Of a DNA stretch of 64,000 nt, positions 1 through 64,000 are shown in pieces (position 1 is the first letter of the stretch; each line of letters starts with the position of its first letter). The DNA is from Hyphochytrium catenoides. Taxonomy: Eukaryota > Protista > Hyphochytriomycota. Below the pieces are notes generated by a model that saw only the letters and a list, made by a program, of their open reading frames with translations, was not told the origin of the DNA and did no database searches. Position numbers and translations under genes: made by a program. Where the stretch lies: NCBI GenBank assembly GCA_900088475.1, contig FLMG01003999.1, positions 62,001 through 126,000 on the forward strand, written 5' to 3'.

Positions 1-989
1 TTGTAGAATGGTGACTGCGGAGACGATAAGGAGAGCAATTACAGGCAGTGATTCGTGGGGGCGGCGCCCGGCTATATACGGACGGGGAACATTACAGGCA
101 GCTTTATTACCGAGGCCAACGAAAGGTCCTCCCTGCTAGATTATTGATTGAAGAAAATGAGTCAGGAGCGAGAATGAGGGAAGAAGAGCACCACCACGCG
201 GCTACTAAAGCACTCCCTATCGCTCAAGCTTGGCCTTGGCTTCAGAGTTTTAAAATGCTCACGCTGCCAACGCATTGTAAGGCACAGAACATTGTCCCAC
301 GAACAAGAAGAGAAGAGCCGAAGCGAGCGACCTTTCCACGGATAGAAAATGCGGAAGAGAAGGCTCTTCATCAAATGTCATATGAGTGTGCAGGGGAACT
401 GCTGAAGAGTCGCAAGAACACCCATGTAGCTCCCTAGCATCGGCTACATCCGTATCGTTTTGTTTCTTTGACGTATGTCAATCCTGTTGTTCCTCTCCTC
501 TCCCTCCACCTCATATTCCTTGTGTGTGTCTTCCATCCCTCTGTCTCTCTCGTGGTATTATTACTCGCTCTCTGGTGTTCCCGTCCCCTCCCCCTGCCGC
601 CAGCAATAAAACAGTAGTGGTAGATGCCGGTTGCAACTCCAACGACCGGTAGTAGAACTAGTAGTCACGGATGGTTTCTCTTCTTTCCGATGACATCTCC
701 GCCAGCAGCCTCTAAACGGCTTCGTAGGTGTTAGTCCTTAGAGTCTGCGACACCACCACCACCAGCAGCAGTAGAACAATGGGCCCAGCGGGCAGCGCTG
801 TACACCTAGGACTAAGAGTGCACGAAAAGGGGGGCTGAAGGATGGCCCCAGTGACCGCCCAGTGACGGCACTGGCAGAATAAAGCGCAACAACAACAACG
901 AACAGCGGGTTTGGTCTCGGGTCTTCTCTATGAAGTGGTGGAGTACAACTCACCAACATTGCACATACACAATGTACACTACCGTTTTA

Positions 990-1290
990 TAAAAGGCACG
1001 CTGTTGCATTATTGGAAGTAAGAGAAGAGAGAACAAGAGAAGAGAGAGACAGACAGGCAGACAATTCTTCGAGAGACAGCAACCGAGAGAAGAGAAGAAA
1101 AGAGGAGAGAAAAAGACGAGGAAGAGAGACAAATAGGCGGCAGACCGACGGGACAACACAGAGAATAGGAGGAGGAGAGAGGAGGAATAATAGAGGAGAC
1201 AAGACAAGAGAGAGGAGAGACAGGCGACAGATAGAAGTCTAGCAAAGAAAGAGAAAGAGGAAGAGAGGAGAAAGAGAGAGGGACAGAATC
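990..1290. repeat. GA-rich low-complexity tract
   Basis: Near-pure purine run (agagaagagagaacaagagaag...). It generates spurious Leu/Ser and Arg/Glu ORFs. Confidence 0.7.
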
Positions 1291-2829
1291 GTAGCAATTT
1301 AGTTAGTGTGCATTATTACCAGCAAAAGGAGCAGCGGAGGAGTGGCCATCCGAGGCGGAAGAAGGACGACTTTGCGGAAGGTGATGATAGAAGACTCTTC
1401 TCTTCTTTACTACTTTTTCATTTTACTATTACTGCTAATGGTAATCAAAGAAGGACGACGAGAACAGTCATTGCTCCTTCGACGGCAAGCTCGCTGTGAT
1501 GAGAAAGGTACAGAAAAGATCATCCCTCCTCCTAGTATGGTCATTCTTCCTCTTCTCGGAAGATAGTCGACACGAGGACTACAAGAAGTCCGGCAATTCA
1601 CATCTGCAATCTTCTTTTTCCTCAACACTGCCGCCATCCCGCAGTCCCAGTTAAAGCTGCTCCTTTCTTTATTCTCCATCTCCAACACTGTCGTGCTTGC
1701 GTCATTCCTTTCCTCCTAGTAGCTTCTTTATCACGAAAGGTCGTATCCTATTGCGCGCAGAAAAAAGTAATAGACCTTATCTTCTGCTGTCGACCTCGTA
1801 GATACAATTTTTCTTGGAGCAGCTCTTCTTCTCGCTTCCTTATTGTCGTTATTTATCGTTTCCTTACTAGTAGGTGGTAGCCTGCGGTAGATCATCAGGA
1901 GCCGCTATGATGCCCCAGCTCCTGCGAGGTTCAGAGCCCTCTGAGCTTTGCTACCAATAGGAGGCTTGGGTGCTATTGCTCAGTCAATCACAACGCCGTC
2001 CCTGTGTACTGCAGGTGGCGCCAGTGGCGCCCTGGACAAAGGCCAACAGTTGCCAGCTAGTTTACCATCAGAGTCTAAGAAACTTCAATTCTGGCAAAAC
2101 CAACTCAGTCTCTACCACGCCTCCCGAGCCGTCAAATCGAGGTCCACATCAATAACATCCGACGATGCTGTGGTGGCTACTTTAAGCGACACAGATTTCA
2201 TCGAAATGTAGCCCGAACTATTATGACCGAGGGAGGGCGCCAGCTAGGCTCCTTGAGAGATGTTATAAACTAAAAGAGCGAATTCCGCTCAAGGTTGCAG
2301 GGTATAATCAAAAGCTTGGTTATGGGGCTAGTGCAATGGGCATGACTGCAGTAGTGAGCGCTACTATCTTGATCCTTACCCATAGCAGGACGGCGTCTCC
2401 TTGTGAAAATGAGGTCCACGTATATCGCGTCGTTCTTCTGTGATCCAAGTCCATTGACCATGACTGCCAGTAGTCTCAGTCACTGACTGATCATGACCAG
2501 TGCTGAGCACCATCAGAAGGAGGTAACGAGCTTATAATGAACATCTCGTAGTAAGGGCGAGAAAATTGATAAACCACCATCTACGAGCTAACAGGCAGTT
2601 TGAGAGCATAGCAGCGAGCGTCTTTCGGAGTCACCTACAACTCAGAAGGTGACGAAGCTGACTTCATCATCACCAGCGAACCTCAAACTGCTTCTTGATC
2701 AAAAGCTGGGAAACCTTCCGGTGGGCATGTCTGACGTATAGACTGGTACTCTCTCGAGGATGGCTTGCCTCCTATCCTCCACGATTGGCAAAGCCATAAT
2801 CTCATATGTTGGGATGCGTTTTGGAACCC

Positions 2830-5800
2830 CTAGATGGAGTTTTGAACGACCTCGTACTCCGCTGTTTTTCGAGCGCTTCCATGCGCTTTAGGCGCCATAG
2901 GATCGAACAGGGCCTGGATTTCTTCCAGAGAAAGACCCTTGGTCTCAGGTAGATAGCGGTATAAGTAGACAAAGCCTGTAACGCTATCGTTAGATCTGGC
3001 ATCACTACCCAGCAATAGTCTTCGCTCACCTAGCGCGGCGACCGAACAGTAGACCCAGAAGGCATTGAGGGACCGGGAGAGTGAAAGAAATGTGAAAGCC
3101 ATAATTAGATTTGCTATCCAGTTCACTGTCGTAGTGACGCTGTTCCCAATAGAACGAGCATGAAGGGAGAATATTTCGCTGTTTATAGTCCACGGCATTG
3201 GCCCTAACAATTACCAGCTGATGTGAGCGGTCAAGAGATAGAGTCAGTGTGTGTTTATCTGTCCTTACCCATTCCAGGTGCGAAGAAAGCTAGAAAGAGG
3301 AAGAGAAGGGCAAAGATAGCCCAGCCGAAGGCTTTAGAGTCCTTCGGACAATCTAAATAGTGCCACTGGTCACCAGGGCAGTCAAACTTCGCCTCGGACC
3401 TATTGGTAGTGCCTGCGAGGCACAGTCCAGAGACATCTGCACAAGACAGAAGCTAAGTATGGCCAGTAGTACGCTGGGTTGTTCTTTGCATTCTTACTTG
3501 ACGTGTGACAGTAGCCGCAGTGCACATCAGAGACGCAACCAAAACAGCTTTGATACGGGGAGCACTTATCGTAGCCCACGACCACCTCCGATGAGCGATC
3601 GGCCTGGTAGAACGCTCCGCCCAGAAGGAAAAGCACAATCACCACTCCTCCCAAGCTGGCAAGGGTTAGCCTCCGACGGCCGAGTCTGAGGACAAAGAGG
3701 GCCAGCGAGGGCAACGGTTGAACAACGATTTTATCTCCAAAAGACCATACCACTTCTCAAGAAGAGGAGTACATAGCGAGGGCAACGGCTCAACAACGAT
3801 TTTATCTGCACAAGACCATACCACTTCAAGAAAAGGAGTACATATGCAGAGGCCCAAGCCGCTCTTACAGAGAATGGACAGATTGAGAGGAGCGGTTTAG
3901 CGACGGAAATCCTTCGGAAGACTAAAGGGTAGAATAGCAGTTTACCTGTCGACCAGATAGATACCTAACAGGGTGAATAGGAAGTTGCTAAAAGCGACAA
4001 CCGCGGAAAGCCAAATGGCTGTCTTCTGATTGGTGAATCCTGCCATTTGAAGGATGGTTGCCCCATAATACATAAGAGTATTGATCCCGCAAAACTGCTG
4101 CAGAGCCTGCACAGATTAATGGGAAAGAGTCCAAGGCTGATTATCATCTGTTTTAAATAAAAAGAATATAACTATACTGGCCAATGGAGTACCTGCAAGG
4201 TACACCCCAAATACAGCGCTGACATGAAGGAAGAGGAGTAGAAGAGCTCGCGGAAAGACTTCTGGTGCTCCCTTTGACCAAACGAAGCCTTGATCTCTTC
4301 AACTTCTTGTCCAACATCTGCCTTGCCCCTTACTTTCTGTAGCACCAGTCTGTTAAGGATGTTAGAGACCTCTGCTGAATAAAGAGGAGAGGAGAGTATT
4401 ACCTTGCATCGTCTTCGCGCTCGTTTAAAATAAGCCATCTGGGAGACTCTGCCGTGCGAGGGGGTGGGCAGTGAGATCATTGAGACAAAGCACTATTCCA
4501 GAGGTCACGCAGCTAGCAGTACCTGGTAGGAATATGAAGAGGAGAAATTGTCCTAACGATGGCAAAGCAGAAAGGCCCAGCATCAATCGCCAGCTATGCG
4601 GGACATCAGCCAGGGCGCCAGTTACGATGCTAGCTATAAACTGTCCACCTTTGGGGATAATAAATCAACACTAGATTTAGCAAAAGGAACCGACTCACAC
4701 TAGAACTCCACAAGCGAATATAACAGCACTCCTAGATTGGCGGGAGAAGCGCTATAAACAGAAACCACTTACTTCGGAGATGGGAACATCTCTCTATTCA
4801 TGCGTGACCATAAGACAGCCCGAAGCCGCAGTGGGGATAGATAAGAGAGTCAACTAGTAGAATAGACGTACCAGTGATGAACACATTGTTAAGCGTGACA
4901 AGGGACCCTCTAGTCTCTGCCGAAGTCAGATGGGCGAGATGAAGGGAACCGTAGGGATGTGAGTCTGCTGCTGCCTTTAAACTTGGGCAAGCGGTCTCAC
5001 CTGCCGTAGATATCTCTGAAATGTATACTGGAACTACGACCAGACAAGATTTGAAGAGCAAAGGTCAGCTACTCGTCAGAGGGCAGGACGAAGAGACCTT
5101 TTACCTGTCATGGAGGAGACTCCCACTGCCAGGCCCACAATCCACCTTCCACTAACAAGCCAAGCTACTGTCCTCGCCGTTCCCATCCAGAGGCCACCTG
5201 TCAGACGACACGAGTCCCGTCACTAATGGAACCCTCGATCTTTAGGTCCCAATCTATTTCCATAAATCTGACGTGTAACCAGCCTTTCTTCGCCCTGAGA
5301 ACTACTACTCTTCCTGTCAATCTATCTGCAAACGGGAGTGCTCATGGTGCTAATATCTAGCTCCTACCCATACCAAGAGTAAAAGTCAAAGAAGAAGCAA
5401 GAATGGAGAAGCGGCGGCCAAAAATTGAGTTGAGCAGTCCACCCGCCACAGCGCCGACGATAGCTCCAACGATGGTGATTGAGACCACGAGCTCCTTCTT
5501 CTCATCAGAGAGATCAAACTCTTCAGGCGAAGCCAAGAGGACCAGAGCACCAGATATCACGCCCTGTTTGTGCCCACGAGTGTTGAATATCAGACTCAGA
5601 CAAAGGAGCAGGAAAGGACTTCATTTGCGCAGAGTATACCGTGTCATAGCCGAACATAAAGCCTCCCATGGCAGAACTGACAGTGAGTAGATAGAGAAAG
5701 CCCTGGCTTTGAGGAGGATCGAGGGTGCCCAGGCCCCTCACTTCATGAACGATAACCTCATCTCCAGTGGAACGGGTGGACTTATCAGCGAGAACGGCGG

Positions 5801-5840
5801 TGTCGCCATCTTCGGCCGGCGTTGCAGTCTTAGAAGTCAT
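2830..5840 (-). CDS. MFS sugar porter, myo-inositol transporter-like (HMIT/INT type), multi-exon
   Basis: Spliced fragments give sugar-porter motifs: GGFMFGYDTG-VISGAL, FGRRFSIL, VPVYISEIS..ETRGSLVTLN, LVDRLGRRRLTL, GPMPWTINSEIF, YLPETKGLSLEEI. A Cys-rich loop (CSPYQSCFGCVSDVHCGYC) matches the HMIT/INT type. ATG at 5840, TAG at 2830-2832. Confidence 0.9.
3704..3844. repeat. Two-copy ~71-bp tandem duplication inside a transporter intron
   Basis: agcgagggcaacgg..aacaacgattttatct..a.aagaccataccacttc..aagaa.aggagtacat starts at 3704 and again at 3775. Confidence 0.9.
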
Positions 5841-6964
5841 TCGCCTCTAGCAGCCTCTGTATAGATGAGAGGTCCAACTCAACCCCAGCCAGAGTATGCT
5901 CTCAACTTTCCTGACTCTGCTTCGCTAATCAGAGGCTGATCTGTTAGTTAGCATCCTGCGGTGTTGTCAAAGCAGGAGCCAAGATTGAAGGCTATGACGG
6001 AAGTCCATTAGCATGCAAAGAAGTGATCATCAGATTGTGGATGAAGTCTTCTTGTCTTCTTGGACGCAATGAAGCTGTGGGAGAGACTGATCAGGAGAGA
6101 GTCCTAACTTCAAAGACCATTGTGTCAGCTTTGCTTCAATCCCGAAGCTAAAGGACATCGGTCCGATTGTAAACAAAGTGATACCTTGAAAAGACTGGCA
6201 CTTGTCTTGATAGTTCTAATCTTGGGATACTTGGTGTTGTTTTATTTTCGGTATAGTCTGTTCGAAAGGTTACCGACGAGCTTTGTCATCAGCACCTCGA
6301 AACCTCGACGCATGAGACGCAGCTCTTACGGCGCCTCAAAGTGAGGCATGAGGGCAGAGTGATAGAGCAGCATCGAGAAGTGTAAATGTGAAGATGAAGG
6401 TTGAGGGCAGGAATGGAAAGGACTATCAGAGAAGTTGGTTTTAGAAGAGCAGCTACGTGGTAACACAGCTAAAGGATAATACGCATCCACCAAAGCTGGG
6501 AACTAAAGAAGTCTATCGCAGAGACAAAGGTCAGCAAGTGAACAAGGCGCAGCTGTAAGTGCTCACAGCAGTGTCAAATGGAAGATGGGCACCTTCACAA
6601 CGCATAAGACTGCATAGGCGGCTTAGGAACGATTTGACGATATATAACCAGCGTACCGCAAGGGCAGGAGTTTGGCAGGGCCAGACCTATCACTTGGACC
6701 CCACCACGCAAACTTCCTCACTCTAAGAGAGATGACTGCGTTAGAGTGTCCTCCTTACGGATTCCGCTGTGCGAGCTGAATCGGTGCCGGGTAAATTGGC
6801 CTGACAGGATCCAAACGCTACGGTCAATGGCAACAAAGGGTACTTTACTGCCTTCTTGCTTTTAGAAGTTTTAGAAGTTTTAGGGATGGGGGAGAGGAGC
6901 ACCCCATCTTCCTCTTCCTGCTAGTGCGTGCTGAGTAATTAGGGAATTCTCTATATGACCTATC

Positions 6965-9900
6965 CTAAGCCGAGCCATCTTCAGCCTCCGGACTTTGAGC
7001 TAAGTAGACTAACTGCCGTGGGTTCAGCTGGAAGCGCGCGCCTTTCAACCTTAAACATCGGTGAAACTCGACTATCTCTAGCCCATGCGACAGAGAGTCA
7101 GGATGGTATGCTTCTCCCTTTAAGGTGTAGCTCTGTCCTGTCGCTTTTTCTTGGCCGTCGCTAGGCAGGATGGTGTACGAGCAGTTTCCTATAATCGACC
7201 GCTCGTAGATGACCAGTCTCCCATAGCAGGAGTCGACCTCGAAGCTTATTTTCTCAGGACTAATCTGCATCTTCTCCAAGTCTCTGTAGTTCTGGTCGCC
7301 AAAACCTATACCTCGGAAGGCTCGCGCATCTCCATACCGCTTCTCTTGAGCAGTCATTTGAACATTAGAGCAGGAGACATGCCAAGGCGAGTAGAATCGC
7401 TGCAGAGTAGTGTCTCCGAGTTTGGGTACGAAGTTAACCTCCAGCGGCGCCAATAAGCCAAAAGAGTTAGCAATGCCGTTAACATCCCAGCCGCCCACCT
7501 CCTCAATGTCTAGCAAGATGACAAAGTCCGCGGCCCGCTTCGAGACTTCCTGAAGAAGCTGATTTCGTAGCGCCGCTGCTTTCCCTGTAGGCGTTCGACT
7601 GCCCTCAAACATAATCCTTGAGACGCGGTCGTTCCTTCTGACCCAAGAAGAAATGATCTTCTCCTCAAAGCCTGACGAGCCTTCTTCTAAAATAACAACC
7701 GAATAGCTCTTGAATCTTCTGCCGGTCCTCTCTAGACGTGCAACGTTATATTCATAGCTAAAGGCCGAGTTTGGAGTATCCGTCAGTATCAGACCAAAAA
7801 CCACAGAGAGCTCTCGCATTCGATTGAAGCCCAGTGCTTGAGTCTTGCCCATGTCATCGGTCTCTGAACCAGCTGCGCTCAGAAATGGCTCAAAGCCGTC
7901 TCTGTCATCTCTGCCCAAAGAAGCCAATTCCTTGGTGGTAACGTAGCCCTTCGTGTCACAAGAGAAGAGGCAATGACTCCTAAAGCGCCGAATACCTTCG
8001 CCAGCAAAGCCGAGGAGAGTCTTCTCGAAGTCTCGAAGACTCTCATCGTCCCGCATAGAAAAAAACTTCGCATGATCGTGCATGTAGTAGCAAAACATCT
8101 TCCACTCCTTCACATTCAGATACCCACCACCGCGGTACTCAGTATAGTACTCCCACGACAGCTGCCGCCCAGCGCTGGACCCTAGCTTGGCCATGTTTCG
8201 GTGCATAAACAGCACCTGTCTCATAGGATCAAACTGGACCATGGTATTGCCGCAGAACTTGCCTTCTACTATCTTCCCAGCCGTTCCTGGATAGTCCATC
8301 ATGAAGAAGGGAGTACGGCTCTTCATCCATGCCAGCCTAAACATATCCTTGTCACCCCAGGTGAAATAGGGGAAAACATGACTGTTTTTTACGAAGAACT
8401 CTAGGTACTTCAGTGCCTTGCTACAGCGGCGCCGGTCTACAACTAGCTGTCCGCTCTCTTGTTCGTAACTCTCGGAGTAGTCCAGGTCCAACATCTTCCA
8501 AAGAATACTCTGCGCATCAATGTCGGCAAACATGAAGTTTTCAACATTCCAATAATCAGGCCAGAAGATGGCGCCGTTGTTCTGATACTCAAGGCTGTCG
8601 AAGAGGTATTCCGGATTCCTGACTGGAAAACTGTCCGCGTCCAGCAGGACCAGTTGATCAAAGGAGCTATGAACAACAGCATAAGGCTTGATAAGGAAGC
8701 CCTTTAGTTGATATGATGTGCTGTCTACAACACGGAAAGTGACATTGTGGTACGCAGAGGCTAGGAGGTTGGTGACCGTCGGGTTGCGAGTAAGCTCGTC
8801 GTCCATGGACCATACTTCAATGGGCAAAGTGCATTTGTAGGACATAAGAAGCCTGAACAAACTGTACGCGTTGAGCCAAATGTCTTCATGGACGCAGACA
8901 ACGATGCCGCGGTTTACCTTTGCAGTTTGAGTTAGCTTAGATGCACCCACGGCTTCAGAATCATAGAACCCCACGGTCATGGCGAATCTCCGAACAGCTC
9001 GAGAAAATTTCATCAGGTCAGGCACAAAGTTGCATTCGAAGTGCCTGAAGGACTTGCAGCCATGTGGAGTGAAGCCAAATGATTCCTGAGTTTCCTCGTT
9101 GTAAAACTCACAGTACCCAGACTGAGAAAAGACGGGGTCGCTACAATTCGCGTCAAGATAGCTCCGCTGATGAAGCGGATTGCAATCCAAGGTGCGGCGC
9201 AAGCCTCGACACTTCAAAGCTCTGGCGTTATTTTCAAAGAGTTGAATCGCCTCTTCATAGTCTTGGACGATGCGGAAGCGGTTCCAGTACCAAGTCAAAG
9301 GATCTTGACAAGACGCGTTACCACGGGCAGTTGTCTGGTTGAGGTGGAGACGGTAAAGAATACTTTGTTCGGCGTTGTAGTACTCACACCAGCCATGGAA
9401 GGGAAGCTGGAAAGAGACATCACAGGTGAGATCTCTTTGGGGGACGCGGATCTGTGCTCGTTTATCCAGCGCTCTGAGGCCCACGCAAGAGAAGCTTCTC
9501 TTACTCCGCACGTTTTCATACTCTGCCTGGGAAGAGAGGGCATAAGTGGCGGTCGGTGTTGCTGCGCCTTCTCCGTCTGTACGCAGTAATCCTTCGCATG
9601 TGAAAATGGCATCCGTGCCAACAGTAGCAGTCGCTTGAAACTTGTAAAGCTTATCGTTGATATCTTTGTACTCGCAGTACCCCGTGCCAACCGTGTAGTG
9701 TTTGCAAGGAGCATCCAGGGCAGGAACCCGGCTACCGGGATAAGAGGTCGCGTCCCAGCCACGGTACCCAATACATTCGAAGCCTCCACCGCCTTCGCGA
9801 AAGACCCGGAGTTTCTCCAAGCTTTCAACCACCTCGTACTTGATGGAGGGTAAGAAGCTCAGTAGATCCCTGCAGCGGAAAGGACCGGTTCGCTCCTCAC

Positions 9901-10363
9901 AGGTCTGACCCAACACGAGTATTGACTGGTTACTTCTTAGGTCCGCGAACTCGCAGTAGCCAGAGCGTTTCTTTGAGACGATGGCATCACAAGGTAAATC
10001 TTCTAAGGGGTTGCGGGGATGATAGCGCTGACAATGACTAGTCCCGCGCCAAGCGACACATTGGAAGTGTGGAGTGTGCCAAAAGCGGCTAAGATCTGAC
10101 TCAGAAGATATAATGAGGGCAGTCTGCTGAAGAGAGGGAGTTTCTAAATAGAGGTTGTCGGGGCTGTGCAGTTCTAAGGATAACCCCAGAAAAATAACAA
10201 CCAGGCCCCCCAACAAGAGGAGCAGCACCCATATCCGAAGAGGAAGTCGACCAAGGAGAGCCAGAATGCAGCTACCAATCTTCTTCGCGTATTGTTGCCA
10301 TAAAGATCCAGGCCGTGGACCTTGAGAGAGCCTCCTGTACCGGAGAGGAGAACTTGGACTCAT
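6965..10363 (-). CDS. GT71 (MNN2/MNN5-like) alpha-mannosyltransferase, type II membrane, with 4 N-terminal Cys-rich repeats and a C-terminal CAP59/GT69-like domain; intronless
   Basis: Single 1132-aa ORF with an N-terminal TM segment (aa ~43-63). GT71 motifs: RGIVVC, LPIEVW, IKPYAVVHSSFDQLVLLDADSFPVRNPEYLF, GAIFWPDYW, EQESGQLVVDR, GDKDMFRLAW, GNTMVQFDP..FMHRN. Confidence 0.9.
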   Translation of the reverse strand: MSPSSPLRYRRLSQGPRPGSLWQQYAKKIGSCILALLGRLPLRIWVLLLLLGGLVVIFLGLSLELHSPDNLYLETPSLQQTALIISSESDLSRFWHTPHFQCVAWRGTSHCQRYHPRNPLEDLPCDAIVSKKRSGYCEFADLRSNQSILVLGQTCEERTGPFRCRDLLSFLPSIKYEVVESLEKLRVFREGGGGFECIGYRGWDATSYPGSRVPALDAPCKHYTVGTGYCEYKDINDKLYKFQATATVGTDAIFTCEGLLRTDGEGAATPTATYALSSQAEYENVRSKRSFSCVGLRALDKRAQIRVPQRDLTCDVSFQLPFHGWCEYYNAEQSILYRLHLNQTTARGNASCQDPLTWYWNRFRIVQDYEEAIQLFENNARALKCRGLRRTLDCNPLHQRSYLDANCSDPVFSQSGYCEFYNEETQESFGFTPHGCKSFRHFECNFVPDLMKFSRAVRRFAMTVGFYDSEAVGASKLTQTAKVNRGIVVCVHEDIWLNAYSLFRLLMSYKCTLPIEVWSMDDELTRNPTVTNLLASAYHNVTFRVVDSTSYQLKGFLIKPYAVVHSSFDQLVLLDADSFPVRNPEYLFDSLEYQNNGAIFWPDYWNVENFMFADIDAQSILWKMLDLDYSESYEQESGQLVVDRRRCSKALKYLEFFVKNSHVFPYFTWGDKDMFRLAWMKSRTPFFMMDYPGTAGKIVEGKFCGNTMVQFDPMRQVLFMHRNMAKLGSSAGRQLSWEYYTEYRGGGYLNVKEWKMFCYYMHDHAKFFSMRDDESLRDFEKTLLGFAGEGIRRFRSHCLFSCDTKGYVTTKELASLGRDDRDGFEPFLSAAGSETDDMGKTQALGFNRMRELSVVFGLILTDTPNSAFSYEYNVARLERTGRRFKSYSVVILEEGSSGFEEKIISSWVRRNDRVSRIMFEGSRTPTGKAAALRNQLLQEVSKRAADFVILLDIEEVGGWDVNGIANSFGLLAPLEVNFVPKLGDTTLQRFYSPWHVSCSNVQMTAQEKRYGDARAFRGIGFGDQNYRDLEKMQISPEKISFEVDSCYGRLVIYERSIIGNCSYTILPSDGQEKATGQSYTLKGEAYHPDSLSHGLEIVEFHRCLRLKGARFQLNPRQLVYLAQSPEAEDGSA

Positions 10364-11064
10364 GACGCTCCGGACGGCAATGGCAGCCGGAGCCTAGTGG
10401 CGTAAACTAATGGGGCGAGGGTAAGAATTGACAGAGTCCATCTCAGTCTCTGCCAAACCTGCAAGGATCCAGGCCCAGGGTCATCATCCTTGGCTCCGTT
10501 CGTCTCACACTAGCTCTTTATTCTCCAAGGCCCCTCTGCAGCCCTTAGTATTGCTCGGCTAGCATCTAGGACGTTGAACGCAGAATGTACTTCAGCATCG
10601 GTATATAGGCAACCCCCCGCCCTTCCGCTTGGACGAAGTCGAGAGAGACGATCTCCTTCCGCTTTTGATCAGAAGCAGACTTCACCGTCCGTTGCTTTGA
10701 GCTTTTTGGAGATTATTGCAATTGTGTACCGTGTATCTGTAAAGGATCAGACGAGGTGGGAAAGGCCTTTTATGGGCTGCTCCACCACCTTCTAAAGTGT
10801 ACTGGGGCCCTATCAAGCACCAACACTGTCAGATTTAGAACCAGTACGCCTTAGCTTGACGTTTTACCGAATAGAGGTGATATGGGTATAGCCGTTAGCC
10901 GCCACTGCTACTCTACCTTCATTATGCCCATTTGCTGTGGTTGATGTGAGATTCGTCCTTCTTTGCATGTGTACAGAAGAGGCTGCTGCTGCTTCATTGC
11001 TGCCCCATCGTGCTTTCTAGTTGACTTGACATATTGGTACTTTGGTTATTTTTAGCGTCTACTA

Positions 11065-11300
11065 CTACTCAAACAAGAAGAAAGAGATGAAGAAGAAGAT
11101 AAAGAGAAGAAAGAGGAGGAGACGAAGAAGACGGAAGAAGAAGAAGAGACCACAAGAGCTATAAAGTCTTGATCTCATGGTCTCATTATCAACTCTATCT
11201 TCCCTACCGCTCCGTATTATTAGAGAAGAAGGAAGCATCATAGTTGAATCCCTCTGTAATACGAACGGGAGAAGAGAAAGAGGGGGAGGAGAAGGTGAAG
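11065..11300. repeat. GAA/GA-rich low-complexity tract
   Basis: Degenerate gaagaagaa/gagga runs in intergenic DNA. Confidence 0.55.
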
Positions 11301-12566
11301 CAGCGAGACCTCATCATCGTCCTCAACCAGGCAAGCCAGAGAAGAGCCCAATTACTGACGAGAAGTACGATTCGCATATTATTATATATAGAGATAAGAG
11401 GGGCGGTGTTCCTCAGTTTTATTTACACACTTCTTCGCCCGAGGTTTTTGTTGCCAAGAAGAAGTAGTAGCTTCATAATATGAAGAAGAAGCTGCAAGGA
11501 TTCCTTAGCAACCCACTCCCAATGTTTTTTGCTACTACTTTTATGATGATGTGGTGTACATGGTAGGATGGTGATCATTCAATAGAAAAATCCGCAACAG
11601 CGATGAACGCACGGCTTTGTTTCCACCACAACTTCTCGCCCCTTAACCACACTTGGGCACTGGTCTCCGATGCTGTTCACTCATCGCCACACAACAAGCC
11701 TCTTCTCTCGTTTGTGCATTCCTTATCTATGATGTCCTTATAATAGTACACATCATTGTCACAACTCCATCAATGGCATCTTCCCTGTCATCTAAACTTT
11801 TCTTTTTTTATAGTTACCGCCCTCAGCCACCATTTGTCAGACTAGGCCTCTTCTTCGGTCTCCAAGCGTCTTCAGAGTTCAGAGCCAGCACATTTGATGG
11901 TGGTGAGTGGCGGTGGAGGAGGAGGAGGAAGGAGGGGAAGAAGGAACGCATTTTGTAGTAGGAACTAATGGAGGAGCCAACCTTTCTGACATCAACACAA
12001 CAGACTTTTGCTTTGACACAAGAACGATTCAGAATCATACCCGAATAAACACCGCTCATTCCGATTACAAGAGTCCATATCAAGGATCATTCTTTATACT
12101 CTTCTGTAACGGACTGAGCCACTCTTGTCTCTTGTCCACTTTGCACTGACGGAGAGATGAAGTGCAGATGCCTCTTTCTCCAGCATACGGAGGCCGAGTC
12201 GCGATGATGAGAGCCCTGGCGCGGCGTAGGCCCACGAGTATTACAGCGGCAGGTCCATCCACAGGAAGCAAGCACGCTATTTGTGCTCATTAATATCGCC
12301 TACATCTTCCCGGGCGTCTTAGACATTGGTACATCGATGCCAATGCAATTGCTCCGGGCAGTTTAGCAGTACAGGTTCGCTGGAAGAGTATGCCACCTAA
12401 TCAGGGATCACAGGAGACTGAGAGCCTAAGCCTGGGGAGCTGCAGTTCTCTTCTTTTCTTTGAATAGCCCAGCGTGGGTATCTACGGTGAGGTAATCGAA
12501 GATCAGATCTTGGTTCTCTTGTCCATGTCCGCTAACCTTTGAGTTGAAGGGTACGTCGTTGCTGAA

Positions 12567-14930
12567 ATGGCGTCTACAATGCCAAGCTCCGAACTTCGGT
12601 CGGCAGAGGCCACAAATCAGCATCAAAGCAACGCTAAGAGTAGTTCACCTTCCAAAGAGGCGTTCAGCAAGCAGGCTGAAACGGATGGCTCCCTCTTGGT
12701 CACAGTTGATGATCCTACGTCTGGCCCAGAAGCAAAAAATTCTCCGGCAGCCTCCAGCTATTCAATATCTCCTACATCTGGTAATGAATGAACAGCAGCC
12801 AAAGGAATTGATGTCCACTTGTTTATTCTCTGACTCTTTGCTTCGTCTCGTTAGGCAACCGTAAGCCCAAGAGAGCTTTAAATATAGAGGAGGTGTTCAC
12901 TACAATCAGCACCGTCACTTCGGCGGGCATTAACCCTCCACCTTCGAAGATCTTACTCACACCAAGATCTGCAGAATGCTGTCTCAAGCTTGGCATCAAT
13001 CCCGAGACGCTGAAGGTATGAAAGGAGTATAACAAGGTGAAGAGAGACAAAAGGCTGAGGTGGTTCGTCCTTCTCAGGTGCGAGATCTGGACTCTTTTCA
13101 TGAACCTGGTATAAACCCGGCAGTCCAGAGAATGCGCCACGAGGCCTACTCACAGCGGCGATATGAACAAATGAAAGAGCTAAGAACAATGTGGAAAGTC
13201 GTGAGCTCGGAGATGGAGCGAAGACTGAATGGTGGCATGAACAGCAAGGCCAGCAAGGATAGTGGGGGTTTGTCCCCCGTCATTGCTGGCCCTGACAACT
13301 CCACCCTCCTTGAGCTCGAGCAGAAGCGAATGGCAAAGATTCAAGAGAGGCAGAAGAAAGAGATCAACCAAATGCTGCAGTATGAGCTTAAGATCAACAA
13401 ATTGCAGGAAGATGCTGCCAAGAAAATGGAGGAAGAAAGGCTAAGAGAGGAGAAAAGGTACCGCAAAACAGGACTTTATATTGAAGGCAGGCAAGAGATT
13501 GGGCCGTCTGACAGCGGTTCCAATGTTTACTTTATAGGGAGCGCGAGAAGCAGAAGAGGGCAAAAGAGCTGGCTGAAGAAAGAAGGGCTAAGGAGCTTAA
13601 AAAGAAGGCTCAGGAGGACGCTGAAGAAGAGCTTCGACGGCAGATGGCACAGGAACAATTCAAGGCAGATTTGGAAGCTGTTGAGGAAACCAAGAGGCAG
13701 GATAAGATTCGACAGCTTGAGGCCCGCGCCAGGTCAGTGCCATCCTTCCATTCTTCTGTCTGCTGTCTTTGAAGGTGCTAGCAAGTCCACCCTTTTCTAG
13801 TGTCAGAGCTAAGTCATACTATAACGTATAGGGAGCTTGAGAGGGCGAAGAGGGCGCAGGAGCATAAAGAGCAAACTGCGAAGATTCTACAAGAGCAGCA
13901 GGAGCAGATTATGCAGCGGCTTAAGGAAATTCAGCAGGCAGAGGAAGTACGGACCAACCTGTTGGAGGAGCAAAAGCGCCAGCGGCAGATCAAGCTAGAG
14001 GAAAAGAGGCGGCAGGTGGAGCAGCGACTTGTAGAGAACCAGATGGCAGCAGAAGCAATAGAGAAGAGAAAGAAAGACGACTTTGAGGAGAAGCAACGGT
14101 TGGTCGAAGAGAAGCGGCAGCAGTTGCTGCGAGAGCAGGAGGAAGAGAGAGCACTTCTTAGACGACAGCAGGAGCTCCTAGAGAGAAAGCGCCTCATGGT
14201 TATAGAAGAAGCGAGAAAGGAGGAAGAGAAGAAGAAGCAGGAACTTCTTCGTAAGGCAGAGACCCTAGACATGAACGTTAAACGTGTACAGGAGGCACAA
14301 ATGCACCAGTTGGAGCTTAAGCGAGAGCAGATGAAGCTAACTCAGCAGATGAAGCAAGATGCAGTAGAGAGGAAGAAGCGCATGGACGAGTACAAACGAT
14401 TGGAGACACTCAGAAAGCTTCAGGAGAATGAAAGCAGAACCAATGAGATACAGAGGAAGAAACAAGACATCATACAGCAACGGAAAGCTCAGGCCGTTAA
14501 GGCTAAGCTCAAGCGTGACACTATCCTTGAGGTCATGGATAAGGTCAAGACCACAAAACGGTGGAACCTTGCTGCTCAAGATCTCTCCGCAGTGCTGGAC
14601 GACGCGAGCGATGGGAGCCCGAAAAGCAGCCGTAGGCCCCAGACTGCCAACTCTCGGTCTCCTGCTGGTAACAGTCCTTCACGGAACAAGGAACCGGCAA
14701 TGGCTTTCCCCAAAATTAGGTCCAATTCTGCAGGAGAGTCAGCGGCGCTCAGGGTTGCGCAGTCTGTGATGCCGCCGCCTCCGATGCCTAGCAACCAGCG
14801 GTTCAAGCACATAAAAGCAGCCGTGCAGCAGGAACAGGAGCCAAAGCCCTTTAGATCTCCTTACGAGGAACCACAAACCCTGGTGGACGGCACTGGCAGG
14901 AAGAAGAATCTGAGGCACATGGCTCTATAG
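12567..14930 (+). CDS. Uncharacterised long E/K/R/Q-rich coiled-coil protein (5 exons)
   Basis: Exons at about 12567-12781, 12855-13015, 13078-13457, 13539-13732 and 13832-14930 join in frame at GT-AG sites. An N-terminal motif TPRSAECCLKLGINPETLKVRDLDSF is followed by several hundred aa of charged helix. Confidence 0.8.
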
Positions 14931-15325
14931 AGTGACATATTGTTTTAGGTCTCTGCTCTTTTGACAATGCGCAGAGGACAATGCCCCGTCTCATCGGACT
15001 CCTCAAAGATGGGTGGGGTCAGTGCAGGTAGCCAACGCCTTTAGCTGCTCGCACATCTCTATAGCCATTCTCTTCCTCTACGGTCGCGGTTCTTTCGAAG
15101 CTATCAGTTAGACGGACTTATGCCACCGACAACCGACACTTCAGGAGTCGATTTGATTCCTTCCTTCTGTATCATATGAACGTCCTAAGCATCAATCAAC
15201 ATTCCTTGCCCATCATCTGAGCATGTTCGTTGATCCCAGCTACTCTCTTCTCTCCAGAGTCTTGAGCTGTCCTATAACTTTAATCGTCGAAGGGGTCAAT
15301 CGGCCATAAACCTCCTTAGCCGCCT

Positions 15326-15570
15326 GCCAGCTCAGTTCTCAGGCCAAGTTGCCCCCTTCTCCACAGCCCAGGGCCATTATACCTTTCTAGCCATTTGCCA
15401 GCTCACTCTCAGGCCAGGTTCCCCCCTTCTCCACAGCCCAGGGCCATAATACCCTTCTAGCCATTTGTCAGCTCATTCTCAGGCCAAGCTGCTGCCTTCT
15501 CCACAGCCAAGGGCCATGAAATAAGCTACTAGCTGCTTCCTAGCTCAAGTGTCTAGGCCAAGTCCCCTGC
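15326..15570. repeat. Tandem minisatellite, ~70-bp unit, ~3.4 diverging copies
   Basis: Unit gccagctca.tctcaggccaag.t.ccccttctccacagcccagggccat.atacc.ttctagccattt at 15326, 15397 and 15467, with a partial copy near 15540. Confidence 0.9.
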
Positions 15571-15997
15571 TCGCTTTGGTTGGGCAGCTCTCTTAGCTAT
15601 GAGGTGAAGGATGAGAGCTGGGGTTCGAAGATGTGATTATAGATACTCTATCACCAGCTCTCTTATTAGAAAGATTAGAGTAATTGGTGATGGCCACTAG
15701 AATGTGTGTTTTCTAGTCCAAGTAATTTAGACTAGAGATTTCAAACCCATTACTTTTTGTGGTGCTTGAGATTCTTATGGTGGATGATGGCACAACTTCA
15801 CGAACCCTCGCCAGCCTTCTTGCATCAGACAGACAGACCATCATCGCCTCCGCCATCTTCGTTCTATAATCTCTAGCCAAGTATCCCAGAAGCTCCAGGC
15901 AGCTCTGAACTATCGCAGCTGACCTCAGTTCCCAGTTGAAGGTTCTAGCCAACGAAGCTGTCGTACACGTACTCACGTTAGAGAAGAAGCGTCAAGG

Positions 15998-18900
15998 ATG
16001 GCAACGAGGAGGGTGAAGGCAGAGTTTCAAGTGGTGATTCTCGCAGGAGGAATAGACAATCGACTCTATCCCCTGACTGAAGGGCTAGCAAAACCCCTCC
16101 TGCCCGTTGCTAATCGCCCCATCTTAGCATACCAGTTAGACCTCCTAGATAAAGCTGGCTTCTCAGGTCAGTCACCGATGGTTAATAATGTCCCTGGCAG
16201 AAGCGGCTGACTGGTCGCTATTGCAGAGGTCATCATCGTGACTTCGGATGACCACCGCGGAGAGATTAGCAACTTCATTCGTGGCTACAAGTGAGTCTCT
16301 TGCTATCTAGTCACAAGTGGATGCGCCTGCCTCCTCCAGGAAACTTTGCTACTATCGCTCTTGCCACAAAGTCATCGACGAACTTGGTTGTTCTTGATTC
16401 CCCTTCTACCGGTTCTGTGCTTCCTAATTAATATCCATAGGAGACTATCCTATGCCTCCTTTTTACAATCCTCTTTGTCACATCCTTCCTTCCTCTCCTC
16501 TATCTGCTCTGCCACCGGCGCTTCTTGTCAAGTCTATCGTTTGGTCGAAAGTGACCTCTGGACTTTGTCGATCTGTCGTCCTTTTCTGCCTTCTCTGTTG
16601 CTCGTGAACCTTTCCCTCTGCCCCTCGTCTAATGATTTCTCTCAATCCCTCCTCTAACGGTGCTTATTTGGACCATCGCCGCTTCATCGTCCCTCCGGCC
16701 AATATTAGTCCTAAGGTGGAGGTTGATATTTGCTCAACTGATGCCTTTCATCGGGTAAATCAATGCTTCTAAGCCAACATAGTCTCGAAATGTTTTGGTT
16801 CTCGCTCCCTCTCTGCCAATCCACAGCCTTAACCCTCGCTTTGGGGCATCCGGCACTGTGTACTCTGCTTCATGCAGGGATAATGTCCGCCCCATCCTTG
16901 AGTTCTTATTTAGATACTGACTGTTTGCCATCTCTAGGGTACGGCGGAAGCTCTGCGATCCATCAGAGACAAGCTGAAGGTGCTATAAAGAAAGGGTTTC
17001 ACCTCTGCGTCCTTAGCTACTGCCTTCCTTCTCACTGCTTAGTCCGTTTCACCAACTATTTCTATCTATCGGTACGTGAACACATCTTGCTGTCTTACCA
17101 TTCCTTGGCAGACGGACTTCATGGTGATGGCGGGAGATCTGATCACAGAAGGCTTTATTCACTATTTGGCTGACATACACCGAACCAAGGACGCAGCGTT
17201 GACGATGCTACTGAAGGTACGCTCTTACAGTGATTCTGAGATGTGGCTGCCTTGACCAATCTCATCTTCTTGACGCTAATTTCTCGGTCCTTACCTACTT
17301 TTGCCGCCACAATCGGCTTGGATTCAAATTATTTGTCTGTCCTCTGCAACGCATCAGCAAGAGCCTCGGGAGGATGCGGTCGACAAGAGCTCCAAAGTGA
17401 AGAAGACGTCGAAGATAAAGAAAGACGAGGATCTCGTGGACTTTATTGGTTTGGCCGACGAGAATAGGGTAGGCAGCGGTGATTGTAGGAAGTATGTTAG
17501 TTGCCAGGGTACTTATCCAATGTCTTTTCGGTATGTGTCCTTATCCCTCTTTCTTGGGGCCGGCAGGTCGTATTCATGTCTCCTGCTGTCTTCTTAGAAG
17601 ACGGCCTCCAACTTCCGAAGGCCTTACTAAAGAGGTCGGTCTATCCCGTGATCGATGTACCTCTGCTGAATCTAACCTCGTCCGCGGCCGCCCTGCTTGG
17701 CTAACTCCTCTTATGCCTCTACCCCCTAACATGACCCCGTCTGGCTTTAACCCTTCCGTTGTGGCCCAGAGTTAAGCACATTACAATGCATACAGATCTT
17801 ATTGACGCGCACTTCTTCATCTTCTCACACTGGGTACTGGACATTCTAGAAAGCAGAAAGAACATCACCAGCATACAGGTTCATTTTTCTTCACTGACCT
17901 TTCCCTCTACATTCCTGACGCCAACATTCCCATCGCCCGTGTTTAAAACCAAGACGTTACTTCAATAATTACTGCTGAAGGGTACTTTGCCCCGCACCAG
18001 TCTCTTAACCTTTTTGTACTACGCCGTAGGCGGATCTGGTACCCCTGCTAGTCAGACGACAGTTTAGGGGATCCGAAGGTTAGAGTCACTATTCTGTTTT
18101 CAAACTAGAGAGCGTCTCACCTTGCCTCGTTCACAAGCCTTGCCTCCAGAGATCCTGGAGCGTCTCAAGAGGTCTCAGCATACGGAGATGAACATGAGCA
18201 GCTCCTCCGTAAGAGTCTCTCCTCTGATGCATGGGTCTTCATCACCACATCAACTATCTCCCCAAATCTGAACTCCATGCCTGGACCCTCTCTCTGTCGA
18301 TAATCCTTGCGCTTCGGTTCTCTACCAGGAGTACACTATTGTTTTCGGTCTATTCTCTTGCCTGACACCTTCCCCCTCACGTCTCTCAAATAGGGCTCAG
18401 AGACTTTTGAAGATGTTGTCAGGTGCTATGCCTATGTCATTCCTCCAGAAGGAGGATATTGCGCCAGAGCTAATACCCTTGCAGCCTACGCATCCATCAA
18501 CAGAGAGGTAAGTACATATCCCTACCAGGAAAGAGGCGTCTATGGAGAAGTGAAGTGTGACCGTGGGAAGATGTGACCTGGCTGATATCGAAGTTCTTAC
18601 TCCTCATTCCGTGTGTTAGATCATCGCAAAGCCAGTCTCCGTCCACACTCCTTGGACACCAATCAAGGGCTTGGACAAGGTGCATAAAGACTCGCTCATA
18701 GCAGAGGGGTTCACAGCAGGCGATAAGGTATGACTATACAGCTCTTTCGTCTCTATTTGTCTCCTTGCGTAGATGAAGGCTTGGCAACTTACGTGGCTAT
18801 TCCGTTGGACATTTCACTTAGGTTTCCCTCAAAGGCTGCGTTATTGGTCGCGACTGCAGTATAGGCAATAAGACGAAGCTGAACAACTGCATCGTGATGG

Positions 18901-19248
18901 ACCACGTCAGGATAGGAGAGAAGTAAGCTTATCGAACTCCCGTGCCTCTGTGCTATGTTCCACGTCCTATGCTTCTATCAAACTAACTCTCCTTCGCTTT
19001 TGCTCGCTTAGCTGTGTGTTGCAAAATAGCATCATCTGCGGTCATGTGGCCATTGAGGACAACGTCAACCTTAACGACTGCCAGGTGGCAGCACAAGTCC
19101 GGATTTCGGCAGGAAGTAAGCATGGCTCATCCTTCTCGCATTTTGAACAATCACTCATTTTTTAACTCTGCTGTACGACGGCTTTAACTTGTGGCTTTGT
19201 CCCACTTTAGGCAAGCTTAGAAACGACTCCATAGCTGGAAATACATAG
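15998..19248 (+). CDS. EIF2B3: Translation initiation factor eIF2B subunit gamma, multi-exon
   Basis: N-terminal NTP-transferase-like motif EFQVVILAGG..NRLYPLT....KPLLPVANRPIL, then GTAEALR, DFMVMAGDLIT, TDLIDAHFFIFSHWVL and RANTLAAY. C-terminal hexapeptide beta-helix (IGRDCSIGNKTKLNNCIVMDHVRIG). Spliced stop TAG at 19246-19248. Confidence 0.9.
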
Positions 19249-19495
19249 ACTTCAGGGCAGCGCAGCTCTACCCTGATGCACCACTCGGATGGCATTAAGC
19301 ACGCCTGCTTTCTAAGCGCAACCTCTTGATTTTGCTGGCTTCCAACTCAGTGTCGGCAAAGGCGCGTTGGGTATAGCGTGCGGGCTAATTCAGCCTTACC
19401 TGCCATCTAACTTTCCCTCGTGTTACTGATTTCGCCATAAATATGGATAACAAACGCTCCCAACTTTCCCTCTAGTCTAAAGCTCGGCCTTCTGC

Positions 19496-22400
19496 CTAAC
19501 CGTAATACCTCAGATCTCTGCCATCTCCTTCCTCCTCCTTATCTTGACCTCTTTTGCCTTTTTCGGCGAATGAGCTTTCATCTTGACCATGTATGCTCTC
19601 TGGAAGCTCGTCTACTGTAAAGTCTTCGGAGTAAGACTTCCCATCTTCCTCATCTCCTCCTGGTGTACTCAGTAATTCGTTCAAAGAACCCTGATCGAAG
19701 TCATGATCGTAGATTTCTCTCTCTGTTTCCTTGTCGTCTCTACTTCTTTGCGAACTGCGAACGCTATTCTGTTCTTCTACTTCCTCCGTCTCCGCAAGGA
19801 ACGGATGCTCTAAGAGTTGCTTGGTAGTCCAACGCGTGTTGATGTCCCTGTCACAGCAATGTGACAAAAAGTCGTGGCCAAGTGCGGACAATGTCTCTGA
19901 GGAGATAAACATTAAGGGCAGAGCCATCCAGAGGTAGAGCGGTGAGCGGCTGAGGGTGAGAATGCCCTGGGGAACGCTCCCTAGTAGTACCGATTTCGCT
20001 ATACTTCCACAGCGGTAAAAACTCTGTTGTCAGCTCCTGCATCATCCCAAACCCTTCCACTCTAAGCATCTCACTACTGGTAGAAAGATCTATCCGTTTC
20101 TTCAAAGCTGCGCTCTGGTGGCTATCCTTCCCGTAAATTGTCTTCTCGTCTCATCTCTCTCCTCACTACCCCTACCGTGTAGAAGACCACTCACCTGGAA
20201 ACTTGGGGACCGCTTGCGTGGTAGCCACATGGAACATGAGGGCAAATTGGTTGGAAAACTCACTCCACGGCCTTATTCCGGTCACCATCTCAATCACCGT
20301 ACAGCCAACGCTCCAGATGTCCGATTTCCGGCCGTGCACGCTCTGCTGCAGGACTGAGAATAGAAGGGAGAAGAAAGGCCCAAGAGAGTGTGGAGGAAGG
20401 AGGAGGAGGCCAGCATGAGTCAGAGATTAGACTTGGCAAGGAGCAAGGAATGTCTCCACGCTATGAAGTTCTAGCTGACGAGGAAAATCAACGCAAAGGA
20501 AGTAGACAGGAACCTCGCAAAATTTCCGGGGCGAGCGTGAGTGCAATACCAATCAAGTTTGCAAGATTCACAGACTGAGATTAAGGGTAACGCTAATGAG
20601 GTGATGTAGAGTAACATAGAGTCAAGAGACATGTGACGAAGGATTAGGCTGGGTGTACCTTCTGGCGCCATGTAAGGTATAGTTCCAACAAGCTCCTTAT
20701 TCCCTCCATCTACTAGTGAGTTTCCTCCATCGAAACGATGAGAGCAACCGAAGTCAGCCTAGGGACCACGAAGGTGGTTATTATAGAGACCAGGGATCAA
20801 GGTATAAAAGGCAAGTTGCGGTTGCAAAGACCCGGGATGCTTGGCAGGTAGTAGAAGGATAGAGGGTGACAGCTCCGCAACAGAAGCCCAACAGAGCCAA
20901 TGAGCCAAAAAGAGCACTGGGTGTAACATTAAGCCATACATACCAGCTTGACTACCCCGCTCTCACTCACGAGAAGGTTGGCTGACTTGATGTCTCTGGG
21001 GGAAGGTTGATCCAAGATGTACGCATTGGGTTATGGGTTTAAAAACAGAAGCGTTGTAAGTGGTATGAAGAGGGAGGAGATGGAAAAGGAGAATCCTTTG
21101 AGTCAAAGCACATCCCCACTTCATAGCTTAGAGGACTTCAATCACCTACTTTCTCCCCTAGGATCTAGCCAAATCTCTATACCTACCACTTACCCGTGTA
21201 TAATCTTGTGATCGTGGAGGTAGTCCAGGCCTAGCAGGATTTGTCGTGTGAAGCTCTTGATGGCGGGCTCTGAAAAGTGACCAAAGCGGCGAAGAAGGCT
21301 ACATTGTTGGATAGGAAGGAAGGTAGTCAGAAACCGTCAGCTGTATCGGTGAAGCGCGAAGTTGGCACCAATGCCGTACTAACGGGACGTAGCAACAGGA
21401 AGCCCTTCACCCTCATGAGCTCCAACCCTTTATTCCTGGCCCTCTGTGCTCTTGCTTTCTTGACCGCTTACCTTGCGATGCTCCCTCCCGGGACAAACTC
21501 CAAGAATATATAGAGCTTGCCTTCTGGCCTGTCTCTCTTGGTCCCAAGGTAGCGCACGATGTTCTAAAAGTGAGGCACACTATCCTTAGTGACAACATGG
21601 TGGCCCTTTGTGCACAAGGCCTCAGAAACACAACGTTCTAGGAAGCCAGCGATGGCAGAGCTGTAAATGGACATGAACGAGGAAAGATCGTGAAGAATGC
21701 TTTCAAGCTTGTGGTCCATGAAGTACCGGATGGTCTAAGTCCTTCATGACGTTGATCTCATCCTCCAGGGCCTTTGCCTTAGACTCCACTGGCCCGCCCT
21801 GAAATTGAACATCGTCGATCTTCATTTCTTTCACCGCTATGAGCTCTCCTGTTTCCTAGAAAGAGATTGAAGGTTTATCTCCTGTTTTGTCACAATAAGG
21901 TACTTCTAATGAAGCCTACTTGGGATAGGACAGGGGGCGAACGAAATCTGCAAAGGTGTACGAGAATGGAAGTGTATGGAGAGAGGATCCGCAAGGTGCG
22001 ACCAGCAGAAGCGTCGGCCAACCTGGTTGAAGCCACTATAGACTCTCGAAAAAGCACCCTCGCCCAGAAGCTCTCCTTTGACCCACTTAATAGGCGTTGA
22101 ACGATGGGCTGCAGAGTTGGGCATAGGCAAACAAGGAGTCAGGCAACACCAAGCCTGTCCCCAACATAACGTTGCACTCCCAGAGTGTCCCAACATAACG
22201 TTGCACTCCCAGGTTGTCTACTTTAATAGCTTCGACACACTTAGCCATATCTCTCCGTTGGTGCTAGACCTTCTCGGTCCTACCCTGTCCCCTTTGAATC
22301 CCTTTCTTACTCACGTTTGCCGACAGATTTGGCCTTCTTTTTGACACTCTGGGCACCTGATGAGATGAGCGGGCAGCATTAGTCCTTTAGTAAAGGTGAC

Positions 22401-25028
22401 GAAAGCAATAGGGTAAGAAGCCAACGGTTATCAATAGAACACCTGCTTCCGACAACTAGAGAAAACATTCAACGAGCGAAAGACAGCAAGGCACCTTCAG
22501 CAGGAGATGGTTGAGTTCTGTTCAGACTTAAGAATTTGACGAGGGCTTGCTCTAGGCTCCTTAATTTGTCCTATGGTGCAGTAGGGGCAAGGGCAGTAAT
22601 ATTGCTAACAGTTAGTGGAAGAATGCCAGAATGCTAAAAGGACAACGATAGACACTGAGAGTAAGCAAGCAGCCTGCAGGTCGGGTGGAAAGGATAACGT
22701 GACGACAGAAACAACGCAGCCAAAGGGTGAGAAAACGGGTTGAGCGCTTCCTTACCGACTCCACCTGCAGCTCACTAATGCTCTGCTTCTCTTCATGAAG
22801 CTTATCCTGGAGTTCATGCTGCGCCTGCTTCTGAGCTACAACCTAGATCTTTCGTTAGATCACTCGAGATTCCCCAAGCGATAACGTCAACTTTTGGCTC
22901 TTTCCTAACTTCCCTGCTCATTCTAGCCTAAATCCCTCCTTTTCCCTTCTACCCCCTCTTCCTCCCTCGAATGTCGCGTACCTTTGCCTTGGACGCCCAG
23001 AGGCCATCCTCTTGGTCCTTCTCTATTGTCAGAGCCGAGTTTGTCTTTTCCTCAATTTCTGAACGCTTCTGTGCTTGCTTGGAGATGGATGAGGATCTCA
23101 AGGCAAGCTGCGACCATGCAAGGCACGGTGTAGAGTAAATGGGCAAACAGGGACATACGGAGTGTGAGCTCCTAAACAGCAAAGCTGCAAAGGAAGAAAC
23201 AGAGAAGAAGCCACGAGAAGCGAAACGGAGGAGAGTTGCAACTACTGCTCCATGCAGGACCAAGAAAAATCAGATGCTCTGCTTATAAACCTGGTGCTTC
23301 AAGCTCTGGACAACCTCATGAAGGGGCTGAGGTTGGCCAGAGCTGATGCCTTCTCCTCTGTCGTATCTATCCCGAAGCGTTCGAAGCTTCTCCTCCATAA
23401 TCACTGCGTTTAGGAGGACGAACAAGGAAAGAGCATCACTACAGGGGGTTGGAAGAGTGCAGAATAAACGAGGCCAAGAAAAGGACCGAAGGAAAAATGC
23501 CAGTTTTTCATCAGACTCTGTAGCTGAGAGAAGAAACAACGTGAGGTAGTACAGAACATACCCGAAGAGAGAGACGAGATGGAAATGGAAGACAGGGTTG
23601 GGAAAAGAGGAAAAGTTTAGACTGTTGTTTGGAACGAACATTCTATCTTTTGTTCATCCTTTTCTTGCTCTTCTCTTTTGTCAACTTCGGCACGGAGACA
23701 TGCAATTTCTTCCTGAAGCCGTTGAGCAGATAGGTTGCTTTCCTCTTTACGCTGCCAAGCCTCTTTTCTCCTTATCTGGAGCTCGTCTTTAGTTTGACTT
23801 AGCCTGAAGTATAGCGTCAGTCACTCCTCCAGTTCGTCGAGATGGAGTCGTGAAAGGCTCACCCCCTGTCCCGTTCCCTCATCACACGATCTATTTGACT
23901 GTTCAGGCCCTTCTGACAATGACACCCTATTCTTTATCTCCTATCTAACTCTTCATAGACGTAGCTTTCTCACATTTTCTCCTTCTCTGTCAAAAAGCGA
24001 AGTTCAAGCTCGATCTCCCTTAGCTCAGAACGCTGCTGGCTTGTTGCGAAGCCTACAGCTTCTTCAATGGTTGAGGCGAAGCTATCAAGCTCTGCCTAAT
24101 GAGTACGAAAAGCATACCATTGAAGAGATTTCAATTAGTGTAGCCCTTCTCCGGGCAGGAACTTGAGTCTTACCTGTCCGATGAACCCGGCACCTGATGC
24201 TTTGGCCGGTGGTGCAGGAACGACTTGTTTCTCTAGCTCCAGAGCAGAGTCAAGGGAGAGAGAGTGAGCATTGCGTCCCTCATTTGGTTGTGGAAATACG
24301 CCCGCAAACTCTTCCTCTGTGTGTTCAAGCTCGAGTGTCCTATGCCCTTTTTGAGAATTTGCAGTAGGACTATGCCTCAACAGGTTCAGACGAGAGACCG
24401 AGGGTGCAAGTGATCCAGGTCCAGAGGCTGACCCAGGGTTCCCTGAATTTAGAGGAGGCTTCGCTTGCTTCGAGCTGATTGTATCAGAGATCTTCCCTGT
24501 CCGCACTACACCGCTTTCTACCTCTTCGTCATCCTCCTCAAGCCGAAAGGTGGACTCTCTCTGTTTGTGGCCATGAACGTGCTCAGGAGCTCTGCGTTTG
24601 CTCTCCTTCGCTGTCACGCGGCTAGTAGGACCCACAAAAAAGCTGCCGTGGCTGCTGAGCAGAGGAAAAGCTGGAAGCTGTAGATCCGGTGTCGGCTCAT
24701 GCAGGACCTCGAAAGATTGAGAGCGAGGAAAGCTAGAGCCATTAACTCGAGAGGGACGCCGGGCATTGAAATTCTGAGGATCCGCTGACTCCAGATGCCG
24801 ACTTGTCCCTGAAACAAATACAACTCTCATTTAGTTGCCGGGATTGAGGTTAGGGAACATAGCGGACAAGAAATGTGAGCGATCCTGGCAGATGACCCAG
24901 GGAAGATGATCAAAAAAGAGGAGGAAGTAAGAGAGAGGGTAGAAGGGTAGAATACGTGAACGCCAGTGTACAGAACCATTCGGATCCTACTTACCGGAGA
25001 ACCTGGGAGACCTGTTGAAGGTTGCCAT
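19496..25028 (-). CDS. STE11/MEKK-like MAP kinase kinase kinase with N-terminal disordered and coiled-coil region, multi-exon
   Basis: Spliced kinase motifs: WVKGELLGEGAFSRVY, ELIAVKE, NIVRYLG, LYIFLEFVPGGSI, HGDIKSANLL, VKLADFG, GTIPYMAPE, SDIWSVGCTVIEM.TG..PW, LLEHPFL. Likely ATG at 25028 (MATFNRSPRFS, then a GTAAGT donor). Confidence 0.88.
22156..22213. repeat. Two-copy ~30-bp tandem duplication in a kinase intron
   Basis: tgtcc(c)caacataacgttgcactcccag occurs twice in tandem. Confidence 0.9.
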
Positions 25029-25619
25029 GGCAGAGTCCTTGCTCCGCTGCGGATCTAAGAACTGCTAGCTCATGGTACTACATAGGTACATATCGCTGTT
25101 TGCCACGATGGGGACACTTTGTCGTATATTAGTCGGCCAAGCTACTAGGAAGCTAGTCCATCTAGTAATTGTCCATCGGGCCTTGACACAAAGACCTTGC
25201 AGAATATGCCAAAAAGTGTCCCGAGATGATCACTGATCTCGGTAAGTACTCAATAGCTGCAGAGGCACGGACACTAGCCGTCACCTGGAAAGCGGACGGG
25301 GTGATTTATGCACAGTGTAGGGGCCGTTAAGATGGCCAGGTAACAGTTCAGAAAGAGATTGATCAGAGCACCACGCCTGAAATGAAAGGAAGTAGAGCTG
25401 CAAGTGCAAGCCGTGGCCAAGGGTGACAGAGAGGAAAGGCAGGGGACCCGGCGGGGGAGCTTCCACTATCGGGCAAGAACTAAACCCTAGAACGAAGAGG
25501 AAACGTCAGTATGGAGTCCGAGGGACAATATGGAGGCAAGAAGAGCGGACTAGCAAGAGAGGCAGGACACCATATGCGGGTAAAGGCATAGGGTCCAATG
25601 ATAAGAACTCTGTGTGCGT

Positions 25620-25833
25620 AAGAGAGCGAGACCGATAGAGACACACACACAGAGAGAGAGAGAGGGACAGAGAGAGACAGAGAGAGAGATTGAGTGAGAG
25701 GGAGAGAGGGACAGCAAGAGACAAGGAGGAAGGAGAGAGAGCAAGAGAAGAGCAGCAGTGAGCTGATCTGATGATTGAAGGCATGGGTGGACAGTGAAGA
25801 TGAGGAGAAGTGAAGGTGAAGGTGAAGGTGAAG
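25620..25833. repeat. Compound microsatellite (CA)n/(GA)n plus (GTGAAG)4 between the divergent kinase and KRR1 genes
   Basis: acacacacacagagagagagag... and four exact GTGAAG units at 25810-25833. Confidence 0.85.
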
Positions 25834-26316
25834 GGCAAGGGAAAAAGTGAGTCGTTTCATTGTCCACCCATCATGCCTATACCTGACTGGAATGGCCATA
25901 TCAACTATATAGATGCTCATATTCCAAACGGGCGTATTAGGAACCCGTATGCCACACATTATGAGATGTAATATAGATATCCCTGATTCGGAATGTATCT
26001 CCCTTCTCCCGTTCTCCTCCTCCTTCTCTGTGGGTGTCCAGGCGGTGGGTGACCACCCAAGAACCGGAGTCGTGAACAACCTTTCATCTGCAGTGTTCTA
26101 GAGGATTCTGATGCCTGGGCACTCTCCCTCTCCGTTCTTGGGCTCCTCCCTGAGTAGCCCGCAGATGAAGCTCCAGACACTTATTCCTAGAGTCACGAGG
26201 TTCGGTTGTGCCTGGTCGGAGCCTATTGGTGGATCTCATAGGAGAGCTCGGTGGCCTCGTCGTACGTCTGTCATTGGCTCTTCCAGCTATTTGGTATAGT
26301 AACCTGCAGAAGAGTC

Positions 26317-28259
<1,943 letters not shown>

Positions 28260-28476
28260 AAGCCTGGACTACACTGGAACAACCAGACACTTTCTTGTAG
28301 TCGTTTACCTCTTTCGAACTGCATCTTTTGGGGCCACAGTCTCTCTTTTTGAACCCAGAAGATTGTGAGTGGATGCAAGGTTCCGTCGCCTCTTGAAAAG
28401 CGCCAATGATAAGCTCTTAAGAAAGTACCATAGTTAACTTCACAAGGTGCTCGTTATGCGTTTGTCTCCTGGTCCT

Positions 28477-30498
28477 TCACTTTGTGCGATACTCCAGAAA
28501 ACGTCCCAGCAGCTTTCTTAACAATGGACTCATATTCTCCCCTTCGAACTGTTCGGAGCAACCAGCGGCAATTATGAAGTAAGGCAACTCTGAAAACAAG
28601 GGAGGGCAAGAGGAAACGAATCTTTCATACCTCATAAAAGTACATTATAACGCCCATAGAGAGTGAGAACAACAACGTTTCGCCAAAAGGTACCGCGGCA
28701 AGAAGTCTTCGATGCCGCAATATCATGTATAGGCTGTCCGCTGCCCGCGGGAGAACGTAAAGGGCAAGCTCTGTAGATTAATGTGGGTCCGATAAGGAAG
28801 TTGATTGGTGAGATGGTCACTGGCGGTATTCTCACCCGATCGTCTGTCTTTTTTCTCTATGAGAATGGTCCAGCTAGCAATGAAACCGAACAGGTAGTAC
28901 ATCAACTTATGGTCTTTGTTGGTTAGCACGCGATGAGCGCAGGTAGCAGCCTGATAGGTAGCAACGAAGGACGCCAAAAAGGTAGTTGACTGTGTGGCAT
29001 TGGCAACGACCCTGCTCAAAACTTGCAGCGGCCTACAAGGAAGGAACATATGTGAAAGGTAAGGCCGATTCGCAAGATAGTAATGGCAGATCCCGTAACT
29101 ACTTACCGACGGGCGAAGGCGTTAAATCTTAGAACTATGGCAGGCGCTATTGACAGTGATAAATAGAAGGGAAAGGTTCGGCAAAACGCGTTTCTGAAGG
29201 TTGTGAGCACCATCTGCAGATGGCTCTCAGTCCACGGGTGCAGGATCTGGCAAGGTACCTGTTCCTCAGAAAAAGAGACTTAGTCATTGGGACCCAGATC
29301 CACACAAGGCGCACCAGCCGTAGAGTCTCAAGACAGCTCAGCACATACCATATCAGAGGTGAGTGTAGCTGGTAACAGTTGTGGATCACGGCCGAACTTA
29401 GCTACATAGGACTGAAAAAAGCTCATATCGAACGCTTTGCCTATCAAAAGTAGATATTCAATATAAAAGGAGAATAAAGCATTGTTAGACGCATGAGCAT
29501 GGAGAAACGGTGTACAACAAGCATATTAGCTAGTTCAGACGGCTCAAAGGCTTTGGCACTAAGTTGGTAACACAAGAACAAGGGAATATTGGATTCATGA
29601 GAGGGTCGTACACATCGAGCTGTAAGACGCTGGCGATCTAACCTCGAAGCTTCCGTCGCACATTGCGCAGGACTTCAGGATGGATGGGTCCGGTACGTAC
29701 AATGAACTGGTTGTACTCTGAGGGCAGAGTGTTCGGTCTCATCACATAAGCATACATCACCTGAGCTGAGGTGAGAGCAAAGAGAAGCGAATCGCCATGG
29801 GTCCAAGAACTGCCCCAGAAGTGCCACCATCCTCTGGACTTGAAGGCGTTGTACCCGCATTGTAGTGCCCGGGCGAGAAGATACAGGGCCAGAGTCCGCC
29901 GTCTGCCGCCGGAGGTCATTGGTTAGATATATGAGTGGAAGGCCTGTGCATGGAGACTGTTTACCTTCCCTCATCCATGAAGACAATGGCTGTTCCAGCA
30001 AGCGTCCCTGCCAAAAGGTTGTGCCATTTCTCACGCCTCTGCCGCATGAAACGGAACAATGCCATTAACGCTCTATAGCCCCCGGAGAAGCCTCCCACTA
30101 AGAGGCCCAGTGATACAGCATCCACGCGGAACTTCAGGACATCTTCATGTACGATCTTCTTCAGACTTAGCAAGTCACTTGGCCTAGGACACCAAAGACA
30201 AAAAAGTGCTTTGGGATAGGTGATCACTCTCTGAAGCGAACAGCAGAACTAACCTTTTCCTTGCAAGCTTGAAAAGATGAAGACTCACAGCAAGCAGTCC
30301 CCGTAGGTTATAGGCCAGCAAGAAGTTATTGGCACCCAGTGTCAGTGCTGATTTGAGCTCCTGAATGAGCTGCTTTCGTGTCATCAAGAGTCTATTGCCA
30401 TCAACCTCTGAACATGTCTCCTTAGCGATCTCTGATACAGATTGGACTGAGGTTTCGCCACTCCGTGGAGGCCGCTTAGAAGTAGGATCCTGCTTCAT
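28477..30498 (-). CDS. TMEM135: TMEM135-like (Tim17-superfamily) multi-pass membrane protein, multi-exon
   Basis: SLGLLVGGFSGGYRAL, NLLAGTLAGTAI, RRRTLALYLLARALQC.YN, HGDSLLFALTSAQVMYAYVMRPNTLPSEY..FI, C.ILHPW, QSTTFLASFVATYQ, IEKKDRRSELAL. Confidence 0.85.
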
Positions 30499-31780
30499 GG
30501 TTTGAGCTGCACCAGCGAAGCGGATCCGCTTCTGCTGTTATGCGCCACGCCACGCCTGGTTCTTTTGGAGTGCTTCCTGTTTGAGCTGTATCTACACTCG
30601 ACCACAGATCTAAGCGACCAAGGATGCAGAGTTTAAGTTCCCTCAGCCCTGCTTCCCTGCTGCTTCGCAGCTTAACCAGAATGAGTGAGCTACAGGAGGG
30701 CGGTGTTGTAAGGCAAGGCTCACTTCCTCTTCTCCATCATCCCTCGTCAACTCAATTCTACACAGTTCAAACAGTAGGATATCGTCTCTCTGTCTCGCAG
30801 GCTGCAATCTTCAACTCCTCCTTTCCGCGGTCACTAACCTAGTTCTTACTGCTGCCATTCAGAGGACCGCGTGCCTTTGGGTCGATGCTCTCCCACGCTC
30901 TCACATCATCACCTTCAACTCTATGACGGCGGCGGTACAATCTCCAGGCCCAGAGCCGCTAACTGCATGCCTTCACGTGGTAACTTCAATAGGACGCTGA
31001 CGCGGCTTGGAGCAGCTCCTTTACATTTCCTCATCCCTCATTATTCAGGCCCCTGCTGCCCTCACGCCCTCATGCATCTGGGTTCGGCTGATGGATCATC
31101 AGTCATCAGTAGGAACTACCTTTACTCAATGAGTAGTAGCGACAAGTGACATCAAGCCGCTCGAGGGAAGTTAATCTTAGGTGTGATGCTACGGCCCTGC
31201 TCGAAGATGAAGTAAAACCCTTCGTGCCAGTCACCCGATGTTATCGGCTAGAGTAGTAGCATTCGCATCGGTATCACTTGCTCTCACCTGGGTAGCACAT
31301 CATCCAGCGCTCCGGAGCTGCAGGTCTGCTGGGAAACAGAGCGCAAACGACACTAATCGAAAACTACCCGTGGCGAGAGTGGCCATCGCCTTCGCATAGG
31401 CGTATAGACGCGTCTCCCGTGAGTTACTCTCTGGCCGCTCCTCAGGACAAGCGTTCACTAGAAGAACAGGATTACCTGTCGATACACATCAATAATATTT
31501 ATTCTTATAAGCTTATATAGGTTGGTCTGGAACTCAGTACCTGATGCTAGACACCATGGTATCATCCATACGTATTCTCACTACGCCTCTACACCGACCT
31601 CTGAACTCCATCGTGGCAACCTCAGGTTAAGTGCCAACGCTCTCACCAACCGAGAGACGTCATCTTATCTTCTTCGCCAGTCCGGTGGGAGGAGGTGAAC
31701 TGGACGTGTTGTGCATGCTCTTCTATACCTAATAATATAAATATGCAGGGCCCACCGAACAGAAAGCGGCGCTGGCAGGC

Positions 31781-33578
31781 CTAGAATTCGTAGACTCTGG
31801 GGCGCTGGACGTCCAGATCGGCGTAAAAGTCGTCGTAATCTGACGCCACTGTTGATAGTCTGGGCGGCGCCGGCGGGTTCAACGTCGTTTGATGAGTCTT
31901 TGAGTTATCCTCCGACTTTATTCCACCTGCCGCGCGAAAGGCTGCTACAGGATATTCTGGAGTTTCCCTCTGCCCAGGATAGTGCTGATAGAGAGCACTG
32001 CTGTTTTCGAACCTGTATCCAAGCTTTGTAGCACTGGCCACTGAGTTGTTGGCAGAGGAAGAATACGACTGCTGCCTCTGGATTGCCCGTCGTGGTGGAG
32101 GCCTCGCCGGATAGGAGGTAAGGTTGCCGGGATGGTAGTATCGGGCTTGATGGAGAGGGTCGTGGTCCATGAAAGAAGAGTCTCGGTCTCCACCTTTTCG
32201 CCTCATCATCACTGCTACCACCACGATGAGTGCTACGAACGCGCCACCCCCAGCCATTGCAATGGTCGCCCAAAGCGGCAACCCATCAGAGCTGTCCATT
32301 TCCATTTTGTCCGCCTCCTGTACGTCATCATCGCTTGAGGAAAGCGCCTCCGGATTATTCTTAGTATCGAGTGCATCCTCTCCTGGGACAGTTTGGAAGC
32401 TGAAGGCCTCAGGAAGGTTCAAATATTCGATCTTTGGGAAGACCGGTTTTAGATCAGAGCTGACTTGATTGAATGTAGCGTTATTTTCAAGCTTGTCTGT
32501 GATCTCCCGGAGGTGATCTTCCCGGGCAACAAAGAGGATCTCCACAGTAACAGCTGGTGCCTCCGGAGTCCCTCTCTGTGAGATGTTGATGATGGCAGCG
32601 TTTAGGAGTAGAGAAACTCGGCGTCGAATGACGGCGATGAAGGCATCCGCTGTTGACTGAGTGAACTCCTCAGCTTTGACACCTTCAACTTTGACTGGAG
32701 CTGTGAATTTTAATATGTCTGTGCGATGGGCGAAGAAGTGTCATTATCTACATCGTCCTTATTTCGAACAAACCCCTCAGAAGAAGAAGCACCTTACCTT
32801 GCGTCGGTTGCTCGTCAGTAGTAGGGCTGTCCTTCTCATTGGCATGGGTCTCCGGCACACTTGTCTCTTCTTCTGGCATGGCTGTCGTATTGTTGCTCGT
32901 CGACTCCGTATCACCTTCGACCGCAGTCTCGTTATTAGGGCTCAACGACGTCTCTAGGGTCGAGTTGACAGCGGGTAGTATCGACGCATCAGCTGGTGGG
33001 GTGCGAGAGGCACCTTCGCTCTTTGTCGGGTCCAGCTGAGACATAGAGCTCTCCTGATCCTTCCGCTCATCACCCTCTCCTTGCTCCCATTCTGTGGGGG
33101 TGGAACCAGGTTTACGATTGTTGGGAGAATTACTAGCCGTCAGGTTCGGTTTCGGCAGAGATGGGGAGGATGGGTTCCCAGTGCTGCTGCCGCCATCAGT
33201 GATTTGATGATTTTGATGAGAAGCCCCTTCACTGCTGCTAACTTGTATTGGGTTGCTGTCCGGCCGATCTTGTTTAACTGTATTACCCTTGTTGGTTGGA
33301 GTGGCGCTTACCGACGACATACCGTCCCCGACAGCTACGGTGGTGGCGGTGGATGAGGAAGGGTTATTGATGCTGTCTTTCTTTGAGGAGGCCATGGGCG
33401 GCGTCTCGACAACAGAAGGTCGCCTGTTTGGAGAGGGCTCTTGGAGGTTTCTCGAGCGCCGAGCATCAAAGCGTCGCAGACTATCAATGTCATCACTGCC
33501 ATCTGTTTCGTTTAGTAATAGGGCTAAAAGACAGAGCAGCAACAACCGCCAAGAGCTGGCGCTACGGAACCGCCCCAT
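31781..33578 (-). CDS. Type I membrane protein: signal peptide, S/T/P-rich stalk, SEA-like domain, TM helix, Tyr-containing tail (2 exons)
   Basis: ORFs 32748..33578 and 31781..32545 join through a GTAAGG...CAG intron (~32797-32719). Signal LLLLCLLALLL, TM segment LWATIAMAGGGAFVALIVVVAVMM, then RRK. Confidence 0.75.
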
Positions 33579-36500
33579 ATTAAAGAAGCGCTACGTTGCA
33601 CGTGGGCTGAAACGCAGGAGGGAACAGTTACAAGCTATCTTCTTTCAGACTGTGGCATCTAAAAGAGCACCATCCGCTTCGAGGGTGCCCAGCTTTTCTT
33701 CCAGTAACAAATAGGAGACACAACCGCACTTGGTGAACGATCGTACTAGTGTATACTACTTTGAGTGGATATTCTTGTGATCTGTTATTAGTTCGTCTGC
33801 GTTGACAGCGCAACAAGGGCGAACTTAGCTCAATGTAAACGACCCGCAGGTGACCAAGTTCTGTGGGCCGATCTCGGCTCTGATGGCTAGGAAGGATTAT
33901 CTGTTAATTCGCAAAGTCTTTGGCTTACAGGGGGAAACAGAGTCGGACATTGACAAGGTTTGGTAGGTCTGAGTAACTGCAAGGAGCTTGTGGGGCCATG
34001 ACGCTGCTTCTTTCCCACCCCTACCAAGAGGCAGACCGGCTTTCCTGAATGATCCCACTGTTCTTTAAATGCCATTAATTGTACCTACAGCTATCATACC
34101 AATGTGCTTCACCAATGAGAGCCCATTGTCCCTAGGTAGAACTTTGTAAAGCCAGTCGCAGCTACGGAAGAAGATTCGCCGTCCGTGTAGTAGCTCCACC
34201 TCTTCTCGGAGAAGAGGATCAGCATCCTCTCCGAGGGGCCTTCTACATATACGAACCAAGGTCAGAGAACACAGCTTGCCAACGCAACTGGAGTAGCCAG
34301 TGCACTACATTTCAGCAAATTATTATGGTCCTTCTTCCTTACTGTTCAGATAGAGCCTTTCGTAAGTCCTAAGTTCTAGGGAGAACTATTCTTACTTGCT
34401 TTGAATCATTGTTTCTCTTTTTCTGATTCTTCTGGATGGTAGGAATGGTATGCTTGAAGTGGTCGGTACCAGAAGAAGGTCAAAGGGACTACTAACTAAC
34501 TGTCGAGTGAATACTCAGTCTTCTATTTGTTTATATTGTTATTATGATGTCTTTCACACAAAAGAACTTACTTAAAGAAATATTAGTCCTGATGAACAAC
34601 CTTACTTTGGGGCTGGTTGGAACCTCAACTTGTAAGAAGCCACCGGCTCCAGAATGCAAGAACTAAAGCGGTTCGCTTGGAGGTGCGAAAGCAACATGCA
34701 ATCATGCAATTGTGTTGAATTAGAACTATCCAATGTCCGCTTAGAACTACAAGCTTAATCACTCAGGCTCACTGCTCCTGCCGTCTTACTGGTGAAATGG
34801 GCGCCTGTCCTTCGGCCTTTCCATGTGGCCTAAGAATTGTGTCGCGCGCGGTTCGTAAGCGGAGAACTCTCATTCAAACCAATCTACTTGCCTTTACTTT
34901 GACTGCGAACGGAGTTCTTCTGCCTCCACTACTTTGATTGTACCACAACTGTTTTACTTCCCTTTCTACTGAGTGAGAACTTGTACACTTTAAATAATAT
35001 TGAGTTCTGCTACTGTTGTCCCTGTTTGACAAATCGATAAGCAAATGTCGTACCTGTAGTAATCTGAAGTATAGAAGGACGCAGAACAGGCAGAACAGTT
35101 GCTTTGTCGGACAGCAATGCATTCTACTAGAGGTAGAACTACTTGGTGTACGGGTACAGACGAAGCCAGCTTTTCGGCACAGCGGTAAACGGCGCTGAAC
35201 CGTACATTGGCGGCATAAGCTGGTTTGTACGTTCTCATCATGAACAATTACGCACGTGGAACAGTGAGTTTCAAGGAAACGAATGCCAATGTGGTCGGCC
35301 CATAAATAATAAGCGACGGCAGCAGTTAGCAGAAAGTGGATGTTAGTTGTCGGTTGTTGGTTATTACTTATTACCGTCCAGAAAGACAGTCGTAGCTCGC
35401 GCGTTCTTATTACTACACTGTCATCTCTCTTCGACAGTCTTTTGCTAATGCCTTTAGAAAGCCTCTAGAAGATCATGAGTTGAAACAAAATGATGCCTCT
35501 AGAAAGCCTGGGCTGGTTTACTACCTTGCCCTCCAGTTGTTTGCCGAAATGGAGCGCAACCTCCAGTTATTTGCGGAAGCAGAGTGCAATATCAAAAGAT
35601 GTCGTCAACTGTAAAGGTCTGGACCTCCTCTCGCCCGTCGTGCTACCCAGCACATCGTGCGTGGTGATAATACTACGTGCGGCGCACGTACAACCACTCG
35701 AGACATGTTTATTGCTGTCGTTCTGCTGGTTGAATATATAATGATGACGGTGGTTGTTTATGTGGTGGTGGTGCTGTTTCCTCCAGGTTGTACATTAGGA
35801 ATAATATCGGCCTCCCACCACTACAGTACGGCGTACTGTAGTATCGTACATTATTATTTTAACTCTCTGGACTACTGGATTTCTCTGCTTTCTCTGGTGC
35901 CATGACATCTTGGCTCAACAAAGAGGAACCATCGATGGACGATGGTGACGATGAAAGAGGAAGTGCTGCTACTGAAACGAACCGACGACGTCGTCGCCGC
36001 ATCATAATACGACTTTACGCAGCGCGCGGGGGTGCGGGGGTTCCCCACCATCTTAATCTTTATCAACACAGGTACTATTAGCTTATTATCTGCCCGCAAC
36101 AATCTAAAGGCTTTGAACTTCCACCATCCGTCAGAAAGCGTCGACAACTAATATTGACTACTAGTGATCGATGGTAGCGGTGTACGGTAATTATTGATGA
36201 TAGAGGTTTTTTTTTATGGTTGTGTGTGTTGTTGCATTAGTGGTGGGTTGGGTGGCATCTCATGAAGGAACTCCTCAAAATGAGGAGCATCATGTTGTTG
36301 TGTGTCATGTTATCTCTTCTTCTTTTCTTCCGAGGATCCACTTCCGCCATCATGCTCCTCGATTTAAGAAGACCAGACCTTTTTTGGTGGAGCAATCAAC
36401 CACCAGACGGACCGGTGAGGAGGCTCATCACCACGCAGCAGAGGAGGAGATATTTAGAACTACATTAGGTCAGACGACTAGCGACACAACAAACATGGGG

Positions 36501-37252
36501 TCAGAGACGCGGTGTCGCCATCATTCATGACTTCCCACCGGCACTTTATTATTATAATCTGACTTCTTGCTGCCAAACTTCGGTCGCCCTTCCTTCAATA
36601 ATCATGATGGCCTTCTATTAGAAGAAGTAGAGGCAACCAACAAGAAGTATCCGTGTAATCTTTCCATGATAATAGTAGATTCTTCATTGCCCTTCTTCCT
36701 TTTGTTCCTGAGTTTCTATATGTCAGGAATAGTTGTTTGCTAGTGCTACTGTAGGAAACAGTATTTGTAGTTCCCCAAGGCACTTGAAAAACAGCGTCGT
36801 ACAAGTACTGTACATACAGTTATCATGTTATCATCTGGTTATCATCTGGTACATGTATTTCGTACGTATTTCCATATTGCTTTGTTGCTTTATCAGTATT
36901 CTGGATCAAAGTATCTTGGATTCGGAATGCTCTTTGCTCTGTCTGCTCTGTGAAGGTCGCATGGTCCCTTTTATTTAGTACGGTACGGTAGAAGGCGGGG
37001 TTTGGCCAAGAAAACGAGAGAGAGATTCAAAGGCAATGAGACAGTTGAAAGGTAGGAGAATGTAGAGCTTGGGATGGGTGGGCCTCTCCCATCGTAGCCA
37101 TGGCTTTTACAAAAAAGTTGACGGGTGGAGAACTTTGAATGCAGATAACTGGGTTCTCTCTGGCGGAGGCTCTCAAACGGGACCCACTTTCAAATTGGTT
37201 GCTTGAAGCTTCAATCTTCACCTCATCTGCTGACCGCGACGAAGGCGCAATA

Positions 37253-37831
37253 ATGGGAGACGAACAGATCGTTGAAAGTCTTCGGCTGTCCTCGAAGCCT
37301 GAAGGCAAGAAGCGAGGCCCACCTTCGAGCAGCTGGGTATGGAATTATGCTCGTCATCTCAATGATAAGGATGACAGAGAGCTGCTGCAGAAACATGCAG
37401 ACAAAAAGAAACCCGTTATGTGTAACATCTGCAAGCATATCATGGATGTCGCGCACGGTTCAACCAACGTGAATCGCCATATGATGAGCGTCCACAAGAT
37501 AAACGATGAGGGAAGCAATAGCAGGAGGGCCAGACGTAGCTCAGCAGCTCCTGCAACCCCTCCAGGCGAACATATGAAGAATCCCGATAGCGATTCGTGC
37601 CATGGCTCCAGCTCAGGAGACGATGCGAATCGGCCAGGCTCAGGTCCAGCTAGGAAGAGAAAGAAATCAGCTGGACTCACCGATGGAACGGTGTTGTTAT
37701 CGCTTCAACCAATCCATACAAGCAAAAACCAGTTTCAGCGGCTAGAGGACAAAATTGATAAGCTAACCAAGCTTCAAGAGGAAACCAATCGTACTTTGCT
37801 GCAAATGCTAGATGTCATGAGGACAAAGTAA
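37253..37831 (+). CDS. BED zinc-finger protein with NLS and C-terminal coiled coil (start could be 37139)
   Basis: SWVWNY...VMCNICK......GSTNVNRHMMSVH fits the BED consensus (W..F/Y, C-x2-C, H-x4-H). Basic RKRKK motif and a terminal heptad helix FQRLEDKIDKLTKLQEETNRTLLQML. Confidence 0.75.
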   Translation: MGDEQIVESLRLSSKPEGKKRGPPSSSWVWNYARHLNDKDDRELLQKHADKKKPVMCNICKHIMDVAHGSTNVNRHMMSVHKINDEGSNSRRARRSSAAPATPPGEHMKNPDSDSCHGSSSGDDANRPGSGPARKRKKSAGLTDGTVLLSLQPIHTSKNQFQRLEDKIDKLTKLQEETNRTLLQMLDVMRTK

Positions 37832-39263
37832 GTCGCCGCATACTTTGATTTGCTTTTTCTAAAGGTTCATCACTCCTAACCTTTCCTTACCCCTCCTTCC
37901 AAGGACTGTATAAATAAGAGGCTGTTAAACCTTATGTTGCTTGCTGATCATTCATACGCTAGCACGGCGTGCCTGGAGCTCACTTTCTGTTAGTGACTGC
38001 ACCAGAGGGGGCTGTAACACTAGCGGAGATTGGGCAGGATGGGTGTGGTCGATAAACTAACACTTCATAGTAGAGTTGGGACGTGAGTGCCTTCTACTTA
38101 AGCTAGTGGGCTGTCTCTATTCTTCCTACCGCGCCTACATTTTTGCGCCCTTTGTTAATATACGATACGATAGTTGCCTGCCTCGGGGCTCTTATTGGCT
38201 GTTGTGCATCTGCATAATCACCCAATGACGTCAAGACGTGTCCGCGCATTGGGGGCGTCGTGGGAAGGGGCTAATTAGTCATGTTCAACCAAAGGCCAGA
38301 ATCGCCTCTCCACGCGAAGGCGGTAAATCTAAGACTTCTTACATCCGCTATCTAGTGGTAGTACTCTGTCACCTCACTTTGGGTTCTGATCAGTATGTGT
38401 CACTCGGAACGTCCGCTTAGCGACCTCGTCAAAGTTTTATCGGCACATTATATAAAGGAATAAGGGGCCACTGCTCAAGCAAACTGAATCAAAGTCTCGT
38501 ACAGTAGAAGCTCCACAACTCAGCCTTATTAATGCATTTGACATGCCTCTTCTGTCTTTTGCTCGTTCCTCTTTATGCGACGACGGCGTGAACCCAAATG
38601 ATAGAGTGGAAAACCTATGTGTCAGTTCGCTGGCCTGCTCATCGTGAAGTTTGTAGTTGTTGTGAGTTTGTACGGCTCCTGCAATCGCACTCAATGTTAG
38701 TGTTACATTGTATGTACGGTCACAAACCCACACAAACACCCCACCCTCAAGTAGATGTTCGTCCTATGTTGTTGCGTTCAGGTCGTTACATTTTCTTCCA
38801 GAGAGACAAACTCTTAGCTGCGTCGTGTAAACGCCATCGCCTTACTCGCTCCTAATAATATCTCTTAGAGTGTTTTTCTTAGCCGGCCTGGATAGTCATG
38901 ACAGCACACCGCGGGGCTAGAGCGCGGGCCCGGTAACAGCGACGGATGAGCAAGAAAGAGTAAGAACAGAAAGGAACCAGCAGCAGTAAAAGGTCATGAT
39001 TGAGTTTGGACCGTGAACAACACATCTGATCATAGGAAAGACAATTGGTGCATGAAGCTCAAGTTTCTCGATCGGTGTGACGGCGCGATTCTCTGTAAGT
39101 GCCACACGCGTATAAACAAGAGCAGATAGCAGCCCAGTACAAAGTACTCAACAACAGAACTTCATTGGAGGCGACTACCAAGCTTCCACCGGGACTAAGG
39201 CACCGTCGACGTTTGGAAGCAACTGCTATTTCGTTTAGAGTGAAGATAGGCCTTTATTCGAGA

Positions 39264-39815
39264 ATGGCAGCGGCTGATAAAATCAGCATAGACCAAGAGT
39301 TCGAGGCCCTGAAGAAGGCCTCCAACAGAGCCGCCGACGTCAACAGAAGAAATGATGAGAAGGACGTCAATAGCTCCTACAAGTCCGGAACAAGTCCGTC
39401 AAAACTCGGCTCCGCACAGACGAGCCCATTGAAGAACGTGGGTACCAAAATCCTGCTGGACTCGGCTTCAGATGGTGCACGGGGATGGGATAAAGAGGAG
39501 AAAAAGGTTGTTGGTTCGACTTCCTCCCCTTCTAAGAACTCTGCAAACGGACACAGTCTCCTGTCTAGCGCTGGTATTGACTTTCTCGGGAGCAGCAGTC
39601 CAGGTCGTGGCGAGCAAAAATCTCCTCATCGAGCACCAGTTGATAGCATAGCCGAACCGAAAGGTCATGAGATATCAGGCGCAAAGCTGCCTTCTCCTGG
39701 GAGACAGACCAAAGCCCTTGCAGAAGAACTCAAAGTTGACGATGGTTTGGATTGTTTGAGCAAGGAGATTAACAATCAAAGCTGTCACAGAGTAGGAAAG
39801 AAAGCCGATAAGTAG
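39264..39815 (+). CDS. Hypothetical, mostly disordered S/K/P-rich protein
   Basis: 183-codon open frame from the first ATG (MAAADKISIDQEFEALKK...) with protein-like composition and several SP motifs. No family recognised. Confidence 0.45.
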   Translation: MAAADKISIDQEFEALKKASNRAADVNRRNDEKDVNSSYKSGTSPSKLGSAQTSPLKNVGTKILLDSASDGARGWDKEEKKVVGSTSSPSKNSANGHSLLSSAGIDFLGSSSPGRGEQKSPHRAPVDSIAEPKGHEISGAKLPSPGRQTKALAEELKVDDGLDCLSKEINNQSCHRVGKKADK

Positions 39816-41818
39816 TGGAAAAATCCAAGGGTGACAGGTTAGAAACCTGCTAAGGTTTGGAAGCCGCTGCGAGTGACACTGTGAGCACATTCCACAGTCT
39901 TTCTGCCAAGCTCGCACAGCTATATAACTAGCATTTCCTCCACTCTTCACTGGGCAGATGTCCGTAGACAATTCTATAGTCCTCCTTTATATGCATAGTT
40001 AACAAGAAAATGTGTGAGAAGCTTTGGCTATCTCGTGAGACCCTGCCTTTGCCAGACAACCCAGCGAAGGCCGTTGGTAGGTGAAATGTGGCTGAGGAGA
40101 GGCGAATGCGTCACAGCTTGCAAGACACGCTAATGGGGAAGGATGACAGCACTAGGACCACAATGCGTTATTAAGGTTCCTTCATCAAGTGGAAGAAAGC
40201 GGTTGATGACACTCCGGAGGGATAAAGAATCTTAAATATACGGAGACCATAGGAAAACTTGGTCAACACTCGTTGGCGACTGTCTGTGAGAACATGGGAG
40301 TCCACTTTTTTGAGCTGGGAGACTGGTAAAGACAATCGATAGATGCCAGTACTCGAAGTTGACCCTCCAGACAGAGTTTGTTGGAGAACGTGGCGCATGA
40401 GTTCTAAGATGTGTTAGCCGATGCCAGTCCTTCTTGGCGATGTTCTATCCTGTCTATCTCTTGACGTAGGGGGCCGCCGATGTGATATCCCTGCAATAGG
40501 CAGGCGTTTAGCATTACCGCGACGATTCATCCGCATTCTCCGTGGTCTGTGCCAAAGTAAGTAAGGCTGATAAAGTGGCGATGACAATGTGAAAAATCGT
40601 AATGCCACCCCGTCCGGGCGACTACCAGGTTAATAGGAACTAATACGACGGCATTGGAAGTCAACACTGAACTAGAGGTGGCAGCAGGGGCTAATTAGTC
40701 AGCTATTCCAACGAAGACTCTACTAGGCAACTAGCTGTGGGCTCTTTGATGCCATCACTTCCATATTTGTATCCTCTCGCTCTGCGCCGTAGCTCCCTGT
40801 ATTCAGAAATCACTAGGCTGCTGATAGAGTGTGGAACTGGGCCTTGAGCTTTCTTACGTCAATAATGTGGTCCATGGAGATCGCAGCAACTGCTGCTAAA
40901 GAAACTACTCTCTGCGCTGTGTGTTACCTGATGCAGACACAAAGAGGACCAGCACGGTATCTTCTTTGCCTATGACGTGGAGCTATGCGGAGAAGATCAT
41001 CGTGCAGACTCAGAAATAGATAGCCTGCCTGAGCCCAATGAGGGGAAAACCAAATTGCCCAATGGCAGGACCTACTTTCCCGCAGCTTGGAGCACGAAGA
41101 TTCGAAGGAAGCATGGACGAAAAGCTACGAAGCTCAGCTCTTAAACATTGCTGAGCTTTGCCTCTTGAAGACCTTTTAGTGCTTTGCTTGTGAGCTTGTG
41201 AGCCCGACTGAGGTCTTCCTCTGTCTCTCTGCTCAGTTTCTCTCTCTCTCTCCTACGTACTGTGTCTTCGGGTCTTCGGGTTTCGGTGTGTTTGCTCCCA
41301 GACTCCCAGAGATCGTGGTCTTTGGACGGGTGTACATTCCTTTAGTCCCTATTTTCGGTATTCCTTTGTTTTTGGTCCTCGCAAGTTAAAGAACCCCAGG
41401 ATCACCCGAATACTCGAGGAATAAAAATAGGGAAGAAGTTTCTTCCACTTCTTGCTTTCGGTTCGATTAGAAAGAACAGCCGGTATGGTATGTGAAGAGA
41501 ACTGAAGATGAAGACCGCCAGTGCGCCACTGTATCGCGCTAATGAGAGCTTCTTACCTGCTCTCAAAGCATCCGCATCAATAGGTAACTCTGGTCTGTGA
41601 CTTCTGACAACGCGTCCCAACATTAGGACAGGCCGCGTGACGTCTTCGAACTCCATAGAGGTTCATAGGACCACTATCTGCAGTTCTCCCGTGAGGTAGG
41701 CAGGGTGGCAAACGGACCTGAAGAACTGCCCTGGGCAAGAAGAGAAAGGGCAGGCAAGTAGTGATTCGAAAGGAAGTATTGATTGGCGGAGAGCGCCGAG
41801 AAGAAGTGAGCCCTGGTC

Positions 41819-44800
41819 ATGGAGGCAGACTTAGAGCATTCCGTCCTTTTGGACGGGGTTATCGTCAACCGAGTAGAAGGAGGACAGCAAAATGATCCGA
41901 GATTCCGTCTGCGTATAGTCTCAGTGCTAGAAGGGGGCCATCGTAAGTCATCAAACTATGGTTCCTCTCTCCCGTCACTTGCCGCCACTGACTACACTCA
42001 TTTGAACAGCAAGTTGCCAGCCTGAGCAAGAGATTGATGTCATAGTGCCCTCTGACCCTTCCCTTCTTGGACAATTTAAGACGATGGATGAGCGAGACAG
42101 AGTGGCTGTGTGCGTCAGCTACACGGATGGAGGGTGCAGCTTTACGATGTTACAGCTCCTCTCGACCATAGCAGACGATGCTGTCACAAAGAGTCCTGTG
42201 GAAGAGATGGTTGAAACAAATGCTGGTAGGAGTAGCGAAGAATTTGAGGAGCTCTTCGGTCCTTCACCCCCATTGGAGGCGGCTGCTCCAGAGCCACCCG
42301 CAAATATCTCTCCGCCGTTGAGACGTCCTCTCTCGAGGACCCAGTCAGAGACTAACCCAGCCGGAAGATACGTGGAGTTCCGCAAGGAAGGAAATGCGAT
42401 GGATGTTATTGCCGTGAGAGGCAGAGATGGATCCCTCTGTACAACAAGCTGGCATGTAAGTGAGGTGGTGATATTTCTACTCACTTTTGAGTCCCTCTGT
42501 TACCTCTCTTCTTAATGTCTCACTTTGCCTCCGATCTCCTCTTATGCTCCAGATGGCTCTACCTCTTTATCTTTTGTCCTCACTGACACCAGCTATTGCA
42601 GGTGGCTTTCCCGTATTCACGCTGGAGGTCTGGGTCGGATCAAGGGGTGGGCGACGTCGTCTCTGTCCTTGTTAACGGCATTAAGCTGTCCTCCAGCATG
42701 GTCTTGCAAAAGTATGGCAGGGGAAAGTTTGTTGGAGGCAACCAGAAGCCTCCCGTGTCAGATTTACAGGCCATAGACCTGCATGACGGGGTCAATATCA
42801 TAAGATACGAGCACAACTTTGGCCAGAGGATTATACGCTTCGTAGAAGCAAGGTTATTTGTCTGGGGCCCGGATGAAAGCATCGTGGTGACGGATGTAGA
42901 CGGGACTATCACGCCGAACGATCTGGAAGGACATATCCGGACACTGCGCTTGGCACAGTATGATTTTCTGCATGCAGGTTCTAGTGCACTGCTTGGATTG
43001 GCTTCTTCACCTCTTCCAAAGATCACTCCCAATGAGTACTCCACGTGATCTTTCATTCCTTAGTTTTTGGTGCTGCTTGACCCTTGAATCGTTGTTCACC
43101 TATTCAGCTTGATTACCCCTTTTGTCGTTGGAGCCATTGATACCACTGTCTTATGTTTTTATGCTTCTACTTAGACTCCTTGGCCTATGCATGTGCTTCA
43201 CAGTGAAGTCGGCTTTCTTTCTGAGTTCAATTTGGGCCTGCTGCCAATTACCTGCAGGAGTTTGCCAACTTTTTGATTCTCTTCGAAAGCTGGGCCTTCA
43301 AATTCTTTATCTCACTGCAAGACCAATAACCTGGGTGGTGAGTTTCTACCTGTCTGCACTGACTCAGCGGTCCTTCCCGCCGTCTTGATAGCACGCACGC
43401 TTGGCCCTTCTGTCATATTGAGATTTTGGGTTTTCCTCGCTACCTGACATCTAAAGGTCGCCCCAAGCCTTCCGAACTCCTCTGTCAATGCTTGGGATCT
43501 TTTTGCTGTCTGCCAACAAGCCAAGCCTCCTCATGTACTGTTAACTTTCGCATGATTTTTTTTCTCTCCCCCTGAGTCCTTGCGATAGATGCTCAAAACT
43601 CCGTTTCCGTCCCTCTACTGCGGTAGGAGATGACTCGAGACCATCTAGAGAAGGCGCATCAGGGTGGCGTGCAGCTGCCAGTGGGTCCAATAATCACCAA
43701 CCCTGAGGGAGTCTTAGGTGCATTTGCTACTGAAGTGATCAACAGGACCCCCAACATCTTCAAGGCTGCAGTTCTGAATGAAGTGGTAGATTGCTTCATC
43801 AGCGCTGGAAGACGATCGCAGCTTCCCCTATTTGTCTGCGGCTTCGGGAACAGGTAGTAGAAGGGTTGGACAGATAGCAAAGTGCCCGGTCACGCCGTAA
43901 TTCTGAAGATCTCGGTAGCGTTGATAGCTTCCTTAGCAGGGAGATTCACGAGTCCCATTCGTCCTAATTGGTCTTCAGTCAAAGACGTTGTGTCCATGGC
44001 TAGTTCTCTCTTAGGGGCGGACCGTTCTGGCTCTTACCATCCTCTTGCTACTACCTATCACCATAGGCCAACTGATGCAAGGGCATATACTGACGCCGGA
44101 ATACCGTTGGATTGCATCTTCATTATTGATACTTACTCCAATATAAGGCCAGTCAATGGGTAAGTGCAGCCAAGTCCAGCTCTCACTAGAGATGTTAACC
44201 CTAAGACAGTTCTTTACATTTCCTGCGGCTGGCACCCTAATATCTCTCGTACTGGCTCGCTGAACCATGTAGGCACCCTAGCCTTTGTCTGCTGTCGTAT
44301 CACGACCCCAAGCTTCTGATGTTCTTGATTCCCTTCATAAGGGACTTCTTCCCACCCGACGAGCAGCATAAGCTGGATGCATTATTCACCAAGATGGTAC
44401 GGAGTATCATAGCGTTTAGTCCGTCTTTGGGGAGCCCCTTGACGTTCCTCACTATTTGACGGAATTGCAGGCCATAGATGCTGAGAAGGACGAGCAGAAA
44501 CGTCGGGAGCAGCTCTTGCTACAGGAGGAACTTATGACCAAAGGTGGTCGGGGCAATAACGTAAGCTAAGGGTTATACTCTTTGGTTTCTCTTTTCTGGG
44601 CTGTCCTCCCAACGCGACGCTTCTCCAGTACTGCATAGAATTAGCCTTCTAACCTGGTTCTTCCATTCGTGACGCTTCTTGGCCTCTTTCAGGGAAACAA
44701 CTTGCAGCGTGTACAGGCTCAGTACGTGGACGAGTCCTCAGGGCGATTGGCTAGCCCCGAAGATAGCAAAAAGGTCGCGCAGACGATGATGTCCCAAGCA

Positions 44801-44986
44801 ATCCCTACCCAACCACTCTCAAGTACTTCCATTAGCGAAAAGAAAAGCATAGAAGAGCTTAGTGGCCCTTCAGACGAAGAGGGTGATCTCTTTGGCCCGA
44901 GTTCAAGCTCAATTTCCAAAGGTGCCGCTGCTGAGGTGCATCCTACAAGAAAGAGAGAAGAGAGCACCGACTTCAGTCTATTCTGA
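41819..44986 (+). CDS. Lipin/PAH-family Mg2+-dependent phosphatidate phosphatase (N-LIP + LNS2/C-LIP), multi-exon
   Basis: N-LIP-like segment GNAMDVIAVRGRDGSL..WHVAF..VSVLVNG. HAD motif IVVTDVDGTIT, plus ILYLTARP, LPVGPII, FKAAVL and GFGNR.TD.RAY..AGIP..CIFII. Exons join in frame to TGA at 44984-44986. Confidence 0.88.
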
Positions 44987-45096
44987 AATCTCCTGTTAAA
45001 TCTTTATTTATTTACACTGTTGCTATTTAGAAACATTCTCAGCTCAGCTAGGCGGATGAATGCACACACCTCCCACCTAATGTCAGCTTTGACAGC

Positions 45097-48000
45097 TCAC
45101 TTAAGTGACGTCCCACACATCTCGCATTCGGGATTGGATGGTGCATTGAAGAAGGTACACGCGGGACATGAGAGTGTTGGTTCTTCGTCTACAGCTCCGG
45201 AAGATAGAAGCGGAGGAGGACCATCCTCCTCGTCATGCCCCTCGTAATCATTTTGTCCCTCAGTGCTTGCTCTGTCATCTAGATCAAACGCACCAGCCGG
45301 GTACACTGGAACCGAAGTGCTTGGCTCCTCTGTGTATGCTGTATAGCCTTGCAGCTCATAGCGCCACTGATACGTGTACTGCGAAGGACAAAGGCCCCAA
45401 GGTAGTCTTGGGTCTAGCTTCTCTGCGCGGTAAAGGATCTTCGTCCTTTCAATAGAATAAAGGTGGGAATGAGAGAGTCAGTGCTTGCCGAAAGCAGAGT
45501 CGTAGGAATTCAAGTAGATCCGGAAGTTGTGGTGAGGAGTAGCATGAAAAGAAAAGCTTGTTCAGGGAGAGACGGTTAGAGGCTTGACACAAGCCCGTAT
45601 AATTCCGCATGAAGCGCCGTCACCATGCAAGAACAAACATTACTAAACCATCAAACAAGAAAGTGATCCACCATAAATCTGCCTCTTCTGATAGTCAAGT
45701 ATAACAAAGGTTTGACGGCTGAACCTCGAAATGCGCTGACTATCTTACGTTTGGGCTGGCACAGTGGTATTAATTTGTTCTTCGGGGACCTTAAAGTTCG
45801 GAGGATCCTCTAGTGAAGCGACGATCTTGACTGTAAAATATAGAGCTACAGGCTGCTTGTTGATCACTTCAAAATCTACGGAAGGGGCGTTGCCTGCTTC
45901 TCCTGAATCTGACAAACGACGAGGCCGTCGGTGAGAATTGTTGCTTAAGTATAAGGTAGACAGTGGGAGCAGGGACAGTGACAACTAGCAACTATGGACC
46001 TTGGACTCTAACCGATAGGGAAACACGAGGTTGACAAACGATGTGATCGAGGCTCAACAAAAGATAGACGATAGAAGGAGCCAGCTCCCCCTTCCTTACC
46101 AAGCCTCTCAACAACCTGCACTACCACTCCTTCAGGAGCCTCTCTGTGCCTGACAATCTGGAGGTTATCTTCAGCCTCGGGCTGGCACGATGATGTCATG
46201 TTTTTACTCCTCACTGCAGGAGGGAGCACTGTCCCTTCTCCATACAAAATTGTCTCCACTGCTTCAAGCTTTCGTCCTAGCTCACCAAGAAGTTCATTGG
46301 TGGCCCATATCCTGCTATTATAGCTGTAACCCTGTCCTCTCAAACGTTGCAGAAGATAGAAAATCCAGTCCGTGAAAAATCGGTCATGAGCAGATAAAGA
46401 GCAGGTGCGTTTCACTCGTTCAGCTACACTTTCGTTGGTCAGGATCAGGTCTAGAAAATTTTGAACGGATGCTACCACTGGTCTCTCCTCCTTGTATCTA
46501 TTTGCATACAGTAGCTGATGACACAAGAGAAATGCGGTAGAAGTAGACTTTGTCAGTAAATCACTGCACCTTATAGTTTGAAGATGAAAGCTCACGAAAT
46601 GCGAGGGGATTCCGTGCAAAGAATGGAAAGGCGGGCCTGATAGACTTGGCACACTAAGTCGAGCGCTCTTCCTCACCTCTAGTAGGCCTCGCTCATTCGC
46701 TTCATATAGTGCATAATCAATCCGCTCTTCATAATGGCTGTCCTTTACCTCCAGTACGCGACGTAGTAACAGGCAGTAGGCTTCGGTTTCACTGTACAGA
46801 AGAGAGGCCGCCCCTTGTACAGCACGGTCGACTATCATTCTTGAGAAGCTTCCATTGTTCCAAAGACAATGCTCGACAATTTTATGGAGAGAGTCCGGCG
46901 AGAACTCATGAGCGATGCAGGTCTCGTAGAACTCTTTGCAGTGAAGGCAGAGTAGATCCTCGTCTGAAAGAAGCGATGTAGAACTTCCGTCATAGCCAAG
47001 GTCCTCTACGCCCATGGTGAGCGGAAGCTGTAGGAAAAGTCATCAGAGATATCGTGTTTATCAGTGAAGTATAGAGTCAGATGGCGTTCATATCACTTAT
47101 ATCAGTTGTAAGCAGCAACGAAGGTACGCAAGAACTAGGATAATCCTCCAGACAACCAATAAAAGCAGGCATCGGCAAGGGGTTTCGATATAGAGACTTA
47201 GATCCTGCGCTCAGGAGGCAGCATTACCTTGGTTGGAGCGGAAGGCTTCCCCTTCTCCAAGCTTACGTCGCAGTAAATGACCAGTTCTGCAAGACAATCG
47301 ACGAGGCAGTCCAAACGCGGTCGGAAAGCGGAAGGAGCGAGGCCTTTTGTGCTTCTTTTACTTCCCTTTGCTCCTCCCTGTTGCAGAGGTGACTTCTCTC
47401 CTAGAATAAAGTCCACTATGACGGCAACCATCCCTTCCGAGAGGAGAATGAGGCATGGCCCCTCACCCATTCTCGCTAATTCTCGAAAGACTTCCAGGTA
47501 CTGCACAATCTTATTGGCGCCGCCAAGCAGGCCGTCAACTTTGGAGGAGAGGAAAGACGCATAATAGTGAACAAACTGAGCCACGCGGCTCTTTTTCCCG
47601 GCCTTATCAGAGATCAAACCTCCATTTTCCAACACAAGGCGAACGAGGCGGCTGATTAGGGCCGCCAGTGCCTTGCGAACCACCGCGTCGGGGCACTGGA
47701 AGAGGAGATCACCTAACAACCGAGGGTCTGACATGAAATCGTCAAGAATGGAGAAGGCGATAGGGGGGCGTCTCTCTATCAGTTCCCCCAGTAACAGGAG
47801 GAGGCGCTCGAGATATGGCTCGTGATTGGTAGAATGCGAGAAAATTTCTAGGGTATAGCTGAGGCCTAGAGCGATGGCACGTGCCAGCTCCTCCATGGTG
47901 AAGGACGTTGATAGAGAAGATGATGCAGACTCCTGACTTCGCTCAAACGAGTCCAGATTGGCGCCCAGAGCTCTAAAGATTTCATACACAAACTTATAGA

Positions 48001-51000
48001 AGTGTGTATGGTAAATGTGTCTGTTGGAGTCAGAGTGAGAGGAAGAGTCTGAGTTTCCATTTATATAGCAGATGCCAAGTGCAAGAAAACGGGACAAGGG
48101 ATATAAGAGAAACTTGTGCTGAAAGAAGCCATTGCGCTTGTCTGAGATGCACTGCAGGGAAGAGAGCTTGCAGAAGTAGACACGAAAAGAACCGACTCCC
48201 ACCAGCACTCATCCATCGGTGCAGCTCTCACCTCTCGAAAAGAAACTTGCTATTGTCCATTAGAACCATACTTTGTACGGGCTTCATTACATCGGAATCT
48301 TCCTCCTTTTTACCTAAGGATTTTCTGAACCTTGATATTGCAGCTGAGACCAGGATAGCGGGGACGGCTGACATTCTTCGACCTAAAGAGGGAGAATTAG
48401 ATTGTTGTTCTACCGAAGAACCATAACCAGGACCAGGATTCTTCTTAAGTGAAGGAAAGGGTTGCCGTCTCTTATAGAAGAGGATGTACGCGTTTCTAAT
48501 ATTGTCCTCCAAATGATGAGCGTCAAAGTCCCAGCTTAGGTTTCTGTCTCTTTCTCTCTGCCTTCCGGGTCCTCCGAAGCACTCTGCTTCTAAGTCCTTG
48601 ATATTGAAGGGTGTTACTAGCTGGTCGTCAAATTTCAGCCACATACTCTCAGGAGACGTGGCGGTGCTGGGCTCACTCGGTCTATCTCCTATGGCTTCTA
48701 GATTGTCCAGAGCGGAAGCCTCCGGCTTTCTTATAATCGAGTAGTAATGACCTGAGTTAGCAGTGCCAGAGTGCACTACAACTCCTACCAGTTCATAAGT
48801 AAAGTTACCCCCTTGAGTGCCGTCCCCTCCTTCCTCTCTTTCTTCCAGTCCTAGGGATCCATCGTCTGTGACAGCTACCGCTTCTCTGGCTGCCAGTCCC
48901 TCCTTCGTATACGGCTCCATATCCAAGATCAGAGGGAACTCGAAGCGTGAGTTGACTTTTTCCGTAGTGAAGTCATTATAGTTGATAGCGAACCTGTTAA
49001 GGTGTAGAATAAGATACTCGCCAAGCCGGGAAAAGCAATTTCTCTGCTTTATATCAATGCCCTTGTGGTGGTCGTCCCAATTGTATCCGGTGATAGACGT
49101 TGGAGCAACGAACTTCTCCAAAGACGAGTATACATCCTTGCTCTCCTCCACCTTCAAAGAGACACAATAGTACTCTTCTTCTCGTTCTCTCTTCTCGTTG
49201 CCAAACTGCATCTGGTTGGCTATTGTCCCTCCCACTAACGCCTTCACAAAGTCGGGTTGTCCATTCCTCTTAGCGAAGTCCTCCAGCCTGTCAAAGAGAC
49301 GGAGAAGAAACTGTTGTGCATCCTGCTGTTGGCTGACGTCCACCGGATTACCATCCCAGTCCTTGTACGTTAAGCAAAAACTAGAACAGTCGTAGAATTG
49401 CCGCTCACTTAGACGCAGGAAGCCAAACATAGTCTGGAGCTACAATAAGACAAAGAGGGTGAGCAAATACATTCTATAAAAAATCACGATTAAAAGCGAA
49501 GACCGTTTGGGGAAATATCTACACATCAGCAACAAAACCTAGAGGCAATAGATCTCACTATATGCTACCTCAGACGAAGGAAAGTGAATACGGGCATCCA
49601 CCCTGAAGACAAAGGAGGAAATTAGGGTGGTGGACATAACCCCCCACCATCCAAGCTCTCACAAAGATTGACATGAGTACGAGAAGCTGGCGCCAAAAAT
49701 TAATAACTGAAGAATAAATACACTACCTGCGCCACTAGACTATCGTCGCCGTTTTCCTCAGCGTTTGCTTTGGGGACGGCTTGCAGGACTGCCTCTCTGA
49801 AAGCTGGAATCATGAAGCATTGTTGGAGTACGGAGTTCATATAACATGTGTTTCCCAGATTCTTTAGCCCTACGAATCCTGTTTTGCTCTTTTCTGCAGA
49901 TGATGGAGAATACGCCCAACTAGTGGGCATTTCCAGCTGCTCCTTCAAGGGCTCCAAGCAGAAGAAAAGCGCCTTGCGAAGATTTTGTATGCTCTGTTTG
50001 CACAAAGTCTGCAGAAGTGTAAATGCCATGTGCCTGCTCACTTCAGAAGTGCAACGAGGGAAAGCCTGGGAAGAAGCCCCTGCTCTAGGAGAAGCCCCAT
50101 CAACTTTCGAAAAGAGACAGCGATGGAACAGCTCATCCACCAGAAGTGGTCCTGCTTTGTCGGCTAATGCAGGCCGTTTGGTCACAAGTGTGACGAGCAG
50201 TTTCATTATTCCGATTTGAACCTCATCCGTGGCAGATGAAGTAGCGCTGGAGAGAGTCGAGTGCGCTCTCAGTCTCTGTACCAGAGAGAAAAGAAGAGAT
50301 TCGTCATCAAGGGCTTTCGCCTTGCCACTCTCAGAAAAGCGGGACATCGCTGAGCTATCCGGATCAGAGGGTTGCACATGCGGCTTCCCATCACAACTTT
50401 CTGGGTGAAGTTTTTGAGAATACTGGCGCTGAAGCTTATCCTCTAAGAGTTTGGACAAAAGATCAAAATACTGCTCATAGGCACGCCTTCTCGTATCCTT
50501 CGCTTCAGGAAGCATCTCCATGAGCAGCCAGAAAAAGAACTCCTTGGGGTGAGGGTCCAGCTCTTGCGTTACCTAAAGATCAAAAGTGTCATGCCTTTCA
50601 GCAGCTGCAAGTCTTTTGACATGTGGATATGTGAGGGATTAAACAATTAGTACAGAAGATAAACTCCAGAGTCACAACCACTCGTGCAGTCCTAAATAGG
50701 AGGAGTACACAGCCCAGATTATAGGGAACGAATTTTCATCTAGCCCAGAAGGTGGTGATTTTTGGTAAGATGTAAAATAGCGGTAGAGTAAATAAGAGAC
50801 GGCAGTGACGCACTTGGCGGAAGAAAACGTATAAAAGGAAGAAGCAGGTGAAACCTCGACCTTTTCGCACACTTGGTGGAGGGCATGTGCAATCTCTCTT
50901 CTGATCCTGGCGTCTTGCCGGCAAAAAACCATTTTATCCAGAGAGTTAGGAAGACCTTTCAGTCTGTAGAAGTCCATTAGCAGCTCGTTCTTATCGAGCA

Positions 51001-54000
51001 CACAGCCCACCCAAAGAGATAGGGCGTTCTCCACCAAGTCCGCCAATTCTGCGGACGCATCTGGTTGCTCCCTGTCCACTGGGCCTAGAAAAAGACCCTG
51101 TCCGTTACTTACTACGGCAGCAGAACTGGCGTCTCTTGCTATCTCGATCAATCGCTCTTGCAGAGCATGAAAGTCCACTTGATCAATGATGACATTCAGC
51201 ATCTTGCCGCTGAGCTGCCGTACAAGTAGACGAAAGTCGCGAGAGCCTGGGCCTGCTGCTTGGCTGGCGATGCCTTCAACCGTTGCCAACGAGGGGTTGT
51301 CTTCTACAATACCCCTATCGGTGATCGCGCCTTGATTCAGAGCTGACGGACAAGTGCTTTCCTTAGGTAATGCCTCCGCCTTCTCCTTATCACTATCTGG
51401 GATGTCCTTGCCTCTATCAGTCGCAACCGTCGACATTTTACTGGGTGAATTTGGCTGAGGTCCGACCAGTGGCTCTGTGGATTGGCTGTTCTGTCTCACG
51501 AGATTGACCGTCTCGATTAGGTCTGGGTGTTGAACGCTTAAGGCGCCTAGAAGGAAGAAACCAACAATCTTGAGAACAAGTGCCAGGCACTTCTCTTTAA
51601 GCATCTGTACAGGAGTTAAGCCAGGACCACTAGGAGAGGCGGCACTTGCGGGAAGGGTTATGCCTATTGCAATATTAGTTTCCTTGTTTGCCCCTGCCAC
51701 TGTACCGGCAGAAGGTGACGATGCTGGAGTTGAGTTGGCAGAGCCAACGATGGGCCCAGAAAGACCGCCGGTGCGCGACATCAGGATATTATAAAGATGA
51801 TGGAAACCTCCGGATAGGAGGAACATTTTCCTCCAGTGCGCCCTTTCCTCCGTTTCCTTTGCGGTCTCGTCAGTGTCCCACGTCTCCACCCAACTTTCGA
51901 CAATCTGCAGTGAGTAGAAGAGCTTGAATATTGAGGTACTATCTAGAAGCAAGTTCCAATCAGCATCCGGGCTTCGAACAAGGTCCAACTTCCATAGGTT
52001 GGTTTGCACGTCTGGGTTTGTTGGCAGGCGCATCAGCAAACTCCATACTCTCTCTGGAATTTTTGGGTGACAAAGATCCACCAAATGGACCAGAACATGG
52101 AAGTATCGTGCGTTGGTACTAATAATGTATCGGGGAAGAGCGGCCTGCGCCTTCGTGTCTGGCTTTTCGCTGTCCACTTGGAGCTTCATCAGATCTTGTC
52201 CATAGCCATGCGCCCTTAAGTTATTCCTCACGACGACCTCATTATTTTTGGAAGAAAATCGGTAAAGTTCTAAGAAGTTTTCAAGCGTCATCCTGCCATC
52301 CTTGTCATCGTCATACTGTGTGAAGAAGTTGGTCACTCTGGAGTCGTCCGGTCTGCAGTTATCATGAAGGCAGCTGTCTATGAAGCGCGCTGCACCTTCT
52401 CGATCCATGTAGCCGTCCACCGAAAAGCGCTGAAACCATTCCGTGAATATTTTACGTGCTTGGGCTACCAGTTCCCCTTCCGCTGTGAGCAGAGCGGCCT
52501 TCGGAGTTTCCGGTTCCGGCACAGGGAAGACATGTAGCGTTTCTCCGTTTTTTATATTGAGCTCTATGAGGGTCTTCGTATTGTGCACGTCTTCAACCTT
52601 CTTACCGTTATGCCTGCCGATACCAACAATATGGGAGGCAACATTTACTCTTTGGCCTAGCCTCATTCTCAACTCCCAGATGGTAGTGTTCCCGTTCACC
52701 TCTAGCTCAAATTTCCTTGGCGCACGAATGCGATCAATGTCGTTGACAATCTTAATTGTCCGCCGACCGCCTCGAATCCGAGCAGAATGGGCCTTTAAAC
52801 CCGCATTGCCTTTGACCTCTGACTGGTCCAGCAAGGTCTCCAGCAGAGAGATGGCTCTATCTATGGATTGGTATTCTCCACTCTCAAGCGATTGCTCGAT
52901 CTCGTCCATACAGCGCGCAATGTACTGTGATCGCACCTCGCCCAATTGGCTTTGAAGCTCTGCCGGAAGGCTCTGATAGAGCTTGTTTAACAAGTCGATG
53001 GCTTCATTCACCACTTCTACGTCCACCGTCACAAACGCAACGCGCCAAATACTATCTAGTCCAATATGTTCTCGAGGAAGGCGAAGAAGGTGAAGGTCGG
53101 GAGACAAGGATGAAGGGGGACTCTTCTCCAACATGATATAGTCACTCCTCCTCTGGTCCCTGGTGGTGGCCACAGACGTTAGATTGCCCTTTTGCTCGTT
53201 GACCAGGAGGAAGAAGGCACGAAGACAGTGGAAGAAGTATGCGTTGATTTCTTTCAGGTTCAGGGATGGGTTCGCTAACCGCTTGGTAAAGAACTCCTCC
53301 GGTACGTCCGCATCGAAAATAGAACTTCCTTGGGTCTGAGAAAGGGCGAGGTCCTCCAGCCATCGCAATATGACGCTTCTCTCCTCAGAAAGCTTTGCTT
53401 CCTCGTAGAAAGCCTGCCACAGTCTTTGTATCTGCTCCACCGTGAATCGCCGAGACGACTTGACAATGAGAAACTTCAGCATGGAGAGGCGTATTGTCAG
53501 CTGGTCCACATAGGGTATCCGACCCAGCACCCCGATGTTGCTAACAGGGTGAGACAAGTCCTGGCTCGTCTTGGAATAATTTGGTGTTGGAGGCCGTCCT
53601 CCTCTCTTTGCAGGGCTTCTAGAAGCCTCCTTGGCCGTAATCCTATACAAGAGGAGCTCCCCTGATGAAATAGGAGGGTGAGGAGACGAACTCGTGACCC
53701 CAATAATAGGTGGGCGAGAGAACTAGTCGGCATACGCAATATTTAGTCCCGCACGGCGAACACCTGGTAGCACGGACTGCCAGCTATGGCTGCACCATCC
53801 TACGTACCTAAAATAACTTCTATCATGTTGAACTGAGCACAGAGGTTTTCCACCACCTCTCCCTGAGTAGTAGGGCTGAGGTGTCGGAGTGTCGGAGGGA
53901 AGGTTTCAATGAGATTCCGCATCATCAGGAGGTTCTGTGCGACATTACGACCTGCGGCAACGAAGTCCCGAAAAACGGAATGAATGAAGGAGGAGAAGTT

Positions 54001-56895
54001 AATAATTAATGGTAACTACGAAGGATCAAAAGAGCCGAGGAGGGAGAACTGGAAATGATACCTTTTTCAAGATTGCTTAGGCAGCGGTGAATCAGTGGTA
54101 TCCTCTCCTGTAAGAGTGTCTGACCGCGGACGAGATTGACCATGGCTTCACTTGCTGCCTTAATAACAGCTTCAGAGTAGCCCTTATCACTGTCGACAAT
54201 TCTCCAGTAGAGATCTAACCCGACATAGGCGGCCTGGACACCTACCCGAATCAGCGGCAGAAGGCAGAGAAGATAGAACGGAATAGGGTTAGTCCAAGTG
54301 GACAAGCCCATAAGCCTCACTTGTCTTAGGTTTATCTTGCCTTTGTCGAAGAGCCGAGCAAGGTCCAGGATTAGCTCGACCGTTTGCTGCTCGAAGTGTT
54401 CAGCGGGCAACTCTCCAATCCTCTTGATAAGGTAGGTAAGATGCTCCTCAGAAAGAGAGTAGGACACATCCCTAATCAGCTGGACATATAGGTTAATACT
54501 TTCGAGTGCAGAGCGCTCTTCCTGAGCTACAAGGCCAGATATTTCAACGTTACCTTATAGACAGCTGACACCTTATCTTCTGTCTGTCCTAACGTAGACG
54601 ACCAGATGGTCTCAATATCTTCTTTACGGAGGTCTCCGTGCTGGCTCAGGAACCTTATCAGGTCGGCCCCTCTACTAATCAATTGCGGATGGCAACCGAA
54701 AAGCTCTTCAAGTAGCTTAGTATCTCGAATCCATTGCAGGAGTGCCTCAGCCGTAAGCCACACCGCTTCTTTGTCATTGACTTTGGTGATGAGCCCGATC
54801 CCGCATTCAGGGCGCATAGAACACGCCGAGTCAGTGTCAAGGTGACGAAGCGGCCTACAGAAATACAGGAAACGCTCTCGATTGTACAGGAGAACTATAA
54901 AGTTATAGCAAGAAGGGTCACTTGCTCCCTGAGACTCGAAAAGAACTGAGGGAAAGAAAATCTTACAAGGCATATAGGGAGCTAAAGTAGCATTTCGGAC
55001 CTGCAGAGACAGAGTTCATGACAATGGTGAGGCCTTGGAGCTTTCTCTTCATAAAAGGAGACTTCAAACATTTGGCTGCCATCTGCAGCTGAAAGTTCTC
55101 CGTCATTTTGCCCACCTCAAGCTTGGAATAAATACGTCGCAACATGCGCTCCAAGCCTACAGGACAGACGTGTCACTTATTGTTCATATTCCGAGCAGGA
55201 TGAACGAGAAAACGATACGGCTAGTAGTGATCCACACCTGACGTTATTCCGTCCAAAATTGGCTTATCGAGATCTCTAAGCTCTGCTTCATCCAGCGACA
55301 GTATTGCGTCAAAGACAAGATCTCTGAATTGCAGAAAAAATATATCCGCAAAGGGCCGACTATAGAGATTAACTGGCTGTTGGATGGCTCGGACTATCAA
55401 CTGGATGCACTTCAGGGAGAGATCTCCAGCTCGGGACCCATTTCGCCGCCTCAAATAGCCAAGAAGGCCCTACAGAATGCGGACATTAGAAAGCCTGGAT
55501 TGTATGCAAAAGACGACCTTCTCACCTCGTAGCCATCAATTCTTCCAAAATGGTTCAGCGCATCTATCACGTATTGCGAACCGTACTTAGCGCTAGAACG
55601 CTTGACTGCCCAGCAGTCAGTGGGATCACTGTCATCTGCAACCGGCTCTTCGAGTACGAAGGAGTTAGCTCCTATTAACATCATCCGACGCAAGAAGCCC
55701 GAAGCGTTGCGGACAAGACGATTAGTTTTGATTAATCACAACAAGCATCCCCCGGAAAAGTTAAGGGGCTCAAAGATTTACCGGTGGCCCTGGTATTGAA
55801 CTGAGCTATTCTCGCAGATCTGTTGGGAATCCATTCGTCGTACTTGGAGCTCCACCCATGAAAATTGCCATTCTCGTCCGCCTTCTCACCGTTCGGGCTA
55901 TACACTCGGTATCCGACACAAACTTCCGGAACCCCGTTGAAGTTCCTTTTCGCTAAGATAGTGGCATTATACCACTTATTAGTAGGATCTAAGCAGTCTA
56001 TCAGCGTTCCCGGTTCAAGCTTCTTCCTCCACACCTCCTCAATCTGAGTTTTGGTGCCCTCAGGCGCAATGTCTGGCGATTCTCTGGAAACTATGACATC
56101 ATAATGCTCCATCATGTTCTCAAAGGAGATCTTGAAGGAGGTTGTCCCCATCTCTTCCACAATCTGTGCTCTCCTGCAGGTTTTAAATGCCAAATAAGTA
56201 GGTGAGTAAGAACGTACTTCATCCTGTACGGGTTGCCGAGGCTTACTTCCAGTGTCTTTGATTGCTGTATGCATCCACGTAGACGGCATCAATCCAATCA
56301 GCAAAGCCAATTCGGTTTCTCCATTCCGGAGTTGCTTCCTGAGGGCCCTCCTCCTCGAGGACCTCCTCCATGGCGTGGCCATAACGCTTATAGAATTTTG
56401 CACGGTAATCAAAGATCAGGGCTAAGGTCTAAGAAGAAGCACTTTTAGATAAGTGTGTAGTCAATGATGAGACATCGTCCACTACGTTCTGTCTTACCTC
56501 AAAAGCTTCAGGAAGGTTATTGTCAATAACTAGGACGATCAGGTCTAAGCAGCGGAGGAGCACTGCTTGGACCGCTTCTGCGTCGTCTGAGGTGCTGTAC
56601 TTTCTCTTCATCAAAATGGAAACTGTATGGGGTAGAAACTTCTTGACAAACTCCAGTTGGGTGTCCTGCAAGTGTCCTTCTGTATAAGAGGAGTTGCTAA
56701 CCATTAGTCTAGTCAGGGTACATGGCTACTGGTGCAAGATTACGGACCTTTCTCCTCCTTGAGGGCTATGGACCTGTTCAAATGCTCCCTCCAAAGCTCT
56801 AGTTCTGCCTTGATATCAGCCTCAACTCCCTCAAGCTTAGCGATGCAGGACCTTATGTCCTCATCGGAGTCATGGGTAACCTTGTTGGAGCCCAT
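45097..56895 (-). CDS. Giant USP9/USP24/USP34-like ubiquitin-specific protease, multi-exon
   Basis: Cys box GFVGLKNLGNTCYMNSVLQQ (~49820-49877), QQDAQQF, LHLNRF, KVNSRFEFPLILDMEPYT, His box YELVGVVVHSGTANSGHYYS, WLKFDD, NAYILFY. Long helical N-terminal scaffold and a terminal CPAC..CEMC finger. Probable ATG at 56895 (MGSNKV); the start is uncertain. Confidence 0.92.
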
Positions 56896-58140
56896 CTTGC
56901 CTGCTGACGGACTTTTTTCAGCTTCACTATCTCTTCTTTGATTCTTGACCCTCTGGCTACAGGAGAAGCCAATCTTACGCGCGGCACGTATCAGCGCATA
57001 AACTCCATAGCTTACTTGCCAGGAGTAACTTCATAACAGCACCCTCAGAACCTCACGCCTCCTTGAGCATCCAGCTCACCTTCCTTCCTTCTTGAGGTGT
57101 CTCTGTGGGCCTGCTAGCCCCTTAAATAGGCAGAAACTATACAATTCCTGAGCTTCATAATGAGTATTCGGCCCTCGTATGGCAAGGCAATGAAGGGGCA
57201 GAGCTTCGCATCGACTTGCTACTTCTCCTTCGCACCAGATCTGTGCATCTTCCCTCTTATATTTTATTGCCTTTCTTGCCTTTGTCTGCAAGGTCGTTCC
57301 ATCAAGCTTCTTCTTCCCAATTCCCAGCTTCATCCTCCACATGAGAAGAATCAGACGTCAGAGGTTATCAATCTCAGATAACTATCTCAGTCCCGAATTA
57401 CGATAATCCTCATTCTAGGAATCCTGTATCAGCTCTCAAAGAGTTTCGTGTGTGTTCATGTTTCGTGACATACTGAAGGCTTGAATGTCAGTGATACAGA
57501 ACTGTTCGTCGTCGTTGTGCGCTGTAGAAATACAGTTCATGATTCATGTAATCAAGTCGTTGGTCAGATTTGGGTACAGAACTTCCCTGAGATGGTGTTC
57601 TCAAGGTTCCGTGAAGGATTTCTAACAGAGCGACCTGTTCTGCCCTTCTTTCTACCTTGCCAGAACCAGTCTGCTGCTGCTTCTGATCTCTGGTCAATCT
57701 TTTGATCCTTGCACAGGAACATGGAGCCCATCATTGTCCTATGGGCTTATGTGATACGGAAGCTCGATACTCTACAGGGGCACCTGCCAAGACGCTTAGG
57801 ACAGACAGACGGGTTCCGACGGACGGTGGCTGCGAAGAACAAGAGAATAGGGTGGCCGCGCACGCCGACTGGGAAGAAGTTCGAGGCGCTGGACGACTTG
57901 TTTTGGAAGGGAAGAGCAGCTCTCTTATTATGGTCTGAAAAGCAAAAGAGACAGGTGCTCCACCGCCATTGCAGGTACGTCGTGTTTATCAAAGTAGGTA
58001 AAGAGACCGGAACTAGAGCGCTTACGTATACCTTTACTATTTGGAAAGAGTAGTTATAACTCTACCCTTGTATCCTCCCTCGTAGTTAGTTTGCTATTGT
58101 AACGCATACGAAGCGGCTCCACAAAAGGAGGCTCATCGCC

Positions 58141-61100
58141 ATGTCCGAAATTGAAACGACGGCTGCCAATGCCCCCGAGTTTGACGAGAGGCTAGTGGAG
58201 ATCCCGGCAGATGTCAGTCGAGACGCTATCACTGTTTTGAAGGCACCGTTGAAGGAAGAACGCGGAGAGGCTTTTGACTACTTGGTGCGCCAGCTCAAAA
58301 CAGCGGACGTCAANNNNNNNNNNNNNNNNNNNNNNNNNNNNNNNNNNNNNNNNNNNNNNNNNNNNNNNNNNNNNNNNNNNNNNNNNNNNNNNNNNNNNNN
58401 NNTGGCTTGGTCAACGTGGTAGAGCGGATGCATCTCATGAAGAAAGACAAGGATGGTACTATCAAGCCCTTCGCAGCGGAAAACAAGGCTGACTATGCCG
58501 TCAGCGGCACAGGACAGGGTGACGTTGCTCCGTTTACCAGGTTTGAACCACTTAGGGTGGGAGGCAGGGTTCAATGTGAACGATAGTGCTAATTGTATCC
58601 CTTCCAGCACGGAGAGAATCCTGATTCTGGAGCATATTTTGAGGGAGATAGCGGCAGGTCCAAGCCCTCCCATGCCCTTCATTCAAGGCAACAATATAAT
58701 CAACGCGTCGAAGAGAGCAGGTAGAACAATAGAAATTGGAAGAAAAGTGGCCCGCCAGCCAGCCGATGGATCTTCTAACCGCGACATGACTGTGCATTTT
58801 CAGGTCTTATTCTTTCACTCTATCCCCTACACGATGATGCTGTACGTGAGGAACTAAGGAAAGGCTGGGTGGAGGGAAAGGGCTTCAAGCAGCCGCTAGA
58901 CTTGATTAGAAGCTACTTTGGCGAAGAGGTATTGTCACGTATTCACACATATGTCCCAACAAAGCATTCATCAATGTGTCCAAAGGTTGGATTCTACTTT
59001 GCCTTCTTGGGTCATTATACTATCGAGCTTGTTATACCGGCTGGGCTTGGTGTGCTGGCCTTTCTTAACGAGGTAAGAAGTCCGAGAAGTGTTAACCATG
59101 CCCTTGCGAGCTGGCCGTATTGACAAGTCTTTTAACTGCCCCGCAGTTTATTAATGGGGTTGATAATTGGTTCACTCTCATTTTCTCGCTCTGCCTTGCT
59201 GGGTGGGCCACCACCTTCTTAGAAGGTTGGAAACGCAAGCAGGCGCGGCTTGCCTGGAGCTGGGGCGTATTTGATGATAAGGTACGCCTAGCAATGTCGA
59301 AGATGGGTTCCAAAGTCTGTAGCAGTACTCTCTCCTTGGGATCTTGTTTCCCATCGGCGCATTTTCTGGGCATCTCCTCGACTGAGCTGAGTTGATTCTT
59401 TGATATAAATGCAGGAACAAGAGGAAGAAAGGCCTCATTTTGAAGGAAAAGTAGTTGAGGATCCCGCCACGGTAAGATGTGCTACGGGTGGCAGTGCAAC
59501 CTAACAAGTATCTGACCGCGACGCGTAGAAGAAGTCGAAGAAGGTGTTTCCGAGTGAACTACGCTCCAAGCGGCTTATGCTAACTGGTGGAGGACTTCTG
59601 TTGGCATGCATCGGGGTTACCTTGATGGTCTTTTACACATTGGAGTTGCAGGTAGGTTGGAAGAAAGAGCCCTTGAGTGTAATCCCGCCAACGAGGACTA
59701 AATGGTTCTTGATTAGACTTATGTAGACACGGTGTATACCTATGAGAATGGCTATGTGGGGGCTTGGAGCTTTCTCTCCTACCTCGTAACTATTTTCTAC
59801 GTGGTCCTCAGCATTGGTCTGGAGAAAGGCTTCAACATGCTTGCTGAGTTTATGACGGAGTATGAGAACTGGAAGACCTACGGCCAGGTAGACTTGTCTC
59901 CTATGCTATTGGTAGCCAGCGTAATTTTGTGTACTTACTCAATCCTTACTGGTTCTCCTTTCGCTTATCCATTTTCCTGCTACATCCTAACTCTTCATTA
60001 TCCTCTATCTGCAACGTCCGGGTATCCTCTATCTCTCTGGGACATCGGCGCCTTGGAACGCGACATCGTGGACACTAACGGCCTGCCAGCACCGGGACGC
60101 GCTTATCCTGAAGTTAGTGGTCTTCCATTTCATTAGCAACTTTTTGTTCCTCCTATACTACACTTTCTACCTTCAAGATGTGAAGCTACTGCGGTCGCAG
60201 ATCATATTCCTCCTGGGCATCAGGCAGGTCATTGGTAACGTTCAGGTAAATATAATCAAGGTAAAGGAGGTCAAGGGGTAATGAATAGCAGTCTGACGGG
60301 AAACTCTGGATGCAGGAATCTTTGGTGCCATATATCTTGGCGAAGAGGAAGGAGAAAGCTATAGCTTCTCAGCATAACACGACCCTTAAGGAGGTGGAGA
60401 AAGCTGATATGTCTAAGGCGAGGGGCTTGGCACTGAAGGTGGGTTGCCAAGGCGAAACTGAACCACTATCTAGCTCTAGTGCAGTTGTTCGGATGCTCAT
60501 TTTCTTGTCGTAGCTGGAGCTAGAAGATGCACTGGATCCGTATGAGGATACATTTTACGATTATCTGGAGCTCCTCGTGCAATTTGGGTAAGACTTGATG
60601 GCCGCTATTGCGCCTAAGCACGTGATAGGTTTGAGGCTTAGGAAAACTCTTATTCTGGTTGCAGGAATATCACCATGTTCGCTGCTGCTTTCCCACTTGC
60701 TCCGCTTCTCGCGCTTGGCAACAACTTAATGGAGATTCGTACGGATGCACTTAAGGTACATTCTCCTTAACAGTATACAATCGTAGTACCTGTGCTAGTT
60801 TAGTGCCTGTGCTTTTCGAGACTAACGGCCAGTTGGGCTTCTAGCTTGTGAACAACTGTAAGCGGCCCATTCCTACACGGTGCTCGGACATGGGAGCCTG
60901 GCTACGCGCTTTTGAGCTTATTGGATACGCAGCCGTTATTACAAACTGTGGCATTATTGGCTTATCCTTTAGCCAGGCAAGTTGCGACCCTATGCTATTA
61001 CTGTAGTTGGTGAGTCCGCCACTGATGTCTTTTGACAGATTGATGGACTTCTACCAAGAAAAGACGAGACGGTAAGCTCAGCCCTTAGTGTCAGGGATTT

Positions 61101-61753
61101 GCAGCTTGAAGGCGTGAAATAACACTCCACGACTGTCCCTCCTCCTTAGACCAAGGTTATTGCCTTTGTTGTGATCGAGCACATCCTAATGGCGGCGAAG
61201 TTTGGCATTGACCTTCTGACTGACGATGTACCCAGTGATATCAGAGAGGTAATGATTCCTCACCTGTCGTGTGGAAATCCATTCTTTCATCAGCTGGCGC
61301 CACGTGTGTAGGCTATTGAGCAAAAGGAAAAGCTCAGAGCTCAGCTGTTGCCTGAAGAGATAGAGCGGACTGTAGAGGCAGTGCGGCTCCCTCCCAGAGA
61401 GTCAGTAAGAGCTGAGGACCTAAACTCAAAAAGGCGAAACCTGCAGCTGGCAGAAGAAACGACTGAATCTGCCACGAAGCGAAGGTAGGCTCTTCCCCTA
61501 TCGCTGCTGAATGAGGCTGTCTCACTTTGCTTTTGTGACAGTGCTCCAGCCACGGACCAAGAAAAGCGCATAATGGAGCTGGAGAATGAGGTCATGATGC
61601 TACGAAGAGTGGTCCGAGCAGCAGATGTTGGGGACTTAATGGCTATCTTCAAGCATTCTATGCCCCCGTAAGTGACGGTCAGCGGTTGCCATCCATAGCC
61701 TGCTGGTATCTGAGTCTCACCCTTTGATACCGCCTAGGTCTCGCAGAGGTTAA
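58141..61753 (+). CDS. Anoctamin/TMEM16 family, ANO8/ANO10-like (Ca2+-activated scramblase or channel), multi-exon, spans an assembly gap
   Basis: [113 protein letters not shown]....MGAW, IEHIL. Confidence 0.92.
58314..58402. other. Assembly gap (89 N)
   Basis: Run of N inside the 5' coding region of the anoctamin gene. Confidence 1.
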
Positions 61754-62935
61754 GGTCAGCCTCTCAAGCTCCAAAATAGGCGGCGGAGCAGTAGTGTCTT
61801 GCATATTTTCAATTATCGTAAACTAGATATTCCATCGTACTCCATAACGTTGAGCTCAATGAGGAAGCCGTGATCAGGCAATCTGACAGGAGGGAATGGT
61901 CGCTAGACACATGGTGAAGCTACTCTTTAGGCTAAGTAGCGACAGTCTCTCCGAATCGCTAATGCCACCAGCCCATGTCACAAATGCAGTCAAAGCTCGT
62001 GGACTAGCACTTGCTGCTAGAAGATAGAGTCACACGGGACCCAGCCGGTTTCGAGTAAAGTGGTAAAGCTTCTGGCTTCGCCTTCAGAGGCTATTATCAT
62101 GCTATCGGCTATCGGTCATTCCGTAGCGTTAAGGAAGGATGATGAGCGGATGTTGCATCCAACGTCGGCCACGGCCGCTCCGGGCACTGTGTGTGCTAGG
62201 ACTCTCCAACTTGGCCGAAGACTGCCCCTACAGTGCTTCGCTCTCATCACTCCTTCCTCCCTAGCCCTACAGAAAAAGAGGGGCAATCTGTTTCAAAATG
62301 ATCTCTCTTGGCTTCATGCCGTTCCACGTGGAGACATTTCTAGAAAAATAGAACAGTCTATGCCTGGGTTTTGGTACAGATGACCTAATATTATGAGGAC
62401 AATTCATAAAAAGTTTAAAGGGCCTCCTTCACGCATTCTCATTGGCTACCTGCCCCAGTATTGAAGTTAACTTGATGCTTCTATTGGTTGTCCACATCGT
62501 TCATCCTGTTATTACTAGGACAAGCTAGAATATCATCACGCTGTTCCATGTTCTGATGCTGTATTACTACTGCTTGATAGTCCTGAGAGCGTGACACGTC
62601 CTGCTTGCTGAACCGTCAACATCCAGCAAGATCTTCTTCATATTTCGTATTCAAGAACTTTGTCGCAGAGAAGCGGACGCAGGCGGTGGTGATGATTGCT
62701 GTGTGAGAGCAGGAGTGGAAGTGAAGACCTGCGTCAACCATCCAAGCCCACCTTACCACACGCAAATTCTTGACCCTGTCTGTCTCTGCCACGTTGGCGC
62801 GGCTGCCTCTTGGCTGAGGATAGAGTAACTTCTGACTGCCTCCGTCACTTCTTCATTTTCCGAGGATAACGCACATTCGACAAGACCTTTTCATTTCAAC
62901 TTCAGCGAGACTGCAAGCAACGATTGTGCTGATAA

Positions 62936-63700
62936 ATGAAGCTGATACCCTTAAGAAGCTCAACGATAGTGCTTTGCCTCCTCTTGCTAGGAGCACTAAC
63001 AAGTCAGGTTAAAGCCCATATCCAGTTTATAAGGTTTGGTGGACCTCGAAGTGGCTACGTCCGCCAGCCTCAGCCCTACTCCTATCTGAAGCCCAGCATT
63101 GTGCACCGTCTTTTAGCGAATCCACTCACACGGTCGTGGAAAAACTCTTCACCTTTGTGGAGACGGCAGTCACAATTCTTCGAGGATGACATTGCCGCTA
63201 TGCTTTCTGATGAGATGTTTTCCTTCAGCCCTCCATGGCTCAATGTTGAAGAGGTAGATCGGTGGTACGGAAAGCCCCTGTCCGCAAACCCAAGAAAATT
63301 GCAGTGTGGAGCACTTACTGAGTCCCCAAGTGTTTGCTCGTCGTCTGGGAGGGCATTGAATGGAAATCACCCAGCTAAGCTTCACTCAAGAGGCACAAGC
63401 TGTGCATCAGGAAGTGTAAGCACTGGGGATGCAAACGTCGAACCCATCTCAGTGGAAACTGTGCCTGGCGCTCTGGATAAGGAAGAGCCACCCCTCGCGG
63501 TGAGTGATGGGCTGGACCAGACCTCCGAATGTGCTGCATCCAATATTGCAGCAAAGGAGAAGAACGATGAACTTATTGTAGAAGACGATACAGCACTAGA
63601 GTTGGAGGATAAGCGAAAACAGCTTGAGCTTTTGGACCAACAGAACCACCGAGGATTTGCAGGCTACATCGATGCGACGGGAAGGTTTCAGCATTACTAG
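62936..63700 (+). CDS. Hypothetical secreted protein, 254 aa, single exon
   Basis: ATG-started ORF with a classic signal peptide (MKLIPLRSSTIVLCLLLLGALTSQVKA) and an acidic C-terminal half. No family recognised. Confidence 0.6.
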   Translation: MKLIPLRSSTIVLCLLLLGALTSQVKAHIQFIRFGGPRSGYVRQPQPYSYLKPSIVHRLLANPLTRSWKNSSPLWRRQSQFFEDDIAAMLSDEMFSFSPPWLNVEEVDRWYGKPLSANPRKLQCGALTESPSVCSSSGRALNGNHPAKLHSRGTSCASGSVSTGDANVEPISVETVPGALDKEEPPLAVSDGLDQTSECAASNIAAKEKNDELIVEDDTALELEDKRKQLELLDQQNHRGFAGYIDATGRFQHY

Positions 63701-64000
63701 CTATGTGGGGGGTTAAATCTTGCTCGTCATGTATCATAACCCTCAACTAGCTCTAGAAACAGAAAGAATTTTTGACTGATTGCTTTGGTGAGTGCCCCTT
63801 CTGGCGAAACGTCATCAAATGTATGGATATATTATTAGCTCGTCATTGGCTCACCATCAATAAGATATCCCCACTGCTGTGTGTATAATAAACATCAACC
63901 CTTGGTACTTGTTGCTCATCGTTGCTCTCCGTAAGGTCACTGCTGCTGCTGTGAGGGTTGAATAATGGGATTGCTGTTGTAAAATTCAACGTAAGCCGGC

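Follow-up and report, generated by a model that had tools for sequence, protein, structure and literature searches.

Does a single gene of the hyphochytrid Hyphochytrium catenoides encode two working glycosyltransferases in one chain, or one enzyme joined to a second glycosyltransferase fold that has lost its chemistry? The original prediction, made from the letters of the window (the 64,000-nucleotide stretch of contig FLMG01003999.1 analyzed here), placed a GT71 domain and a degenerate CAP59-like domain in the same polypeptide. The fusion is borne out by a single stop-free open reading frame (ORF) of 1132 residues, with a match to Pfam PF11051 and a second domain recognized by a profile hidden Markov model (HMM) at E 4.7e-40; every peptide string quoted in the prediction is present in the ORF translation. 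From N- to C-terminus, the protein is ordered as a short tail, a membrane anchor, four Cys-rich repeats, the GT71 module, and a second GT-A domain:

6965..10363, minus strand: whole gene, an intron-free 1132-aa ORF from the ORF list
10175..10234, minus strand: membrane anchor, aa 44–63, placed by the Kyte-Doolittle 19-residue maximum of 2.73 at aa 44
9023..10066, minus strand: stem of four ~90-aa Cys-rich repeats, aa 100–447, from the sequence and paralog matches
7904..8917, minus strand: GT71 (Mannosyl_trans3) module, aa 483–820, from PF11051 and similarity to oomycete GT71 proteins
8633..8641, minus strand: intact GT71 DxD motif, D575-A-D577 (LDAD), from residue conservation
6998..7858, minus strand: second, CAP59_mtransfer-like GT-A domain, aa 836–1122, from an independent HMM, relatives matching PF11735, and an AlphaFold2 (AF2) model with a GT-A fold

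The ORF is terminated by a TAG at 6965–6967, and another in-frame stop precedes its ATG. The N-terminal tail is short and basic and sits before the anchor, and the runner-up hydrophobic segment of the protein reaches a Kyte-Doolittle value of 1.11, leaving no second anchor. A type-II topology with the N-terminus inside and a lumenal catalytic part is thus predicted from the sequence, and the protein probably resides in the Golgi or elsewhere in the secretory pathway. The Cys-rich stem is common to all paralogs, which the N-terminal region matches repeatedly (E 1e-51 to 1e-70).

Could the two domains instead belong to adjacent GT71 and CAP59-like genes that happen to share a frame but give separate products? 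The second domain does occur by itself elsewhere (relatives P0001 and P0003), which lends this gene-model artefact some plausibility. However, no stop interrupts the junction between GT71 and the second domain, an equally uninterrupted frame is seen in six paralogs and in one independent Logan contig (run SRR28521184), and the stand-alone relatives possess their own N-terminal membrane anchor while the fused domain has none. We consider an artefact very improbable.

The GT71 family, Pfam PF11051 (Mannosyl_trans3), comprises alpha-mannosyltransferases, among them the yeast Mnn1/Mnt2/Mnn2 family and oomycete proteins annotated as nucleotide-diphospho-sugar transferases. The first module matches this profile over its full length (profile positions 2–273 of 273, 105.1 bits against a gathering cut-off of 22, E 5.6e-30), with the Pfam core spanning aa 485–712 (nucleotides 8228–8911) and followed by a C-terminal extension that is conserved with oomycete GT71 proteins. 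Identity to the oomycete proteins is 34–44%, and the DxD motif, the predicted type-II topology, and the Cys-rich lumenal stem are likewise as in these relatives. Both Asp residues of the DxD motif are 100% conserved across 37 other long GT71 relatives, mostly from oomycetes. The window module retains 63 of the 79 near-invariant positions (at least 92% conserved in these 37 relatives), including the DxD, FWPD, EQESGQ, GDKD.FR.AW, and HRN motifs; the sole change at an invariant charged residue is D583N, which is common to two paralogs. A phmmer search of PDB sequences with the GT71 half returned no match, the Mnt2p structure (2026) being absent from the set or too distant. That structure combines a GT-A domain with a GT71-specific C-terminal subdomain (PMC13756512), and aa 483–820 of the window protein are long enough for both parts. 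With its motifs kept, the first module is by sequence a bona fide GT71 that we predict to be catalytically competent; its sugar is presumably mannose. What sets the window protein apart from the GT71 family is the CAP59-like domain that follows, a domain that all 37 other long relatives lack.

What, then, is the second domain? Its limits had been put at about 7820–6980, or aa ~845–1125, in good agreement with the domain found at aa 836–1122 and an HMM envelope of 829–1125. Here, direct searches were of little help. Neither the whole protein nor the isolated domain matched Pfam PF11735 even at E≤10 (gathering cut-off 28.8 bits), the C-terminal 311 residues matched nothing in Pfam at E≤10 and nothing in a PDB sequence search, and a word search with aa 820–1132 among full-length-sized proteins found no match, the organism's own proteome evidently lying outside that collection. 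A PF11735 search of the H. catenoides genome also gave no matches, and the control genomes were equally blank. An NCBIfam match of the C-terminal 311 residues to PgaC (GT2) was set aside as chance-level (E 0.05).

Homology was instead reached through relatives. An HMM built from 60 relatives, with the window protein excluded, matched the second domain end to end (profile positions 9–239 of 242; E 4.7e-40 at a library size of 1.8e9), which is far beyond chance. At whole-library scale, the isolated domain also matched the relatives P0015 (E 9e-12) and P0032 (E 1e-10), both of which exceed the PF11735 cut-off (29.3 and 40.1 bits, respectively). More widely, 50 of 62 relatives match PF11735 at E≤1e-3; at E≤1e-6, 55 of the 109 members of a larger alignment do so and one matches PF00535, so that roughly half of the relatives reach about Pfam's CAP59_mtransfer threshold. 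The second domain is therefore, on sequence grounds, a homolog of the CAP59_mtransfer family, linked transitively via the profile and not by a direct PF11735 match. The similarity claimed in the original prediction holds through this transitive link.

PF11735, or CAZy family GT69, includes the Cryptococcus alpha-1,3-mannosyltransferases Cmt1 and Cap59, with relatives in protists, giant viruses, and phages. The window domain shares the family's order of sequence blocks in addition to its strong profile homology; the order given in the original prediction (ENDS.D, A..RN, DxD, YD..A.R, V.S.FGG..IY, CEH, NP) is the consensus of both the 62- and the 109-sequence alignments. Three differences from the family are apparent: the window domain is fused behind another glycosyltransferase and does not stand alone with its own anchor, it has no direct Pfam match, and it is changed at 10 of 26 near-invariant positions.

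GT69 enzymes are predicted to adopt the GT-A fold (PMC8476585), and the PDB holds no GT69 structure. Given the 109-sequence alignment as input, AF2 modeled the second domain with a pLDDT of 84.7 and a pTM of 0.85; an earlier two-sequence alignment had yielded an unusable model (pLDDT 32). In Foldseek, the model matched Mnn9, COLGALT1, PcManGT, and LH3 at a probability of 1.00, and there were 219 PDB matches at E≤1e-3, the top ones all GT-A. The closest solved structure is Mnn9 (VIA Z 17.8, rmsd 3.1 Å over 224 residues), 140 chains scored Z≥8, and the best structural neighbors in BFVD are giant-virus glycosyltransferases (TM 0.69–0.71). The model thus assigns the second domain a GT-A fold, as the original prediction had expected. 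This fold is shared with yeast Mnn9, from which the window domain differs in CAZy family (Mnn9 is GT62) and in sequence, at 10–12% identity.

Against this preserved architecture, we examined which residues of the second domain depart from the family alignment at its motifs:

7664..7687, minus strand: EEGSSGFE, aa 893–900, where the family has E-N-D-S-x-D-x-T
7502..7510, minus strand: degenerate DxD, D952-I-E954
7217..7228, minus strand: C-Y-G-R, aa 1046–1049, where the family has C-F-G-G
7073..7081, minus strand: L1095-E1096-I1097, where the family has C-E-H

The prediction had read the ENDS, DxD, and CEH positions as EEGS, DIE, and LEI, and the coordinates bear this out (aa 893–896, 952–954, and 1095–1097). 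Within aa 893–900, E893 and S896 are retained, and N894E, D895G, D898G, and T900E are altered. The first Asp of the DxD motif (D952) is kept. Altogether, 16 of the 26 near-invariant family positions are kept in the window domain, compared with 20 in the paralog C499 and 24 in P0001, the closest stand-alone relative. Positions of the hydrophobic core and of structural importance are conserved (G845, F884, G963, S1045, Y1053, Y1063, and N1114-P1115).

Degeneracy of the second domain, as originally claimed, finds support in D954E, C1095L/H1097I, D898G, T900E, R861T, R925P, and G1049R. It finds none in the change from ENDS to EEGS, which we rejected as a sign of inactivation since P0001 and C499, otherwise intact-looking, have EEGS too; judged from these sequences, EEGS is a subfamily trait.

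Two outcomes had been offered for such a protein, a bifunctional polymerase or a dead second fold. In the first, both modules would be active and would form two linkages, or add two sugars, on one glycan, with D-I-E standing in for a canonical DxD and the loss of the His made good elsewhere. Several observations are consistent with this possibility. The fold is fully retained and modeled with confidence, a putative ligand-binding signature is partly in place (E893, R933-N934, D952, D1012, and E1096), and both C499 and P0001 keep DSD and E-H, so that the ancestral fusion was probably bifunctional. Polymerases with two GT-A modules, K4CP and PmHS2, are also among the structural and sequence matches. 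As to residual or altered activity, D954E is a conservative change, and retention of 16 of 26 positions and of the first DxD Asp is compatible with it; non-canonical acidic motifs serve some GT-A enzymes, such as Glu-Asp-Asp in the GT2 domain of COLGALT1 (PMC12003778). Weighing against a second active site in the window copy, H1097I alters a column that is His in 100% of 105 relatives, D898G and D954E fall at columns that are 99% Asp, G1049R changes the FGG loop, and the branch is long: within the family tree, root-to-tip distance is greatest for the fused domains, at 2.3–2.6 compared with a median of 1.5. In Mnn9, a Golgi type-II mannosyltransferase, a DxD carboxylate and a His hold Mn2+, and loss of this indispensable metal-ligand His abolishes activity (PMC3787745), though the two His residues need not be equivalent. 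We did not assign H1097 a mechanistic role by equating it with Mnn9 H389, as the alignment ranges suggest that H389 lies nearer to the last strand of the domain. On balance, a bifunctional window enzyme appears doubtful, and the evidence leans, without proof, to a dead second fold.

Taken together, a working model for the window protein emerges. The gene would encode a secretory-pathway glycosyltransferase anchored in the membrane in type-II orientation, in which the GT71 module performs the chemistry and the C-terminal domain, descended from the CAP59_mtransfer family, acts as a pseudo-glycosyltransferase. The latter has retained the fold and some of the ligand-binding signature but has lost the second DxD Asp (replaced by Glu), the E-H dyad His (replaced by Ile), D898, T900, R861, R925, and G1049, and might serve as a structural, oligomerization, or glycan- or nucleotide-sugar-binding module, as does the non-catalytic GT1 domain of COLGALT1. 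The reading of the second domain as non-catalytic follows from the changes at 10 of 26 near-invariant positions while GT71 keeps its motifs; both its inactivity and its helper role are suggested by sequence. We regard one active GT71 with a COLGALT1-like, non-catalytic GT-A helper domain as the likeliest reading, with a probability of roughly 0.6.

The comparison with COLGALT1 is informative in that its GT1 domain is non-catalytic yet essential for folding (PMC12003778). As in COLGALT1/GLT25D1 and LH3/PLOD3, two GT-A-type domains share one chain and one of them alone would be catalytic, the non-catalytic status of the window domain being deduced from its residues; a sequence search with the family profile extends as far as the GT1 domain of COLGALT1 (E 4e-6). 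The window protein is nonetheless not an orthologue: its GT71 comes first and its degenerate domain last, and the catalytic partner differs. Two GT-A modules in one polypeptide are also found in the E. coli K4 chondroitin polymerase (K4CP), the Pasteurella heparosan synthase PmHS2, and LARGE, but these keep catalytic residues at both sites and the window copy does not. The ancestral or C499-type form of the family, whose two motif sets are complete, may function like these enzymes. The sequence relation to the bifunctional polymerases (E 0.002–0.007) is nothing specific beyond the GT-A clan.

If the second domain is non-catalytic, is it still of use, or are the C-terminal 300 residues a functionless remnant, either in neutral drift before it is lost or in a gene that is itself dying? 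The six paralogs in the genome with the GT71 and CAP59-like architecture show graded erosion of the second domain. Several invariant residues are gone from the window copy, the second domain of the paralog C1131 is eroded much further, and C499 carries a 1-nt frameshift, all of which would suit decay. (An intron was rejected as the cause of the C499 break, which is a single extra base near position 178,390 of that contig.) Speaking against decay of the window copy are its 311 C-terminal codons without a stop, the strength of the HMM match and the high AF2 confidence, and the conserved core and structural positions. At ~43% identity to the window protein, the paralog C2954 possesses both H1097I and G1049R, and the frames of both genes are open; the domain was thus retained after these losses and is still recognizable after long divergence. 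A functionless remnant is improbable.

The combination of GT71 with a CAP59-type domain is a new arrangement of known parts, both glycosyltransferase families and two-GT-A proteins being known already, and occurs in no named protein retrieved and in none of the literature searched. It is not a commonly annotated architecture: just as the second domain is missing from the 37 long GT71 relatives, a GT71 domain is absent from the top 150 CAP59-like relatives, and literature searches on a GT71+GT69 fusion and on CAP59 with oomycetes found no description of one. The fusion seems restricted to a single stramenopile lineage that has received little study, and may hint at mannan or cell-wall glycan chemistry peculiar to the hyphochytrids.

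A more far-reaching history can be entertained tentatively, as something rather unlikely. A single fusion of GT71 with a CAP59-type glycosyltransferase in the hyphochytrid lineage would have produced a glycan polymerase with two sites, both of them working in the C499-type form; in duplicates such as the window gene, the second site would then have become a regulatory module that binds glycan or donor. The six-member family would on this view be an undescribed eukaryotic line of dual glycosyltransferases. If fusion was followed by conversion in this manner, the paralogs would preserve, within a single genome, the steps by which an enzyme turned into a pseudoenzyme. Independently of that history, the second domains of the six paralogs range from one whose motif set is intact to one that can hardly be recognized, and they offer a compact and testable series in which to follow the conversion of a catalytic GT-A domain into a non-catalytic one. 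Beyond this genome, about 1400 cluster representatives from protists, giant viruses, and phages lie at or below the Pfam CAP59_mtransfer threshold and are mostly unannotated.

The gene occupies a single minus-strand open reading frame of 1132 codons with zero internal stops and a TAG stop codon, and all of the peptide strings quoted in the original prediction were found in its translation.

Features of the gene and its flank (window coordinates; aa, residues of the encoded protein)
6965–10363, minus strand: open reading frame encoding the fused protein
aa 44–63: sole strongly hydrophobic segment (Kyte-Doolittle 2.73; runner-up 1.11), preceded by a basic tail
aa 100–447 (9023–10066, minus strand): stem between anchor and GT71 module, four Cys-rich repeats of ~90 aa
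aa 485–712: GT71 module, Pfam PF11051 (Mannosyl_trans3, CAZy GT71), whole profile matched (105 bits; cut-off, 22)
aa 836–1122: second, CAP59-like domain
5523–5840, minus strand: short ORF immediately downstream with a GFMFGYDT-type string, resembling MFS sugar transporters; probably one exon of an adjoining gene

The basic tail and single hydrophobic segment suggest a type-II, lumen-facing topology. Judging by its retained motifs and near-invariant residues, the GT71 half looks catalytically competent. When aligned with the 37 long relatives retrieved (mostly oomycete; P0151, a fused relative, left out), it keeps 63 of the 79 positions that are ≥92% conserved, and the motifs D575-A-D577, FWPD, EQESGQ, GDKD.FR.AW, CG..MVQ.D and H721-R-N are in place; D583N, common to two paralogs, is the sole substitution at an invariant charged residue. 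The nearest named relatives of this half are oomycete proteins of 640–1150 aa (34–44% identity; Phytophthora, Thraustotheca, Aphanomyces and Plasmopara among them), for which PF11051 is the sole annotation. Mnt2p, the first GT71 crystal structure, combines a GT-A domain with a family-specific C-terminal subdomain that builds the acceptor site (PMC13756512); the conserved aa 483–820 of the window protein has room for both. A Thraustotheca clavata relative (P0152, THRCLA_03598, 1150 aa) carries tandem GT71-like stretches (aa 200–464 and 767–1078), another kind of glycosyltransferase duplication inside this family.

The second domain had been predicted to be a degenerate CAP59/GT69-like module. 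The similarity emerged through relatives; the C-terminal 311 aa gave zero direct matches to Pfam at E ≤ 10 and zero to PDB sequences. A word search with this region returned a single match, P0001, a 373-aa metagenomic protein with its own membrane anchor and a homologue of the second domain that bears DSD and CEH at the positions of the window's DIE and LEI. An exhaustive profile search with the window domain and P0001 recovered 1404 cluster representatives at E ≤ 1e-3, 445 of them at E ≤ 1e-10. PF11735 (CAP59_mtransfer; cut-off 28.8 bits) is matched by 50 of 62 aligned family members at E ≤ 1e-3 and, at E ≤ 1e-6, approximately its gathering level, by 55 of 109 (PF00535 by one). The window domain alone matches the retrieved proteins P0015 (E 9e-12) and P0032 (E 1e-10; both scaled to 1.8e9 sequences), which reach 29.3 and 40.1 bits, respectively, and so clear the PF11735 cut-off. 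An HMM of 60 relatives, built without the window protein and without P0001, matches aa 836–1122 at E 4.7e-40 over profile positions 9–239 of 242. The consensus of the family alignments (E-N-D-S-x-D-x-T, A..RN, DxD...GW..DGIA.SFG, YD..AFR, V.SCFGG..IY, CEH, NP) reproduces the block order given for CAP59 proteins in the original prediction, and an ESM Atlas lead agrees with this assignment. The named relatives belong to the centrohelid Pterocystis and the ichthyosporean Sphaeroforma, the remainder being metagenomic; many of the ESM Atlas and BFVD matches are giant viruses and phages.

The GT-A fold proposed for this domain is borne out by structure prediction. With a 109-sequence alignment, AlphaFold2 returned a mean pLDDT of 84.7 and a pTM of 0.85 (pLDDT 32 with a 2-sequence alignment), and the top Foldseek matches in the PDB are GT-A glycosyltransferases only, each at probability 1.00 (Mnn9, COLGALT1, PcManGT, LH3, GlfT2, GalNAc-Ts, TarP and SpsA). 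A structure search independent of Foldseek listed Mnn9 (Z 17.8, 3.1 Å over 224 residues) and mimivirus R699 (Z 16.6), with 140 chains at Z ≥ 8. In BFVD, a glycosyltransferase of Marseillevirus ranks first (E 1e-17, TM 0.69/0.71), and the family profile matches the N-terminal GT-A domain of COLGALT1 in sequence (E 4e-6). GT69 is predicted to be GT-A (PMC8476585); no GT69 structure is among the structural matches. Relative to stand-alone relatives, the domain has two insertions of pLDDT 53–60 (aa 970–994 and 1066–1094; nt about 7382–7456 and 7082–7168), the latter directly preceding the degenerate (C)EH position.

Across 26 alignment columns that are ≥88% conserved among 105 relatives, P0001 keeps 24 near-invariant residues, the paralog C499 keeps 20 and the window copy 16.

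Second-domain changes in the window copy (percentages, residue frequency in relatives)
R861T
N894E and D895G: also in P0001 and C499
D898G: 99% D
T900E: 97% T
I904: 90% L; conservative Leu-to-Ile, common to C499
D954E: second Asp of DxD, 99% D
F1047Y
G1049R: 94% G
H1097I: 100% H
R925P and C1095L: additional to the 26-column count

The predicted degeneration of DxD to DIE (D954E) and of CEH to LEI (C1095L, H1097I) is present and, with D954E and H1097I, affects near-invariant family residues. The change of ENDS to EEGS is likewise present, and its occurrence in P0001 and C499 identifies N894E and D895G as a subfamily trait. Residues E893, S896, R933, N934, D952, G963, D1012, S1045, Y1053, Y1063, E1096 and N1114-P1115 are kept. 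AlphaFold2 places the E-H dyad at the N-terminal end of the last helix, a location that, we presume, would be equally consistent with the ‘xED’ position of GT-A enzymes. Mnn9 cannot dispense with the His that serves as its Mn ligand (PMC3787745); we liken this His to family H1097 by analogy, not as an established structural equivalence. These losses suggest that the second domain may be inactive. The fused domains group as a single clade in the family tree (support 0.77), with P0001 plus P0003, another retrieved relative, as its sister group (0.91), and have the longest root-to-tip paths (2.3–2.6 against a median of 1.5).

A search of the genome (61.0 Mb, 4759 contigs) found six loci with the Cys-repeat, GT71 and CAP59-like architecture, and a family-profile search found no free-standing CAP59-like gene there.

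Second-domain state at the six loci, by contig
C3031 (window): DIE, LEI
C499: DSD and TEH, intact
C2954: AEI; assembly gap inside
C3331: ESD, CES
C3655: locus runs past the contig end
C1131 (54225–58229, plus strand; L021 2226–6230): DxD and CEH unrecognisable

That two separate genes had been read as one is highly improbable, since the continuous frame recurs and a second membrane anchor is absent. G1049R and H1097I are common to C2954 (~43% identity to the window copy), and therefore predate the duplication separating the two; both copies have since retained open frames and the structural signature, which favors maintenance of a non-canonical domain over free decay. Pure decay is very unlikely also in view of the strong profile match and confident fold. 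C499 is the sole paralog whose second domain retains DSD and E-H. One extra base (GGACAG-G-CTTTTG; C499 about 178,390; L008 about 4390, minus strand) shifts its GT71 frame between ESGQ and LLIDLRR, with long open frames of 814 and 537 aa on either side; this locus is either misassembled or a very recent pseudogene. In C2954, an N run (L003 about 1490–1520) interrupts the second domain exactly around the DxD region. C1131, the sixth and more divergent paralog, has a 1335-aa open frame with GT71 at aa 631–966, followed by a CAP59-like domain detected as three weak HMM fragments only.

Both domains are known; their combination appears to be new. None of the remaining 37 long GT71 relatives carries the CAP59-like domain, and none of the 150 best CAP59-like relatives a GT71 domain, so the fusion is not a common annotated architecture; literature searched on GT71 with GT69 and on CAP59 in oomycetes does not describe it. 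Among the GT71 relatives retrieved, only P0151 (Logan run SRR28521184; cut by the contig end) carries the CAP59-like domain outside this genome. We favor, at a probability of roughly 0.6, a lumenal GT71 transferase with a pseudo-glycosyltransferase domain that keeps its fold and some of its ligand-binding residues in a helper role, where it would serve stability, assembly or substrate binding. An active transferase paired with a non-catalytic GT-A domain, as we propose here by analogy, is proven for COLGALT1; there, the GT1 domain is non-catalytic although it binds both Ca2+ and UDP-Gal (PMC12003778). A bifunctional enzyme with both domains active is unlikely overall, being plausible for an ancestral or C499-type form and less so for the window copy.

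The Cys-rich stem repeats are common to all paralogs in varying copy number. All six paralogs read as long intron-free frames; genes in this genome have 3.64 introns on average (PMC5795050). Giant-virus members are numerous in the CAP59-like family, and NCLDV insertions have been reported in the Hyphochytrium catenoides genome.
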